Part shown: piece after piece, positions 1-64,000 of the stretch
How positions within the stretch are numbered: the first letter of the stretch is position 1
Layout of the letters: the number at the start of each line of letters is the position of its first letter
DNA from: an uncultured archaeon
GTDB lineage: Archaea > Thermoproteota > Nitrososphaeria_A > Caldarchaeales > Wolframiiraptoraceae
Direction of reading: 5' to 3'
Length of the DNA: 64,000 nt
Assembly (NCBI GenBank): GCA_938083505.1
Contig: CALKCF010000006.1
Location: forward strand, 38,819 to 102,818
Notes under the pieces: model-generated
What the model saw: only the letters and a program-made list of their open reading frames with translations
Told to the model about the DNA's origin: nothing
Database searches by the model: none
Made by a program: the position numbers and the translations under genes

Positions 1-1
1 G

Positions 2-181
2 ATCCTGCTATGTGATGAGCCTACTGGTAATCTTGACTCGAAGTCTGCAGAAGGTGTAGTAAATGTTATAAAAAACATAAATAGAAGATACCGGTCTACG
101 GTTGTTGTGGTAACGCATAACGTGGAGATAGCGGAGGCAGCTGAACGGATAATCAGATTAAAGGATGGTAGAATTTTATGA
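2..181 (+). CDS. ABC transporter ATP-binding protein, C-terminal fragment; the 5' end lies outside the window
   Basis: The frame starting at nt 2 reads ILLCDEPTGNLD (Walker B/D-loop) ... VVVTHN (H-loop) ... RLKDGRIL. Stop TGA at 179-181 overlaps the next gene's ATG (ATGA). Confidence 0.8.
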   Translation: MLLCDEPTGNLDSKSAEGVVNVIKNINRRYRSTVVVVTHNVEIAEAAERIIRLKDGRIL

Positions 182-2196
182 AGGGGCATAAGATGCTTTT
201 AGCGGTAATATTATCAATAATGCTTGTAGTCACGCTCATGAGTCTGACGGGTGTACATTCAGAGAACATAATGGTTGTAGAAGCATTTTGGGGTGATTTG
301 GGCAATAAGATCGAAGTTGACGCAGGTGACAAGAACGTACCATTGATTTTACAGATGGTTAATGCAAGAAGGGAACAAATCATAGGTGTAAAAGGCTACA
401 TAGTTCTTCCTGAAGGGTTTGAGGATTCTTTGAAGAAATCCAGATACACCAGTGAAGCAGTCTATGCTGAACCCGTGCCAAGTGGACGGTCCTTTACGCT
501 CCGCTACCTCGTCGATATATCTGAGAGGTTAAAACCCGGCCTTTACAAAGCATATGCAATCATATATTATAAATATTATGACGAAGATGAGAAAGACCTT
601 GTCAGCTCCTCATCGTATGTTTACTTTGATCTAAGAATCACCGGAAAGAGTTTAGCTTCGATCAAGACTGAGCATAGCTCCTTGATACCGGGTACGATAA
701 ATGAGGCTAAGATCGTAATATCTAATGACGGTACTGCATATATGTATAACGTAATGATTTCAGTAGGAGACCCGGACATAGCTGGTGTGACCTTAGTTGA
801 TACAAAACGTTCTTGGCAATTTAGTAGGATTCCATCCAATACCAATGTTGTGCTGCCCATACTACTACAAATAGAAAATTATGCCGCAAACAAAGCATTA
901 CGTATGCCGGTAGACGTTACGTATCTAGACTCTTATGGGCAGCAAAAGAGGCTCCAACACAACGCTATGTTTCGCATAGGCACACAAATAAGCGAGAGGA
1001 TAAAAATTGAGGCAACATTTGACAATGATCTACTATCACCCACAACGGTAAACCAGTTAAAAATAACAATTCGGAATGAAGGGAGTGAGCCCGCGTACTC
1101 TTTGGAGGCTGAGCTAATACTTCCGCAAAGTGAGCCTGCGTTTCTCACATTTGTCGGAAAACCCGGCAGATGGAGCTTAAAAGAGCTGAAACCTGGAGAG
1201 GAATGTCCGCTAAATTTCGAGCTATTCGCCAGCCAGTTGGCTTCTGGTAAGTCATTCCAGCTTTCGTTGAAGTTATCCTATAGAGATATTTACAATAACT
1301 CATATGAGGAGACCAGAACAATAGGTGTGAGGGTTGCAGACCAACCACTTTCCAAAGCATTCAAAATAACATCGGGAGCTTACTTAACGTCCGGTTCTAT
1401 AAATAGTATGGAAATACTTGTGAAGAACTTAAAACCCTACGTGCTTAAGGACGTTTCGATAACGTTGGATTCCACAACTGGCTGGCTAACTCTACTGGAA
1501 GGTGCTAGAGAGTATTTCAAGGAGATACGTTCGGAGGAGGAAGTTGTGCTAAACATTCTTATATTTGTCTCAGAGCAGACCTTTGAAAGGTTATCCACTG
1601 TTGGGTACTCGGCTTACATAAACGTGAACGTCGAGTACATAGATTGGCAGGGCGTAACAAAAACGGAGAATTATAGATTGGGATATTATATCAGAGGTAT
1701 AATAGACTTAAAACTTCAAGACCTCAGCTTTGAGATCATAAATAGACAACCATACATCGTCGGAAGGTTGTTGAACGAAGGTAATGAGCCAGCATACTTT
1801 ACGAGGGTTTCGTTGGTTGATATTAATGATGTGATGCGTCCGCTTAAGTCCATTTATATCGGAGATGTGAACCCAAATGCTCCGCTGATGTTCAATCTAC
1901 CGATAGCCGTCGTAGGGAACATCACACCCGGAAGCTACACTTGTAAAATCTTAGTCGAATACAAAGATACGTTAAGGAACAATTTATCGAAAATACTTGT
2001 ACATAATATAATAATTACAAGTAATTGGCCGCAGCCCCAAGAAAAAACGAGCATTAGCTTATCCGATACCATTTGGTATACAGCCGCTATCTTAATTGGC
2101 ATGGCCGTTGTTGCTTCTCTCATATCAGTGATTAAGATAAGGGGGAGAAGGGGACGAGAATCGTTGATACACTCTGGTACGCCTTCAGCGGCTTAA
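178..2196 (+). CDS. Secreted or cell-surface protein with an N-terminal signal peptide, repeated CARDB/Ig-like beta-sandwich modules and a C-terminal TM anchor with a basic tail; accessory component of the ABC/FtsX transporter
   Basis: 672 aa. N-terminus MKGHKMLLAVILSIMLVVTLMSLTGVHS looks like a signal peptide. The motif x-N-(E/D)-G-x-(E)-P-A-Y recurs (IRNEGSEPAYSL, LNEGNEPAYFT, ISNDGTAYMYN). C-terminus AAILIGMAVVASLISVIKIRGRRGRES looks like a TM anchor. It sits between the ABC ATPase and the FtsX permease. Confidence 0.5.
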   Translation: MKGHKMLLAVILSIMLVVTLMSLTGVHSENIMVVEAFWGDLGNKIEVDAGDKNVPLILQMVNARREQIIGVKGYIVLPEGFEDSLKKSRYTSEAVYAEPVPSGRSFTLRYLVDISERLKPGLYKAYAIIYYKYYDEDEKDLVSSSSYVYFDLRITGKSLASIKTEHSSLIPGTINEAKIVISNDGTAYMYNVMISVGDPDIAGVTLVDTKRSWQFSRIPSNTNVVLPILLQIENYAANKALRMPVDVTYLDSYGQQKRLQHNAMFRIGTQISERIKIEATFDNDLLSPTTVNQLKITIRNEGSEPAYSLEAELILPQSEPAFLTFVGKPGRWSLKELKPGEECPLNFELFASQLASGKSFQLSLKLSYRDIYNNSYEETRTIGVRVADQPLSKAFKITSGAYLTSGSINSMEILVKNLKPYVLKDVSITLDSTTGWLTLLEGAREYFKEIRSEEEVVLNILIFVSEQTFERLSTVGYSAYINVNVEYIDWQGVTKTENYRLGYYIRGIIDLKLQDLSFEIINRQPYIVGRLLNEGNEPAYFTRVSLVDINDVMRPLKSIYIGDVNPNAPLMFNLPIAVVGNITPGSYTCKILVEYKDTLRNNLSKILVHNIIITSNWPQPQEKTSISLSDTIWYTAAILIGMAVVASLISVIKIRGRRGRESLIHSGTPSAA

Positions 2197-2237
2197 GGAC
2201 GCGTAAAATAAGGACTGTTCTTACTGTTATAGGCATA

Positions 2238-3386
2238 ATGATAGGGACCGCGCTGATAATATCTCTTATATCGAATACTGAAGGATTGAATATTCTGATA
2301 GATGAGGCTCTCTCGAAGATAGGTGTCAACAACATATTTGTAACACCTTCTGGAACGGTATCAGCCCGAGCTAGCCCAAGAGAGACCTTAAAACTGACGG
2401 ATGCTGACATTATCTTGCTCTCAAACTTGCCGGGTGTAAAGGCCGTTAGTCCATTCTATCTCTCCAAAGGTAAGCTAATAGGTGGCGGACTCGAGCAAAC
2501 TGTCTCCATAATAGGCCTAGACCCGACCTTGACCTATCAGGTATTGCCCGATTTGGAAATTTATCAAGGTGAGGATCTCTCCCCTAACGATATGGCGATG
2601 ATAGCCATAGGGTATAATGTTGCGTTTCCACCCGGAGAGGTAGGGAAGAGCATACCACCTTATAGCTCCGTAACGCTAGAACTTACGGTTGATGGAAAAC
2701 GCATTACTAGGTCTTACGTCGTTGGAGCAATCTATAAAAAATTTGGTTCAACACCTTACCTTGACGTTGATAAAAGCATAATGATAACAATACCGCAAGC
2801 ACGTAACATTTTTAAATCTACGAGTTACCCGAGCATAGTTGTGATTGCTGAATCTACAGAGTTCGTCGACCCTATCATTGAAACTTTAAATAACATTTAT
2901 GGAAAGGATGCGGACATCATCAGTCCTTTGACGATAGTAAGGCAGGTGAAGATAATACTCAATAACTTCACGATTTTCCTCTTGGTGGTGTCTAGCATAG
3001 CGTTAGTGGTTGCTGGCATAGGTATTATGAACACTATGTTCATGACAATCATGGAGAGGACGAAGGAAATAGGTATCCTCAGAGCTCTGGGCTTTTCTCA
3101 GAAGGACGTTGCAAAGATTTTCTTAACAGAATCGACACTGATAGGCATCATAGGAGGGCTGCTCGGTATAGTTTTAGGAAGCTTGTTGGCCATGTCACTT
3201 GGTGGGATGTTCTCGTCCTTTATAATTGGAATGAGCGGCAATCCGATAATATATCAGCCAAACATAACACCGAGTGTGTTGATGAATAGCTTTTTATTCG
3301 CCGTCATCGTCGGTCTTCTATCGGGAATATATCCGGCCTTAAGAGCTGCAAGGCTCGATCCTGTACAAGCGCTTAGAACCGAATAA
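2238..3386 (+). CDS. ABC transporter permease, FtsX/MacB family. The true start is probably upstream near 2160 at a non-canonical codon; the frame is open from 2136.
   Basis: C-terminal ...YPALRAARLDPVQALRTE is the classic FtsX/MacB ending. Extending the same frame upstream gives ...DTLWYAFSGLRTRKIRTVLTVIGIMIGTALII, the canonical N-terminus plus TM1. The ATG at 2238 falls inside that helix. An SD-like GGGGGAG sits at 2141-2147. Confidence 0.8.
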   Translation: MIGTALIISLISNTEGLNILIDEALSKIGVNNIFVTPSGTVSARASPRETLKLTDADIILLSNLPGVKAVSPFYLSKGKLIGGGLEQTVSIIGLDPTLTYQVLPDLEIYQGEDLSPNDMAMIAIGYNVAFPPGEVGKSIPPYSSVTLELTVDGKRITRSYVVGAIYKKFGSTPYLDVDKSIMITIPQARNIFKSTSYPSIVVIAESTEFVDPIIETLNNIYGKDADIISPLTIVRQVKIILNNFTIFLLVVSSIALVVAGIGIMNTMFMTIMERTKEIGILRALGFSQKDVAKIFLTESTLIGIIGGLLGIVLGSLLAMSLGGMFSSFIIGMSGNPIIYQPNITPSVLMNSFLFAVIVGLLSGIYPALRAARLDPVQALRTE

Positions 3387-3446
3387 AACTTCTGAGTAAG
3401 TTATGCATATAAGTTAATGTAAAACAAAAATATTTAGGAGTGAAGT

Positions 3447-4208
3447 ATGCACACGTTATTCATAACAGGAACTGCGGGGTCTGGTAAATCAACATTGACC
3501 TGGTCGCTCAATGAGTGGCTTCGTGATCAGGAGCAGTCAACAATAACGGTTAACCTAGACCCTGCGGCAACGGTCCTACCCTACGAGCCTGACGTGGATG
3601 TAAGAGAAATCGTCGACTATGAAAGAATAATGGTGACGCGCAGACTTGGGCCAAATGCAGCCTTGATAGCATCTGTAAGAGAAATTGCCAGGCATATAGA
3701 GGAACTAAGGGAAGAAGTTAATTCCTTTAACGTTGATTACGTACTTGTTGATACACCGGGTCAGCTTGAACTTTTCGCATTCAGGAAAGAGGGGAAAATA
3801 ATCGCTAAAAACCTTACCGACGGTTCTAAGGCAATGTTATTCCTCTTGGACCCAATGTTTTGCGTCAATCCGAAAAACTTCGCCGCAAGCATATTCCTCT
3901 CGGTCTCAATATACCTAAGCTTTGGCATACCTCTCATCATGGTATTATCAAAAATTGATGCAGTACCAAAGAAGTACATAAACAGGATACTCAGATGGGC
4001 TGAGTCTGATGAGGCGTTCTTAATAGACCTAGAAAATAAACTTAAAGGAGCCCAAATGTTGCTTGCAAGGGATGTCGCAAGGGCTGTGTTGGATGTAAGT
4101 AGCTTTGCACCCATAATGCCTGTATCTGCCCTCAACATGAACGGACTTGTCGAGCTTCATAGTGTTCTCTCAAGGATATTCAGCGAAGGTGAGTTAGAGC
4201 TTAGGTAA
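3447..4208 (+). CDS. GPN-loop GTPase (XAB1/Npa3 family ATP/GTP-binding protein)
   Basis: P-loop GTAGSGKST, GPN motif (RRLGPNAAL), and VLVDTPGQLELF. AGGAG SD upstream. Confidence 0.8.
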   Translation: MHTLFITGTAGSGKSTLTWSLNEWLRDQEQSTITVNLDPAATVLPYEPDVDVREIVDYERIMVTRRLGPNAALIASVREIARHIEELREEVNSFNVDYVLVDTPGQLELFAFRKEGKIIAKNLTDGSKAMLFLLDPMFCVNPKNFAASIFLSVSIYLSFGIPLIMVLSKIDAVPKKYINRILRWAESDEAFLIDLENKLKGAQMLLARDVARAVLDVSSFAPIMPVSALNMNGLVELHSVLSRIFSEGELELR

Positions 4209-4325
4209 AAAGCGTTTTACGTTCATCAAATTCCGCAACGAGTGTTCTAAATATTTACATAAATGTAAAAAGGTGTAGAGACTTATATAATACTAAAACT
4301 TTAAACTTTCAAAAAGGAGAGAGTA

Positions 4326-5165
4326 ATGACCTACAAAGATGCAGAAGTCGAGCAGCTTAAGGAAAAAATCAGGGAGCTTGGTGGTGTAATAAAGCAAATT
4401 GAAGTTGAGTTTAACGAAATCTCAAAAGAACTAGATTTTCTTCGTGAGCGGAAAGAAGAGGCAAAGCAGAAATTTCAAGAAAAGTTGAACGAAAAGAAGA
4501 AACTTTTGGAAGAGTATAAAAAACTGAAGTCCGACTTAAATACGTGCTATGTTTTAAAGGGCGACTTTATTAAGCAGTTAAATTTCATCGAAAATTACAC
4601 GAGATATCCAGAGAAGAACATTGGCATAGATGAAATAAAGGAGAGAATAAAAAACATAGAGTGGATAATACATACTTCGATACTAAAACCTAGTGAGGAA
4701 AGAAGGCTTTTCTTTGAATCCAAAAAGTTGGAAGAAGTCATTGCACTAATTGAGAAACGAGAAAACCTCATCGCTTGCATTAACGCTCAGAATGATAAAA
4801 TTAGGTCGATAAAGGATGAGATTAATACGATCAAAACCATGTTGAAAGACATTAATGAAGAAATTAGCAGAATGAGAGATGAATACGATAATTTAAAGAA
4901 AAAGTACGAGGAGAGGCGCAAAAATTACATGCAAATAAAGGAGAGGCTCAGTAAAGCAGAGGCTGAACGAATATTGCTTCAGTCCAGACTGACAGTGTTG
5001 ATGGAGTGGATTAAGACGAGTATGGACGAGGTAGCGAGACAGAAAGAAGAAGAGTTTAAGAAGCGCGTTATTGTCGAGGTTAAGCAAAAGTTATCAAAGG
5101 GCAAGAGCGTAACATTCCAAGAATTAAAACTCCTGCTTGAGAATGATGAGGAGTTTAAACTTTAG
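4326..5165 (+). CDS. Uncharacterised coiled-coil protein (K/E-rich heptad repeats)
   Basis: 279 aa, strongly charged, repeats such as EKIRELGGVIKQIEVEF and KKKYEERRKNY. No catalytic motif. AGGAGA SD upstream. Confidence 0.6.
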   Translation: MTYKDAEVEQLKEKIRELGGVIKQIEVEFNEISKELDFLRERKEEAKQKFQEKLNEKKKLLEEYKKLKSDLNTCYVLKGDFIKQLNFIENYTRYPEKNIGIDEIKERIKNIEWIIHTSILKPSEERRLFFESKKLEEVIALIEKRENLIACINAQNDKIRSIKDEINTIKTMLKDINEEISRMRDEYDNLKKKYEERRKNYMQIKERLSKAEAERILLQSRLTVLMEWIKTSMDEVARQKEEEFKKRVIVEVKQKLSKGKSVTFQELKLLLENDEEFKL

Positions 5166-5253
5166 AACGCGAAGGTCATAGTGACTTCTGATATTTTTAG
5201 AATGATTAACGTTATATTGGGCCAAATGGAAATATTTATAGCGGAAAAATGGC

Positions 5254-6435
5254 ATGGAGATTTTGGAAAAAAAGCAAGAGAGGTTCCTTATACTCGTAGT
5301 TGACAGAGATAATGATATTGGTAAGAAAACAGGCGTAAAAACCCCCATTATAGGAAAAGAGAACAATCTGGATGCTGCAAAAAACCTTGCATTGGCAGAC
5401 CCAGAAGAGTCTGATGCAAACGCTATGTTTGGTGCCATTAAACTATACGAAGAATTAGTTAGCAAGCACGGAAAAGAGAATGTCGAGGTTGCAACAATAG
5501 CTGGTAGTGAAAAAGGCGGCTACTGGGCTGATGAAAAGATAAGGCACGAGTTAGATGAGGTTTTGAAAAGCGCTCCATCGTCAGCATGCATTCTCATTAG
5601 TGACGGTGTCGCTGATGAGTTCGTATTTCCAATCATTTCATCAAAATTGCCAATAGTTTCTGTTAAGAGAGTTATAGTTAAACAAAGCGAGAGTATCGAA
5701 CACACGTGGCTCCTCCTCGGAAGATACATAAAGATGGCGATATTTGACACTAAATATTCCAAGGTTTTTCTTGGAATACCAGGATTGTTGCTGATCTTCA
5801 TAGGCATTCTTTATATTCTTGGTTTAATGAATCTACCAATACTTTTACTGATTATAGGTATAGCATTGTTAATTAGAGGTTTTGGAATTGATAACTCAAT
5901 AGCAACAAGGTTTAGAATGTTGTCGAAGTTCATATCCTCGCACCCATTGGTACAACTAAGAATCTTTGGCGCAATCTCTTCGTTGATTATTCTCTTAGTA
6001 GGCATTTATTCAGGTTACATTGGCGTGTCCTTAGCACTGCCGAAAAATGTGCAATTACCATCACTTTCTGAGGACTTTTATTATTGGTTAGGAATGTTTC
6101 CCATACTTGCGGGCCATTTCATACTTGGGGGCATAGATCTAGTTTTCATAGGTTTACTACTTGTAGTGCTTACGTACGGCATCTATTACATAATTTTGAA
6201 GAACATTAAATTCTGGAGGACGGTGCAGGCAATAGTTACGCTGATATGGTTATGGGCACTCTTAAAAAGAGTTGGGATGGTACTTTCGGACACCTCTTCT
6301 GCTACGGTGTTTAGCCCTCATGTAGGAATGTTACTCACGATAGGGCTTTTAGGCATACCAGCCCTAACAATAACGTTCATAGTTACAAGATACATGAGAA
6401 AGGTATACGCATCATACTTCAAGAAAACAAAGTGA
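5254..6435 (+). CDS. DUF373-family integral membrane protein: soluble N-terminal domain followed by multiple TM helices
   Basis: N-terminal ~150 aa soluble domain (LILVVDRDNDIGKKTG...), then about 7 hydrophobic helices. Confidence 0.6.
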   Translation: MEILEKKQERFLILVVDRDNDIGKKTGVKTPIIGKENNLDAAKNLALADPEESDANAMFGAIKLYEELVSKHGKENVEVATIAGSEKGGYWADEKIRHELDEVLKSAPSSACILISDGVADEFVFPIISSKLPIVSVKRVIVKQSESIEHTWLLLGRYIKMAIFDTKYSKVFLGIPGLLLIFIGILYILGLMNLPILLLIIGIALLIRGFGIDNSIATRFRMLSKFISSHPLVQLRIFGAISSLIILLVGIYSGYIGVSLALPKNVQLPSLSEDFYYWLGMFPILAGHFILGGIDLVFIGLLLVVLTYGIYYIILKNIKFWRTVQAIVTLIWLWALLKRVGMVLSDTSSATVFSPHVGMLLTIGLLGIPALTITFIVTRYMRKVYASYFKKTK

Positions 6436-7223
6436 GGAGCATGTTTCAGAAATTACTGAGTTTATTTGGTGCATACTGGCTGTATGAAAGGTGGTTGATG
6501 AGCACTGTTAAAAACGGCCCCATGCCAAAACATGTAGCATTAATCTTGGACGGAAATAGACGTTGGGCTAAGAATAAAGGATTAAATCATAGTTTTGGGC
6601 ACAAAGTTGGAGCAGATGTTGCAGAGAAAGTTCTTGATTGGTGCCTAGAGTTAAAAATCCAGACAATAACACTTTACGTTCTTTCTACGGAAAATCTGAA
6701 AAGAGATTCAGGGGAGTTATCAGAAATATTCAGGCTGATAAAGGAACGTGCGGAGAGACTCGTAAATGACCCGAGGATACATAATAATCGTGTAAAGGTT
6801 ACGATAATCGGTAGAAAACATCTCCTACCTGATGATGTCAGGAGAGCCCTTGAGAAATTAGAAAGCATAACCAAAGACTACAACAATCATTTCTTAAATA
6901 TAGCTGTGGCTTATGGCGGAAGGGCAGAAATAGTTGACGCCACAAAGAAGATAGCTTTCATGGTAAAGGAAGGAAGCCTTTCCGTTGACGATATAGATGA
7001 AAAAGTTATCGAATCAAATTTGTACACATCTAGCATACCGAACTCCGATCCCGACCTTATAATCAGGACATCTGGTGAGGAAAGGATAAGCAACTTTCTT
7101 TTGTGGCAATCTGCATATAGCGAGTTCGTTTTTTTGGACATATTCTGGCCAGAATTCAGAAAGATAGATCTGCTACGAACGCTCAGAACATATCAGCGAC
7201 GTACTCGTAGATTTGGAGTTTAG
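6432..7223 (+). CDS. uppS: Undecaprenyl/di-trans,poly-cis-polyprenyl diphosphate synthase (cis-prenyltransferase, UppS family)
   Basis: PKHVALILDGNRRWA substrate-binding motif. Archaeal-type N-terminal LYERWL. Overlaps the upstream stop by 4 nt. Confidence 0.85.
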   Translation: MRSMFQKLLSLFGAYWLYERWLMSTVKNGPMPKHVALILDGNRRWAKNKGLNHSFGHKVGADVAEKVLDWCLELKIQTITLYVLSTENLKRDSGELSEIFRLIKERAERLVNDPRIHNNRVKVTIIGRKHLLPDDVRRALEKLESITKDYNNHFLNIAVAYGGRAEIVDATKKIAFMVKEGSLSVDDIDEKVIESNLYTSSIPNSDPDLIIRTSGEERISNFLLWQSAYSEFVFLDIFWPEFRKIDLLRTLRTYQRRTRRFGV

Positions 7224-8287
7224 TATGTATAAGGATCGAACGGTGCCTTAGATAGCCGTACAGCACCATCCTTCCTAATTAGCAAAGTGTCTTCAAGCCT
7301 TATACCATACTGTCCTGGAATGTACACACCAGGCTCGCATGTCACGACCATGTTTTCAGCAAGCAAGTCTTTGCTATTGGGTGATATTCTTGGTGGTTCA
7401 TGAACACTTAATCCTACACCATGCCCCAAGCTGTGGATAAAAAATTCAGCAAATCCAGCATTTTCTATGAATTGTCTCGCAACCCTATCGATGAACGAGG
7501 CAGATACCCATGCCATCATGTGCTCTTCGGCTAAATTTTTGGCCTCTTCGACCACTTTGTAAACCTTCTCAATTTTGTCCTCTACCTTATCACCTACAAA
7601 AAACGTTCTTGTTACGTCTGCTGAATACTCGTTTACCGATGCGCCAAGATCTATTATAACAACGTCGCCAGCTTGAAGTTGCCTGTTGCTCGGACCGCCA
7701 TGGGGTAAAGACGATTTCGTACCAGAGGCCACTATTATGTTAAACGCGAGCCTGTCTGCACCACATCTAAGCAACTCTTCAGTTAATTCTGCCTTAACGT
7801 CCTGCTCAGTAACGCCCGGTGATAGTAAATCCGAGGCAACATCCATGCCCACATCAGATATTGCCGCCGCTTTCATTATATTCTCCAACTCCTTTTCGTC
7901 TTTTATGGACCTCAACTTCCAAACAAGTTCAGAAGATGGTGTTAAATGCAGAAACCTCAGTTTTGATGAGATTTTCAAAAAGGATTCAGCATCCATGTAA
8001 TCGAATCCGACGTCACCAACAAGTTTACTCAATTCTTCCACGAGTTCATCTTTGAACATATCATGGGTCTTTGTTTTAATTATATCAACGCCCTCTATAG
8101 TATGCTGAACGGCCGACTCATAGTAGAGGGGCAATGTATAAAGCTTGACAGTGCCGTCAGACGTTATTACGGCCGCGCCATCGCCCTTAAAACCTGTGAA
8201 GTAGTAAAGATTTTCAGGTAACATCAACAAATATGCACTGAAGGCCCTCTCTTCCATCAGATCCAATAGGCGTTTTATTCTCTCCAT
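7220..8287 (-). CDS. pepQ: M24-family Xaa-Pro aminopeptidase/prolidase
   Basis: Creatinase N-terminal region plus pita-bread domain with HSLGHGVGLSVHEPP metal-ligand motif. Confidence 0.8.
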   Translation of the reverse strand: MERIKRLLDLMEERAFSAYLLMLPENLYYFTGFKGDGAAVITSDGTVKLYTLPLYYESAVQHTIEGVDIIKTKTHDMFKDELVEELSKLVGDVGFDYMDAESFLKISSKLRFLHLTPSSELVWKLRSIKDEKELENIMKAAAISDVGMDVASDLLSPGVTEQDVKAELTEELLRCGADRLAFNIIVASGTKSSLPHGGPSNRQLQAGDVVIIDLGASVNEYSADVTRTFFVGDKVEDKIEKVYKVVEEAKNLAEEHMMAWVSASFIDRVARQFIENAGFAEFFIHSLGHGVGLSVHEPPRISPNSKDLLAENMVVTCEPGVYIPGQYGIRLEDTLLIRKDGAVRLSKAPFDPYTY

Positions 8288-8496
8288 CTATACATCAGCT
8301 ACCTTTTGACCTAAGCCGAAAAGGCAAGGTGACTAATATAACTTTTAAAAGTCCTCAGAATATGCTTAAGGGAGGAAGCGTATTATTTTAGTAAGACGCG
8401 ATTGTGGTACTGCGATATGCAGCACTTCCTTCCGACGGTATAAACAAATATTACCCCTCTACTTAAGAAGGCTGAAGAAGCTGCAGGGCATGTGGG

Positions 8497-11400
8497 ATGG
8501 TTTACATTAAAAAATTATCGCTCCATGGCTTTAAGTCTTTTGGTCAAAGAAAGGTTACGTTTGAGCTACTTAAGGGTCTGATCGTAATCACCGGCCCAAA
8601 CGGTGGTGGTAAATCTAACGTACTTGATGCTATCAGGTTTGTAATGGGTGAGCTGAGCCCACATGCTTTAAGGGTGGGCAGACTCTCCGAGCTAGTTCAT
8701 GATGATGGCAAAGGAAGAGCAGCATACGCTAGAGTGTCAATAACTTTGGACAACTCAGAAAAAGCGCTACCTATAGAAGCGGATGAGGTTACGATAACTA
8801 GGAAGATCTACCAAAACGGTGAGAGCGAATATTACATAAATGGAAGGTCAGCATCAAGAGGAGAGCTGCTCATGTTACTTTCGGCCGCTAACATAAGATC
8901 TTCAGGCTACAACATATTACCCCAGGGTGCGATATTGAATATAGCTGAAATGAATCCCGATGATATGCGTAAGTTGATAGAAGATGTCGCGGGGATAGCA
9001 GAATATAATAGGAAAAAAGCTGAGGCTGAAGAGCAGCTTGCGCAAGCCGATAAGAACTTGGAGGTTGCTAAGGCCAGCACGAGCGAGGTTAGAGCCAGGG
9101 TTAAGCAACTCGAGAGGGAGAGGAACCAGTATCTTAGGAGGAGGAACGTAGAGGCGGAAATTGCTAAGCTCAAAACGCTTCAGTATAAACTGGAGATGGA
9201 AAAAATCTCTGAAGCTCTTAGGATGATGCAATCAAAAATCGCCAGTATAGCCGAGCAAGCTCATGCATTGGAAGAGATGAAACAGAAAGTATCCGCAAAA
9301 CTTGCTGAGTTTAACTCTAACTTACGGATAACAGAAAATGAGATGTCCGAAATAGAACGAAGATTGTCAGAATTCGTAAAAGCACGACAAGAAACGTTTG
9401 AGAAAATTGTGAAGTTAAGGCTCGATATAAAGGATTCAAAGAATCGTGTGGAAATTTTGGAGAAAGAATCCGCGCATTTGCAACAAAAGATTGTAGAGCT
9501 TGAATCCGCGACATCACTTTCCGAACAAGAGCTTAACGAGCTCGAGTTAAAGATCGCCAAGTGTTTAAGTGATAAGAAACAGTTGGAGGAGGAAGTCACA
9601 AAAATGTCTGATGAAGTAGATAGACTGAGAAGCGCTGCCAAGGAGCTTGAGAGGAAGCTAGAAGAGGTCAAGTTCTTAAAGATTAAGGAGGAAAGAGCAC
9701 GCTCTGAAGTATATTTAAAGTTAGAGAACATAAAGAACATTAAAGAGCAAATGGTGAGGGAAAAGGAAGAAGTATATGAGGAGATAATAACAACTAAGAA
9801 CAAAATTGCCGACATCGATGAAAAAATTGAAAAGCTGCTATCCGAGGTGCGCAACACAGAAGATACAGTGTCAAAGCTTAATCAAGAGTTAAGCAAGCAT
9901 ACACTCTTAATCGGACGTTACTCTGATATGTTAACACGTGCAGACGTTATCATTAACAAGGCTGAGGCGTTCATAACAGAGCTAAAGATACGATTAGCTT
10001 CCAAACCTGAAGACGAAGAATCGAAAAAGTTTGAAGAATTTGTTAGAATACTGGCTGATAAATTCGTTGACGGCGTTATCGGAACTTTAGGTAGCATCGT
10101 CAAATCCTTGCCAGAATACAACGAAAAGCTTGACATGATTATCGATGAGTGGACAGATGCCATCGTGACAGAGAATTATGCCGTGACTCGGTTTTTATCC
10201 GAAATGTTTACATCCCTAAATTTTAAGGGCAAGTTGTTAACATTAAATGGCAACACAGCCGAAACTGGTAGTGATAATTTAGGAAAATTTCAAGCATGGG
10301 TTAGGGAACATATAGAATTTGTTAACGATTTTGAGGTAGCGTACAAGAAGACAGTAAACGGTAAGATTGTTGTTCTGGATAAAGGAATGGTTTGTTATCC
10401 TGGTGGTTTCGTTAAAGTCGTTGGGAGCGAGAAGAATAGGACAAACACTTTACGTGCCGAGCTGGAAGATCTAGAATCTTATATTAAAACGGTAAAACTT
10501 AAACTGAATGAAGTGAGGTTAAAGCGTGATGAGCTTACAAAAAAGGTGGAATCGATTAGAAATGAAATTCAAAGACAACAAACAAAGCTTTCTTCTCTGG
10601 ATGCTGAGATTAAATCGCTTAATGCTGAGCGCAAATTATTGGAAAAATCCCTTTCACAATTAATGGCTAAGGAGAAGAGAATAAATGAACGGATTGATGC
10701 CCTCATCAAAGAAGAGGAGAATGTCAAGAAAAGACTGTCAGAGATTGTTAACGTTAAGCCTGCTGAGGATGAACTAAGACTAAAGATGGAGAAAGATTTT
10801 GATTTGATTTCATCAAAACTAAAACTCCTCGAATCGAAGTATACAGAATTGAAGGTACAGTTAGCCGAGAAGTCTACGACCCTTAAAAGTTTGGAAGAAT
10901 TAAAAAGAAAATTACTAAATTCGATAGCTAGGTATAAGTTGGAGATGGAATCGCTCACTCGTTCATTGGAGACGAATAAACTGAAGGTAGATGAGGAGGA
11001 AAAACTAAGAATCGAGCTCGAATCTAGGTTAAATTCATTAGAGGATGAGCTTCGTAGGTTAGACCAAGAAATTGAGAGCCTATCGGCAAAGCATAAGGAT
11101 ATGATTAAGATTAGGGATGAAATGAGACAAATGGTATCCATACAAACTGAGGAAGAAAGCAAGATATCTGAAAGATTAAAGGCATTATGGTCGGAGCAGC
11201 AAGAAGCAAAGCTTGAAAGCGTGAAGATAGAATCCCAGCTTCAAATGATAATGGAAAAATTGTCCGAGTTGGGCGATGTGGATGTGACAGAGCTATTGGC
11301 ACTCGAGCCTATGCTCAGAGAACAGATACTCATGAGCTTGGAGGCTGAAAGGGATGAGCTCTCCTCTGTGAACCAGCTGGCTCCGGAGCAATATGAGGCA

Positions 11401-11961
11401 TTAATTGGAAACTATAAACTCAGGTCCGTTAGAATAAGCGAGTTGGAGTTGGAAAGACAGGAGATAATCAACTTTATAAAGATGGTCGAGGAGGAGAAAT
11501 TGAGGGCTTTCTTCACAACGATGGAAAAAGTTTCTGAGAAGTTTGCGGCATACTTTAACAGGCTTACGAATGGTGTGGCTTGGCTTAGGCTTGTAGATGA
11601 GACAAAGCCGAGTGATTCTGGCGTTGAGGTTATAGTACAGTTTCCTGGAAAACCGCAGCGTTCTTTAAGAAGCGTTAGCGGTGGTGAGAGATCTGTTGCA
11701 GCCGTATCGCTTCTGATGGCACTACAGGGCCTCACACCCGCTGACTTTTACATCTTTGATGAGGTAGACGCTCATATGGATGTAGCCTACACTGTTGCGC
11801 TGGCTGAGCTGCTAAAGGAAATGTCGAAGAAGACGCAGATAATCATCGTAAGCCTCAAAGATGTGTTGGCCGAAAAGGCTGACCAACTCATCGGCGTTTA
11901 TATAGACAGAGGCGAATCTAGAATAATTAAGACAAAGTTGGAGGACGTTGCGGTTGACTGA
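8497..11961 (+). CDS. smc: Chromosome segregation protein SMC
   Basis: 1154 aa. N-terminal Walker A GPNGGGKSN, long coiled coils with a central hinge, C-terminal signature LSGGERSVAAVSLLMAL and Walker B IFDEVDAHMD. Confidence 0.9.
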   Translation: MVYIKKLSLHGFKSFGQRKVTFELLKGLIVITGPNGGGKSNVLDAIRFVMGELSPHALRVGRLSELVHDDGKGRAAYARVSITLDNSEKALPIEADEVTITRKIYQNGESEYYINGRSASRGELLMLLSAANIRSSGYNILPQGAILNIAEMNPDDMRKLIEDVAGIAEYNRKKAEAEEQLAQADKNLEVAKASTSEVRARVKQLERERNQYLRRRNVEAEIAKLKTLQYKLEMEKISEALRMMQSKIASIAEQAHALEEMKQKVSAKLAEFNSNLRITENEMSEIERRLSEFVKARQETFEKIVKLRLDIKDSKNRVEILEKESAHLQQKIVELESATSLSEQELNELELKIAKCLSDKKQLEEEVTKMSDEVDRLRSAAKELERKLEEVKFLKIKEERARSEVYLKLENIKNIKEQMVREKEEVYEEIITTKNKIADIDEKIEKLLSEVRNTEDTVSKLNQELSKHTLLIGRYSDMLTRADVIINKAEAFITELKIRLASKPEDEESKKFEEFVRILADKFVDGVIGTLGSIVKSLPEYNEKLDMIIDEWTDAIVTENYAVTRFLSEMFTSLNFKGKLLTLNGNTAETGSDNLGKFQAWVREHIEFVNDFEVAYKKTVNGKIVVLDKGMVCYPGGFVKVVGSEKNRTNTLRAELEDLESYIKTVKLKLNEVRLKRDELTKKVESIRNEIQRQQTKLSSLDAEIKSLNAERKLLEKSLSQLMAKEKRINERIDALIKEEENVKKRLSEIVNVKPAEDELRLKMEKDFDLISSKLKLLESKYTELKVQLAEKSTTLKSLEELKRKLLNSIARYKLEMESLTRSLETNKLKVDEEEKLRIELESRLNSLEDELRRLDQEIESLSAKHKDMIKIRDEMRQMVSIQTEEESKISERLKALWSEQQEAKLESVKIESQLQMIMEKLSELGDVDVTELLALEPMLREQILMSLEAERDELSSVNQLAPEQYEALIGNYKLRSVRISELELERQEIINFIKMVEEEKLRAFFTTMEKVSEKFAAYFNRLTNGVAWLRLVDETKPSDSGVEVIVQFPGKPQRSLRSVSGGERSVAAVSLLMALQGLTPADFYIFDEVDAHMDVAYTVALAELLKEMSKKTQIIIVSLKDVLAEKADQLIGVYIDRGESRIIKTKLEDVAVD

Positions 11962-12604
11962 CATAGAATACGAAAGAATTCAATGGGTTAGGTCTCCATG
12001 GCGCGTACTCTTCGACATTACAAACTGGGATAAATTAAGAGTTTGGGAGGTCAACTTAAGGGAATTGCTTAGGTCTTTACTCATGGTGCTGAAAAGAAAG
12101 GAAGTGTTTGATTTTATTTCTTCAGGAATTGTAGTATACTCTGCAGCAACACTACATAGAATGAAGACAGAGAGATTACTCGCCGCTGACGAAGTGCCTG
12201 TAATAAAACAAAAGCAAGAATACTTCATACCCCCTCCTATAGTTCCACCATTGAGGGGTGAATTCGTGACAACCACCATACTTGAGTTGATTGATGCTCT
12301 TAAGCGTGTACTATCAGAGCCGTCACCACAACCTAAGCAAGACACCATTGAACAACAGCAACTGAACATTGAAGATTTTATAATAAAAATCGAGGAGAAG
12401 ATTGAGGAGTTTTACATTTTTATAAAAGAGGTGTTAAAAAACAAGGGAACCATAACGCTAGATGAGGTCATGAGCGGTGTTGATAGATTAGAGGCTGTAA
12501 GACGTTTTATACTGCTCCTGTTTATTGCCTCAAGAGGTATGATCGCGATGACCGAAGATGATGATGGTAAAGTATTGATATCGTTAGGTGGTGCGCATGG
12601 ATGA
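11948..12604 (+). CDS. scpA: Segregation and condensation protein A (kleisin ScpA)
   Basis: Overlaps the smc stop by 14 nt. ScpA-like N-terminus (LRVWEVNLRELLRSLL) and C-terminal winged-helix region (GTITLDEVMSGVDRLEAVRRFILLLFIASRGMI). Confidence 0.75.
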   Translation: MRLTDIEYERIQWVRSPWRVLFDITNWDKLRVWEVNLRELLRSLLMVLKRKEVFDFISSGIVVYSAATLHRMKTERLLAADEVPVIKQKQEYFIPPPIVPPLRGEFVTTTILELIDALKRVLSEPSPQPKQDTIEQQQLNIEDFIIKIEEKIEEFYIFIKEVLKNKGTITLDEVMSGVDRLEAVRRFILLLFIASRGMIAMTEDDDGKVLISLGGAHG

Positions 12605-13133
12605 AAAAAGGATGGCTTGGATGAAAGCGGTTATTGAGTCGTTGCTTTATGCATCTGACAAGCCGGTTGAGCTAAAAAGACTCATGGATGCTGTAGGCAC
12701 TACTTCAAAAAGCATAATTAAGGAAATCATAAACGAAATATCTGCCGAATATGAGAACTCCAACCACCCATTTAGGATTAAAAAACTAGAAGGCGATAGG
12801 TATTTTTTGTGTTTAGCATCAGAGTACTCAAATATAGTTAGGAAGCATGTGAAGAAACCACTTTTGAGCATGGCACTGCTTAAAACATTATCATTCATTG
12901 CATACCATCAGCCGGTAAGCCAGGCCGTTCTGGTAGCGGCTAGAGGAAAGGAGGCGTATAAACATGTTAAGCAATTAATTGAGAAGGGGTTGGTTGAGGC
13001 GGAAAAATCCGGTAGAACTCTCCTACTCAAGACTACCCAACTGTTTGCAGACTATTTTAACCTCAAGAACGATCCCCGAGAAATAAGAAAATATATAGAG
13101 GGGTTGCTGGAAAAAAGCTCTAGTAAAAGTTAA
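12588..13133 (+). CDS. scpB: Segregation and condensation protein B (ScpB)
   Basis: KAVIESLLYASDKPVELKRL is the ScpB N-terminal motif. GTG at 12588 or ATG at 12597; overlaps scpA. Confidence 0.8.
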   Translation: MVRMDEKRMAWMKAVIESLLYASDKPVELKRLMDAVGTTSKSIIKEIINEISAEYENSNHPFRIKKLEGDRYFLCLASEYSNIVRKHVKKPLLSMALLKTLSFIAYHQPVSQAVLVAARGKEAYKHVKQLIEKGLVEAEKSGRTLLLKTTQLFADYFNLKNDPREIRKYIEGLLEKSSSKS

Positions 13134-13160
13134 AAACTCCTTCTGTTTAAAGGAAGGAGC

Positions 13161-13553
13161 ATGGTACAGTGGCACACTGATATACATAAACGAAAGCCAA
13201 CCGGTGGTAAAAAAGTCCCGTACAGGAAGAAGAGGAGATATGAACGTGGAGGAGAGCCGACGTTAACCCTAATAGGTGATAGAAGGATAAAGATTAAAGA
13301 TACTTTTGGTGGGGGAATTAAGATAGCAGTTGTTTCTGACAACGCAGTAAACGTTTACAACCCAATCACAAAAAGAGTTGAGAGGACTATTATAATCCGT
13401 GTCAAATCCAACCCTTCAAACAAAGACTACGAAAGAAGGGGTGTGATCACTAAGGGCTCGATCGTCGAAACGCCACTTGGGGATGCAAAGGTTACATCAA
13501 GACCCGGTAGTGACGGTGTTATAAATGCGGTCCTGATAACCCCTGCCGGTTAA
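13161..13553 (+). CDS. rps8e: 30S ribosomal protein S8e
   Basis: MVQWHTDIHKRKPTGGKK... is the conserved S8e N-terminus. SD GGAAGGAG upstream. Confidence 0.85.
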   Translation: MVQWHTDIHKRKPTGGKKVPYRKKRRYERGGEPTLTLIGDRRIKIKDTFGGGIKIAVVSDNAVNVYNPITKRVERTIIIRVKSNPSNKDYERRGVITKGSIVETPLGDAKVTSRPGSDGVINAVLITPAG

Positions 13554-13574
13554 TCTCATGATAGGGTAGAAAAA

Positions 13575-13880
13575 GTGGTGTTCAGCATGATCAGGCGTGA
13601 AGGCTTCATAATATGGCCCGCGTACTTTGATAGGTCGCTTAGTCGGGGGGAGGGTAGAAGGGTTCCATTACGACTTTCGTCAAGGTCGCCAACGGTTGAA
13701 AGATTGAGTAAGGTTGCTCAGAAGCTTGGATGGTACATCAAAATTGAGGTTGCTGCCTATCCTAAAACGCATTGGAAAAAAACAGGAAGGCTCATAGTTA
13801 AGCCAGACAAACCATTAAGCAAACAATCCGTCATTAGAGTTTTAGCACATGAGTTATTAAGGCAAGAAACTAAAGAATAA
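13575..13880 (+). CDS. srp19: Signal recognition particle protein SRP19
   Basis: IIWPAYFDRSLSRGEGRRVP matches the conserved SRP19 core. Confidence 0.8.
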   Translation: MVFSMIRREGFIIWPAYFDRSLSRGEGRRVPLRLSSRSPTVERLSKVAQKLGWYIKIEVAAYPKTHWKKTGRLIVKPDKPLSKQSVIRVLAHELLRQETKE

Positions 13881-13915
13881 AAAATCTTAAATGTAAGCAG
13901 TTATAAATACTAGGT

Positions 13916-14155
13916 ATGTCTAAGCTTAAACATGGACCTCTACTTTTAGGTACTCTTCTTCACAGTATAGATAACGAGCTTGTATTGAAGGGAAAGATTG
14001 TTCCAAAACCAGGAGTTAAAGTTTACGATGAGGAGCTTAAACATGTTGGCTACGTTTCAAACGTTTTTGGACCAGTCAATTCGCACTTTGTGACCATAAA
14101 GTTTACAACTGAGAGGCAATATTCACAGGGTTCAAAATTTTACATTATGGAGTGA
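13916..14155 (+). CDS. gar1: H/ACA ribonucleoprotein component Gar1
   Basis: GKIVPKPGVKVYDEELKHVGYVSNVFGPVNSHFVTIKF is the Gar1 beta-barrel signature. Conserved position upstream of tfb. Confidence 0.85.
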   Translation: MSKLKHGPLLLGTLLHSIDNELVLKGKIVPKPGVKVYDEELKHVGYVSNVFGPVNSHFVTIKFTTERQYSQGSKFYIME

Positions 14156-14161
14156 ATTTTT

Positions 14162-15091
14162 TTGTCACGGGTTGTGCATGACGAAACGGCAACAAGATGT
14201 CCTGAGTGTGGTAGCTCGAATCTATTGTTTGATAAGTCTAGCGGCGAAGTCGTTTGTGTGGATTGCGGCTTTGTTATAGTTAACGTCACAGCAGACTTAG
14301 GACCAGAATGGAGAAGTTTTGACCAAGATAAGGATGGAAAAAGGACGCGAGTAGGTGCTCCGATAACTTTAGTCATGTACGATCTGGGTCTTTCGACCAA
14401 GATAGGATGTAGGGATGTAAAAGGTAAGAACATTTCGGAACTGCAGGCTGGAGTATTATCCGTTATTAAGAAATGTGAGAAAAGGACAATGATAAACGGT
14501 GCCGCAAGAAGCTCCATAAGGGGTCTATCAGAGATTGCAACTATATGTCTGAAGTTAGGTCTGCCGACAAACGTGATGGAAACGGCGAGCCTCATATACA
14601 GAAAATTAGTAAAGAGGAGTGTGATGCGTGGCAGGTCCATAAGAAACACGGCAGCCGCTACTGTTTACCTAGCTTGTAAGCAATGCGGTATTCCTAGGAT
14701 GCTAAGCGAGATAGCTATGGCATTAAATTTAAATAAAAAGGAGATAATGAAATGTTACCGATTCCTTATTAACAAATTGAACATAACATCACCTTCATCG
14801 GATACCAAACTGTACGTTTCAAGGTTTGTTAATAATTTTAAGATAAGGGGTGACGTTGAGAGGCTGGCAATCGAGATGCTGGAACATGCAAGGACGTGCG
14901 GCCTAATAGATGGTAGAGGCCCTGTAGGTCTGGCAGCAGCTGCGACATATTTGGCTGCAACCCTTATGGGTTACAAGCTAACTCAACGAGAAGTTGCCGA
15001 GGTTGCGAAGGTGACCGAAGTAACCATTAGGAACAGGTATAAGGAGTTGTTGGAAAATACTAGAATATATCTCGAGCTGGAGGTCGAATAG
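14162..15091 (+). CDS. tfb: Transcription initiation factor IIB (TFB)
   Basis: N-terminal zinc ribbon CPECGSSNLLFDKSSGEVVCVDCG, followed by two cyclin-fold repeats. Confidence 0.9.
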   Translation: MSRVVHDETATRCPECGSSNLLFDKSSGEVVCVDCGFVIVNVTADLGPEWRSFDQDKDGKRTRVGAPITLVMYDLGLSTKIGCRDVKGKNISELQAGVLSVIKKCEKRTMINGAARSSIRGLSEIATICLKLGLPTNVMETASLIYRKLVKRSVMRGRSIRNTAAATVYLACKQCGIPRMLSEIAMALNLNKKEIMKCYRFLINKLNITSPSSDTKLYVSRFVNNFKIRGDVERLAIEMLEHARTCGLIDGRGPVGLAAAATYLAATLMGYKLTQREVAEVAKVTEVTIRNRYKELLENTRIYLELEVE

Positions 15092-15185
15092 TGTTTAAAT
15101 ATTACTAACAAAAATATCTATATTATTGAAGTAGTTTTAGGATAAAAATCCAGTTTAATAATATACGAAATGCGGTGTAATAAGA

Positions 15186-15557
15186 ATGCAGATGAAGATG
15201 ACAAAACTTGAAGAGCGGGCAATAAAGCTTTTGCTGAAGTATGAGGATAGGGGCATACTCCAATCTGAACTCTGGCATAAGCTCGGTGTTACAAGTAGAG
15301 AAGGTTCTAGGATAGCGATAAAATTGGAAAAGAAAGGAATAGTAAAGCGGGTTAAGGAGTTTGCAAATGATAGATGGACAAGAAGACTAGTCCCCCTGAT
15401 AAAGCAACTGAGTATCGACCCCATCAAAGGAGCCCCATGCCCCTCGTGTGCGCATGAGAACGCATGCGGTTTGGATAGGATGGTGACACCTTACACATGT
15501 GTGCGGTTAGAGGAATGGATACTTGGGCAAAATCCTTCCCTAGCTGGTCAGGTTTAA
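15186..15557 (+). CDS. Putative winged-helix DNA-binding protein with a C-terminal Cys cluster
   Basis: 123 aa. wHTH-like LQSELWHKLGVTSREGSRIAIKLEKKGIV. C-terminal CPSCAHENAC...YTC. Confidence 0.45.
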   Translation: MQMKMTKLEERAIKLLLKYEDRGILQSELWHKLGVTSREGSRIAIKLEKKGIVKRVKEFANDRWTRRLVPLIKQLSIDPIKGAPCPSCAHENACGLDRMVTPYTCVRLEEWILGQNPSLAGQV

Positions 15558-15561
15558 TAAG

Positions 15562-16161
15562 ATGCTTAGAAAACACCCTTCTAGGAATCATTACACTACG
15601 CTGGCAAAAAAGCTAGGACTATTTTCAAGAGCAGCATTTAAGCTCCAGCATGTGCAGAAGAGGTACGGTTTTCTAAAACCAGGCGATAAGGTCATAATAT
15701 TAGGCTCGGCACCTGGAGGGATGACACAATTAGCGGCCAAGTATGTCGGTCCACGAGGTCTCGTTGTCGCCGTGGACGTGAAACCCCAAGATTTGAAGAT
15801 TGCGAACAACGTCATAAACATGATCTCGGACGTTCTTGACCCTAACATAATCGAAAGGATAAAGGAAGCGTTGAAGGGCGAGCTAGCCGATAAGTTGATA
15901 TCAGATTTGGCACCGAATTTAACGGGCATTAAAGAAATAGACATACCGAAACAGCTTGAACTTGTCGAATCTACCCTAAGGATAGCAGGTGAGCTACTCC
16001 GTAAAGGTGGCGATCTTTATCTAAAACTTTTTGAAAGCCCTGAGGTGAAAGACATTGAGAAGAGTTTACGTCATAGTTTTCAAAAGGTTAAGCGGATCGT
16101 TCCGATAGCCACTAGAAAACATAGCTCCGAGATATTTCTATTGGCGTTAGATAAAAAATGA
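15562..16161 (+). CDS. rlmE: rRNA 2'-O-methyltransferase RlmE/FtsJ
   Basis: RAAFKLQHVQKRYGFLKPGDKVIILGSAPGGMTQ matches the FtsJ SAM-binding signature. Confidence 0.8.
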   Translation: MLRKHPSRNHYTTLAKKLGLFSRAAFKLQHVQKRYGFLKPGDKVIILGSAPGGMTQLAAKYVGPRGLVVAVDVKPQDLKIANNVINMISDVLDPNIIERIKEALKGELADKLISDLAPNLTGIKEIDIPKQLELVESTLRIAGELLRKGGDLYLKLFESPEVKDIEKSLRHSFQKVKRIVPIATRKHSSEIFLLALDKK

Positions 16162-16175
16162 AGCAATTCTTTTGA

Positions 16176-17378
16176 TTAAGCTTCAGATGATGTAAGTTTG
16201 AGAAAGACACGTTCAATAACCTCACGTGGAGCATCGGTCTTAAAGCCCTGTCCGTCGAAGTGCGTTAGTGATGCATTAAAGCCAAGAGAATGAAGCCTAT
16301 CCACAACATCAGCAGGTTTTGGTACCCTTGACTTAAGCCTCTTGCCGATCTCGTCAACCCTATAGTAAAATGGGACAGTCTGGAGCTCGTCTGAAATCTT
16401 TCTCAGCAAATTGTAGGCATCCTTCATGTCGGCCTCATACACAATCCCTAACATCTTTAAGGCAAAGTCCTTGGAGGTCAACTCTCCGAGCCATAAAGGG
16501 CCGAAAACCCTCGGGTTTGACTTGCAAACTTCGCATAGTTTAAAGGGCTCGAAGTAGCTCGACCACTGGATGTTGCCGCATGATTTGCATTCAAACATCC
16601 ATCCGATGTTCTTAAATGATTCTTTGGCCAACGTCTTGCCATAGGTTAGCCTCACGAACGTCCTGATGTAATGCCTTCTGTAAAAAGTCAAAACCGGAGA
16701 GATACCCATCCCGACCCTTGCTGCAGTCCGTGTCACAAAGCCCACCAAAATCCTCGCAGCCATTTCCTTTGAGTACGGTGACATGTAGGGCATGGCATCG
16801 TACTTTCTAATGCATGAAGGAACATCCGTTCCGCAAAGGGATGCTAAATCAGTCGCCGTAACGCCAAGCAAACCGCCGCTTTGGCACGAACGTATTGCAT
16901 TCTCGAGGAAGGGTGCAGGCGAACCTGCAGGGTCAACATCCACGTAGTCAAACCTAAGCCTTTTGGAGGAGTGCGCCGCAAGGAATGCGTTAGCATCAAG
17001 GTTGTAAACTTCAGTTATATCCGTCAAGCCTGCCATCTCCACGTTCTTCCTCATCAAAGAGTAAGCAAACTTGTTTATGTCGTTCAGAACGAGCTTTGAG
17101 ACGGTTCCCGTCTCAACGGTTATCCTTATACCCCTGACGCCACAACCAGCCAAGGGTTCGCAGATCCTTATGCCCTTCCTATCAAAGTACGCCCTGACGG
17201 CCAGGACGGCCATATCGCGTGATAGCTTAGAATGCGGGTTAAAGAAGACAGGCATACCGCTCGGCGAAACAGCCTTCTCCCAACCTTCTGGGAGAACCGG
17301 AGCTAAGAACCTAACCTTTCCTTCATCGTAAACCATAGTTGGAAATTCCAGACCTTTCTCATCCAACTTGCGAGCCAC
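16176..17378 (-). CDS. trm1: tRNA (guanine26-N2)-dimethyltransferase Trm1
   Basis: VFFNPHSKLSRDMAVLAV matches the Trm1 N-terminal motif. 400 aa with a C-terminal Cys cluster. Confidence 0.8.
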   Translation of the reverse strand: MARKLDEKGLEFPTMVYDEGKVRFLAPVLPEGWEKAVSPSGMPVFFNPHSKLSRDMAVLAVRAYFDRKGIRICEPLAGCGVRGIRITVETGTVSKLVLNDINKFAYSLMRKNVEMAGLTDITEVYNLDANAFLAAHSSKRLRFDYVDVDPAGSPAPFLENAIRSCQSGGLLGVTATDLASLCGTDVPSCIRKYDAMPYMSPYSKEMAARILVGFVTRTAARVGMGISPVLTFYRRHYIRTFVRLTYGKTLAKESFKNIGWMFECKSCGNIQWSSYFEPFKLCEVCKSNPRVFGPLWLGELTSKDFALKMLGIVYEADMKDAYNLLRKISDELQTVPFYYRVDEIGKRLKSRVPKPADVVDRLHSLGFNASLTHFDGQGFKTDAPREVIERVFLKLTSSEA

Positions 17379-17919
17379 CCCTTAGTATACTCTTGATATT
17401 ATCCGCCAGCTCCGCAGGCAGCTTATCCCGGTTGTCAGGAGTCACCACTATGCTCTTTCCACCAACGAGCTTCCTTATCTCACCGAGTAGCTCATCGCTC
17501 GCCCTATGGTGTATCGTAAGAACGATAGGTTTGTCTTTAGCTAAAAGCTTCCTCACGGCCTCTTTGAATCTATGGCTCTTTAGCTCCATCGGCCCAACCT
17601 CGTCCACGACAACGACGTCGAATTTGTTGACTGATTCTATAGCCCTGACACCGAATTCCTCTAAGCCCTTCAAGTTGACCACATACTTGCCAACCCTCGG
17701 TCCAGAACCGTAACCTACCCAAGCTAGCTTACCGACCCTACCTGTGGCAATGTCCACTATCTCGAACCCTACCCTAATCCCAGAAGACCTAACTTCCCTT
17801 GTATATATCCCTCCTACGCTGAACCCCATGCGTTTCAGAATCTCGACGAGTTTTAATACAATGGTCGTCTTGCCGCTACCCGGAGCTCCCGTGATTACGA
17901 ACAACTTTTCGACGCCCAT
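17359..17919 (-). CDS. Nucleoside-triphosphatase, THEP1 family
   Basis: LFVITGAPGSGKTT Walker A and DEVGPMEL Walker B; about 186 aa. Confidence 0.75.
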   Translation of the reverse strand: MGVEKLFVITGAPGSGKTTIVLKLVEILKRMGFSVGGIYTREVRSSGIRVGFEIVDIATGRVGKLAWVGYGSGPRVGKYVVNLKGLEEFGVRAIESVNKFDVVVVDEVGPMELKSHRFKEAVRKLLAKDKPIVLTIHHRASDELLGEIRKLVGGKSIVVTPDNRDKLPAELADNIKSILRGGSQVG

Positions 17920-17922
17920 AAA

Positions 17923-18579
17923 CTACACATCTCCAAAACCGTCCAGCTTTTTTTGTAATAATTTATCGATAGTCCTCCACCCTTTCCTTACGCAGGATGG
18001 GACCTCGCCTTTGTCCCTTAGGCATCTACTTATGAAATCGATAGTTCTCTTGTCCGAGGAATACCCGGAGCCTAAATTCCCGTAGACCTCTGACAACTTT
18101 GCTATTATAGCATCTCTTTTTACTTTTGCAAGGATCGAGGCGGCCGCAACGATCTCGTAGCGGGAGTCCGCCTTATGCTCACATATGATTCGGGGTGAGT
18201 AGTCTAGCATTGCCAAAATCCTTTCTGCATACCTGGCAGGCTTTATGTCCGGAGAATCTATATACACTACGTCCGGCCTGAGGTTCTTTATGATTTCTGC
18301 CGCCGCATTTACCTCCAGCATGTTTATGCTAAGTCCGGACCTCCTCCTTAGATACCTGTCCACCTCAGCGGCATCCAAGACGACATCGTAAACTCTAATG
18401 TTCATGTTCAAGATTTTTTGGTAAAGCGTCTCTCTCGATCTCTTACTCAAGCTTTTTGAATCCCTGACATCCATTTCCTTTAGTAATGAAGTATCCTTCT
18501 CGTGTATCGATATGCCTAAGACCACCAAAGGTCCGATTACCGAGCCCCTACCAGCTTCATCTATACCACAGACAATCAT
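17923..18579 (-). CDS. rnhB: Ribonuclease HII
   Basis: MIVCGIDEAGRGSVIGPLVV is the RNase HII N-terminal catalytic motif. Confidence 0.9.
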   Translation of the reverse strand: MIVCGIDEAGRGSVIGPLVVLGISIHEKDTSLLKEMDVRDSKSLSKRSRETLYQKILNMNIRVYDVVLDAAEVDRYLRRRSGLSINMLEVNAAAEIIKNLRPDVVYIDSPDIKPARYAERILAMLDYSPRIICEHKADSRYEIVAAASILAKVKRDAIIAKLSEVYGNLGSGYSSDKRTIDFISRCLRDKGEVPSCVRKGWRTIDKLLQKKLDGFGDV

Positions 18580-18581
18580 TT

Positions 18582-19295
18582 TTATTTTTGTCTTTTCGGT
18601 GAGTATTTTGCCAAGACCATAATATGGTCCTGCTCATACTTTTCCAAGTCGACTTTCTCAAGCACGACGAAACCGTTGCTCTCCAGCACCGCAATCTCTT
18701 GCTTGTAAACTTTGCTGGGTTCTTCAACACTATCTATGCTCCTCGCCTTTATTGCTATCATGGCCAACCCACCATCCTTTAGCATAAGCCTGGAATTCTC
18801 GACCAGTATCTTAGCCTGTTCCGGCTGAGCGATGTCACAATAGATGAAATCTACTTGGCCCACGATAGATTTGTAAGTTGCGGGAAATCTGGCGTCTGTG
18901 TATATTGCTATGACGTTCTTTCTCCTATCGGCGACGTTACGCTTAAACTGTGCCAAAACCATCGGTGCAAAATCGATGCCGTAAAGCATGCCCTTCTCGC
19001 CGATTATGTCGGAGACGTGACTTGCGGTCGTCCCTGACGCAACACCTAGGTACAGTACCTTACATCCTGACCTAATACCTATTTCCTTAATACCTGAGAG
19101 AATTGCGGCCGCTAGCTTGCTCCTATAAGGAATCCATTCTCGGTACTCCTCATCTCCTACCCTGAATAACCTTTCACCATATACCCTGAAGCCCTTATCC
19201 AGGTTTCTGGTCATGAGTATCTTCTCATCATCCAAATAAGCCCAATATACGCCGTCAAACTTCTCATGCTTCTTAACGCTTAACACTCTAACCAC
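18582..19295 (-). CDS. flpA: Fibrillarin-like rRNA/tRNA 2'-O-methyltransferase
   Basis: KVLYLGVASGTTASHVSDI SAM-binding motif. Adjacent to nop5. Confidence 0.9.
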   Translation of the reverse strand: MVRVLSVKKHEKFDGVYWAYLDDEKILMTRNLDKGFRVYGERLFRVGDEEYREWIPYRSKLAAAILSGIKEIGIRSGCKVLYLGVASGTTASHVSDIIGEKGMLYGIDFAPMVLAQFKRNVADRRKNVIAIYTDARFPATYKSIVGQVDFIYCDIAQPEQAKILVENSRLMLKDGGLAMIAIKARSIDSVEEPSKVYKQEIAVLESNGFVVLEKVDLEKYEQDHIMVLAKYSPKRQK

Positions 19296-19307
19296 CCAAA
19301 AGATCCT

Positions 19308-20501
19308 TTAGCTCTTTCGTGACCCTTTAACCTTTTTTACCTTCTTCTCACGCTTAGGGGGTTCTGCGTATTTTATCCTTATCTCTTTTATCCTATCTTC
19401 CAAAGTCTTCCTAAGTTCAGCACTTCTGTCTTCACGGGAAAAGTAGTCTATGCGTGCAGCTATGGATATTTTAGCCGCGAGCACTCTAGCTATTTTACCT
19501 CTCTGCCATTTGGGCGAAGTATGCACGTATGGATGCTGGAATATTAACCCGTGCTTTGGCGCACCTCTACCAGTCTTAAGAAAACGGAAGAGTGCCTTTT
19601 CAGCGCCGAGTACCTGTATTGTGCTCGCAGGCATCCTAGCAAGCTTCTCCAAACCTCCTGCCAAAGCCAACAGCTTAGACCCAAGTATTGGTCCTGCTAT
19701 GGCGGTCAAATTCGGTGCCTCGAGGCTCATGAGTGACCTTATATAATTTTCCAAATCCTTTCGGAGTTGTATTAACCTTAGGCCCTCTTCGGCGAATCTT
19801 TTTATGTATTCTTCGTCTTGCTCTAGTAGACTGGCACCGACGGACTTTTCCTTTGCCATGAGTATCTCTCTCAACCTTTTATGACCCGGAATGATTTTTG
19901 AGAGGTTTTCTTCATTTATCCTATCCTTCAGGCCTAATTTCGTTACGATTTTTAGATAATCTTCAGGGTCGTCAATCAAGTCGTTTAGCTCAGGAAAGTG
20001 GATGCCATACCACTCTCTGCAGCCCATGTAAATGGTGTTTATCTGCTTCTCGATATTCTCATGAGCATGAACTGCTGGTATGATGAGCACATCCCTTCTA
20101 CTTATTGCGACCTTGAGACTGAGTGCTAAAGCGACGTCGCAAATCATTTTTACTCTTTGTTCATATTCTTCCCGACTGCTGACAAGTTCGTTCTTCAAGA
20201 ATAAGGATTCCAAGTCCACGGGCTCTGGCTCCACATACTTCACGCTCACAGCAGTACCTTCCATCAATTTACTCAGCGACTCAAAGATCTTCGGGTTTTC
20301 GACGGTCAGTAGGTAATAGCCCTTGTCCGCTAATTCTTTGATTAGCTCCTTTATGTCAGGGGGGAGCACCCCATTCTGTACTTTTAGGTAAACCTTTGCA
20401 GCCTCGTTAAGGTCGTCACTATAACTGCGAAAGCTTATGATCTTATCACCATCCAAGGCCACTATGCCTAACGGGCTTGCTAAGATACGCGTTGTAGCCA
20501 T
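19308..20501 (-). CDS. nop5: C/D box snoRNP protein Nop5 (Nop56/58 homolog)
   Basis: Nop domain with a lysine-rich C-terminal tail (KREKKVKKVKGSRKS). Operonic with fibrillarin. Confidence 0.85.
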   Translation of the reverse strand: MATTRILASPLGIVALDGDKIISFRSYSDDLNEAAKVYLKVQNGVLPPDIKELIKELADKGYYLLTVENPKIFESLSKLMEGTAVSVKYVEPEPVDLESLFLKNELVSSREEYEQRVKMICDVALALSLKVAISRRDVLIIPAVHAHENIEKQINTIYMGCREWYGIHFPELNDLIDDPEDYLKIVTKLGLKDRINEENLSKIIPGHKRLREILMAKEKSVGASLLEQDEEYIKRFAEEGLRLIQLRKDLENYIRSLMSLEAPNLTAIAGPILGSKLLALAGGLEKLARMPASTIQVLGAEKALFRFLKTGRGAPKHGLIFQHPYVHTSPKWQRGKIARVLAAKISIAARIDYFSREDRSAELRKTLEDRIKEIRIKYAEPPKREKKVKKVKGSRKS

Positions 20502-20591
20502 ATTAATTCAAGATAAACTCTATGTATTACAATATAGCTGTTGTCATAAGATATAAATGGACGGGCGAATATGTAATCCCGGGAATTTGAT

Positions 20592-20759
20592 ATGCCAAGC
20601 CATGGGTCCGTGACTAAGGCTGGTAAGGTCAGGTCCCAAACGCCAAAGTTAGAGGCAAAACCGAGAAGTAGCCCAATCCCTAGGATAAGGAACAGGAACA
20701 ACTACAGGCTGAGGGTGCTGGAAGCTAAACCGTCGGAGGAAAGGAGCATCCAGGAGTAG
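20592..20759 (+). CDS. rps30e: 30S ribosomal protein S30e (not in the ORF track because it is under 60 aa)
   Basis: Translation MPSHGSVTKAGKVRSQTPKLEAKPRSSPIPRIRNRNNYRLRVLEAKPSEERSIQE matches the conserved S30e core HGSLTKAGKVRSQTPK. TATA-like ATATAAA about 35 nt upstream. The 3' end overlaps the purB stop on the opposite strand. Confidence 0.75.
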   Translation: MPSHGSVTKAGKVRSQTPKLEAKPRSSPIPRIRNRNNYRLRVLEAKPSEERSIQE

Positions 20760-22098
20760 ACAACCTTCTTTTCACTTCTTCGACTATCTGATTTATTATC
20801 AGCTTTGATGCACCCAAGCATGCATCTGGCCTCATAACACTCTCTACCTCCTCCCTCGATATCTTATGTGTGACTTCTGGCACTTCTAGTAGGGCACTAA
20901 CGAAGGGCACATCTGTCCTTTCCGATGCTTTCTGAATTATTCTATAAGCGCTAACCCTACAAAAGCCCTTCTTTAACATCAGGTCTAGTATAAACTCGGA
21001 AAATATCCTCCCGTCGGTCTTTTGGATGTTAGCCTTTATGGCTTCCTCATTAACTTTAAGCCCCCTTAACACCTCTATCATGGTTTTAAGCGCTTCTTCA
21101 AGTAAGATGATGCTCATAGGGATTATGAAACGCTCATTCGCTGAGTTCGTTAAATCTCTCTCATGCCACAGTGGTATGTTATCGAGGGCAACTTGAACTA
21201 GGGGTCTTAATAAGCGTGCTATCGAAGAGACCTTTTCGGATTTTATGGGGTTCCTTTTCACAGGAACTGCTGAACTTCCAACCTGTCCCGGCTTGAACGG
21301 TTCCTCAACCTCGCCTATTTCTGTCCTTTGAAGGTTCCTTATCTCCGTAGCAATCTTATCTAAAGTGGATGCAAGTATTGCGGCGAAGAAGACGACCTCT
21401 GCATAGAGCTCTCTGGGAACGATTTGTGTTGCAGCATCAACGGGCTTCAGGGCAAGCTTTTCTGCAACACGTCTTTGGACCTCGAGCGCCTTCTCACCCA
21501 TGAGCGAGCCCGTACCAACTACACCCAGCGTTTTACATACTAATACCCTTTTAAGCAGTTGGTCGAGCCTGTCAAAATGTCTCAGCATCTCAGAGGCCCA
21601 GACAGCGAATTTCAAACCAAACGACATTATGCTCGCGTGCTGTCCATGTGTTCTTCCAACTGCGTGCAGGTCAGCATACCGCTGTGCCATCTCAGATAAA
21701 AGAATCGTAAGCTCGCGCATCCTGTTCTCGATTATTCTCATGGCATCCCTTATCTGTAAGGACATAGCAGTATCCAAGAGGTCATTGCTCGTCAACCCAT
21801 AATGGACCCATGGCTTCGCGTGTTCTTCGCATACCTCAACCAAAACTTCCACGATGTTTGCGGGCTCGTGACCTATTCTCTTCTCAACTTCTTTGCACTT
21901 ATCTAGCGTTACATAGTTAAGATTGGCCTTTGAGGTTATCTCTTTACCTGCGTCCAAAGGTATGATTCCTAGCTCTGCTTGGGCCTCTGCGACCGCTGCC
22001 TCGACCGCTAGCATATACTTAAGCCTGCTAACCTCCTCGAATATCTCTCTTATCTCCTTGCTGCCATACCTCTCAGAATCTATAGGAAGCACGGGCAT
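20725..22098 (-). CDS. purB: Adenylosuccinate lyase
   Basis: Fumarate-lyase signature GSSAVPVKRNP. Confidence 0.85.
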   Translation of the reverse strand: MPVLPIDSERYGSKEIREIFEEVSRLKYMLAVEAAVAEAQAELGIIPLDAGKEITSKANLNYVTLDKCKEVEKRIGHEPANIVEVLVEVCEEHAKPWVHYGLTSNDLLDTAMSLQIRDAMRIIENRMRELTILLSEMAQRYADLHAVGRTHGQHASIMSFGLKFAVWASEMLRHFDRLDQLLKRVLVCKTLGVVGTGSLMGEKALEVQRRVAEKLALKPVDAATQIVPRELYAEVVFFAAILASTLDKIATEIRNLQRTEIGEVEEPFKPGQVGSSAVPVKRNPIKSEKVSSIARLLRPLVQVALDNIPLWHERDLTNSANERFIIPMSIILLEEALKTMIEVLRGLKVNEEAIKANIQKTDGRIFSEFILDLMLKKGFCRVSAYRIIQKASERTDVPFVSALLEVPEVTHKISREEVESVMRPDACLGASKLIINQIVEEVKRRLSTPGCSFPPTV

Positions 22099-22157
22099 AC
22101 CTATCTCAAACCAATACTACGAAGGTTTTGATGTTTTTATCTTTAAACCCAAGCTCG

Positions 22158-23087
22158 TCAGCTTACAGATTTTTCGAGAAGTTTAAGCTCCCTATGGACT
22201 TTTATAAGCCTCTTCAATATCTCGGACTTTATTTCCCTCCAATCCCTGTCTGCAGGTGCAGAGAACCGTATCTGAACGATATAATGCTCCTTATCGCTTT
22301 GCTCGTTAATTATTATCTCCTCTATTATCCCTTTCATATCGTCCAATAATGCGTCCCTAATCCGCCCCAAGACCAAATCTGGGTCGTAATCTACCTTGAA
22401 TTCGTAACGGACTTGCGATATCCTTTCTAGCTGACGCTCGGGCGTATAATTAACAAGTGCTGCGTTGAATAGTATCCTGTTCGGTATTTTTAACTCTAAA
22501 CCGCTCTCTGATATCATCAATGAGTAAAGCAGACCAACCTCGATGATTCTACCCCTATAACCTACGAATATATAGTCAGGCGAAAAGTACTTGTAACCAG
22601 GCAGGAATGCCCACTGGTACGGCATCTCAGGGGTCACAAGCCTAATCTCGTCTCCGGGCTTCACGTAACCTGTAAGCAACACTATAAGACCAGCGAAGAC
22701 GTTGCTAAGCACAGGCTGTATTGCCAGACCGACTATAAGTCCAGAAAAGGTCCCTCCTAAGAGAGCTGCCTCAGGGCTTATTCCTAAAGATGCGAGAATT
22801 ATGATGAGAAGTATGATGCCAGCTATTATATAAGTAAATATCTTCAGCGCGTTCGTGACAGCATAAACCTTACGCCCGTACTTGGGTATAAAAATTTTGA
22901 GGGCAAGGCCACTTATGCTGTAAACTATTAACACGACGCCTATGACCGTTAAGGTTGTATAAATGGTGTTGAGGGGAATGCTAGGCGGAATTACCTGCAT
23001 ACCCCATAAGAACCACATGAGTACGGCTAAGAGGCCCAAAGCTAAGATACTCATTATTATTCTCGTAGCTATTTTTCTCGCACTCAT
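22158..23087 (-). CDS. Small-conductance mechanosensitive channel (MscS family)
   Basis: Three N-terminal TM helices followed by a beta-domain. 309 aa. Confidence 0.6.
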   Translation of the reverse strand: MSARKIATRIIMSILALGLLAVLMWFLWGMQVIPPSIPLNTIYTTLTVIGVVLIVYSISGLALKIFIPKYGRKVYAVTNALKIFTYIIAGIILLIIILASLGISPEAALLGGTFSGLIVGLAIQPVLSNVFAGLIVLLTGYVKPGDEIRLVTPEMPYQWAFLPGYKYFSPDYIFVGYRGRIIEVGLLYSLMISESGLELKIPNRILFNAALVNYTPERQLERISQVRYEFKVDYDPDLVLGRIRDALLDDMKGIIEEIIINEQSDKEHYIVQIRFSAPADRDWREIKSEILKRLIKVHRELKLLEKSVS

Positions 23088-23304
23088 CTCACATCAACTC
23101 GTCTATTAAGAGCAGGCTCGCTAAGACGGTGCTGGCGCGCTTTTAAACCTTGTGTTCGCATTCCGGGAATTAGTTTGGCATCTTTGAGAAAAATTTCCGA
23201 TAAAATGAACTAATTACAGTAGCATACTACACTTTAGTAATACAATAAAATATAGAGATATAAAATTATTAAAAAATTAAATATTATTAAATTCAAGAAA
23301 TTAT

Positions 23305-25260
23305 GTGGGGTCAATCTGTATGGGCCTAACGATGGCCCAGAAGATAATAAAAGAGCACCTTGTTAGTGGAAAACCTGAGCCTGGCGAGGTTGTTTCTATA
23401 AAAGTTGACCAAGTCCTGATGCAGGACGCGACGGGTACAATGGTTATGCTAGAATTTGAAGCAATGGGCATCCCACGTGTAAAGGTTCCGCTGGCTGTAG
23501 TTTATGTCGACCACAACACACTCCAGATCGACAACCTAAACGCTGACGACCACGTATTCTTAAGGACCGTGGCGGCGAAGTACGGCGCATATTACTCTAG
23601 ACCTGGGAACGGTATCTGCCATCAAGTACACTTAGAGAGGTTCGCAGTTCCTGGGCAAGTACTACTCGGTTCTGATAGCCATACACCAACAGCTGGTGGT
23701 ATGGGCATGCTGGCCATAGGTGTCGGCGGTCTGGAAGTTGCGGCCGCGATGGCGGGAGAGCCCTATGAGTTCAAAGTGCCCGAAATCGTCAAAGTTATCC
23801 TTGAAGGCGAGTTGAAAAGACCCTGGGTTACAGCCATGGACATCGTGTTCGAGTTGTTGAGAAGGTTTACGGTTAAGGGTGGTGTCGGAAAGATATTTGA
23901 GTACGTCGGTCCCGGTGTTAAGACGCTCACGGTAACCGAGAGAGCGACTGTAGCTAACTTTGGAGCGGAACTAGGTTTAACAACGTCAATATTTCCATCA
24001 GACGAAAGGACGAGGCACTACCTTGAAGCCCAAGGTAGAGGAAGTGTGTGGAGGGAAATAAGCCCTGACCCTGACGCAGAATATGTGGATACTATCGCTT
24101 TGAACCTGAGCGAGTTAGAACCTTACGTCGCCAAGCCGCACCAACCCGATAACGTCGTGAAAATAAGCGAGCTCAAGGGCATAAAAGTAGATCAGGTATG
24201 TATCGGAAGTTGCACAAACTCATCATATCAAATAATGAAGGCTGTAGCCCAGATACTTAAGGGGAGGGGTGTTGCGCCGCACGTTAGCATGACGATCTCA
24301 CCGGGATCCAGGCAAGTTTACGAGATGTTAGCCAGGGAAGGTGCATTGGCTGACATGATAGCAGCTGGTGCAAGGATTCTCGAAGCGGCATGCGGTCCTT
24401 GTATAGGCATGGGTCAAGCACCACCCTACAACGGCGTTTCTGTTAGGTCCTTTAATAGGAACTTTAAGGGTAGGTCGGGAACGTCCGAAGCAAGTGTCTA
24501 CTTGGTCAACCCGCTTGTAGCAACGTATATAGCTTTAAAGGGAGAATTCGCAGACCCAAGAGAGTCCGATATCAACGTCACATACGTCGAAGAACCTGAG
24601 CGCTTTTTGATAAACGATAACATGATAATCCCCCCATCACAAACGCCCGAGGCTGTTGAGGTGATAAAAGGACCAAACATAAAGGAGGTGCCTATAAAGG
24701 AACCTTTAGCAGAATCTTTAACCGCTAAGGTTTTGATAAAGGTTGGCGACAATATAAGCACAGACGACATACTTCCGGCAGGTGCGAAGATTTTACCACT
24801 AAGGTCAAACATACCTGAAATATCGAAGTACACCTTCAGCAGGATAGACCCTAATTTCTACGAAAGGGCACGGGCCGCAAAGGCTGGGATAATAGTAGCT
24901 GGCGAGAACTACGGCCAGGGCTCTTCAAGGGAGCATGCAGCAATCGCGCCCATGTACCTAGGCGTGAAGGCCGTAATAGCTAAGTCTCTAGCCAGAATAC
25001 ATAAAGAGAATTTAATCAACTTTGGAATAATCCCGTTGACGTTCAAAGAACCATCGGACTACGATAGGATAGATGTTGATGATGAGTTAGAAATTCCAAA
25101 ACTGGCAGAAGCTGTAAGAAAAGGTGAGCCGATAAGAATCATAAACAAGACAAAAGTTATAGAATTCGTTGCAACGTATAGCCTCATTGAGAAGCAAAAG
25201 GAAGTGTTGTTGGAAGGTGGTCTCCTTTCCTACATAAAGAAGAAGGCACGAACATCCTGA
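23305..25260 (+). CDS. Aconitase-family hydro-lyase (aconitate hydratase-like) with fused LeuC-like catalytic and LeuD-like swivel domains
   Basis: SDSHT motif and Fe-S ligand motifs (CIGSCTNSS, CGPCIG) in the N-terminal ~430 aa. C-terminal swivel domain with GENYGQGSSREHAA. 651 aa. Confidence 0.7.
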   Translation: MGSICMGLTMAQKIIKEHLVSGKPEPGEVVSIKVDQVLMQDATGTMVMLEFEAMGIPRVKVPLAVVYVDHNTLQIDNLNADDHVFLRTVAAKYGAYYSRPGNGICHQVHLERFAVPGQVLLGSDSHTPTAGGMGMLAIGVGGLEVAAAMAGEPYEFKVPEIVKVILEGELKRPWVTAMDIVFELLRRFTVKGGVGKIFEYVGPGVKTLTVTERATVANFGAELGLTTSIFPSDERTRHYLEAQGRGSVWREISPDPDAEYVDTIALNLSELEPYVAKPHQPDNVVKISELKGIKVDQVCIGSCTNSSYQIMKAVAQILKGRGVAPHVSMTISPGSRQVYEMLAREGALADMIAAGARILEAACGPCIGMGQAPPYNGVSVRSFNRNFKGRSGTSEASVYLVNPLVATYIALKGEFADPRESDINVTYVEEPERFLINDNMIIPPSQTPEAVEVIKGPNIKEVPIKEPLAESLTAKVLIKVGDNISTDDILPAGAKILPLRSNIPEISKYTFSRIDPNFYERARAAKAGIIVAGENYGQGSSREHAAIAPMYLGVKAVIAKSLARIHKENLINFGIIPLTFKEPSDYDRIDVDDELEIPKLAEAVRKGEPIRIINKTKVIEFVATYSLIEKQKEVLLEGGLLSYIKKKARTS

Positions 25261-25366
25261 ATGTCAGCTGACGTATGCATTTTAGCTGTGCACCTTTGGT
25301 GGATGGAGGGCATAACTATATATCTTCCCGGTCGGAAAGAATCATGAATACACGCAAGTAAAACGG

Positions 25367-25831
25367 GTGGGTCTTTTGCCAACGAGGTTAAGAAAAATAA
25401 GAAAACTAAGGGGTTCGAGGACGTGCGGCTGGGGGCAGATAGGGCAACATAGAAAGCATGGCTCTAAAGGAGGTAGAGGTATGGCGGGAAGCCATAAGCA
25501 CAAGTGGACTTGGATTTTGAAGTATGCGCCCGACTATTTCGGCAAGCATGGTTTCTTTAGACCGAATATGAGGGTTTACAGGACAATTAACCTAAAACAA
25601 CTCTGCGAAATTGCTGAGGCGATTGAAAAAAGCGAAAACGCACAGAAGATAGACAATATGCTGCTTGTAAACCTCAATTCCATGGGTATAGAAAAGGTCT
25701 TGGGCGGTGGCGATGTTTATAAGCCGCTATTGGTTGTCGCGGAGAGATGGACTGAGCAGGCAAGTAAAAAAATATCTGATGCTGGGGGCAAAATTATAAA
25801 GCCTGACGAGCTAACCGCTTTAATAGGATAA
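25367..25831 (+). CDS. rpl15: 50S ribosomal protein L15 (uL15)
   Basis: RKLRGSRTCGWGQIGQHRKHGSKGGRGMAG is the uL15 N-terminus. Immediately upstream of secY. Confidence 0.85.
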   Translation: MGLLPTRLRKIRKLRGSRTCGWGQIGQHRKHGSKGGRGMAGSHKHKWTWILKYAPDYFGKHGFFRPNMRVYRTINLKQLCEIAEAIEKSENAQKIDNMLLVNLNSMGIEKVLGGGDVYKPLLVVAERWTEQASKKISDAGGKIIKPDELTALIG

Positions 25832-25838
25832 AGCGGAC

Positions 25839-27272
25839 GTGGAACGGTTGTCGGCAGCAAGAGGGCTCATTGAAAGCATAAGCCGGTTTATGCCAGAAGT
25901 AGCTAGACCAACGAGGAAAATTGGTCTAGCTGAAAAGCTCGTGTGGACGGCCTTGGCTATGCTCATATACCTCATCATGGGAGAGGTGTACCTTTATGGT
26001 GTACCGAGGGGACAAGTTACTGAACAAATCTTTATACTCCATGTTGTTTTCGCTCAAAAAACTGGAACTTTGACTACGCTCGGTATTGGACCAATAGTCA
26101 CGGCTGGCATACTCCTCCAGTTGTTGGTCGGTGCGGAAATAATAAAATTGGATTTAAAGAAACCTGAGGATAGGGCACTTTTTACGTCCGCAAGCAAGAT
26201 TCTATCACTTGTGGTTGCCGCAATTCAAGCGCTCGCATTCAGTGTGAGTGGTATGTTTGGTACAATAACGACGGTGCAAGCAGCTTTAATATTCATCCAG
26301 CTTATGATAGCTACATTCGTAATAATGATGCTTGATGAGTTGATACAAAGAGGTTGGGGGCTCGGTAGCGGCATAAGTTTGTTCATAGCTGTCGGTGTTG
26401 CACAAGATATAATGATTAAGTTGTTTTCGCCAATGATTGTATCCCCAGATGGGCTTTATCAGGGAGTCATACTTGCGACGTTCCAATCGCTCCTTTCTGG
26501 AGGGGGAATATCTCCAGTAATCATGCGCACTCACAACATGCCAGACCTTGTTGGTTTCATGACAACCATCATTCTAATTTTGGTGGTGATATATCTTAAC
26601 GCGGTTGAGGTCGACATACCAATATCCTACGCCAAGTTCTCTGGATTCAGAGCAAAGTATCCAGTGAAGTTGCTTTACGTCTCAGTCATACCAGTAATCT
26701 TTGCTAGCATGATATTCGGCAACGTTTATTATCTAGCGTCAATTTTATGGAATACTTACAATCAAGATGGGAATAACGTCTTTTTGAATTTGTTAGGTAC
26801 ATTCAAGAAGACTGAAGGGGGACAAATAGTACCGACAGGTGGGTTAGCCTACTACGTGACATCACCTGGTTCTATAGAAGGTTTATTGAAAGACCCGATT
26901 AGGGGCATCGCATACGCTGGACTGCTCATCGCGCTTTGTCTACTATTTGCTAAGTTTTGGGTAAATATAGGCGGACTAAGTCCTTCGAAAGTGGCGGAGC
27001 AATTAGTCAGCGCAGGTATGCAAGTCCCTGGATTCAGGAGGGCGCCTGAAGTTATAGAAAAAATAATAGGGAAATACATTTCGACAGTCACGGTATTGGG
27101 AGCGATACTCGTTGGACTTATAGCAGGTGTCGCAGATTATACCAACACCTTCGGAACCGGTACTGGTCTCCTCTTGTTGATAGGAATTATGTACCAGTAC
27201 TACCAACTCTTAGTTAGGGAGAGGCTTACAGAGATGTATCCAGCATTGGGTAAGATCCTCGGTGAGACCTGA
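25839..27272 (+). CDS. secY: Preprotein translocase subunit SecY
   Basis: 477 aa with 10 TM helices. Conserved archaeal SecY N-terminus ...KLVWTALAMLIYLIMGEV. Confidence 0.9.
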   Translation: MERLSAARGLIESISRFMPEVARPTRKIGLAEKLVWTALAMLIYLIMGEVYLYGVPRGQVTEQIFILHVVFAQKTGTLTTLGIGPIVTAGILLQLLVGAEIIKLDLKKPEDRALFTSASKILSLVVAAIQALAFSVSGMFGTITTVQAALIFIQLMIATFVIMMLDELIQRGWGLGSGISLFIAVGVAQDIMIKLFSPMIVSPDGLYQGVILATFQSLLSGGGISPVIMRTHNMPDLVGFMTTIILILVVIYLNAVEVDIPISYAKFSGFRAKYPVKLLYVSVIPVIFASMIFGNVYYLASILWNTYNQDGNNVFLNLLGTFKKTEGGQIVPTGGLAYYVTSPGSIEGLLKDPIRGIAYAGLLIALCLLFAKFWVNIGGLSPSKVAEQLVSAGMQVPGFRRAPEVIEKIIGKYISTVTVLGAILVGLIAGVADYTNTFGTGTGLLLLIGIMYQYYQLLVRERLTEMYPALGKILGET

Positions 27273-27784
27273 TGAATCCAAGTAGTTTTTCTATGCTACT
27301 TATAATAATCATAGCGATACTGACAGTATCAATAACAAATTTCATCAGAAAGTCCATAATTAAAAAACAAGATATGGAAAAGATGATAGAGGCAAACTTA
27401 TTTAGGCAAGAACTTATGAGGGCAAAGAGGCGAGGCGATCAGAAAACCATTCAGAAGCTAGAAAAGCGGATGGATTATATAAAGAAGATAGAGTTCGAGA
27501 TCATGAAGAAGAATCTTGTGGTAATGATAATCAGCATGGCACTTTTTCTAGGTGTATATTGTATCATGTCCATGTCTTTCGGCGATATCGGAGTACCACT
27601 ACCTGGCGACTTTTTTATACCTCTTATAACTCAAGAAGGTGCGTTAACTTTTTATGGATGGTACATCTTAGTGTTCTTTGCAATAAGTTTGCCTCTCTCT
27701 AAGGCATTTGGTCTAGGTATGATGGGTGGTGGTCTTGCCGAGAAGAGCTCTCAGGACAAGAAGCAGGAAAAGAAAGCTAGTTAG
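27272..27784 (+). CDS. DUF106/EMC3-TMCO1-like membrane protein (probable archaeal YidC/Oxa1-superfamily insertase homolog)
   Basis: 170 aa. TM helix, charged coiled-coil segment (KMIEANLFRQELMRAKRRGDQKTIQKLEKR), then further TM helices. Conserved position after secY. Confidence 0.6.
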   Translation: MNPSSFSMLLIIIIAILTVSITNFIRKSIIKKQDMEKMIEANLFRQELMRAKRRGDQKTIQKLEKRMDYIKKIEFEIMKKNLVVMIISMALFLGVYCIMSMSFGDIGVPLPGDFFIPLITQEGALTFYGWYILVFFAISLPLSKAFGLGMMGGGLAEKSSQDKKQEKKAS

Positions 27785-28025
27785 AAAACCGGGCGGTAAG
27801 CTCGTTATTCACTACTTTGCTGAAAGACCAGGAGTGCCACGTTGTGGTAAGTGCGGTAAACCGCTGCACGGTATCTGTGTCGAAAAACCTTCAAAGACCT
27901 CCAAAAGTGAGAGAACGGTATCGAGGATTTATGGAGGAAATATTTGCTTCTCTTGTCTAAAAGAAGCGCTAACGAACCATGCATACGATCTTTGGACAGC
28001 ATATGAAGCGCAAGTTGGACGGTGA
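27726..28025 (+). CDS. rpl34e: 50S ribosomal protein L34e
   Basis: PRRALRTRSRKRKLVRKPGGKLVIHY plus the CGKCGKPLHG zinc motif. Overlaps the DUF106 gene by 59 nt. Confidence 0.8.
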   Translation: MVVLPRRALRTRSRKRKLVRKPGGKLVIHYFAERPGVPRCGKCGKPLHGICVEKPSKTSKSERTVSRIYGGNICFSCLKEALTNHAYDLWTAYEAQVGR

Positions 28026-28077
28026 TACATCATTTAGAAAAAGCTTTTTACGTTAGGAGAAAATTTACAAGAACACC

Positions 28078-28191
28078 ATGTCGCTGGAGGCATTCTTTGA
28101 TCAAGTGAGGCTAAACATTTATTGGCTGGTCTTGTTCGTGTTGTTTTTAGTGCTAACGTACATTGTGAAAACTCGTGGTGAGAAAGCCTGA
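28078..28191 (+). CDS. Possible 37-aa single-pass membrane peptide (speculative)
   Basis: ATG at 28078 encodes MSLEAFFDQVRLNIYWLVLFVLFLVLTYIVKTRGEKA, a hydrophobic helix with a basic C-terminus. An AGGAGA lies about 18 nt upstream. Confidence 0.2.
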   Translation: MSLEAFFDQVRLNIYWLVLFVLFLVLTYIVKTRGEKA

Positions 28192-28280
28192 GCTTCCTAA
28201 CAAGCGAAGATGCCGAATACGTCCATACATTTTTTAGCGAATATTACACAAAAAACGCAGAGAACGTATACATACCCAAC

Positions 28281-29426
28281 ATGATTGAAAGAAGGGAATT
28301 TGGCTATTTCACCTTCGGGCAAAAGATCATGATAAGACACGTATCATTAAAGAGCCCGTCCGAACTGTTTGAGTTGATAAAAAAAGCAACACCTTTGCAT
28401 ATGTACTACTCGGCTGCCCACTACCGATACCCCCAAGCCCCAATGGAGGAAAAGGTGTGGTTGGGTGCAGAGCTTATATTTGACATAGATGCTGACCACC
28501 TGAACCTTCCGTGCAAAGAAAGACATGACTTTTCGATATGTGAAGACTGCAGAAGTATGCTATCACCTACATCAGAGCGGTGCAGTACTTGTGGTAGCAT
28601 AAAGGTTAGACGTACTGACTGGGTTTGTGAAAACTGTATAGAGGCAGCAAAAGGAGAAATTCATAAACTTTTGGAGTTCCTTGAGGTGGATTTCGGCATT
28701 TCATATTCGAAGATTTCGGTGAATTTTTCAGGAAATAGAGGTTTCCATACAGTAGTAAACGATGAGGGACTTTTTACACTCGACCAGATGTCAAGAAAGG
28801 AGATCACTGATTACATTCTCGGAAGTGGGCTTGACTTTGCACTTTATGGGATACCAATTGATAGAAGACGTTACCCCTCAGCAAAGTTCGAATATACGGA
28901 CGGTTCATGGAGAGGTAGGTTGGCAAGAGCCGCTTTTGAGGTCATTAAAGACCTCCATAAACCACGCATCGCTGATAGAATGGTAAAGCTGATTGGGAAT
29001 AAGGAATACAATAAACTATTGCAGATAAAAGACTCGTTGCTAAAGTCGTGGCTGGACTCCCCTAAGTGGGATGCTCTAAAACCCAGCGTCACAAAAGCGA
29101 TTGCGACATTGGCGATAGAGGAAGCGAGGGGCATGATAGACAGCATTGTTACGACGGACATTCATCGGCTTATAAGACTTACTAACACGCTGAACGGAAA
29201 GACCGGGTTTTTGGCAAAAAAGCTTGAACACGATACATTGGATCAATTCAATCCCTTTACGGATGCTGTCGTAATGCCTGACGAGCCGTGTAGGGTGCAC
29301 GTAATATACATGCCAAAAACCCGCATTCTTGACGAATGGTATGGACCTTATAAGAACGAGTATGTAAAAATACCAACCTACCTCGCTGTCTTACTACTCT
29401 GCAAAGGTATTGCGACCATCACATGA
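28281..29426 (+). CDS. priS: DNA primase small (catalytic) subunit PriS
   Basis: Catalytic motif AELIFDIDADH plus a zinc knuckle CEDC...CSTCGS. 381 aa. Confidence 0.8.
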   Translation: MIERREFGYFTFGQKIMIRHVSLKSPSELFELIKKATPLHMYYSAAHYRYPQAPMEEKVWLGAELIFDIDADHLNLPCKERHDFSICEDCRSMLSPTSERCSTCGSIKVRRTDWVCENCIEAAKGEIHKLLEFLEVDFGISYSKISVNFSGNRGFHTVVNDEGLFTLDQMSRKEITDYILGSGLDFALYGIPIDRRRYPSAKFEYTDGSWRGRLARAAFEVIKDLHKPRIADRMVKLIGNKEYNKLLQIKDSLLKSWLDSPKWDALKPSVTKAIATLAIEEARGMIDSIVTTDIHRLIRLTNTLNGKTGFLAKKLEHDTLDQFNPFTDAVVMPDEPCRVHVIYMPKTRILDEWYGPYKNEYVKIPTYLAVLLLCKGIATIT

Positions 29427-29466
29427 TAAGGTAACAGTTTAAGAGTTAGGATTTCATAACGTTGAT

Positions 29467-30036
29467 GTGATGTCGGAAGGGACTGTAGAAGATTTTTACG
29501 AGGAGCTTATGAGTGTATGGCTTAAAGAGAGGATGCAGGAAAATCTTGCGCCTATGCCGCAAGATTTTGAGACCAAATTGTACGCCTATGCATCTTCGGT
29601 GAGACAACAACTGAAAGTGTCCGACAAAAAGGCGGTATCAACATTAATCAAGTACGCAGAGTTAGATGTTGTTAAAAAATTATTATATTCACTTTTTGAA
29701 ATAAGGTTTAGAAAAATTATTCGTGCTATAATCAAAGGTGCCCAGCTTAATAACCTTCTAAAGGTGGAGAAGAGGTTCGTCGAGGAACTTTCTAAGTTAA
29801 TTTACGAGTATAAAGGGCGGATAAATTCTATCGCATACGAGCTCAGGATTCCAAAACTTGTAGAAAGGCCAGCAAAGTATAAAGTTGTTTGCTTTATGCA
29901 GACATTTCCAAAGATTGTATGCGAAGACCTGAAGCACTATGGACCGTTTAGACAATACGATATTGCCGCTTTACCACTAGAAAGTGCCAAGCTGCTTGTA
30001 GCAAAACAAGCAGTAAGGCTTTTAGAGTTGACTTAG
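29467..30036 (+). CDS. Putative GINS complex subunit Gins15 (Gins51)
   Basis: About 190 aa, alpha-helical. Immediately downstream of priS; Sulfolobus gins15 is linked to priS in the same way. Confidence 0.5.
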   Translation: MMSEGTVEDFYEELMSVWLKERMQENLAPMPQDFETKLYAYASSVRQQLKVSDKKAVSTLIKYAELDVVKKLLYSLFEIRFRKIIRAIIKGAQLNNLLKVEKRFVEELSKLIYEYKGRINSIAYELRIPKLVERPAKYKVVCFMQTFPKIVCEDLKHYGPFRQYDIAALPLESAKLLVAKQAVRLLELT

Positions 30037-31232
30037 GAATGTGTCACCGTCCAAGTGAACAATTCGTCGCCATGATAGGATAGCAACATACAACCTATAA
30101 TGAGCTTCTTAGGGACTGCATCGACCTTCGTATAAATTTTAACAACATTCCTTTTGCTATCTATATCGCTTAAAAGCCCTATACCCAAGCAACGCCCGTC
30201 AGCATCAAATAAGTATGACAGAATACCTATCTTATTTTTTAAAAGCGATTCTGTGTTTAACAGTTGCGTATTTGTAGTCTCCGTATTGTAAACATCTATC
30301 AGAGATTTTACATGTTGTAAAGGATTGACCGTTACGTTATATGCTTCCGTGGGTATCGTTGAAAGCTTAAGCCAAGAAAGCGGCATGGTCTTTATGGAAC
30401 CATCCTTTAAGTATCTCCTGAATGAGCTTTCTCTAAGCCTTTTGCGTGCGCCATGGTCCCGCCTGTACACATACCCCGATTTGTCCACAACGGCGCATTC
30501 TATACCAACTTCCCTACAATAGCTCTCAACCTTTTCCTGCGATTTATCGAGGAATACTACAAGAGAGGGGTTAATAACGTTGAGAAGGTTAACCTTATGT
30601 TCCTCTGCGTCCTTGCCCTCTATCCAACCATCACAATCGATAACTGTATAACATTCTTCGTTAAATGTGTAATTGATGAGTTCGCCAGTTTTTTTGATGT
30701 GATATTCCTTCGCAAATGAAGGTGATGTGAAACCAATAGGTATCATAAAGTCCGCCTTAAGTTGGTAAATGTCTGGGACTTGTTTTGTTATTAAAACAGA
30801 CCCCACAGTAGTGGGTGGACATATATTCGATTGACCTAAGTCTAAGTCTATCAAGCACACTTTTTTATACTCGCTCAATAACGAGTTTGTGATGAAAGTA
30901 GTTAAGGATGTCTTCCCTGAATCTGTTCCCCCCATTATTATAATCTTCTTATGATTCTTAACAGTTTGAGATGCCAATGTTTTCCAATCCTCCGGTATGG
31001 TGTCTTGGTCCACTATCTCAACCGATGAGTCCTCTCCTAAGCTCAGCTCGACCTCCATACCTACATCTGTAAATATTGGTAGCGCTCTTGAGTCCCTTAC
31101 GAAGAGTGGTTTTTTTTGGGTTAATGTATACCCGAAGACCCTTCCAGAGCCCGATAGTAGCTTCACAGATGCTGGACCTTTAACAATCAGGGTCTTGCCG
31201 GCCCCTACGTTCATAAAGCCCTTACCTCCCAC
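30033..31232 (-). CDS. Clp1/Grc3-family polynucleotide 5'-hydroxyl-kinase homolog
   Basis: N-terminal beta-domain (LIVKGPASVKLLSGSGRVFGYTL). P-loop IIIMGGTDSGKTS and downstream IDLDLGQS, as in Clp1. Confidence 0.65.
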   Translation of the reverse strand: MGGKGFMNVGAGKTLIVKGPASVKLLSGSGRVFGYTLTQKKPLFVRDSRALPIFTDVGMEVELSLGEDSSVEIVDQDTIPEDWKTLASQTVKNHKKIIIMGGTDSGKTSLTTFITNSLLSEYKKVCLIDLDLGQSNICPPTTVGSVLITKQVPDIYQLKADFMIPIGFTSPSFAKEYHIKKTGELINYTFNEECYTVIDCDGWIEGKDAEEHKVNLLNVINPSLVVFLDKSQEKVESYCREVGIECAVVDKSGYVYRRDHGARKRLRESSFRRYLKDGSIKTMPLSWLKLSTIPTEAYNVTVNPLQHVKSLIDVYNTETTNTQLLNTESLLKNKIGILSYLFDADGRCLGIGLLSDIDSKRNVVKIYTKVDAVPKKLIIGCMLLSYHGDELFTWTVTHS

Positions 31233-31869
31233 ACAATATTAACTTTCCTCTAGTTTTAACGAAGAACATGAAGGCTGCGCTTTCATCAGATGGACGTGCA
31301 GAGATAAAAACGTTCCTTCGGTTAGAGCTATCTTCTGATACGAGTATCGTCTCAACTTGGCCGGCTCCCAGAAACCTTTCGTGAATGTCTTTTTCAAGAG
31401 CATAAGAAAGGTCACCCGCTCCCTTTCCGATTACTATATACTTTCTACAGGTTTTGTGTATATTAAAGAACTCGTCGATATCATCAAAAAGGTAGCGTTT
31501 GTCAGAATATGTCGAAGTTCTGAGTAATATATCCTCAACAAAGAAGGCGCAACCAGTCCTTTTTTCGCCAGGATCTATAGAGACCGTTACGAATTTTGGA
31601 CAATCTTTCCCAAAAGTTATTTCGTACGCCCTATCTATGAGGTTTTTATACGAAGGGAAGTCTTCAACAAATAGAACAGGTACGGGAAGTTTGGAATTGT
31701 CTTTTTTACTGGTTATAATCACCTTTGCGCTGAAGGGCAGCTCGGCAAGGCTACTAACAGATAAAACTTCTATACCCCTCCTCCGACCCTCAGATATTAT
31801 ATTATGAGCCGCTTTAAAGTCGGATAGAAAGAGACCGATAATTGCCCTATGTTTCCATCCCTTTTTCAA
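31222..31869 (-). CDS. Hypothetical protein with RNase-H-like (RuvC/YqgF-like) motifs
   Basis: VSIDPGEKRTGCAF resembles the first catalytic strand of YqgF/RuvC. Later acidic residues (VSEDSS). Overlaps the clp1-like gene by 11 nt, so they are operonic. Confidence 0.35.
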   Translation of the reverse strand: MKKGWKHRAIIGLFLSDFKAAHNIISEGRRRGIEVLSVSSLAELPFSAKVIITSKKDNSKLPVPVLFVEDFPSYKNLIDRAYEITFGKDCPKFVTVSIDPGEKRTGCAFFVEDILLRTSTYSDKRYLFDDIDEFFNIHKTCRKYIVIGKGAGDLSYALEKDIHERFLGAGQVETILVSEDSSNRRNVFISARPSDESAAFMFFVKTRGKLILCGR

Positions 31870-31984
31870 TTCACAGAAACATCTACTGACATGTATTTAG
31901 TCTTTGGTTAAAATTTAAACGTAAATTAACTCAAGTATCCTATTTCTACATCGATTGAAAATAAGGGTTTTATAGAAAAAAGTA

Positions 31985-32263
31985 GTGAAGCATTATAGAT
32001 GGGCGTTGGGAAGGAAGAGGAGAAAGATAATACGGAAGACTGTTAGACCGCCACCCTCGATCTTCATCTGTCCATTATGCAACCATGAAGCTGTATCTGT
32101 AGTACATGAAAAAGATTCAGACGTTGCTAGAGTAACCTGTGGATTCTGTAAAGTATCCAGAGAGGTGTCCTGGTATCCATCCTATACTCCAGTGGACGCT
32201 TATGCTGCATGGTATGATATCGTTACTAAAGAGGTTGGAAAGATTGAAACCGGGCAGAGTTGA
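31985..32263 (+). CDS. elf1: Transcription elongation factor Elf1 homolog (zinc ribbon)
   Basis: FICPLCNHEAVSV...VTCGFCKV is the four-Cys Elf1 zinc ribbon. Basic N-terminus. Confidence 0.7.
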   Translation: MKHYRWALGRKRRKIIRKTVRPPPSIFICPLCNHEAVSVVHEKDSDVARVTCGFCKVSREVSWYPSYTPVDAYAAWYDIVTKEVGKIETGQS

Positions 32264-33029
32264 GCGTTACATACTCGATGAGATAGAGAAAAATGGTTGC
32301 ATTCATATGACGCTGCTCGACCCAGATAACTTTTATCCGGAAGAGATGGCAAAATGCGCAAGGATGTGCGAAGAGCAGGGCACGGGTGCCATAATGATTG
32401 GTGGTTCCATACTTCAATCGCAAACAGCTCTGGACGAATGTGTTAAGATTGTGAAAGAAAATGTCGCAATACCCATAATACTTTTTCCCAATAACATCAA
32501 CGCGATAAGCAGGCATGCTGATGCTATATGGTTTATGTCACTGTTAAATTCGACTGACTGGTATTACATCGTTGGTGCACAAATGCAAGGATCGTTCATA
32601 ATTAAGAGGTACGGTCTCGAGCCCCTACCAATGGGTTATTTAGTTTTCGGTTCGGATACAGCGGTCTCGGCTATAGGAAGGGTGCTTCCACTTCCACCTA
32701 ATAAAGGGGAAGTTGCTGCCGGATATGCTCTAGCCGCTCAGTACCTTGGAATGAGGTTTATATACCTTGAGGCTGGCTCCGGCGCGCAAAACCCTATACC
32801 ACCAGATACTGTAAGAGCTGTTAGGGATGCTGTTGAGATAACGATCGTAGTCGGTGGTGGAATTACCTCTTCCAAAGATTCTTATATGGTGAGTAAAGCG
32901 GGCGCTGACATAATAGTTACGGGAAATATCGTTGAAAGAAGCAAAAACGCTGAATTGTTATCGAGGATAATCAGAGCTGCAAAGGAAGGCGCGGCCTCAA
33001 GACAATGGCCAAAGAAGACGCTACTCTAA
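32202..33029 (+). CDS. Geranylgeranylglyceryl phosphate synthase (PcrB/GGGPS family)
   Basis: HMTLLDPD, IMIGGS and IVVGGGI motifs typical of GGGPS TIM barrels. The ORF track's frame is open from 32139. Start chosen at the internal Met that leaves a short overlap with elf1. Confidence 0.8.
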   Translation: MLHGMISLLKRLERLKPGRVERYILDEIEKNGCIHMTLLDPDNFYPEEMAKCARMCEEQGTGAIMIGGSILQSQTALDECVKIVKENVAIPIILFPNNINAISRHADAIWFMSLLNSTDWYYIVGAQMQGSFIIKRYGLEPLPMGYLVFGSDTAVSAIGRVLPLPPNKGEVAAGYALAAQYLGMRFIYLEAGSGAQNPIPPDTVRAVRDAVEITIVVGGGITSSKDSYMVSKAGADIIVTGNIVERSKNAELLSRIIRAAKEGAASRQWPKKTLL

Positions 33030-33100
33030 TACAGTGACTTAATGAAGACCAATACCTTTTGAAATAAATATAATTAGCCTTAACTGGAGAAACTCTTGGT

Positions 33101-36100
33101 TTGTATGGGATACCACCTGAGTTCGCTGAATACTATGCCCGGATTGTGGAAAAGGTCAAAGAAGAACACAGGATAGCATCCGAAGCCAGGAAAAAGTTGG
33201 GCACAATTATTGACGAGGTCGAGACGATAATCGCTGAAGACATGGCTGAGAGGGTAGAGTTACTTGTTGGTCCTGAAGGTATAGCTGAGAAGATAAGATC
33301 TTTAAAAAAGAAACTTTCAAGAGAACGTCTAGCATTTAAGCTTGCAGAGGATATCATATACACTTCGATAGGAAAGCTGAAAGAAGAGGTTGCTATTAAG
33401 CAGGCGCTCTGCACCGCGCTCGCAGTCATGACACCGCCATGCATAACTGCTGCGCCGAGTGAAGGTATTGCAGATGTGAAGATTAAAAAGAATCCAGACG
33501 GGACAAATTATCTGGCAGTTTACTTTGCAGGTCCTATAAGGGCTGCTGGCGGAACTGAGCTAACAGCAACCGTCATATTGGCGGACTATATCAGAAGGTT
33601 GCTGAATTTGGACAGATATAAACCTACGGAGGAGGAGATCAAACGGTTCAAAGAAGAGCTTAGGACTTATGTACGTATGGTTAGCAGATTTCAGTATAAC
33701 GTTCCGGATCACTTGATAGAAAAAGCATTAAGAAACATACCCGTGGAGGTTACGGGCGTTCCTACGGACAACATTTTGGCACCATCTTATAGAAACCTAC
33801 CTAGAGTTGAGACAAACTACTTAAGAGGTGGTGCCCTGAGGGTCATAAACGACGGTATAATCGGAAGGGCAAGAAAAGCGCTTAAGCTTGTCGAGATGCT
33901 CAGTTTATCCGGATGGGAATGGTTACGTGAGGTTGCTGAGGAGTTCAGCAGAATGCACTCTGCTAGCTCAGCCGAAGAGAGCTATCTAAACGAGGTCATA
34001 GGAGGTAGACCCGTGTTTTCCTTGCCAGATGCATTTGGCGGATTCAGGTTGAGATATGGCCGTTCTTATAACACAGGCATGGCAGCCGTCGGCGTACATC
34101 CTATGACCATGAAAGTACTTGAAGGTTACATAGCAACGGGCACACAGTTAAAGCTCGATTATCCCGGAAAGGGCGGTGTCGCGATGCCAGTAGACACCAT
34201 TGAGCCGCCAAGGGTGCTACTAGACGACGGGTCTGTTGTAAAGGTTGATAACGACTTAACTTATGCCGAAATAAAGAACAAGATTGTAAAGATTCTTTTC
34301 CTTGGCGATATTCTAATATCATTTGGGGATTGTGTAGAGAATAATGTTGAACTTAGACCAGTCGGTTATTGTGAAGAGTGGTGGGCACTGGATTTAAAAA
34401 AAGAAGTAACGAGAGCTGGTGAAATTGAAAAAGTCGCGAAAATGCTGAACATAGACTCCGAGCGTCTCAGATTCTTAGTAGAGAAACCCCTTCTCATCAA
34501 ACCAACGGATAGGGAAGCTTTAAAGTTGAGCTTCAAACTAAAAGTTCCGCTTCATCCAACTTACTGTTGGTTTTGGGAAAACATCAGTGTGAATGAATTA
34601 AAGATGTTAAAAGACTGGTTAGAGAAATCTAGGACGCGATGCAAAATTTATAATGGAAAGGTTTGGCTACCGTTTGATGAAACGATACACAACATCTTGA
34701 TCAAAATGGTACTCGAGCATCGGATCGACGGAAAGTATGTGGTTCTCGACATATCGAGCTATAGGGTGCTTTTAGCACTTCTGGCACAACCGAGAAATGT
34801 GCTGAATTCCGTAAACGATACTCTGGAGGCAATATTTGTAATTTCAGGCATAACTCTAAGAAGAAAAGGCGAAACTTTCCTAGGCACGAGGATGGGCAGG
34901 CCGGAAAAGGCGGGAATGAGAGTAATGAAACCACCCGTGCACGTGCTATTCCCAGTAAGTCTTAAAGGAGGTGCGTCAAGAGATTTAATGAATGTCGTTA
35001 AATCTGGAGAAAGAGTGCTCGTAGAATTAGCCCGACTTGAATGTCCAAAATGCGGCTCCATAAGTTGGAAATCCGTTTGTGAAAACTGCGGCGCAAAAAG
35101 AAGACCAGTAGGTATATGCACAAAATGCTCGTTAAAAAATTATAACATTGAGATTAAAAATTGTGAAAGATGCGATGGCAAGATTTCTTATACAGATAAG
35201 TTTTCTCTGGACATTAGGACAGAATTTTTGCAAGAATGTAAACGTTTATTCACTGAAATGCCTGAAAAGATTAAAGGGGTTCGTGCACTCACAAGCAGAA
35301 TCAAAATTCCGGAGGATATTGCGAAAGGAATTCTTAGGAGCAAATACGGCCTGTCTGTTTACAAAGATGGGACCGTCAGGTTTGACGTGACGAACGCACC
35401 ACTTACACATTTTACACCATGTCAAATCTCAACAGATGTTAGCGTTCTAAGAAGTTTAGGCTATACCCATGATGTTGAGGGTAAGCCATTAACGAGCATG
35501 GACCAGATATGTGAGCTGAAACCCCAAGATTTAATAATACCTAGAAAAGCTGCTGAGCACCTCATTAAGGTCTCTAAGTTCGTAGATGAGGTTTTGGAAA
35601 AGCTCGCTGGTATGCAACCTTACTATATGTGTAATAAACCTGAGGACTTGATCGGTAAGCTAGTTGCATCGCTTTCCCCACATACTTATGTAGCAACTGT
35701 AGGGAGGATTATCGGTTTCATTGACGCTGACGTATGTTTTGCGCACCCCCTCTTTCATGCATCGAAAAGGCGTGATTGTGATGGTGATGAGGATAGCCTA
35801 ATGCTTTTGCTTGATGTTTTTATAAACTTCTCTAGGATGTACTTGCCTGACAGAATTGGTGGAAAGATGGATGCCCCCTTACTAATAACACCAATAGTCT
35901 ATCCAGATGAGGTTGATGAACAGGCTCATAATTTGGATATCGCCTACGCATATCCGTTAGTGTTGTATGAGGCAGCAGAAAAGATGGAACCATCTGCCAA
36001 ATTATCAAACGTTATCGCAACAATAAAATTGAGACTTGGATCTGCTGAACAGTACGGTGGATTTGGGGTTACGCATATAACACATAATCTCATTGCTAAT

Positions 36101-36547
36101 GTGAGTTCTGCTTATAAGCAGAACAGATCAATGTTCGAAAAGGTCGTGGATCAAATAAGGTTAACGGAGATGTTATCTTCTGTCAATATAGAAAAAGTTG
36201 TCGAGAATATCGTATCGTCGCACATACTTCCGGACGTTGCTGGTAACATGAAAGCATTTTTTGTTCAAAGTTTCAGATGTAAAAAGTGTAATGCTAGGTT
36301 CAGACGGCTTCCGCTAAATGGGCAATGTAATAAATGTGGCTCTAATTTAATACAAACAGTTTTCCGCGGAGCTATCGAGAAGTATGTTGAATTGTTAGAA
36401 TATACAGTATCTAAGTACATACATACTCCATATCTTAAGGAGAGGGTAAGTATAGTAATAGAGAATATTCGAAGTACATTCATATCTCAAGGCGAAACGT
36501 CGTTGAACACGAAGCAAGTTTCACTAGAGAACTTTATTGGAAGTTGA
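33101..36547 (+). CDS. polC: DNA polymerase II (PolD) large catalytic subunit DP2
   Basis: 1148 aa. Conserved DP2 N-terminus (YYARIVEKVKEEH...AEDMAERVELLVGPEGIAEKI) and C-terminal Zn fingers (CPKCGS...CENCG; CKKCNARFRRLPLNGQCNKCG). No intein insertion. Confidence 0.9.
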   Translation: MYGIPPEFAEYYARIVEKVKEEHRIASEARKKLGTIIDEVETIIAEDMAERVELLVGPEGIAEKIRSLKKKLSRERLAFKLAEDIIYTSIGKLKEEVAIKQALCTALAVMTPPCITAAPSEGIADVKIKKNPDGTNYLAVYFAGPIRAAGGTELTATVILADYIRRLLNLDRYKPTEEEIKRFKEELRTYVRMVSRFQYNVPDHLIEKALRNIPVEVTGVPTDNILAPSYRNLPRVETNYLRGGALRVINDGIIGRARKALKLVEMLSLSGWEWLREVAEEFSRMHSASSAEESYLNEVIGGRPVFSLPDAFGGFRLRYGRSYNTGMAAVGVHPMTMKVLEGYIATGTQLKLDYPGKGGVAMPVDTIEPPRVLLDDGSVVKVDNDLTYAEIKNKIVKILFLGDILISFGDCVENNVELRPVGYCEEWWALDLKKEVTRAGEIEKVAKMLNIDSERLRFLVEKPLLIKPTDREALKLSFKLKVPLHPTYCWFWENISVNELKMLKDWLEKSRTRCKIYNGKVWLPFDETIHNILIKMVLEHRIDGKYVVLDISSYRVLLALLAQPRNVLNSVNDTLEAIFVISGITLRRKGETFLGTRMGRPEKAGMRVMKPPVHVLFPVSLKGGASRDLMNVVKSGERVLVELARLECPKCGSISWKSVCENCGAKRRPVGICTKCSLKNYNIEIKNCERCDGKISYTDKFSLDIRTEFLQECKRLFTEMPEKIKGVRALTSRIKIPEDIAKGILRSKYGLSVYKDGTVRFDVTNAPLTHFTPCQISTDVSVLRSLGYTHDVEGKPLTSMDQICELKPQDLIIPRKAAEHLIKVSKFVDEVLEKLAGMQPYYMCNKPEDLIGKLVASLSPHTYVATVGRIIGFIDADVCFAHPLFHASKRRDCDGDEDSLMLLLDVFINFSRMYLPDRIGGKMDAPLLITPIVYPDEVDEQAHNLDIAYAYPLVLYEAAEKMEPSAKLSNVIATIKLRLGSAEQYGGFGVTHITHNLIANVSSAYKQNRSMFEKVVDQIRLTEMLSSVNIEKVVENIVSSHILPDVAGNMKAFFVQSFRCKKCNARFRRLPLNGQCNKCGSNLIQTVFRGAIEKYVELLEYTVSKYIHTPYLKERVSIVIENIRSTFISQGETSLNTKQVSLENFIGS

Positions 36548-36607
36548 ACCGAAGTAAAAACAACATTAACAGAAAAATTTAAAACTACACCATAGTTTAT
36601 CTTTAAC

Positions 36608-37885
36608 ATGTCGAGTGGATATAAATTTAAGTCAAAAAATTATGAGGAAGCTTTAAAAGAATCTCTTAATGCGTTCGAGCCTGCTGTATCGATAGAATAC
36701 ATACCGGTAACGGATGCTGTTGGACGTAGAGCAGCTGTAGATTTTAGGTCACGTTTTGATATGCCTCCTTACAACATGGCGTTTTATGATGGATATGCTG
36801 TCAGGTATGAAGATACTATCGGTGCAAGCGCTTCGAATCCAAAAAAGCTTAAGATTGTCGGGCAAGTTTTGAAGAGTGGTGATGAAATAGGCTTAGCTGT
36901 TACCGAAGGGACAGCAATCTATGTATCATCAAACTCACCTTTGCCGAGCGGCGCCAATGCTGTAGTAAGGGAGGAATACACTAGCAGGGAGGGAGATTTT
37001 GTTCTTGTGAAGAAAGAGGTGGAATTGTATGAAGATGTTGTTCTAAAAGGTGAAGATGTGAAAGCAGAAGAAGCATTGATAAAGAAGGGGGCCTTGCTTA
37101 GACCCCAGGATCTTGTGTTATTGATGGAAATGGGAATCTATAGAATTCCAGTCTATAAAGAACCAATTATCGCAATAGCATCTGTTGGTGATGAAATTCT
37201 AGAAAAGTTTGAGAAAGGTAATCCATACCCAGATGATTATTGTGTTTTCATTTCAATGCTCTTAAGACTTGTCGGTGTAAAAACTGTTTTGTTAGGCATA
37301 CTAAGAGACAACCTAGAAGAGATAACCAACACAGTAATCAGAAATGTCGAACGTTATGATGCCATCGCTCTAATGGGTGGTGGTTCGAGAGGTGTTAAAG
37401 ACCTTACCGGAGCCGCATTAAGTAGCGTCTGTGAAACCATATTCCATGCAACAACAATAAGTCCTGGTAAAATATCAGGTGTTTGGAAGGTAAAAGGAAA
37501 GCCAGCATTTCTTATTCCAGGCCATATAGGCTCTGCCATCGTATGTTTGTATAATTTTGTCATTCCAGTTATGTCAAAGATATACTATGATGGGGTACCA
37601 TTACTCAGCAAGGTTAATGCTAAGCTTGCCATAGATGTTGAGGCAAGACAAGGGTTGTATACAGTTAGGACCGTTAGCCTAAGCTCTAAAGCAGACGGTA
37701 CGCTTGTAGCTACACCACTTCTGAAAAGGCTTGGTGGCTCGGCGCTCCTTACCACACTCTCGAAGGCACACGGTTACATAATCATCCCGCCAGGAATGAA
37801 GCTTTCAGAGGGTAGTGTCGTCGAGGTAACACTCTTCAGTCCTTTCGAGTCGTTGGATTTTGTGAAAGAAAGCAAGAGTTATTGA
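36608..37885 (+). CDS. moeA: Molybdopterin molybdenumtransferase MoeA
   Basis: MoeA N-terminal, MoCF biosynthesis and C-terminal domains. 425 aa. Confidence 0.75.
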   Translation: MSSGYKFKSKNYEEALKESLNAFEPAVSIEYIPVTDAVGRRAAVDFRSRFDMPPYNMAFYDGYAVRYEDTIGASASNPKKLKIVGQVLKSGDEIGLAVTEGTAIYVSSNSPLPSGANAVVREEYTSREGDFVLVKKEVELYEDVVLKGEDVKAEEALIKKGALLRPQDLVLLMEMGIYRIPVYKEPIIAIASVGDEILEKFEKGNPYPDDYCVFISMLLRLVGVKTVLLGILRDNLEEITNTVIRNVERYDAIALMGGGSRGVKDLTGAALSSVCETIFHATTISPGKISGVWKVKGKPAFLIPGHIGSAIVCLYNFVIPVMSKIYYDGVPLLSKVNAKLAIDVEARQGLYTVRTVSLSSKADGTLVATPLLKRLGGSALLTTLSKAHGYIIIPPGMKLSEGSVVEVTLFSPFESLDFVKESKSY

Positions 37886-38772
37886 AAATGTTAACGGCCA
37901 TAATACTTGCAGGAGGTCTATCAAAGAGATTTGGTGGAGATAAACTGCTTATTGAAATTAACAACACGACAGTGCTCATGAGGGTTGCAAAAGCGGTTTA
38001 TGAGGTGGCAGATAAAGTCCTGATTTCCGTAAAAGACGAAATGAAGGGGCAACTGTTAATGGAAAAACTAAGAGATCTTTGTCAAGGAATCGTGACAGAC
38101 CTAGAAGATGTGGAATTTGGCGGACCCCTTAGAGGCATGATTAGTTGTATTTCGAAAGTTGGTTTAAACGAGGTGCTTTTTGTACCAGGCGATATGCCTT
38201 GGCTGGAGGCAGACCCTCTGGTTTCTTTTCTCGAGACATGCAAATCCTACGATGCTACAGCGGGTAGCATAATATGGGATAACGGGCTGGTAGAGGTGCT
38301 AATCCAGTACCACAGCAAAAATACCAAATTGGAAAAGATTGTCGATGCATGTAAGGCAAGAGGCAAGATTGCTAGGGTCTCCGATATGCTTAGGGCCTCT
38401 GAAAAAACATGTTATATACCTGCTGGTAACTTAACAGAAAAGCCATTAGTCTTCAACAACATCAACACATTAGAAGATTTAATGAATCCTAAACCAAAAG
38501 GGCGTTTAACAAAAGGAGAGGTGGTCACTGTAATGTCAAAGCATTTTTGGAAGGCTTTAGAATCTTGGAAGTGTAAGAACTTTACGTCGGCCGCAGAGCT
38601 CTATGAATGCGAAGGAGATATCAATGCATCATTCGGCGTGAATCATATAGCTCTACATGCGTATATAGATGCCTCTATATGTTTTGGTTTAGGATCCATA
38701 CATAATAGTAATTTAGAGGAGAAAATAAGTCGGGAAAGGTTAAGGCTCAATCTATCCCGTAATGAAGCTTGA
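37882..38772 (+). CDS. mobA: Molybdenum cofactor guanylyltransferase MobA with a C-terminal extension domain
   Basis: TAIILAGGLSKRFGGDKLL nucleotide-binding motif. Overlaps the moeA stop. Confidence 0.7.
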   Translation: MKMLTAIILAGGLSKRFGGDKLLIEINNTTVLMRVAKAVYEVADKVLISVKDEMKGQLLMEKLRDLCQGIVTDLEDVEFGGPLRGMISCISKVGLNEVLFVPGDMPWLEADPLVSFLETCKSYDATAGSIIWDNGLVEVLIQYHSKNTKLEKIVDACKARGKIARVSDMLRASEKTCYIPAGNLTEKPLVFNNINTLEDLMNPKPKGRLTKGEVVTVMSKHFWKALESWKCKNFTSAAELYECEGDINASFGVNHIALHAYIDASICFGLGSIHNSNLEEKISRERLRLNLSRNEA

Positions 38773-39334
38773 TCAAAGAGAGCAACATTTTGTAAACTTC
38801 GTCCTCATTCAACCCAGTCGTATCTAAAACGACGTCAAACGGGCTCAGATCACTTTCGAGCGAAATCCCATACAATCTGTTGTATATGTCTTTACTTTCC
38901 GAGTCACGCTTCCTCAACACCTCCTTTGCAACATCTACTGGCAACCCGCTCCTCTTTGAGAGTCTCCTTGCTCGTTCGTCCTCGCTAGCCTTAAGCCATA
39001 TTTTGTAGCCATCTTTCAGTAACCAAGGTAGGACCCAGCTATCGATCACGACGTCGCCTTTAGATGCCAGCTCAAGTAGTTTTGCATCGACGAGCTTATC
39101 AAACTCTGGGTTTGACAACCTTTCTTCGAGAAACTTAAGACCATCCGGTTTCTCCCACCAGTCTTCGCCCCCTGGTCTATAGCCCCTTTCGATGGCTAGC
39201 TGTTTTAATGCCTGGCCACCAGAAATGTATTTAATGTTCAAAGCTTTGGCAAGTCTTCTAGCAACTGTACTTTTTCCTGTGGCGGCAAGACCGCTGATAC
39301 ATATTACTAACCTTCCTCTGCGGCAGTTTTCCAT
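38747..39334 (-). CDS. cmk: Archaeal-type cytidylate kinase
   Basis: P-loop ICISGLAATGKST. Lid arginines. About 195 aa. Confidence 0.75.
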   Translation of the reverse strand: MENCRRGRLVICISGLAATGKSTVARRLAKALNIKYISGGQALKQLAIERGYRPGGEDWWEKPDGLKFLEERLSNPEFDKLVDAKLLELASKGDVVIDSWVLPWLLKDGYKIWLKASEDERARRLSKRSGLPVDVAKEVLRKRDSESKDIYNRLYGISLESDLSPFDVVLDTTGLNEDEVYKMLLSLIKLHYGID

Positions 39335-39656
39335 ACTTCTTAGTTTGACACGCGAATTAATAATTTTGGGCGTATATTAAGGAACACTTGTAACCTCAAA
39401 GCTTACCCTAAACTGTAAGTGTTGTTGGACCTTTACGTCAAAACACTTTTAGAAGCTTTATGATGCACTTATGCTAAGCTAGAAACGCGTCCAAAAACTA
39501 TTTATAAAACACTTTTCTCTTAAATTAAATATAAAGTAAAATATTGTAGAAACTACTGCAGAGGCTGGAAATCGATACCTAATTGTTGTAATGAACAGTC
39601 GTTTTGCCATCTATAATTTTCTCTCTAGAGGATTTATGAAAAGAGCCCTATATTGA

Positions 39657-39844
39657 GGATTCCTTGTTAAGGGAGAAAAATGCAATCTTTGTGGTTCATA
39701 TGCAGCAAATTGCCCGTTTGAGGCTATACAAATTCCGACACATACTAGCGAGCAGTTAGAAGCACAGATGAAAGTAATGCTGTCAGATATAGGAACCAAG
39801 CCTTTCGGACCTTATCAATTTATGAATAATGTTTGGACTGTTTG
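39657..39844 (+). pseudogene. Start-less remnant of a 4Fe-4S ferredoxin-type domain (speculative)
   Basis: Open frame with no start codon reads ...KCNLCGSYAANCPFEAIQIPTHT... This is the CxxCGxCxxxCPxxAI ferredoxin motif with the third Cys replaced by Tyr. It lies inside a 720-bp AT-rich noncoding stretch. Confidence 0.2.
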
Positions 39845-40056
39845 AACACCCTCCGTAATAGTCAGATGATTCAAAACCCGTCGAATTTTATAGATTCGAT
39901 TTTATGAGAAAATATGTGCAAAGTAGGACTCCAATCTTCGAAAGCATCTTTTAACCACCTTGTGATATATGAGATTTTTAAATTTAAATTTTTTATTATT
40001 TTCTACAAAAATTATGTGAAGTCATTTTCGTATTATCGAAAACATGCATTATCTTT

Positions 40057-40545
40057 TTAGCAAGATATTTTGTTTAGGATTAGTTTGAAGAGTTGAGGGA
40101 ACTCTTCTGGAAGTTTGTATACACCTATTTCCTCAAGATTCTCAAACGTGGCCATTATTTCACCCTTCATACTGTTTAAATCTTCTGCGTTTCTCACCAA
40201 TGTTATTTTTATGACATCATCGCTTTCTTTGAGCAATCCGTAGAATCCTTCTAAGACCAGAATATCAGAGTCTCCACCCATCCTGACTAAGTCTGATAAT
40301 GTTTCGATCTTTTTATCCCTTAACATAATTGCTATCTCTCCAGGAGATACTATTATGGTAGGGTTCGCCCCGGCTTCCTTGTGCTTCCAACTATCTTTTC
40401 CTGGCTTGTCAATGCTAAAATTTGCGTGGTGAACATGCTTGGCGCTAGCAACCTTATAATTCATTTCTCTTAGGGCCCTTATCAGCATTGTCGTAAGTCT
40501 AGTCTTTCCGGATTTCTTATGCCCAAGAACTGCTATCACCTTCAA
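40057..40545 (-). CDS. mobB: Molybdopterin-guanine dinucleotide biosynthesis adapter protein MobB
   Basis: MKVIAVLGHKKSGKTRL P-loop; about 160 aa. Confidence 0.75.
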   Translation of the reverse strand: MKVIAVLGHKKSGKTRLTTMLIRALREMNYKVASAKHVHHANFSIDKPGKDSWKHKEAGANPTIIVSPGEIAIMLRDKKIETLSDLVRMGGDSDILVLEGFYGLLKESDDVIKITLVRNAEDLNSMKGEIMATFENLEEIGVYKLPEEFPQLFKLILNKISC

Positions 40546-41490
40546 ACCTAAGCCACACCTTGTGAATGATTATAATTAATAGTGTGTTGCATTGTACTTA
40601 TTAAATTATTGCAAAATTATGAAGAATTTGAGTAATTTTTCTCAAAATTGATGAAAATAAAAAGTTTAAGTTTTAATGTTTTGAGGTTTGACTAATTTGT
40701 CTTTGGTTTTGCTCCTACCCTTACGATGGCTACTCCTTTCAAAGCTAAGTTAATTATAAGTAACACTATAACGACCCAAAACAATGTGGACAGCGCAGAC
40801 ACGGACGCAACTATGTTCTCTCTGCTTTCCTTAAAACGTACATTTTTCTCTTCACTGGGCTCAACGAGTTAAATATAGAAAGCACAATAACCCTCCAGAA
40901 CTGTAAAAGTTTGAGTAGTCAAGTCTTATCCCACATGTTGGACAAACTTCAACACACTTATCACACCTTATACGAGAAGAAGAATTTATCTTCATCTACA
41001 ACTCCAGGAGGTCTGATGGTTTTGCTTCTACTAACACCAATTGAAGTTAGTAAAGCAGTAGATGCAAATAAACTGATCATAGAAATGGAAATGATGAAGC
41101 CTCGTCTGTTCAAGTCAGACATACGTGATGGGAAACTCTGCTATATATTTTTTATAACATGAAGAAGAGAGCATCCGTCGTTCTCTATTCTAAAAATTTG
41201 GATAATTGTTTGAGATAATTTGGAAAAGCATAGAGATATGCATCTGTTTTGAATGTATAGACAGCTATGTCCTCGTCCTCCACAAAAACCCTAGCGTAAA
41301 ACTAATTGGTACAGAGTGTGACGTTCTAAGCAAAGAGTTTAAGGATTATTCATGAAATATAATAAAAATTTTAAAATAGTCTTAGTCTTAGTGAATTATG
41401 AAAAAGATTAATCTTTACTAATTCGCAGGGCTCAACGGGTGATAATGTATTTAACTTAGTCATTTATCGTGAAGAAATCGGTGAGAGAGC

Positions 41491-41772
41491 TTGAAGGCCG
41501 AGATCGGAAGAATATGTTTTAAGATTGCAGGTAGAGAGGCTGGACAAAAATGCGTAATCGTCGGTGTTATTGATAAGAATTTTGTTTTGGTGACAGGCCC
41601 GAAAAATTTGACCGGTGTTAGACGCAGGAAAGTGAACGTTTCACATCTAACCTTTACGCCGTATAAAATTAACATAAAGGAGAACGCATCAGACGAAGAA
41701 GTTCTAAAAACTATACAAGAATCCGGGCTTATGGATTTTATGAAAGAGGAGGCGAAGGTTAAGTTTGAATGA
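41491..41772 (+). CDS. rpl14e: 50S ribosomal protein L14e
   Basis: EIGRICFKIAGREAGQKCVIVGVIDKNFVLVTGP matches the KOW-like L14e core. Starts with TTG. Confidence 0.8.
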   Translation: MKAEIGRICFKIAGREAGQKCVIVGVIDKNFVLVTGPKNLTGVRRRKVNVSHLTFTPYKINIKENASDEEVLKTIQESGLMDFMKEEAKVKFE

Positions 41773-42816
41773 CGTAGTTGGGAGCCTTGTTCCACCCTGG
41801 CAACATGAGAGAAGGACAATAGTGAGGCTTGAGGCTGAAACCAACCCAAATTATGGATACAATCCTTATGAGAGACCTATCAGGATGCACCTGAAGTTAG
41901 GCGTTATTAATCTCGATAAACCAAAGGGACCTACAAGCCACGAAGTATCCTCGAAAATAAAAGATCTGTTGAGAGTGGAACGGGCTGGTCATGGCGGGAC
42001 CCTAGGAGGCTTTAAGCCTGGGGACATCCGGCCGTTTCCGGCGTGTTGCCAATATTGTTAGAAGAATCTACAAAATGCGCTAAAGCAATTATGCAAGCCG
42101 GAAAAGAATATATCTGTCTGATGAGGTTACACGATGACGTTTCTGATGAAAAACTCTTGGAAGCAGTAAAGCTCTTCACCGGGCAGATATACCAGATACC
42201 ACCAGTAAGATCGTCCGTTGTGAGAAAACCAAGGGTGAGAACGATATATTCAGCAGAGATAATCGAGCGGAGCGGCAGGGATGTTTTGATGAAAATAGCT
42301 TGTTCTGGTGGAACTTATATAAGAAAATATTGTCATGACTTAGGGCTATACTTAGGATGCGGAGCACATATGCAGGAACTCAGAAGGACAAGAGCTGGAC
42401 CCTATGAGGAGGGGTTTTCGTTCAGCTTATTGGATGTTTATGAAGCCGTTAAACTTTATAAAGAAAATGGTGAGGAGCGTATGTTGAGGGACGTCGTTCA
42501 ACCTGTAGAGACTGCTGTCAAATTATTACCAAAGGTCTACATATTAGATTCAGCTGTTGATGCTATATGTCATGGAGCTAACTTAACGGTAGCAGGTATA
42601 TCTAAACTTGATGATGAAATAAAACGCGGCGATGAAGTGGCTATCATGACATTAAAAGGTGAGCTCGTTGCACTTGGCAGAGCACAGATGAGTACTGAAG
42701 AGATTTTAAACATCCTCAAGGGAATAGCTGTGGATATTGAAAGGGTTATCATGGATAGGGGTACTTATCCTTCCGTCTGGAAAAGGGGCAGCAAAGATTT
42801 TAATGGTTCAATTTAA
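41765..42816 (+). CDS. cbf5: tRNA/rRNA pseudouridine synthase Cbf5 (H/ACA RNP), interrupted by a 20-nt intron. Exon 1 is 41765-42005 and exon 2 is 42026-42816.
   Basis: The two ORFs 41765-42061 and 42043-42816 are halves of one TruB/Cbf5 protein. Removing 42006-42025 joins ...AGHGGTL to D-PAVSGVLPILLEESTK..., which reconstitutes the catalytic motif GHGGTLDP. The PUA domain is at the C-terminus. Confidence 0.85.
42006..42025 (+). other. Putative bulge-helix-bulge-type mRNA intron within cbf5 (GAGGCTTTAAGCCTGGGGAC)
   Basis: 20 nt, which is 2 mod 3. This is the only excision that restores both the frame and the catalytic Asp codon (G|AT). It contains an internal AGGCT-TTA-AGCCT hairpin. The 5' junction sits in a 3-nt bulge (AGG) between a CCCT/GGGG helix and the AGGC/GCCT helix. 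Confidence 0.6.
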
Positions 42817-42840
42817 CCTAAATTTTGGAAGTAACTTATC

Positions 42841-42926
42841 GCCGGGGTAGCCTAGCGGATAAGGCGCAGGCCTTGAGAGCCTGTGACCCTATGAGGGTCG
42901 CCTGGGTTCGAATCCCAGCCCCGGCG
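42841..42926 (+). tRNA. tRNA-Ser (anticodon UGA)
   Basis: Acceptor stem GCCGGGG/CCCCGGC with discriminator G. D-arm GCCT/AGGC. Anticodon stem CAGGC/GCCTG with loop CTTGAGA, so the anticodon is TGA. 18-nt variable arm GACCC/GGGTC. T-arm CTGGG-TTCGAAT-CCCAG. No encoded CCA. T-run downstream. Confidence 0.85.
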
Positions 42927-43407
42927 TCAACTACCACTGTTGGATTTTTGAACGAACCTACTTTCTGACAATTTCTCATTATGATCTGAAAACGTCTTCA
43001 TTCAAACAAGTGACGAAGTGTGAGCTGTTAGCAGATGGTATAAAGATTCTGGAACGTGAGAAAAACCGTAATGGATGTGGTAAGACATGGATGTCACTCT
43101 TCGTCTATTTTGTTTATATGCCTAGTTTTTAGCTGATAGACAGACAGCAGCAAAACTACCCTCATGATTGTCACCATTATCAAGAGGTAATTTGAGGTCC
43201 TAATGTAACTCTTTTCTGAAGGCATATCGCTTAAATTTTCCACGAGTCATTCTAAGGTCATTAGCTTTGTTGCGATTTCATGATACGTAGAACATACCAA
43301 TATTCGAAGTTTTGTTCAAAGAATTGAAAATTAATTTCCCAAATTATCAAACGATTTGAATTTATCTTAAAGGTTATAAGGTTGTATGATAATCTTAGGA
43401 GCTGAAC

Positions 43408-44523
43408 ATGGCAAAATGCCTACTTTGTGGTAAAACTTCTAACATAATATCGAGCAGCACCGGTTTCTGTGTTGAATGTATAAGGAGCAGGCCAGACGAT
43501 GTCATCCCAACCATAATGCAGAAACATGCTAATGCGAGAATCGTGTACAACTTACCTTCTGAGCCTCCTAAGGGTACAGGGGTGAAGTGTACGATATGTG
43601 CTAACGAATGCGTGTTAGGTGATGGTGAACGTGGCTTCTGTGGCATTAGGTGTAACGTAGGAGGAAAATTATATTCGCTCTCTACACCTGAAAAAGCACC
43701 ACTCTACTATTATCTTGACCCACATATAACAAACTGTTGTGCTGCTTGGTTCTGCCCTGCAGGCACAGGTTCTGGATATCCAAAGTATGCATGTAGAAAC
43801 GGTCCCGAATACGGATACTACAACTTGGCAATATTCTTTTACGGATGTAACTTTGATTGCTTATTTTGTCAGAATTGGAGCCATAAGAATGTAAGCGCTT
43901 CGTCACAAGTCACTGCAGAAGAGCTTGTCAACATCACCTTGAAGAATGATAAGATAACATGCTGGTGCTTCTTTGGAGGCTCTCCGGAACCACACTTGCC
44001 GTTCGTCATAAATGTTTCGCGAAAAGTTCTGGAATTAATAAAAGATAAGAGGGTCATGAGGATATGCTTCGAGTGGAATGGTTGCGGCAATGAGCATATG
44101 GTTAGAAAGTGTGGCGAATTAGCATTCGTTAGTGGTGGAAACATAAAGTTCGACCTGAAAGCTTTTGATCCTACACTTAGCTTGGCGCTAAGCGGTGTTA
44201 AAAACGACAAAGCTTATAAAAACTTTAGCATGCTATTCAATGAGTTTTACAGAGAAAGGAAAGAGTTGCCCGTCCTTACGGCTACCACACTTTTGGTTCC
44301 AGGATACGTTGATGAAAAAGAGATAGAGGGTATTGCTAAGTTCATATCGGAACATGATGAAAACATACCATATAGTCTACTGATTTTTCATCCGGATTAC
44401 ATGATGCGCGACTTAACGGTAACACCCATCTCTCAAGTAAAAAAGTGTGTAGCTACAGCAAAGAAATACCTAAAAAACGTCAACATAGGAAATGTGCATC
44501 TCCTTAGCATCGCACCGCCTTAG
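43408..44523 (+). CDS. Radical SAM enzyme, PflA-like, probably an AmmeMemoRadiSam-system-type radical SAM protein, with an extra N-terminal zinc ribbon
   Basis: CxxxCxxC cluster GCNFDCLFCQNW. Upstream Cys-rich region CTICANEC...GERGFCGIRCNVGGKLYSL. N-terminal CLLCGK...CVEC zinc ribbon. AGGAG SD upstream. Confidence 0.7.
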   Translation: MAKCLLCGKTSNIISSSTGFCVECIRSRPDDVIPTIMQKHANARIVYNLPSEPPKGTGVKCTICANECVLGDGERGFCGIRCNVGGKLYSLSTPEKAPLYYYLDPHITNCCAAWFCPAGTGSGYPKYACRNGPEYGYYNLAIFFYGCNFDCLFCQNWSHKNVSASSQVTAEELVNITLKNDKITCWCFFGGSPEPHLPFVINVSRKVLELIKDKRVMRICFEWNGCGNEHMVRKCGELAFVSGGNIKFDLKAFDPTLSLALSGVKNDKAYKNFSMLFNEFYRERKELPVLTATTLLVPGYVDEKEIEGIAKFISEHDENIPYSLLIFHPDYMMRDLTVTPISQVKKCVATAKKYLKNVNIGNVHLLSIAPP

Positions 44524-44527
44524 TTAT

Positions 44528-45649
44528 TTAAGATACAGGTTTGTAGACAATGTTTAAAGATTCAGCAGATGAGTAAGCACCTTCCATTTCCTGAAACGTT
44601 GGTCTGCGTGCTATATCTGGATATTCGTCAGGCCTCTCGGCAACGATGTATTCAGGCCTATACTGCTCCATTATATTTACTAGAGCCCTAGGACAATTCT
44701 CGGATATCCACCTTAGGATAGGCTTAGTGCAACATTCCAAGTGGTTTGGCAATACAAGGTGTCTGATTATCATATCACCAGAGTCATGTGCTATTTTATG
44801 GTTCCTCGATACTATCTCAAAGTAGCGTGGAACTTTAGAAAGTCTGATTGCGCAATTGTCGTTTCCATATTTGAAGTCCGGTAACCATATATCTATCACA
44901 TCAACTAAGAGCTTAATGCTTTCTAAAGACATGTACATATTACTATTCCAGAGCATCGGCACATTCGTCTCAAGATACTTAATACCTTCAAGTATCGTGT
45001 AAAGGTTTGGTGTTGGTTCACCACCGACGAAGTTTATATTCAGTGCACCAGTAGTTCTCAGCTCTTTCATTATAAGAGCTAGCTTTTTTCCATCAATCTC
45101 TATACCGTTAAGGGGATCTTGCGATATATCCCAATTCTGGCAAAAAACACACCTAAAGGTGCAACCTGCAAAAAATATAGTCCCTGAACCACCATAACCT
45201 ACTAAAGGCGGCTCTTCTCCAAAATGGTGAAACCATGTAGAGACCCTGGATTTGTTATTGACCCTACAAGTGCCGAGCTTTTTATCTTCGTATCTATTAA
45301 CTTTGCACTTCCACTCACAAAAATGGCAATTTTTTAATATCCTTTTAGCGATCTCAACTTTTAGATCAACGTAGTTCACAGCCACAGGCTTCAGCTCATC
45401 TAATAGCATCCTATCATTCTTTATATCGTTCAAGATTTCGTTAAAGATTTTAGTGAGTCTTTCATGTTCTTCCCAAAGCCTTTCGTTCGAACTGGACTCT
45501 ATGTTTACTTCGCAAGGTATCCTTTTCGCTATGAGAAACTTTGCGGGCTTTAAATTACTCATAACGCTGTAATACCACTTAAGTCTCTCCCTGACCTCCC
45601 GGTTCTGCCATACCGAGGTTGCGAATAGACGCCTCACGGGTGCGCTCAA
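44528..45649 (-). CDS. Radical SAM enzyme, PflA-like, paralog of the adjacent gene
   Basis: AGCTFRCVFCQNW radical-SAM cluster preceded by CHFCEWKC...GTCRV. The two genes converge with 4 nt between their stops. Confidence 0.7.
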   Translation of the reverse strand: MSAPVRRLFATSVWQNREVRERLKWYYSVMSNLKPAKFLIAKRIPCEVNIESSSNERLWEEHERLTKIFNEILNDIKNDRMLLDELKPVAVNYVDLKVEIAKRILKNCHFCEWKCKVNRYEDKKLGTCRVNNKSRVSTWFHHFGEEPPLVGYGGSGTIFFAGCTFRCVFCQNWDISQDPLNGIEIDGKKLALIMKELRTTGALNINFVGGEPTPNLYTILEGIKYLETNVPMLWNSNMYMSLESIKLLVDVIDIWLPDFKYGNDNCAIRLSKVPRYFEIVSRNHKIAHDSGDMIIRHLVLPNHLECCTKPILRWISENCPRALVNIMEQYRPEYIVAERPDEYPDIARRPTFQEMEGAYSSAESLNIVYKPVS

Positions 45650-45694
45650 ATAATTTTACTATAAGGTTACTAATCAAGTTATAGGCACAACACC

Positions 45695-46297
45695 CTATGT
45701 TGCATAAAATCTAATGCCGCTTGCTATGAATTCTATCGCTATTGCCGCTATAAATACTGCCATTAACCTTGAAATAACGACCGAGCCTGTCTCGCCTAGG
45801 AAATTGTTTATAGGCTCCATAGCCCTAATTATTAGCCAAGTTATGAGTAATACAACTATAACCGATATTACGGTTACAAATACACCAGTCGTCTGGATGT
45901 TAACTATAGTTAAGGTTATAGCACCAGGCCCGACCAGCAAAGGGAACGCAATAGGTACAACACCTATACTTCTGTCGGACAAGTGCCTTTCTTCCCACAT
46001 ACCATGGATGAGTATTTTAATGGAGATTATGAGCAGTAAAAGACCACCCGCTATCTTAAAGCTGTGAATAGAAATGTTAAATACTAAAAGAATACTCTGA
46101 CCGGCCAATGCAAAGACGTTAAGCAGAACAAATGAAATGACTATAGCCGTCCTAAAAGTCTTGCTCCTTTCCTCTCGAGTCATATTACTGGTTAAACCTA
46201 TGAATATAGGTATGTTTCCGATAGGATCAACTATGATAAAAAGTGCGATGATGGATTTTATAAGCTCATCAATCGCTATTTCCATATACGGATTCAC
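45695..46297 (-). CDS. marC: MarC-family integral membrane protein (UPF0056)
   Basis: 200 aa with six TM segments. N-terminal IALFIIVDPIGNIPIFIGLT is the MarC motif. Confidence 0.75.
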   Translation of the reverse strand: MNPYMEIAIDELIKSIIALFIIVDPIGNIPIFIGLTSNMTREERSKTFRTAIVISFVLLNVFALAGQSILLVFNISIHSFKIAGGLLLLIISIKILIHGMWEERHLSDRSIGVVPIAFPLLVGPGAITLTIVNIQTTGVFVTVISVIVVLLITWLIIRAMEPINNFLGETGSVVISRLMAVFIAAIAIEFIASGIRFYAT

Positions 46298-46324
46298 ACT
46301 GATTGGTAATTAAAGTTTTACTCA

Positions 46325-47200
46325 CTATTTGAATGTCCCTGTTAATAAATTATTGAGTGGCTTCGCTTTAAACTCTATAACCACGTGTTCCCTTGTTGCG
46401 GAATAAGATTTTACAACCCTTGAACATATTAGCGTGCTTGTATAACCTAGACGGAGACACAGTTCACTTATCCTATTCCATAGTTCATCTTTTCCGGTTC
46501 CTTTACTCACAAGTTCGTGAAAATGGATCGTAGCACCTCCGGGTTTAACAACACTTAGAGCCGCTGGCAAGGCCTCTATCGTTCCTCCAAAATAGCCCAT
46601 TATAATCCTATCCGCTACACGGCCAAGCGTTGGTGTCAACTCTTTACAATCACCAAGCATAGGTTCCACTATATGTTCAACATTGTTGAGTATTGTATTT
46701 ATCTTAAGATACTTGTAAGCCTCTTCGTTGATTTCTATGGCGTAAACTTTAGAAGGCTTTGAGATCGCGGCACATGGTATTGAAAACTGACCTACACCTG
46801 CAAACATGTCGACTATAACCTCTCCAAACCTAACGGACTTCGCAGTTCTGAGACGTTCGTAACTATTTCCTAGACATAACATCAATTTTGATACGTCGAT
46901 CATAAACTTGTATCCATATTCTTTGTGGATCGTTTCGGCATTCGGATCACCATATATTAACTCCACAACCGGTTGCCTTAGCTTACCGGTAACACCTTGC
47001 AGCCTTAAAACGGTCTTCACGGTTGGGTAAAATTCTGCAACAGCCTTGCCCAGTTCTTTTAGGTCTATTCTTTCGTCTTGAAACTTTACGAGTGCTACAT
47101 GCCCTATAATTTTAGCTTTTTTAGGGAAGATATTTGGGTCAATTTCCGTGAATTTTGACTTTAAGAATTCCTTCAACGAAGTCCGTCGCAAAGTAAGCAT
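46325..47200 (-). CDS. Trm5/TYW2 (Met-10+-like) family SAM-dependent tRNA methyltransferase or aminocarboxypropyltransferase
   Basis: VIVDMFAGVGQFSIPCA SAM-binding motif with the ...ERIIMGY region. 291 aa fits Taw2/Trm5-type enzymes. Confidence 0.7.
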   Translation of the reverse strand: MLTLRRTSLKEFLKSKFTEIDPNIFPKKAKIIGHVALVKFQDERIDLKELGKAVAEFYPTVKTVLRLQGVTGKLRQPVVELIYGDPNAETIHKEYGYKFMIDVSKLMLCLGNSYERLRTAKSVRFGEVIVDMFAGVGQFSIPCAAISKPSKVYAIEINEEAYKYLKINTILNNVEHIVEPMLGDCKELTPTLGRVADRIIMGYFGGTIEALPAALSVVKPGGATIHFHELVSKGTGKDELWNRISELCLRLGYTSTLICSRVVKSYSATREHVVIEFKAKPLNNLLTGTFK

Positions 47201-47258
47201 CCCTGAACGTCCCTTACCTTAAAATGGACATATGCTTATTTTGAAATGTTTCATAACA

Positions 47259-47459
47259 TCATTTAACTTTAACTGCATAGTAGCCTTCTTTCTTAATATT
47301 TAGGAGTGTAGCTATCTCTGAAAGTTCTGGTTTTATAAGTATTAGAAGACCTTGGTATGTTGAAGCAAGATTTGTAGATCCACATACATCACATGTGTCA
47401 CCCGACACTATTCTTTTACAGTTCCTGCATACTTTTTCTCTAACCGACACTTGTTTCAA
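47259..47459 (-). CDS. spt4: Transcription elongation factor Spt4 / RNA polymerase subunit E''
   Basis: Zinc motif CRNCKRIVSGDTCDVCGS, about 66 aa, directly downstream of rpoE'. Confidence 0.8.
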   Translation of the reverse strand: MKQVSVREKVCRNCKRIVSGDTCDVCGSTNLASTYQGLLILIKPELSEIATLLNIKKEGYYAVKVK

Positions 47460-48021
47460 CTTTTCTCTCGGACCCCTTTAACTTTTTCACTTCTTCCTTT
47501 ATCCATTCAATCTTACCTAAGAATGGTTGTCTAGTCGTTATACCGATCTTGCCTGAAGCACCACTCGTTAATGAGACTGCAACTATTCTAGCTCTAACAC
47601 TATCACCTACAATTAGCTTTTTTCCTGTCTTCTTTCCGGTCAGCATGGAATGTTTTTCATCATAATCTAAATAATCATCCATTATTTGGGATATGTGGAG
47701 TAAGGCATCTACTGGCCCTATTCTAACGAAAGCTCCAAAATCCGTAAGCTCAACTACCTCTCCCTCAACTACTTCCTGGACCTTTGGTAGGTATGTAAGA
47801 AGCTTTAGCCTATATTTATGATATGTTGAACCATCCCGGGGTAGAAGATACCCAACCGGTTCAACGTCGATATCAACTATAGCTATGACGTATCCAAGTT
47901 CTTCATCGATTATACCTTCATATATGTTCTTTAACTGTTGCATAGCGACTTCTTTCAATGGTTTGTGAAATTCTTTTGGAGGAATACCTATCGCATTCTC
48001 AACTTCAAATAACATGAACAA
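47440..48021 (-). CDS. rpoE: DNA-directed RNA polymerase subunit E' (Rpb7 homolog)
   Basis: N-terminal Rpb7-like domain plus S1 domain. Conserved start MFMLFEVENAIGIPPKEF. Confidence 0.85.
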   Translation of the reverse strand: MFMLFEVENAIGIPPKEFHKPLKEVAMQQLKNIYEGIIDEELGYVIAIVDIDVEPVGYLLPRDGSTYHKYRLKLLTYLPKVQEVVEGEVVELTDFGAFVRIGPVDALLHISQIMDDYLDYDEKHSMLTGKKTGKKLIVGDSVRARIVAVSLTSGASGKIGITTRQPFLGKIEWIKEEVKKLKGSERKVETSVG

Positions 48022-48094
48022 TTCTCATGCACCTTGTTACTGCCGATTAAACTAACTTATTACGGCACACTCTACTTGGCCTAATATATACTTT

Positions 48095-48532
48095 TCAGGG
48101 TATGAAACCCTCTACCCTTATTTCTCCTTTTTTGTTGAGATATATTACAGAAACATTGGAGTTTCTCAGAGCTCTCCTTAGCCCACTATCTAACGTCAAT
48201 ACAGGCAACCTCAACGCTTTAGCTGTCTTAAGCAGAGCAAGGTCTACGTTCTCCTCCTCTATGCTTGTATTTAACTGCTCGAACTTCTCACAAAGAATAA
48301 GAGCCAAGCCTGCCCTTCTTGCCTTCATACCTCTACCCCTTGCCCTTGCAAGGGACCTGAGTTCTTCAACGACATTAGGTATCACAACAGGAGCGATTTT
48401 TGTGTTCAAACTTTCTTCAACTCTTGCGAGTAAGTCTTCACCTAATTCTGCTATCCTCATTAAAAAACTGGTATCAACAAGTACTCTCAAGGTGCAGTTT
48501 ATCTTACTATACCGTAACCTATTAGTCTCCAA
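48095..48532 (-). CDS. PIN-domain protein (conserved neighbour of eIF2gamma and rpoE)
   Basis: LVDTSFL acidic motif and later D residues. 145 aa. Overlaps the eIF2gamma 3' end. Confidence 0.6.
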   Translation of the reverse strand: METNRLRYSKINCTLRVLVDTSFLMRIAELGEDLLARVEESLNTKIAPVVIPNVVEELRSLARARGRGMKARRAGLALILCEKFEQLNTSIEEENVDLALLKTAKALRLPVLTLDSGLRRALRNSNVSVIYLNKKGEIRVEGFIP

Positions 48533-49743
48533 CCAGTACCTATCTTTCTGCTTATCGTCACCCTGTCACCTATATTGACGCATATCGGTCTTGTAAGTGC
48601 AAACTCCATAACCGTACCCGTCTTTTTTGTCACAACACCTTTTACTACTGCAGAATAGGCATTTATGACGAGTTGTTCCTTTTCTGACAAAGCTTTAACT
48701 TCAACGTCACCTTCAAGACCAACAACTTTGTTGAAAAGTTCGTACTCTAGATGGATGTGGTACATTGTTGGCGGTAAAGTTCCTGGCTTACCTACAACAT
48801 TTCCGGTCAACCCATCAGATTTTGTTAGTGATGGATCAAGCTCCGTTTCGATACCTGTGAGTCCGCCGCTTACTGCCTCCTCAACGTTCTTGCCACCAGC
48901 ACGTATATTCACAACCCTAGTGTATAACGGCTCATAGTTCTCCTGAGGTTTCTCTGGATTTTTCGGTAAACCTGGGGCTATCTCTATCTCATCACCCACC
49001 CGCACCTTTCCTTGAGTTATCGAGCCACCTATGACTCCTCCCCTAAGCTCGTCTGCACGTGTTCCCGGACGGTTCACATCAAACGATCTTAATATCGGCA
49101 TCCTGAATGGTAAATCTAAGTTTCTTTTGGGTGTAGAAATATATTTTTGGATTGCATACAGCAGGACGTCTATGCCTAGGTTATGCTGGCCAGATACAGG
49201 TATTATAGGTGCATCGGCGACGTTAGAGTCTTTAATAAACTCTCTAATCTCCTTATAGTTCTGCAACGCTCTCTCTTTTGATACCAGATCGATTTTATTT
49301 TGAGAAAATATCAACTTATTGATGCCCAATATCTTTACTGCATGAAAGTGCTCGTTATCTTGAGGTTGGGGAAATTTGAACCTTGCGTCAACCACGAACA
49401 GAGCCCCATCGAAGAGGGGTGCGCTTGAAAGCATAGTAACCATCAACGAGTGATGACCTGGACAGTCTATGAATGAAATTGCCCTTTCGAACTCGGTTTT
49501 CGAGCCGCACTTGGGACAAATCTCCTCCGTCGTATAGTTATAAGGTTCTTCGCAAGATGGGCACCTATAGATAGGGGCGTCTGCATATCCTATTCTTATT
49601 GTGATGCCACGCTTAAGTTCTTCAGAATGCCTTGCAGTCCATACACCAGTAATGCTCTGCACGATCGTAGTTTTGCCGTTGTCAACATGACCTAATGTTC
49701 CTATATTAACCTCGGGCTGCTTTGGCAGCGGCTTGCTCATCAT
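48499..49743 (-). CDS. eif2g: Translation initiation factor 2 subunit gamma
   Basis: NIGTLGHVDNGKTT G1 motif, zinc-knuckle CPSCEEP...CPKCGS insertion, DCPGH G3 motif. 414 aa. Confidence 0.9.
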   Translation of the reverse strand: MMSKPLPKQPEVNIGTLGHVDNGKTTIVQSITGVWTARHSEELKRGITIRIGYADAPIYRCPSCEEPYNYTTEEICPKCGSKTEFERAISFIDCPGHHSLMVTMLSSAPLFDGALFVVDARFKFPQPQDNEHFHAVKILGINKLIFSQNKIDLVSKERALQNYKEIREFIKDSNVADAPIIPVSGQHNLGIDVLLYAIQKYISTPKRNLDLPFRMPILRSFDVNRPGTRADELRGGVIGGSITQGKVRVGDEIEIAPGLPKNPEKPQENYEPLYTRVVNIRAGGKNVEEAVSGGLTGIETELDPSLTKSDGLTGNVVGKPGTLPPTMYHIHLEYELFNKVVGLEGDVEVKALSEKEQLVINAYSAVVKGVVTKKTGTVMEFALTRPICVNIGDRVTISRKIGTGWRLIGYGIVR

Positions 49744-49814
49744 TATAAAGATTTTATTAATTTACGCTGTTTATATAGGTTAAATTCTCTATATATTTTA
49801 CTATTTTTTTGGTT

Positions 49815-50243
49815 CTATGTATCTGGGCGGAGCTCCTTTTCGTCAAAAAATATCTTGACTTCCCTCTCATAAGATTCTGGGCTGTCGCATGCGTGAATTA
49901 GGTTGTCAGTCTTATCTAATGCTAGATCGCCCCTTATGGTCCCAGGGCTTGCCTCAGCAGGGTCCGTGGCACCTATCATCTTTCTCACGACGCTTATGGC
50001 ATTCCTACCTTCGACAACGGCAAGGACGACCCTATCACTAGTCATACATGCTACTAACTCGTCGTAGAATGATTTACCTAGGTGTTGTCGATAGAGCTCC
50101 TCGACTTTTTCTCTCGGAAGCTTCGCAATCTTTAATTGAAGTATTCTTAAACCCTTTTTCTCAAACCTTGATAGTATCTCACCGACGAGGCCTCTTTTCA
50201 GACAACTGGGTTTAAGTATTATGAAGGACCTTTCGACACTCAT
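49815..50243 (-). CDS. ndk: Nucleoside diphosphate kinase
   Basis: ERSFIILKP start and catalytic-His motif NLIHACDS. Confidence 0.9.
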   Translation of the reverse strand: MSVERSFIILKPSCLKRGLVGEILSRFEKKGLRILQLKIAKLPREKVEELYRQHLGKSFYDELVACMTSDRVVLAVVEGRNAISVVRKMIGATDPAEASPGTIRGDLALDKTDNLIHACDSPESYEREVKIFFDEKELRPDT

Positions 50244-50255
50244 TTCCTCTTCCCC

Positions 50256-50462
50256 CTAATTTAATGACATATAAGCACGTCTCTCCTTACCGTAAAATTC
50301 CGTCCATTTAATCTTTCTGGGATCTTTCTTGTGTTCTAACATGTAGACTCTACACTTTCTGGAACAGAACCAAAAAGTGGAACCATCATTCTTTACGAAC
50401 AATATACCGTTGCCATGCAAAAACTCTTTTCCACAGAAAGAGCATTTATGTCTAGTTGGCAT
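50256..50462 (-). CDS. rpl24e: 50S ribosomal protein L24e
   Basis: KCSFCGKEF...FWFCSRKC is the TRASH-type zinc motif of L24e. Confidence 0.85.
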   Translation of the reverse strand: MPTRHKCSFCGKEFLHGNGILFVKNDGSTFWFCSRKCRVYMLEHKKDPRKIKWTEFYGKERRAYMSLN

Positions 50463-50494
50463 GAACCTTTCATCCTACCCTCGTTTGAACGCTA

Positions 50495-50719
50495 CTACTT
50501 TATCTTTTCTGCTTCACGTTCTGTATCTAACAACAGAAGTATATCGCCAACCCTGACAGGTCCCTTAACATTTCTCGATATTACCCTACCTTGGTATTTA
50601 CCCTTGAGTATTCGAACCCTAACTTGTGTCACCTCTCCTGTGATCCCTGTCCTCCCTACGATCTGCTCAACTACTGCTGGTACAGGTTCTTCAACTGACG
50701 GAGGTGCTTTCTCGCTCAT
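50495..50719 (-). CDS. rps28e: 30S ribosomal protein S28e
   Basis: [22 protein letters not shown] matches the S28e core. Start taken at MSEK, which has a GAAGTGA SD 8 nt upstream. Confidence 0.85.
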
Positions 50720-50724
50720 GTATA

Positions 50725-51117
50725 TCACTTCGACTTGCCGGACCTTATCTCGGCCACCTTTTTAGTTATCTCGTCAATGTAACCTTTTGCATCGCCTGGA
50801 TCTATTATAGAAACTGAACTTGCTGCAACCGATATGCCAGCAACCTCGCCTAACTCCTTCTTGGAAGGGACAAACATGTAAGGTATTTTCTTCTCATCAC
50901 ATAAGGCAGGTAAGAAGGCAACGATCTCAGGTGGGTCAACGTCCATTGCGATTACAACAAATTTAGCCTGACCCCTCTCGATAGATTTTATCACCTCATT
51001 GACACCCTTACGGGTCTTTCCTGTAAGTCTCGCTATCTTTATCGCCTCCAGAGTTGCCTTAATCAGCTCCTCGGGTGGGTTAAAAGTCAAATAGTAAGCT
51101 CCTGTAGCAGATTTCAT
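50725..51117 (-). CDS. rpl7ae: 50S ribosomal protein L7Ae (K-turn binding; also a component of C/D and H/ACA sRNPs and RNase P)
   Basis: [54 protein letters not shown] matches L7Ae. Start at MKSATGAYY..., which has a G-rich SD upstream. The ORF track's longer start at 51156 is unlikely. Confidence 0.85.
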
Positions 51118-51246
51118 TAGCTTCTCCCCCTTCAGCCCACTTACACCACTTCTCACTTGTAAAAATTAGGCTTCTATTTATCTATATAGCTATCGGAGCT
51201 TACGTAATGCAAAAAGTGAATTAATACTTTTTAGCATCCATGTAAG

Positions 51247-52971
51247 ATGGGCATGAGGATGGAACTACGGGTGCTGATCCTTAAGTGGTCTTTAAAGAAC
51301 GCTATCGAGCACGATGGAAAAGCTATCGTCAAAGCAGTCGTATCGAAAGTGCTCGGCGAGAATCCTGAATTTAGAAAAATGATTGGAGAAGTATTAAAGT
51401 TAGCCGAAGAAGTTGTAGCAAACGTCAACCAAATGGGAGTTGAGCAGCAGATAAAGATGCTGGAGGAAATAGCACCCGCGTTACTTGTAAAACATAAACC
51501 AAAAGAAAAGAAGTTACCACCATTACCGCATGCCGAGCCAGGTAAAGTCGTTACGAGATTACCGCCAGAGCCGAGCGGTTATATGCATATTGGGCATGCA
51601 ATGAGCGGCATCTTGAACTATATGTATGCTAAGATATATGACGGAAAACTTTGGCTCAGGTTCGAAGATACAAATCCAAGAAAGGTCAAGCTTGAATATT
51701 ATGAAAACTTTAGGAAAGGTTACAAATGGTTTGGGATAGAGTGGGATTATGAGAAGTGCAATTCAGAAGATTTAGAATCATACTATAGTTATGCAAACGA
51801 GTTAATAAGAAGAGGTCTAGCATATGTGTGCTCCTGTAGCAAGGAAGATATGAGCAGAAGAAGATTTATGATGACTGAATGTGTACACAGACAACAGCCA
51901 GTCGAGTTGAATTTGTCACTATGGAAGGACATGCTGTCGGGGGTGTTAAAAGAAAGATCAGCCGTGCTCAGACTTAAGGGAGACATGACAAGTAAGAATA
52001 CAGTAATGCGAGATCCTACGCTATTTCGTATAGTCGAACATCCGCATCCAATCGTAGGTGATAAATATAGAGTTTGGCCGACATATGATATTGCTGCTGC
52101 CATAGAGGATGCTATTTGCGGTGTAACACACGTTCTGAGAAGTAGCGAATTTGCTTTACGTGACGAATTACAGAATTATATAAGATCTTTATTAGGTTTA
52201 CAAAACCCAGTTTTTGTAGAATATTCTCGGTTCGAGTTTAAGGGCACACCTTTGGCTAAGAGAGAAATAAGACGTCTAATAGAGCAAGGGATAGTGTCTA
52301 GATGGGATGATCCAAGGTTGGCAACTGTCGACGGAATAAAAAGAAGAGGTTTACTGCCGGAAGCAATAAAGGAGTTCACAATATCCCAGACGGGACTAAC
52401 GTATACAAAAAGAGTTTATGCGTGGGAGCTTTTGTATGCCATTAATAGACGCATACTAGATCCAATCGCGAAAAGGTATTTTCTCGTTCCCGACCCTATT
52501 TTGGTAGAAGTCGAGGGGGCGCCAGAAGTTAATGTTGAGTTGCCATATCACCCATCGGAACCGCTCGGCAAGAGGTTGGTACATGCTGATAACAAATTCT
52601 ACATACCAAGAAAGGATGTGCAGGGACTTAAGGAGGGGGATACGCTTAGACTCAAGTACCTCTATAACGTTTCGATAAAAGAGGTCACTAAACATTTGGT
52701 GAAGGCAACCTTTGTGTGCAGAGACGTATTAGAAGGTGTGCCGATAGTTCAATGGGTAACCGAAGATTATGTTAAAGTCAGAGTTTTGGTGCCAGATGTT
52801 CTGTACCGAGACAACGGGCAAATGAACCCTGATAGCCTAAAGACCATACATGCGTTTGGAGAGAGTGCATGTGTAGAGATTAAATATGGAGAGAGAGTTC
52901 AGTTTGAACGTTTCGGCTTCTGTATAAGGGATGATGCGAACACCCTAGATTTCATATTCATACACACTTAA
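51247..52971 (+). CDS. gltX: Glutamyl-tRNA synthetase (archaeal/eukaryal type)
   Basis: Class I HIGH motif (PEPSGYMHIGHA). Archaeal-type anticodon-binding C-terminus. 574 aa. Confidence 0.85.
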   Translation: MGMRMELRVLILKWSLKNAIEHDGKAIVKAVVSKVLGENPEFRKMIGEVLKLAEEVVANVNQMGVEQQIKMLEEIAPALLVKHKPKEKKLPPLPHAEPGKVVTRLPPEPSGYMHIGHAMSGILNYMYAKIYDGKLWLRFEDTNPRKVKLEYYENFRKGYKWFGIEWDYEKCNSEDLESYYSYANELIRRGLAYVCSCSKEDMSRRRFMMTECVHRQQPVELNLSLWKDMLSGVLKERSAVLRLKGDMTSKNTVMRDPTLFRIVEHPHPIVGDKYRVWPTYDIAAAIEDAICGVTHVLRSSEFALRDELQNYIRSLLGLQNPVFVEYSRFEFKGTPLAKREIRRLIEQGIVSRWDDPRLATVDGIKRRGLLPEAIKEFTISQTGLTYTKRVYAWELLYAINRRILDPIAKRYFLVPDPILVEVEGAPEVNVELPYHPSEPLGKRLVHADNKFYIPRKDVQGLKEGDTLRLKYLYNVSIKEVTKHLVKATFVCRDVLEGVPIVQWVTEDYVKVRVLVPDVLYRDNGQMNPDSLKTIHAFGESACVEIKYGERVQFERFGFCIRDDANTLDFIFIHT

Positions 52972-52985
52972 CAAAGTTGAAACAG

Positions 52986-54077
52986 CTAAAGCCTAACTTT
53001 TGGATGTTGTATACCCCTTTGCTTAACCCACTCCAACAGACGGCCAGTTATCGCAACCTTTGCCTTCTTAAGGGACCCTACATCTCGACAGCCCGTTAAG
53101 AACATAGCGGTCTTCAATTCTGAAACCATTTGCTTTAGAAACGTTACAACCTTATCTGGACCGACCACGGCATGCTGAAGTAACGGTCGAGCTATACCGG
53201 CCATACTCGCACCTATTGCAATGGCCTTAGCAACATCCAAACCGTTTCTTATACCACCCGACGCTATTATCGGAATTTTTGTCGATGCATGAGCTTCTAT
53301 CGTGGCAGCAGCCGTTGGTATCCCCCACTCCAAAAATGTCTTACCTATAGCTGCGTGTTCAAAGAATCCTTTCTCTAATGCTCTTATTCTCTCGATTAAC
53401 GCCCAATTAGTGCCACCGGCACCACCTACATCTATCACAGCCACACCTATTTCCTCAAGCCTTCTCGAAAGCTCGGCGCATATTCCGTAGCCGACTTCTT
53501 TTACAATAATAGGGATCGGCAACCCCTCTGCGACACTTTTTATTGCCTCAAGCACACCCTTAAAAGAAGTCGTGCCATAAGGTTGAACAACCTCATGAAG
53601 CGGGTTAAGGTGGACCGCGAGCGCATTTGCATCAACCATTTTAACGACTTCTTCTGCTAACCTTATACCACCTTTGATGAGCTGCACACCGCCTATATTG
53701 GCGATAAGAAAAACATCTGGTGCGACGTCCCTTACAACCCTAAAGCTTTCTGCAAGCTCCGGCTTCTCCAAGGCTGCCCTTTGACTTCCTAACTCTATGG
53801 GTATGTTAAGTTCTGAGGCGGCTATTGCCAAATTTCTGTTTATTATCTCAGTACCTTTTGCGCCTCCAGTCATACCTTCTATTAGGATTGGTGCAGAGAA
53901 CTTTCTGCTAAGAAATTCTGTTGAGGTATCAATATCAACATAATCCAGCTCCGGTGCAGCAATATGTATAAGTTCTACAAATTCAAACCATGTCGTCTTT
54001 TGCTTAAATTCAACATCTTTCTCTAAGCAAATCCTTATGTGGTCCAACTTCCTGACTTCTATGCTACTTTCACCCAT
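52986..54077 (-). CDS. fni: Isopentenyl-diphosphate delta-isomerase type 2 (FMN-dependent)
   Basis: TIM-barrel IDI-2 with FMN-binding glycine-rich segments (GMTGG..., IIASGGIRNGLDVAKA). Confidence 0.85.
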   Translation of the reverse strand: MGESSIEVRKLDHIRICLEKDVEFKQKTTWFEFVELIHIAAPELDYVDIDTSTEFLSRKFSAPILIEGMTGGAKGTEIINRNLAIAASELNIPIELGSQRAALEKPELAESFRVVRDVAPDVFLIANIGGVQLIKGGIRLAEEVVKMVDANALAVHLNPLHEVVQPYGTTSFKGVLEAIKSVAEGLPIPIIVKEVGYGICAELSRRLEEIGVAVIDVGGAGGTNWALIERIRALEKGFFEHAAIGKTFLEWGIPTAAATIEAHASTKIPIIASGGIRNGLDVAKAIAIGASMAGIARPLLQHAVVGPDKVVTFLKQMVSELKTAMFLTGCRDVGSLKKAKVAITGRLLEWVKQRGIQHPKVRL

Positions 54078-54122
54078 TTGAACCTTAAAGCTTAGGAACT
54101 ACCTCTGATAAATATATGACGG

Positions 54123-54905
54123 TTATGCCACTTTGACCCTAGTGCCAACGACTTTCTGTCCCTTAATTACCGCTTCGACACGGCCTGGAACAAGGCCATT
54201 TATTATATAAACATCTATACCGTGTCTTGCTGCCGCGAGTGCTTCCTCAACTTTATAGAACATACCACCGGTCACATCACCTTCAATTGGTTCATATTTT
54301 AAGCTCATGTGAATTTTCTCGGTTAACTCTTCTATAAGAAAGCGTTGTGAGGTTTTTCTATCGAAACCATAAACACCATCGACGTCTACGAGAAAAATGA
54401 GTTGCTTAGCTTTAAGTCTCATAGCAATGTAGGACGCTAATGCGTCACCGGAAAGTATTGTAAATTTTAACTTTCTATCAAATACCGCATCTCCGTACAT
54501 AACCGGAACGAGACCTATCTCCAGAGCCGAGAATATTGGATCAAAGTTGCACGTCTCTATATCTCCAGAATTTGTAGTGACTGTGCACGACGGTGGTATG
54601 CCTATTACCGGAAGGTCAACGTCATTAAGCGCAGACACCACGAGATCGTTAAGTTTTCTCATTGCGCTGACAGTCTCCACGAAGCCTTTAAGCTGCTCGG
54701 CTTTCTGGTAACCTTTCTTTATTCCGTATGCCTCAGCTATTGGATGGCCGAAGGATCCACCTCCATGGACAATAATCATCGGTGTAGGCCAGATCGACTT
54801 TAGCTCTCCACCTATTCTCAGAACAACATCCCGGTTAAAGGAGAGTGGTTCCTGCTTATTAGTTATGATAGAGCCTCCGAGCTTTAAGACTATTAATTTT
54901 CTCAT
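54123..54905 (-). CDS. ipk: Isopentenyl phosphate kinase
   Basis: Amino-acid-kinase fold. LIVLKLGGSIIT N-terminus and IVHGGGSFGH motif. 260 aa. Confidence 0.8.
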   Translation of the reverse strand: MRKLIVLKLGGSIITNKQEPLSFNRDVVLRIGGELKSIWPTPMIIVHGGGSFGHPIAEAYGIKKGYQKAEQLKGFVETVSAMRKLNDLVVSALNDVDLPVIGIPPSCTVTTNSGDIETCNFDPIFSALEIGLVPVMYGDAVFDRKLKFTILSGDALASYIAMRLKAKQLIFLVDVDGVYGFDRKTSQRFLIEELTEKIHMSLKYEPIEGDVTGGMFYKVEEALAAARHGIDVYIINGLVPGRVEAVIKGQKVVGTRVKVA

Positions 54906-54972
54906 ACTCTTTGACCGTGGAAAAATTATAAAAGGGGGATTAAATTGGTTTTGCTAATTGAACATGCTTCGC

Positions 54973-55380
54973 TTACGTTCGGGAGATTATTGGTCTGAAC
55001 TTGTAACCATAGTATATGATGCCGTGTTCGGATTCTTGTCCTATTACTCTAAACGCCAACTCCACACGCATGCCTATTTTAACATCTTCTGAATCACAAT
55101 CCACTATCTCCGCGGTAAGTTTTGTACCGTCCTCCAGCTCCACAATAGCCATTATGTACGGTCCGTAATTATCTTTCTCAGCCGGTAATGTATGGACAAC
55201 TGTGTAGGAGTATATAGTACCTCTTGGTGGGAGCTGGATCGTTTCAATTTTCTCAGAATTACAAACGGGGCACACGTTTCTTGGACCTATGTATGTCTTT
55301 CCACATACTGTGCACTTCGAACCCAGCAACCCATATCTTCTTTCAGCCAATTGCCATATTCTTGGTGACTTTGGCATCAT
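54973..55380 (-). CDS. DUF35 OB-fold/zinc-ribbon protein, scaffold subunit of the archaeal thiolase/HMG-CoA synthase complex
   Basis: Zinc ribbon CTVCGKTYIGPRNVCPVCNS followed by an OB-fold. Immediately downstream of the thiolase. Confidence 0.75.
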   Translation of the reverse strand: MMPKSPRIWQLAERRYGLLGSKCTVCGKTYIGPRNVCPVCNSEKIETIQLPPRGTIYSYTVVHTLPAEKDNYGPYIMAIVELEDGTKLTAEIVDCDSEDVKIGMRVELAFRVIGQESEHGIIYYGYKFRPIISRT

Positions 55381-55387
55381 TTTTGAT

Positions 55388-56563
55388 TCATCTCCTTTGT
55401 CTCCCGAATATGTGAATTACACACGTGCTCCCGGAGCCACCGATGTTTTGTGTCATGCCTATTTCAGCGCCTGAGACCTGTCTCTTTCCAGCTTCTCCCC
55501 TTAGTTGCTGCACTATCTCAACAATCTGTGCGGCACCGGTTGCGCCTATAGGATTGCCCCTAGCCTTCAGACCGCCGCTTGGGTTAACGGGTATTCTACC
55601 ACCGATCTCTGTCTCACCTTCTTCTATCATCAACCCTCCCTTCCCCTTTTCGCATAGGCCCAAGTCCTCATACGATATTATCTCTGTGATCGTAAAGTTA
55701 TCGTGCAGCTCGGCAACGTCAATGTTCTTAGGTTCTATACCGGCCATCTTATACGCCTGCCTTGATGCACTTACAACAGCGTACAGCGTAGTTATATCAA
55801 ATCTGTCGTGCAAAGCGATGCTGTCCGATGCTGTGCCGAATCCAAGCACATACACAGGAGTGTCAGTATATTTCTTTGCAAGTTCTGCAGAACATAATAT
55901 GATAGCGGCTGCACCGTCAGTCACAGGCGAACAGTCCAAGACGTGCAATGGATCAGAAACTATGGGGGATGCTAGTACACGTTCTACTGTGACCTCGAAT
56001 TGGAATTGCGCTAACGGGTTCTTTGTTGCATTCTTGTGGTTTTTGACAGAAACCATCGCGAGTTGCTCGGGCTTTGTGCCATATTGAATCATGTGCCTCC
56101 TAGCGATCAAAGCAAATGCTGCCGGAAGCGTAAGTCCGAAGAAGGCCTCCCACTCTACATCCATTGCCTTTGCATGTACACTCATCGCCTCAGGTGCTGA
56201 AATGTCTGTCATCTTCTCCACACCACCAACCATCACTATATCGTATATGCCGGACGCTACTGCCATATAGGCTAAGTTAAAAGCCATACCGGAGGATGCG
56301 CATGCACTCTCGATCCTAAAGGCGGGCTTGGACCTCAACGATAAGTAATCCGCCAAAAGAGGCGCCACGTGTTCTTGTCCTACAAAGCTACCTGCAGAGA
56401 AGTTACCCACGAAAAGTGCTTGAACTTCCTTCCTATTCATATTTGCATCTTTTAGCGCCTCGTTTGCTGCTTCGACGAAAAGGTCCCTGAGTTGCTTATC
56501 CCATCTCTCACCGAACCTTGTCATTCCGATACCTACTACCGCCACATCACGCAAACACCTCAC
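55388..56563 (-). CDS. Acetyl-CoA C-acetyltransferase (archaeal acetoacetyl-CoA thiolase)
   Basis: Thiolase-fold active-site Cys region (RIESACASSGMAF) and C-terminal catalytic region (MTQNIGGSGSTCVIHI). Confidence 0.85.
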   Translation of the reverse strand: MRCLRDVAVVGIGMTRFGERWDKQLRDLFVEAANEALKDANMNRKEVQALFVGNFSAGSFVGQEHVAPLLADYLSLRSKPAFRIESACASSGMAFNLAYMAVASGIYDIVMVGGVEKMTDISAPEAMSVHAKAMDVEWEAFFGLTLPAAFALIARRHMIQYGTKPEQLAMVSVKNHKNATKNPLAQFQFEVTVERVLASPIVSDPLHVLDCSPVTDGAAAIILCSAELAKKYTDTPVYVLGFGTASDSIALHDRFDITTLYAVVSASRQAYKMAGIEPKNIDVAELHDNFTITEIISYEDLGLCEKGKGGLMIEEGETEIGGRIPVNPSGGLKARGNPIGATGAAQIVEIVQQLRGEAGKRQVSGAEIGMTQNIGGSGSTCVIHIFGRQRR

Positions 56564-56564
56564 C

Positions 56565-57635
56565 TCACAACACTATCTTTCCCCAGAACCTTGCGTAGAG
56601 ACTATAATCAACGTACTTCTTTCTGTTGATGAAGTCTTCTACCTTAGGTGCTAGATCCCTTTTCCTTTCTATACCCTCTGCCACGACTATACTAAAAGCA
56701 TCCGACCCTGAACCGGAGCCAAATGACACCAAGAGTATTCTCTGACCCGGCTTAGCTTGGTCGAGTACTTTACATAGTCCAGTAGGTGAGGAGCCGGAAT
56801 AAAAGTTTCCCACGATGGGTGACAGCAAACCTGGCAACACCTTACTATCACTGAACCCTAATCTTTTTGCAACCTCAACCGGGAATGAGCCGTTGGGCTG
56901 ATGCGGAACTATATAATCAAAATCTTCTGGTGTCATGTTAAGCTCTTTCATTAAACCAGTAGCGGCCGCAATTATATGTCTAAAGTATGCGGGTTCTCCT
57001 GTAAACCTTCCGCCATGCCTTGGATACTTACTTAAGTCTCTTCTCCAAAAATCCGGTGTATCCGTACCTATCGAGTACTGTCCTTCAAAATATGCTATAG
57101 GGTCACCCAAGTCATGACCTATTATGAAAGCAGAGCCGCCTGCTGAGGCTGTATACTCCAGCACGTCACCGGGTAAGGATTGGGAACAGTCAGCAGCGAT
57201 TGCAAGTCCGTATTTGATCATGCCAGACCTCGCCTGGGCTATGCAACTTATGATGGCTTCGGTGCCACCTTTGCATGCAAACTCATAATCAGCCAATCTA
57301 ACCGACATAGGGGCACCTATCGCGGCCGCTACTATAGTCGATGTTGGTTTAACAGCATATGGTTTCGACTCCGAGCCTGAGTATATCGCTCCTATGTCCT
57401 TCGGACTAACTTCGGGTGCTCTTTTTAATGCATTCCTAGCAGCCTCCACAGCTATCGTAATCTGGTCCTCGTCTGGTCCCTTTACAGAAATCTCTTGGAC
57501 CTTTAGCCCTCTCAACATATCCAAAGATTCGCCCCACACACGTGCTATGTTCTCTATCTTGATCCTATATCTTGGTATGTAAGAGCCATAACCGACTATC
57601 GCCGTCTTTTTATCTTTGAAAGTTACCATAAACAT
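56565..57635 (-). CDS. Hydroxymethylglutaryl-CoA synthase (archaeal type)
   Basis: Archaeal HMGCS family with [14 protein letters not shown] active-site Cys region. Sits between the thiolase and HMGR. Confidence 0.85.
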
Positions 57636-57643
57636 TCACCTAC

Positions 57644-58912
57644 TTAAGTAGCCCCTCTCAATTTTTGTAATATTTCAATCGCTTTGTCTAACCTTATAAC
57701 TCCCTCCTTCACCATAAACTCTGCAACCTTGTCCACTTCGTCACCAACAGCACCAGCCATGACAGCAACGTTCTTTGCATGTAAAGACATGTGGCCTTTC
57801 TGGATGCCCTCTGCTGCCAGCGCTCTTAACGCTGCGAGGTTCTGGGCAAGACCTACCGCTCCGACGACTTCGGCCAACTCGGATGCTGTCTTGACGCCAA
57901 GTATCTTAAGGCACACCCTCGCCAAGGGGTTTGTCTTTGTTGCGCCACCAACTGTACCTAAAGCCAAGGGCATCTCTAAGGTGCCGACTAAGTTGCCGTG
58001 CTCATCGAGTCCCCATTTTGATAGGGGCTCATATCTTCCGTTCCTCGCTGCATAGGCATGAGCACCTGCCTCTACCGCCCTCCAATCGTTTCCTGTAGCT
58101 ATAACTACAGCATCCACACCATTCATTATTCCTTTGTTGTGCGTTGCGGCTCTGTAAGGATCAGCAGCTGCAAAAGCCCATGCGTAAACTATACCTTTTG
58201 CCACCTCCTCTCCACCGACAGCGTCACTTGGTACAACAGCTTTCACCCTCACGAGCCTCTTATCCGCTAGGTTAGATATTATTCTGAGGTAGACCTTTCC
58301 ACCAGTTATCTGTGAGATGTAAGGAGCGACAGCTTCGGCCATCGTGTTGACGGCATTCGCACCCATTGCATCCCTTACGTCCACCAGAATATGGACGATG
58401 AGCATCGGCCCCTCAGGAGAATTGATTATTCTTACCTCCAAATCTTTAGCGCCACCTCCCAGATTCACTAGGACCGGGTCTTTCTCGTTGGCTATCTTAA
58501 GTATCTCGTCTTTAACCTTCAACACGTCAAATTTCGCACCCTCGATATCCTTAATTCCGACGACTTGCACTTGCCCTATCATCACAGGTTCAGTAGTCAT
58601 GGAAAATATCCCTCCGCCTTCCCTCATCATTCTTGCCGCGTTAGATGCGGCTGCGACTACCGACGGTTCTTCGATCACCATCGGTATCAGGTAGTCCTTA
58701 CCGTTTATCAAGAAGTTTGTCGCTATACCCAGCGGTAGCCCAAAGGTTCCTATGACGTTCTCTATCATCTTGTTTGCCACGGATAAATCTAACCCACCAT
58801 GCTTCTTCAGAAGCTCGACCTCTTCGGGCGTAAGGTCAGCGAACTCTGCGACATATTTTAGCCTCTCTTCCGGCGAAAGTTGATAAAATCGAGGTATTCT
58901 GGACGATTTCAT
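57644..58912 (-). CDS. hmgA: 3-hydroxy-3-methylglutaryl-CoA reductase (class I)
   Basis: Conserved HMGR motifs EMPLALGTVGGATK, DAMGANAVNTMAEA and GHMSLHA. 422 aa. Confidence 0.9.
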   Translation of the reverse strand: MKSSRIPRFYQLSPEERLKYVAEFADLTPEEVELLKKHGGLDLSVANKMIENVIGTFGLPLGIATNFLINGKDYLIPMVIEEPSVVAAASNAARMMREGGGIFSMTTEPVMIGQVQVVGIKDIEGAKFDVLKVKDEILKIANEKDPVLVNLGGGAKDLEVRIINSPEGPMLIVHILVDVRDAMGANAVNTMAEAVAPYISQITGGKVYLRIISNLADKRLVRVKAVVPSDAVGGEEVAKGIVYAWAFAAADPYRAATHNKGIMNGVDAVVIATGNDWRAVEAGAHAYAARNGRYEPLSKWGLDEHGNLVGTLEMPLALGTVGGATKTNPLARVCLKILGVKTASELAEVVGAVGLAQNLAALRALAAEGIQKGHMSLHAKNVAVMAGAVGDEVDKVAEFMVKEGVIRLDKAIEILQKLRGAT

Positions 58913-58946
58913 GATATAATTTTAAAAAAACGTTAGATAAATTTCT

Positions 58947-58958
58947 TACGTTAACGTA
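58947..58958. repeat. Perfect 12-bp palindrome TACGTTAACGTA in the hmgA upstream / mvk downstream intergenic region
   Basis: Self-complementary 12-mer read directly from the sequence. About 35-45 nt upstream of the hmgA ATG on the minus strand. Confidence 0.5.
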
Positions 58959-59000
58959 AAAAGAATGCTTTATGACGAATTTCGTAATAATGCACATTCA

Positions 59001-59026
59001 CGAAAACATTTACCTAAATGTTTTCG
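59001..59026. repeat. Inverted repeat CGAAAACATTTA-cc-TAAATGTTTTCG (12-bp arms, 2-nt spacer)
   Basis: The arms are perfect reverse complements of each other. Lies between the mvk stop (59071) and the hmgA start (58912). Confidence 0.5.
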
Positions 59027-59047
59027 CAAAATTCTGCTTTTATGCGG

Positions 59048-59063
59048 AACGGTTGTAACCGTT
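59048..59063. repeat. Inverted repeat AACGGTT-gt-AACCGTT located 8 nt after the mvk stop codon
   Basis: 7-bp arms with a 2-nt spacer. Candidate mvk terminator hairpin or operator. Confidence 0.45.
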
Positions 59064-59070
59064 GTTAGAA

Positions 59071-60081
59071 TCAACTTTTTACAAGCCATGCTCTTACGCC
59101 GGCGTTGTTCTTCCTAACCACCATCGGTTGTCCACCATTCTCCTCAATTGCTTTACACACCGCCGCCCTTTTGCTCAACGTCGTTAGGCTTATCATGCAA
59201 CCACCACCTCCACCGCCCGTTAGCTTGCTTCCTAAAGCCCCGGCCTTTCTCACAGCCTCTACCAACCTGTCTAAGGATTCATGGGAGACACCGATGACCT
59301 TAAGTAGCTCATGGTTCATGTTCATCAGTACTCCCAGAATCACAAGGTCCATTTCCTTGAATGCTTTTAAAGCTAAATTCGATATCCAGTTCATGACTCC
59401 CATAAGTTGGCTTATTCCTTCGATCTTCTTGGTTTTCTTCCTGCTTACTATGGATACGAACTTGCCAGTTGAACGCTGTATTCCCGTATTGCCCACAACA
59501 AGATCGATGTCGCGATTTATTCTCTTCGGTTTACTACCGTCTTGTATTCTCCAAACCAAAAGACCTCCATAGACTGATATAAGAGGATCTACACCAGAGG
59601 GCGTTACATGTACATACCTTTCTGCCTGCAATGAGAGTCTCCATATTTGCTCCTTATCGATTTCATGACCTAAAACCTTACTAACCGCCGCTACTGTAGC
59701 CACGGATATTGCTCCTGAGGAACCTAAACCTACAGATGATGGGATTGTGGAATATACATCTATGTTTAAGCCCTTCCTCTCATCAAAATGATCCAAGACC
59801 GTTTTAGCCGCTATTCTCACAGGTTCAAGAAAACTCACAGACTTTTTACCACCCATAAGCGGTTTAGCGGCACCATTTTTGTACTCACAAGCAAAACCCA
59901 AGTCTGAGCATATCCTTAACGATCCATCTTCCCTAATGGAGACTGATACCTTGACTACCCTATCTATAGCCATGACTATAGCAGGCACGTTGTAGACCAC
60001 AAAGTGCTCACCATAAAGGATGACCTTACCGGGTGCTATGGCAACTGCTTTCAAGGGTCTACATCCACCTAATCTGTCCAA
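59071..60081 (-). CDS. mvk: Mevalonate kinase
   Basis: GHMP-kinase motifs APGKVILYGEHFVVY and PSSVGLGSSGA. 336 aa. Confidence 0.85.
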   Translation of the reverse strand: MDRLGGCRPLKAVAIAPGKVILYGEHFVVYNVPAIVMAIDRVVKVSVSIREDGSLRICSDLGFACEYKNGAAKPLMGGKKSVSFLEPVRIAAKTVLDHFDERKGLNIDVYSTIPSSVGLGSSGAISVATVAAVSKVLGHEIDKEQIWRLSLQAERYVHVTPSGVDPLISVYGGLLVWRIQDGSKPKRINRDIDLVVGNTGIQRSTGKFVSIVSRKKTKKIEGISQLMGVMNWISNLALKAFKEMDLVILGVLMNMNHELLKVIGVSHESLDRLVEAVRKAGALGSKLTGGGGGGCMISLTTLSKRAAVCKAIEENGGQPMVVRKNNAGVRAWLVKS

Positions 60082-60176
60082 TTTTTAAATTTGAGCGTTC
60101 GCTTATTTTTGTTTTCAGCTTGCCCACAAAGTTCCGAAATTCGCAACTGTCTCGCCAAATCCTAGAAGGTTTGGTA

Positions 60177-60554
60177 TCATACCCGACCTTGGAGTATCCG
60201 TCTGTAAAAAGACTTCCTGATCCTGTCCACACCCCTAAAGAGGTCTCCTTGTCTTCTGTACCTAGCATTCATGACGTTAAGTTTCCTTTTACCCCCTTCT
60301 TCCTTTAGCAGCATGTACTTGACAGTCCCACTTGTTCCCCTATCCCTAAAATCTCTTTCAACCTCTACCAGCATATGGTACATAACCCTGCCACCGTTTG
60401 CCATGACGGCGCTTATAGCAAAGCCGCATTTACCGAACTTTTCATAAAGGGCAAGCTCTTCAGCATAATGACGGTAAGTTATTAGACCTATGACATGCTT
60501 ATCCTCGATCTTTGTGAGTATGTCGCTAATAATGCTCTTTAGGCTAGTTCTCAT
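60177..60554 (-). CDS. Hypothetical small basic protein
   Basis: 125-aa ORF between mvk and the Memo-like gene. Arg-rich C-terminus. No recognisable motif. Confidence 0.4.
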   Translation of the reverse strand: MRTSLKSIISDILTKIEDKHVIGLITYRHYAEELALYEKFGKCGFAISAVMANGGRVMYHMLVEVERDFRDRGTSGTVKYMLLKEEGGKRKLNVMNARYRRQGDLFRGVDRIRKSFYRRILQGRV

Positions 60555-60609
60555 GGATTTCTATAGAGTGGATGCTTACTTATATTAGTAACCGTTCAAA
60601 CTTTGAAGG

Positions 60610-61464
60610 CTACTGACTTTCTTCTAACTCTATTAGTATAGAAGCATAGCCCACGACTGCCGACCTATCACCGGTAACGTCCCCACTTGTTGCATACTTC
60701 AACAACCTGGCACTCTTGGCACCCAGAATCTTCGATGCCGTCATCATGGCAGCAACAGGTCCGTAACCACATGCTGTAATTCTATGCTTGAATAGCGCGT
60801 CATAAAATCCTTCAACATCCAAGGCACTTATACGTTCTATTGCCATCATATCTTTTTTCTTAGCAACAGAGTCCGGTTCGTAATGTGTGAAATCAGATGA
60901 GGCTATGAGTAACACATCTTGCTCGTCGACCAATTCTGCTAAAACCCTACCAACTTCTTCTGCCACGTCCTTATCCTGGTTCAGCATTACTATGGGTACT
61001 AGTCTGAATGTTCCTAAAACATACTGAAGAAACGGGAGCTGGACTTCAAGCGAGTGTTCTTCCTCATGTGAATATTCGTCAAGGCTTATCAAATCCGAGC
61101 TCTTCGAGATACGTTTGGCCAATTCCGAGTCTATCGGTACACTACCAAGTGGGGTGTACCATTCGCCCTCCGGATATACAGAAACTTCTGAACCTAAACC
61201 AGCATGGTTGGGCCCCACTATAACTACGACCTTTGGTTTTCTTCTACCTTCAAGGGAAGCGTATGAGTGAGCTGCCACGGGTCCAGAATAAATGTAACCC
61301 GCATGGGGGCACACAAGCGCGGGTATTTTTTTATCACCCCATACATTTTTTGGTAATCTTCCTGGCCCTAGTGTATGTAAAAAAGCGTCTTTTATCTGTT
61401 CTATCAGAAGTCTCTGAGTGCCGGCATAAAAACTACCGGCAACGAGTGGCCTACGTATACCCAT
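60610..61464 (-). CDS. MEMO1-family protein (AmmeMemoRadiSam system protein B)
   Basis: N-terminal RRPLVAGSFY and central HAGYIYSGPVAAHSY motifs are typical of Memo-like proteins. Confidence 0.75.
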   Translation of the reverse strand: MGIRRPLVAGSFYAGTQRLLIEQIKDAFLHTLGPGRLPKNVWGDKKIPALVCPHAGYIYSGPVAAHSYASLEGRRKPKVVVIVGPNHAGLGSEVSVYPEGEWYTPLGSVPIDSELAKRISKSSDLISLDEYSHEEEHSLEVQLPFLQYVLGTFRLVPIVMLNQDKDVAEEVGRVLAELVDEQDVLLIASSDFTHYEPDSVAKKKDMMAIERISALDVEGFYDALFKHRITACGYGPVAAMMTASKILGAKSARLLKYATSGDVTGDRSAVVGYASILIELEESQ

Positions 61465-61517
61465 CCCTAGCCTCCAGATATTTATTGATTGCCTGTTATT
61501 AAAACTTCATGCAAAGC

Positions 61518-62132
61518 CTAAGCGACCGATGTTGACATAAAGCTTTCGGGCAGTATCTCTGCTTCTTTCTCCGGCGTCAGCAAACCCCTCTCCATCAAGA
61601 CACGCTTTGCTAAATACCAGAACGCGTACGGCAAAGACGACTTCCCCCTATTATTTATTGGAACAGCCAGATCTATGTTACTGAGCATATTGTCCGTGCT
61701 ACAGAACGCTATTACCGGTATCCTCGCTATAGCAGCCTCTTCTATAGCCTGGGCATCATAGCGAGGGTCGGAAACTAGTATAAGTTGGGGTTCTGTATAG
61801 TACTTTAAGACCCTGTTCGTAAACATTCCCGAACGAATCTTTTGGACGACGGGTATGCAACCGGTAAGTTCGCAAAACCTCTGGACTGCTCTGATTCCGT
61901 AAATGTGCGTCGATATCACAGCGACTTTTTCCGGTGGAAAGAACGAGATGAATTTTGCAGCGATATTAAGCCTCTCGATCGTCTTTTTTACATCTATTAG
62001 GTAGATGCCGTCCTGTCTCAACTTGAATATGAACTTCTCAGCATGTTTCACCTTAACCTTTGAGCCGACGTGTACGGCATTCTTCACGAATAGCTCCATG
62101 ATTTCTGCTTCTGCTGATTGCGTTGACTCCAT
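61518..62132 (-). CDS. rps2: 30S ribosomal protein S2 (uS2)
   Basis: Flavodoxin-like fold. Conserved position downstream of enolase. Confidence 0.9.
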   Translation of the reverse strand: MESTQSAEAEIMELFVKNAVHVGSKVKVKHAEKFIFKLRQDGIYLIDVKKTIERLNIAAKFISFFPPEKVAVISTHIYGIRAVQRFCELTGCIPVVQKIRSGMFTNRVLKYYTEPQLILVSDPRYDAQAIEEAAIARIPVIAFCSTDNMLSNIDLAVPINNRGKSSLPYAFWYLAKRVLMERGLLTPEKEAEILPESFMSTSVA

Positions 62133-63389
62133 TTATCCACCCCCTAACGTCGCCATCCTTAACTTGCTGCCTAACTTTTCTCCGATTCTTAACAACTCGT
62201 TCACCTTTGCGACCCTTTCTCCACCAACTACGCCCGACTTAATTAATTTACACCCAAAACCGACCGCTATATGGGCAAGATGCCCCTCTGGTGTCTCTCC
62301 TGACCTATGAGATGCTACAGTTATCATGCCAAGCCCTTGCGCGACTTTACACGCATTCCATGTATCGGTAAGCGTCCCAACCTGGTTGGGCTTAATGATT
62401 ACAGCATTAGCTGCTTCAATTTCGCCAGCTTTTTTGATAAGCTTTGCGTTAGTCACCACAAGGTCATCAGCGCAAACCAAAACGTCCGGCACAGCCTTAA
62501 GTATCTCCTTAAAGCCCTCAAAATCGTGCTCCTCGACAGGGTCCTCAACATAGATCAGATTGAACTCTCGTATAAGAGAGAGTATGTAATTTATGTGTTC
62601 ATCTCTCGTCATTTGCTTGCCCTCATTCTCGTAAATGTAGCATCCTATTTTCTCATCCCATAGGCTTGATGCGGCAACATCTATGCCGACCCCAAGCTTT
62701 ATGCTCGTCATTTCTGAGACCCTATCGGCTGCTTCAACAACACTCTCTAAAGCATTACGTATGCATATGTTCGGTGCATATGCTCCCTCATCGCCTTTTC
62801 CAAGTGGAAAGTTAGGCAACTTCTTCTGGAGAATTTTCCCCAGTTCCTTATGGACCAAAACATTTGCCATTATTGCATCGAAAGGTGTCCTGGGGTTAAG
62901 CGGGACCGTCAGTATCTCCTGTATGTCAGGCGCACCCTTACCCGCATGCTTACCTCCGCCTAATACGTTACCTAACGGCAGTGGAATAGTTGAAGCACTA
63001 GGATTCAAAAACTCGTAAAGCGGTTTACCCAAAGATGCTGAAGCGGCTAAGGCCGTTGCAAGGGATATGACATAAGCAAGATTTCCCCCAATCTTTTCAA
63101 ACCTATCAGTACCGTCGATCTCTTTGAGCATCAAATCTATTGATTCTTGTTCGGATGCATCAAGGCCTATTAAGCGTCGTCTTATGTCTTTCTCGAATAT
63201 TTTAATGGATTCTCTGACTCCGCCAAAAGGATATGGAACAACTTCCTTCATGCCCCTACTTTTGCCGGCAGGGGCTGCGGCCACTCCCAGACCTTTGGCA
63301 GTCATGATCTCAATTTCTATTGTCTCGTTGCCCCTGCTATCGAACACTATCCTCGCATGGGCATCTATAATTTTCGACGGGCTACTCAC
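62133..63389 (-). CDS. eno: Enolase
   Basis: N-terminal ...[14 protein letters not shown] and SHRSGETED-type active-site region ([19 protein letters not shown]). Confidence 0.9.
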
Positions 63390-63610
63390 GTCCTCATGTC
63401 TCCCTTCTTACCGAACTTTAATCTAAATTCTACAACCTCGTCAAAGTAATCCTCCGCAGATATAAACATCCTCCTGCAGCAGTATCTCTTTACACCTAGC
63501 TCATCAAGAACCTTCGCAGGGCTCTCGCCCGCATCTACCCTAGCTTTGTATTCTTCCCATTTATCCGCTATGAGGGCACCACATGTGAAGCATCTAATCG
63601 GAAACATCAA
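63386..63610 (-). CDS. rpoN: DNA-directed RNA polymerase subunit N (Rpb10 homolog)
   Basis: [14 protein letters not shown]...RYCCRRM zinc-bundle motif. Confidence 0.85.
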
Positions 63611-63637
63611 GTCGAACTACACCAGCCCCAAATATTA

Positions 63638-64000
63638 TTACCTATAAGATTTTTGCTTGAACCTTCTTGCTGATCTCCTGTTTGGTTTTTTGGGCTCAGT
63701 TCTACGTGGGTCGTCCACCAATAATGCACGGTCAAACTGGAGTATTGCTTCTCTTGCCTTTAAGCTGTGAGCTGCGACAGCTTTTGCTATTGCAATCGCT
63801 ATGGCATCAGAGGTGGCGAAAACTCCACCACCAGAAACCTTTACGTCAAACGTATGCGTTTTCCAAAATTTCTCATCAAAATGCAGCGGGGTCAATATTT
63901 TTTTGATGAGAAATTCATGACCAAGCGCATTGACTGGCATGTTATTTACTAGCACTTCACCATTTCCATGCCTCACCTTGAGCCTTGCCACGGCCGTCTT
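63638..64000 (-). CDS. rps9: 30S ribosomal protein S9 (uS9), 5'-partial; the N-terminus runs past the window edge
   Basis: Frame open to the window end (…KTAVARLKVRHGNGEVLVNN…). C-terminal ...RRSARRFKQKSYR is the uS9 signature. Confidence 0.85.
   Translation of the reverse strand, partial: KTAVARLKVRHGNGEVLVNNMPVNALGHEFLIKKILTPLHFDEKFWKTHTFDVKVSGGGVFATSDAIAIAIAKAVAAHSLKAREAILQFDRALLVDDPRRTEPKKPNRRSARRFKQKSYR

Follow-up and report, generated by a model that had tools for sequence, protein, structure and literature searches.

Positions 42006-42025 on the + strand of the window, the whole 64,000-nt stretch of DNA analysed here, very probably constitute a true intron of the archaeal bulge-helix-bulge (BHB) type within the pre-mRNA of cbf5. 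It would be excised by the tRNA-splicing endonuclease EndA, the exons being joined by the RNA ligase RtcB. It is of the known cbf5 BHB intron kind, found here in lineages that are new for it, Caldarchaeales and Bathyarchaeia. We infer cleavage, ligation, the enzymes involved and any regulatory role from sequence. Introns are extremely rare in the protein-coding genes of archaea. Crenarchaeal cbf5 is the sole case cited in reviews from 2020 (PMC7714728), and a 2025 paper likewise cites crenarchaeal cbf5 alone (PMC12397907).

Structure of the cbf5 gene

The gene, which encodes an essential pseudouridine synthase, is split between two ORFs on the + strand, 41765-42061 (98 aa) and 42043-42816 (257 aa). 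A preliminary description of this DNA had taken them for the two halves of Cbf5, and the Pfam domains of the spliced protein agree. Unspliced translation of the first ORF ends in ...GHGGTLGGFKPGDIRPFPACCQYC and a stop codon, confirming that the continuous frame runs through GGFKPG, loses the GTLD motif and terminates early. The insert (42006-42025, exact coordinates) has the sequence GAGGCTTTAAGCCTGGGGAC. The gene is laid out as follows.

cbf5 exon 1, 41765-42005, + strand: DKCLD and the start of TruB_N; the last letter, G, is letter 1 of the catalytic Asp codon
cbf5 exon 1 start, 41765, + strand: TTG, a mechanical ORF start only
Probable BHB intron GAGGCUUUAAGCCUGGGGAC, 20 nt, 42006-42025, + strand: the sole frame- and GTLD-restoring deletion
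cbf5 exon 2, 42026-42816, + strand: begins with AT of the Asp codon; remainder of TruB_N, TruB_C_2 and PUA
cbf5 stop codon, 42814-42816, + strand: end of exon 2

All deletions of 5-59 nt with a length of 2 mod 3 and a start between 41990 and 42044 were scanned. An open frame is kept by 967 of these, and a single one, the 20 nt beginning at 42006, yields GTLD (...GHGGTLDPAVSGVLPILLEESTK...), which bears out the earlier claim that this excision uniquely restores both the frame and the catalytic Asp. The insert thereby splits the catalytic Asp codon after its first letter, with G at 42005 and AT at 42026-42027. The predicted junction is ...GGGACCCTAG joined to ATCCGGCC..., and a spliced transcript would carry the sequence GGCGGGACCCTAGATCCGGCCG, 20 nt shorter than the gene. 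The spliced product is 343 aa long and includes DKCLD (residues 15-61), TruB_N, TruB_C_2 and PUA, each scoring over its curated Pfam cut-off. Alignment to Cbf5 orthologues, a check proposed beforehand, gave 62-68% identity over ∼96% of the length with unsplit proteins of other Nitrososphaerota, the top unsplit homologues carrying the name Cbf5.

Without splicing, the mRNA would yield at most a 98-aa fragment with no catalytic Asp, which would make active Cbf5 dependent on splicing. It is very improbable that the ORFs are translated apart to form a permanently split, two-piece enzyme. A possible GTG start at 42043, overlapping the end of the first ORF, could serve the second polypeptide. However, the catalytic Asp and an intact GTLDP are missing from both polypeptides, and the break coincides to the nucleotide with the BHB cleavage sites in every lineage. 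The starts of the C-terminal ORFs also differ among relatives (231-257 aa), so that there is apparently no conserved start codon.

The bulge-helix-bulge motif

With splicing as the preferred reading, the transcript is predicted to fold by pairing GGGA-CCCU-AG with GGGG-AC-A-UCC into a canonical hBHBh' motif. This would comprise an outer helix (h), the bulge AG/G, the helix CCCU/GGGG (H), the opposite bulge AC/A and the hairpin AGGCU-UUA-AGCCU. Its predicted elements, all on the + strand, are listed below.

Outer helix h, 5′ strand AUGGCGGGA, 41991-41999, + strand: pairs with 42027-42035 (3 bp, G.G mismatch, 5 bp); RNAalifold consensus
Central 4-bp helix H, exon strand CCCU (Thr and Leu codons), 42000-42003, + strand: pairs with GGGG at 42020-42023
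5′ bulge AG/G, 42004-42006, + strand: predicted cut between 42005 and 42006
Inner helix h' AGGCU/AGCCU, 42007-42011 with 42015-42019, + strand: 5 bp
Loop UUA of the inner hairpin, 42012-42014, + strand
Central helix H, intron strand GGGG, 42020-42023, + strand
3′ bulge AC/A, 42024-42026, + strand: predicted cut between 42025 and 42026
Outer helix h, 3′ strand UCCGGCCGU (Asp, Pro, Ala and Val codons), 42027-42035, + strand: RNAalifold consensus

Two 3-nt bulges on opposite strands with a 4-bp helix between them constitute a strict 3-4-3 BHB. The flanking helices are both of at least 2 bp, as in a strict hBHBh', with 5 bp in h' and GGA/UCC in h, which is interrupted by a G.G mismatch after these 3 bp and continues for 5 bp beyond it. 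All three elements that had been described are present: an AGGCT-TTA-AGCCT hairpin, a helix of CCCT with GGGG, and a bulge AGG. However, the arrangement is not relaxed, as had been proposed, but canonical. The proposal had overlooked the outer helix between the exons (41991-41999 with 42027-42035) and, at 42024-42026, the 3′ bulge ACA.

BHB motifs are cleaved between nucleotides 2 and 3 of each bulge (PMC2738675). EndA would accordingly be expected to cut after 42005 and after 42025, and RtcB would unite the exons to create the catalytic GAU codon and the 343-aa Cbf5 frame. The cuts predicted by the bulge rule, 42005/42006 and 42025/42026, are the same as the junction demanded by the frame and the Asp codon, in agreement with the earlier proposal that the junctions are splicing-endonuclease cut sites. 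An (αβ)2 EndA has been reported for Aigarchaeota, and a canonical BHB intron was removed by all three EndA types assayed (PMC5829648). A Pfam scan of 30 ORFs in the window found no gene for EndA or RtcB.

The same BHB was predicted independently by RNAalifold from 10 sequences. For the 45-nt core, the BHB fold has −21.9 kcal/mol and the minimum-free-energy fold −22.3 kcal/mol. For the window sequence, the latter contains an alternative 7-bp helix, CCCUAGG/CCUGGGG, which conceals the 5′ bulge, and it is favoured by a margin of only 0.4 kcal/mol. The 3′ bulge is also present in this unconstrained fold, and the alternative helix is unavailable to the Bathyarchaeia versions.

Across the window, the + strand has 175 strict 3-4-3 BHB-like motifs and the − strand 157, compared with ∼144 per strand in shuffled sequence; the motif rate is 5.5e-5 per combination of position and length. 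As such motifs are frequent by chance, the structure alone is no evidence. The improbable part is that a BHB coincides with the single frame-restoring deletion, and it is conservation and covariation in relatives that decide whether this is more than chance. A scan for window motifs whose removal joins two ORFs gave 55 matches. Those beyond cbf5 sit at the boundaries of neighbouring ORFs or in spurious frames and were rejected as further introns, including the best-looking candidate (14136, 24 nt), which lies between gar1 and tfb, two separate complete genes. Rfam detected only a tRNA-Ser in the whole window.

Conservation in close relatives

The nearest genomes are those of Ca. Terraquivivens spp. 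(family Wolframiiraptoraceae, Nitrososphaerota), and the host is a member of Ca. Terraquivivens (Caldarchaeales, formerly Aigarchaeota). The large subunit of PolD, DP2, is encoded at 33101-36547, as the preliminary description had stated, and its placement of the host outside the classical crenarchaea is in keeping with both observations. The host is a hot-spring archaeon; Terraquivivens is known from hot springs at Tengchong, Yellowstone and Great Basin sites.

Relatives were drawn from NCBI MAGs, JGI metagenomes and Logan assemblies. The intron is found in every Terraquivivens-type relative recovered (73-87% protein identity; ∼20 independent assemblies; loci L001-L015, L020, L021, L023, L026, L027 and L097). 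Close relatives have an out-of-frame insert of the identical 20-nt length, and in one deeper relative, L014, the insert is 18 nt long, contains an in-frame TAA and has an inner stem, GCU/AGC, that is different yet paired. An in-frame GGFKPG-like insertion in orthologues, which would have argued against splicing, was not seen among these relatives. Across Terraquivivens species the intron carries 0-2 changes, located in the loop or the loop-closing pair, while synonymous sites differ by 42-63%; the insert is thus far more conserved. In comparisons with Terraquivivens relatives, dN/dS is 0.08-0.15 for exon 1 and 0.06-0.11 for exon 2, at dS values of 0.6-1.4, which points to strong purifying selection on both exons.

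These data bear on the possibility that the 20 nt are spurious, owing to a sequencing or assembly error, or reflect a recent frameshift in a decaying pseudogene. Gene callers do give two ORFs in all databases, and the C-terminal ORF of the window genome is recorded as a 241-aa fragment (P0002). However, such an origin is highly unlikely, because the identical insert occurs in ∼20 contigs assembled independently from different samples and species, both halves are constrained in the spliced frame (dN/dS 0.06-0.15), the insert is better conserved than synonymous sites, and the structure is preserved in the 18-nt variant. The genome scan also found a single cbf5 locus per Terraquivivens genome. 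Sequences of Terraquivivens relatives in the protein database are all fragments; called gene models of cbf5 come out split or truncated in these lineages, which affects annotation, and the models need joining.

Introns in Bathyarchaeia and metagenomes

An intron at the same site was found in most Bathyarchaeia genomes sampled. A search of metagenomes with an exon-only, frame-agnostic DNA pattern, in which helix H was left unspecified, recovered 114 junctions (>110 distinct variants) at the cbf5 Asp-codon site. H is paired at 4/4 positions in 107 of the 114, and the inserts are 14-40 nt long and fall in all three phases.

Covariation was assessed in 25 distinct junctions. Paired cells make up 95.3%, compared with 87.0% after shuffling (0/500 shuffles as high) and no more than 58% when the register is slid, and double changes are seen at six pairs. 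H is paired throughout (100%), its CG/UA double changes standing in a ratio of 13:12, and the four pairs of the outer helix nearest the motif are paired in 93% of cells. Compensatory double changes affect all four bulge-proximal pairs of h' across lineages. The BHB structure is upheld by compensatory change in relatives. These variants also represent a large natural mutational dataset for the substrate rules of EndA in an mRNA context.

Most Bathyarchaeia versions have a stop codon shortly after the Leu codon. This superficially resembles bypass signals, and the insert contains a hairpin. Translational recoding without RNA splicing, in which the ribosome would change frame or skip the 20 nt in the manner of phage T4 gene 60, was also considered but is extremely improbable. 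The Asp codon GAU needs a covalent link between G 42005 and AU 42026-42027, whereas a ribosome reads contiguous codons. There is no CUA landing codon downstream of the insert, and a simple −1 or +2 shift would retain GGFKPG and drop the Asp. The range of lengths and phases suits an RNA-structure rule instead.

In the genome scan, 25/25 Bathyarchaeia introns were multiples of 3 with in-frame stops. The notion that Bathyarchaeia introns are always multiples of 3 was rejected as an artefact, as metagenomic lengths are distributed 39/35/40 modulo 3. A bias in tblastn ranking is suspected behind the pattern.

Relationship to crenarchaeal cbf5 introns

Watanabe 2002 and Yoshinari 2006 are said to be sources for the cbf5 pre-mRNA intron of Sulfolobales and Desulfurococcales. 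This intron is known from both orders, separates the first letter of the catalytic Asp codon from the second, ranges from 16 to 44 nt, and is considered a gain of the ancestor that the two orders share (PMC2738675, Yokobori 2009). The window intron shares the host gene, the insertion point in the Asp codon and the fit to cleavage between bulge nucleotides 2 and 3. It also has no ORF, and its 20 nt lie within the published size range. Two differences are evident. The Terraquivivens host has PolD and is not a member of Thermoprotei, and the window BHB is strictly canonical, whereas most published cbf5 introns are "unconventional" BHBs thought to need a heterotetrameric EndA (PMC2738675).

A search with a single exon-2 fragment gave 8 matches, with no named Sulfolobus or Aeropyrum genome among them. 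The one useful match, a Sulfolobales-like contig (L217), has the same layout, CCCU AG/A ... GGGG AG/A. Fragments of S. solfataricus, S. tokodaii and A. pernix (Yokobori supplement), combined into a profile, retrieved only unsplit short proteins.

Inheritance or repeated gain

The occurrence in Caldarchaeales and Bathyarchaeia challenges the published gain in the Desulfurococcales/Sulfolobales ancestor. We give roughly an even chance to an origin in which splicing is the same but the intron arose by independent insertion, or by horizontal transfer, into a predisposed site and was not inherited from an ancestor in common with Sulfolobales, Desulfurococcales and Bathyarchaeia. The closest Cbf5 genes within Caldarchaeales (L017-L019, L022, L024 from Wolframiiraptor, L025 and L028) do not have the intron, and Thermoproteales, Nitrosopumilus, Cenarchaeum and Korarchaeum are likewise without it (PMC2738675). 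The exonic part of the motif, GGGA...CYCU AG / A UCC, corresponds to the codons of the universally conserved residues G-T-L-D-P, so the site is pre-adapted. However, the position and phase are identical in three lineages, which have the same CCCU/GGGG helix H and a similar size, and the inner stems are alike, AGGCUUUAAGCCU here and GGCUUAAAGCC in many Bathyarchaeia. Because intron loss is documented within Desulfurococcales (PMC2738675), a patchy distribution would be expected under inheritance too.

A more tentative possibility is that the Asp-codon cbf5 intron is one ancient element of the TACK/Thermoproteota ancestor (Thermoprotei, Bathyarchaeia and Nitrososphaeria) that was often lost and was retained for a conserved function. 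If so, it would be the oldest known intron in any archaeal protein-coding gene. Its retention, and selection for immediate in-frame stops, would then reflect that function, which would be to couple synthesis of the rRNA/tRNA pseudouridine synthase to the RNA-processing capacity of EndA and RtcB. The phylogeny behind the question of origin is a neighbour-joining tree only. With >100 natural variants, a single ancient origin and repeated gain at a pre-adapted site become directly testable against each other.

Comparison with other spliced RNAs

The hBHBh' geometry is identical to that of canonical archaeal tRNA introns at position 37/38 and the length is comparable, so EndA and RtcB would be expected to act on it (PMC5829648). 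Unlike these introns, the element resides in a protein-coding mRNA and lacks a tRNA body. As the exon half of its motif is made of codons, the RNA structure limits codon choice (GGG ACC CUA G/AU CC).

The HVO_1309 mRNA of Haloferax volcanii contains a BHB intron in its 5′ UTR (PMC7714728). It is likewise an mRNA BHB element processed by the splicing endonuclease, but it interrupts an untranslated region rather than a codon, belongs to a euryarchaeon and is unrelated in sequence. In eukaryotes, Ire1-dependent splicing of HAC1/XBP1 mRNA is unconventional (PMC4090602). It resembles the case described here in that a short intron of a coding mRNA is handled by a protein endonuclease and a tRNA-type ligase, with a change in frame or product. 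However, it relies on Ire1 and a paired stem-loop motif, is regulated by stress, and is evolutionarily unrelated to the window intron.

A 20 nt intron in the catalytic codon of cbf5

The pseudouridine synthase gene cbf5 is present in the window as two overlapping open reading frames, described in advance of this analysis as two Cbf5 halves separated by a short insert. The relevant features are as follows.

41765-42061 (+): cbf5 N-terminal ORF, 98 aa (ORF list)
42043-42816 (+): cbf5 C-terminal ORF, 257 aa, overlapping the N-terminal ORF (ORF list)
42006-42025 (+): insert, GAGGCTTTAAGCCTGGGGAC
41491-41772, 38747-39334 (-) and 42840-42928: neighbourhood of cmk, MobB, L14e, cbf5 and tRNA-Ser(UGA)
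33101-36547: PolD DP2

When unspliced, the first ORF reads through the insert as ...GHGGTLGGFKPGDIRPFPACCQYC* and extends for 18 codons beyond the Leu codon to a stop at 42059-42061. A scan of all 5-59 nt deletions with a length of 2 mod 3 and starts at 41990-42044 included 967 that left the frame open, and GTLD (...GHGGTLDPAVSGVLPILLEESTK...) was recovered from one alone, start 42006, length 20. The coordinates and sequence of the insert in the preliminary description were thus correct, as was its claim that excision uniquely restores both the frame and the Asp codon. The spliced product of 343 aa joins the two halves into a complete Cbf5 architecture, with DKCLD, TruB_N, TruB_C_2 and PUA all exceeding Pfam cut-offs. 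The gene order cmk, MobB, L14e, cbf5, tRNA-Ser(UGA) is common to Terraquivivens relatives as far as cbf5, and the L14e stop shares bases with the TTG at which cbf5 presumably starts. The DP2 gene agrees with the earlier statement that this genome encodes PolD.

The insert forms a canonical bulge-helix-bulge

The insert and its flanks can be folded into a bulge-helix-bulge (BHB) with the following elements ("|" indicates a predicted cut).

41991-41999 with 42027-42035: outer helix h, 3 bp, G.G mismatch, 5 bp
42000-42003 (CCCU) with 42020-42023 (GGGG): central helix H
42004-42006: 5' bulge, AG|G
42007-42019: inner hairpin, AGGCU-UUA-AGCCU
42024-42026: 3' bulge, AC|A

The archaeal splicing endonuclease cleaves between nucleotides 2 and 3 of each bulge (PMC2738675), and by this rule the predicted cuts follow 42005 and 42025, matching exactly the one excision that restores the frame. 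Hence, while the inner hairpin is as originally drawn, the arrangement is not "relaxed" as first proposed but a strict BHB with two 3-nt bulges, a 4-bp H helix and predicted cuts in register. Excision by the tRNA-splicing endonuclease EndA is very probable: EndA would cleave both bulges of the pre-mRNA, and the RNA ligase RtcB would join the exons, creating the Asp codon GAU and opening the frame over its full length. Neither the EndA nor the RtcB gene was among the 30 window ORFs scanned.

The unconstrained minimum-free-energy fold contains instead a 7-bp helix, CCCUAGG/CCUGGGG, that swallows the 5' bulge. For the 45-nt core at 37 C this alternative is at -22.3 and the BHB at -21.9 kcal/mol, a gap of 0.4 that is smaller at 65-80 C. 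The masking helix (within 41991-42035) is specific to the Terraquivivens version, with its AGG bulge, and is impossible in the Bathyarchaeia versions; it could affect how efficiently the intron is spliced.

The window has 175 (+) and 157 (-) strict 3-4-3 motifs whose flanking helices reach 3 bp or more, against approximately 144 per strand in shuffled sequences, and because they are so frequent the motif by itself is weak evidence. At a rate of 5.5e-5 per combination of position and length, the improbable event is that a motif meets the sole functional excision. The question is settled beyond motif chance by the comparative data. A strict BHB of 24 nt at 14136-14159 (+), with outer and inner helices of 5 and 6 bp, covers the gar1 stop and tfb start; it was rejected as a chance match, as excision would join two unrelated complete genes. 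Gar1 (13916-14155 (+), PF04410, E = 1.3e-11) is the H/ACA RNP partner of Cbf5, the TFB gene (14162-15091) directly follows, and a fibrillarin gene is at 18582-19295 (-).

Conservation and selection in Terraquivivens

In a protein search, the nearest proteins to the spliced Cbf5 (73-100% identity) were all C-terminal fragments of 231-257 aa, and the nearest full-length proteins were at most 67% identical. The DNA behind these fragments, in NCBI MAGs, JGI metagenomes and Logan assemblies, has the identical split layout of L14e, cbf5 exon 1 and exon 2. The genome-collection scan named the clade as Ca. Terraquivivens tengchongensis, T. yellowstonensis and T. ruidianensis. This genus belongs to family Wolframiiraptoraceae of the Nitrososphaerota, in Caldarchaeales or 'Aigarchaeota' (PMC9246946). 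Most relatives carry the junction GGGACCCTAG|GAGGCTT(T/A)A(A)GCCTGGGGAC|ATCC, with variation confined to the loop or its closing pair, and the exact intron of the window is also found in a metagenomic locus, L097. A deeper relative, L014 (73% protein identity), has GGGACCCTAG|CGCTCTAAAAGCGGGGAG|ATCC, an 18 nt intron with an in-frame TAA and an inner stem that is altered yet paired (GCU/AGC). Neighbour joining on spliced Cbf5 places the Terraquivivens intron carriers and L014 in one monophyletic group, sister to intron-less Caldarchaeales, including Wolframiiraptor. A MAG labelled 'Candidatus Bathyarchaeota archaeon JZ-2_2_bin_4.3.1' (L026, JAGTRG010000051.1) is identical to Ca. Terraquivivens ruidianensis (L027) over the ∼75 nt inspected at the cbf5 junction, and is probably mislabelled or mis-binned on this sequence match.

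Between the window and 5 Terraquivivens relatives, dS in the spliced frame is 0.6-1.4 and dN/dS 0.06-0.15 in both exons, while the 20-nt intron has 0-2 differences compared with 42-63% of synonymous sites. It follows that the gene is functional and that the intron, too, is constrained in sequence. An assembly error or pseudogene decay is effectively ruled out by this selection and by the same split gene recurring in the three types of assembly. A permanently split enzyme is also very improbable, as both pieces would lack the catalytic Asp. Least credible of all is translational bypass or frameshifting across the insert, since unspliced RNA has no contiguous Asp codon and a -1 or +2 shift keeps GGFKPG.

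Introns at the same site in Bathyarchaeia

Among the 80 genome loci listed, 25 labelled Bathyarchaeia/Bathyarchaeota have an insert at the exact Asp-codon site (genome-contig carriers include L030, L032, L034, L037, L038, L040, L041, L044, L046, L048, L053, L060, L062-L065, L075, L079-L082, L084, L086 and L089); it is absent from five others (L029, L056, L057, L078 and L090) and from all euryarchaeal, Asgard and DPANN loci in that set. All 25 inserts were multiples of 3, and ranking bias was therefore tested with a frame-agnostic, exon-only pattern, GGTCAYGGYGGRACYYTWG N{14,44} AYCCNNNNGTNNCNGG, which gave at least 120 matches in metagenomes (L097-L216 among those listed). These represent at least 114 distinct junctions, whose introns measure 14-40 nt and divide 39/35/40 among the three length classes mod 3, and the apparent multiple-of-3 rule is an artefact. 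The H helix, unspecified in the pattern, is fully paired (4/4) in 107 of the 114 junctions listed. Most sampled Bathyarchaeia cbf5 genes carry a 14-40 nt BHB intron at the Asp codon, in >110 distinct variants. In-frame stops occur in 100 of 115 distinct metagenomic introns listed, 77 at one codon (GTL-E-A-*, motif GGCUUAA), against ∼35 for shuffled introns, a count inflated by shared ancestry; they may reflect selection to stop translation at once when the mRNA is unspliced, or just that ancestry.

Covariation was examined in 40 nt constructs from 25 distinct junctions (exon 1 last 15, intron first 5 and last 10, exon 2 first 10). Standard pairs fill 95.3% of cells versus 87.0% in column shuffles (0/500 as high), and slid registers are 24-58% paired. 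In H, 100% of cells are paired; one pair switches between CG and UA by double changes (13:12), its exon base being the last of the Thr codon, and double changes occur at all four h' (inner helix) pairs. Independently, RNAalifold applied to 10 complete junction sequences returned a BHB with two 3-nt bulges. Codons in intron-bearing genes are near-fixed as GG(G/A) AC(C/U) CU(A/U) G|A(U/C) CC, whereas intron-less relatives use varied synonymous codons, which shows the coding sequence to be under constraint from RNA structure.

Relationship to the crenarchaeal intron

A cbf5 intron of 16-44 nt is known in Sulfolobales and most Desulfurococcales, and is missing in Thermoproteales, Cenarchaeum, Nitrosopumilus and Korarchaeum (PMC2738675). 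Its published position, G|AT, is exactly that in the window. A Sulfolobales-like metagenomic contig (L217; ENA ERZ27247214, k141_63101), 72% identical to the S. solfataricus exon-2 fragment in the PMC2738675 supplement, has the junction CCCU AG|A GCCCCUUUAAUGGGGC GGGG AG|A CCCC; exon context, H helix and bulges are like those of the window, but the outer helix starts with an A.C mismatch. The L217 gene is called as three ORFs owing to a further frame break at ∼926, downstream of the intron, probably the result of misassembly at low coverage of this contig. Published crenarchaeal examples are mostly 'unconventional' BHBs tied to heterotetrameric EndA (PMC2738675), whereas the Terraquivivens intron is canonical. 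PMC5829648 reports an (alpha-beta)2 EndA from Aigarchaeota, and in its assay a canonical BHB intron was removed by all three EndA types tested.

The Terraquivivens, crenarchaeal and Bathyarchaeia introns may share common descent: their site and phase are identical, they have the H helix in common, their inner stems are similar (AGGCUUUAAGCCU in the window, GGCUUAAAGCC in many Bathyarchaeia) and introns are documented to be lost easily (PMC2738675). Independent gain or transfer has about an even chance: the nearest Caldarchaeales and several other orders of Crenarchaeota, Thaumarchaeota and Korarchaeota have no intron, and the site is pre-adapted because the invariant G-T-L-D-P residues encode the exon half of the motif.

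For Aigarchaeota, Bathyarchaeota and Thaumarchaeota, searches of the open literature and bioRxiv, with partial cover of subscription journals, found only crenarchaeal reports, though an earlier mention is possible; for Bathyarchaeia, no report was found in the searchable literature. A 2020 paper gives the intron as known in Crenarchaeota only (PMC7714728), and a 2025 paper cites just the 2002, 2006 and 2009 cbf5 studies (PMC12397907). Gene and mechanism are classed here as already known, and the lineages and canonical motif form as new.

One further metagenomic locus, L218 (JGI 3300041075, Ga0452204_043989), encodes an HSGTLD-type cbf5 without an intron at the Asp codon. Its NLD and KPPGPTS codons are separated by a stop-containing insert of 42 nt (∼1432-1473), for which a BHB can be drawn, though the outer helix is weak (CUGG AU|A GCUUG...CAAGC CCAG AA|A); this may be a second cbf5 intron site. 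A 5-nt tandem duplication at ∼1866 (AACTA AACTA) shifts the frame, and L218 is therefore perhaps a damaged copy.
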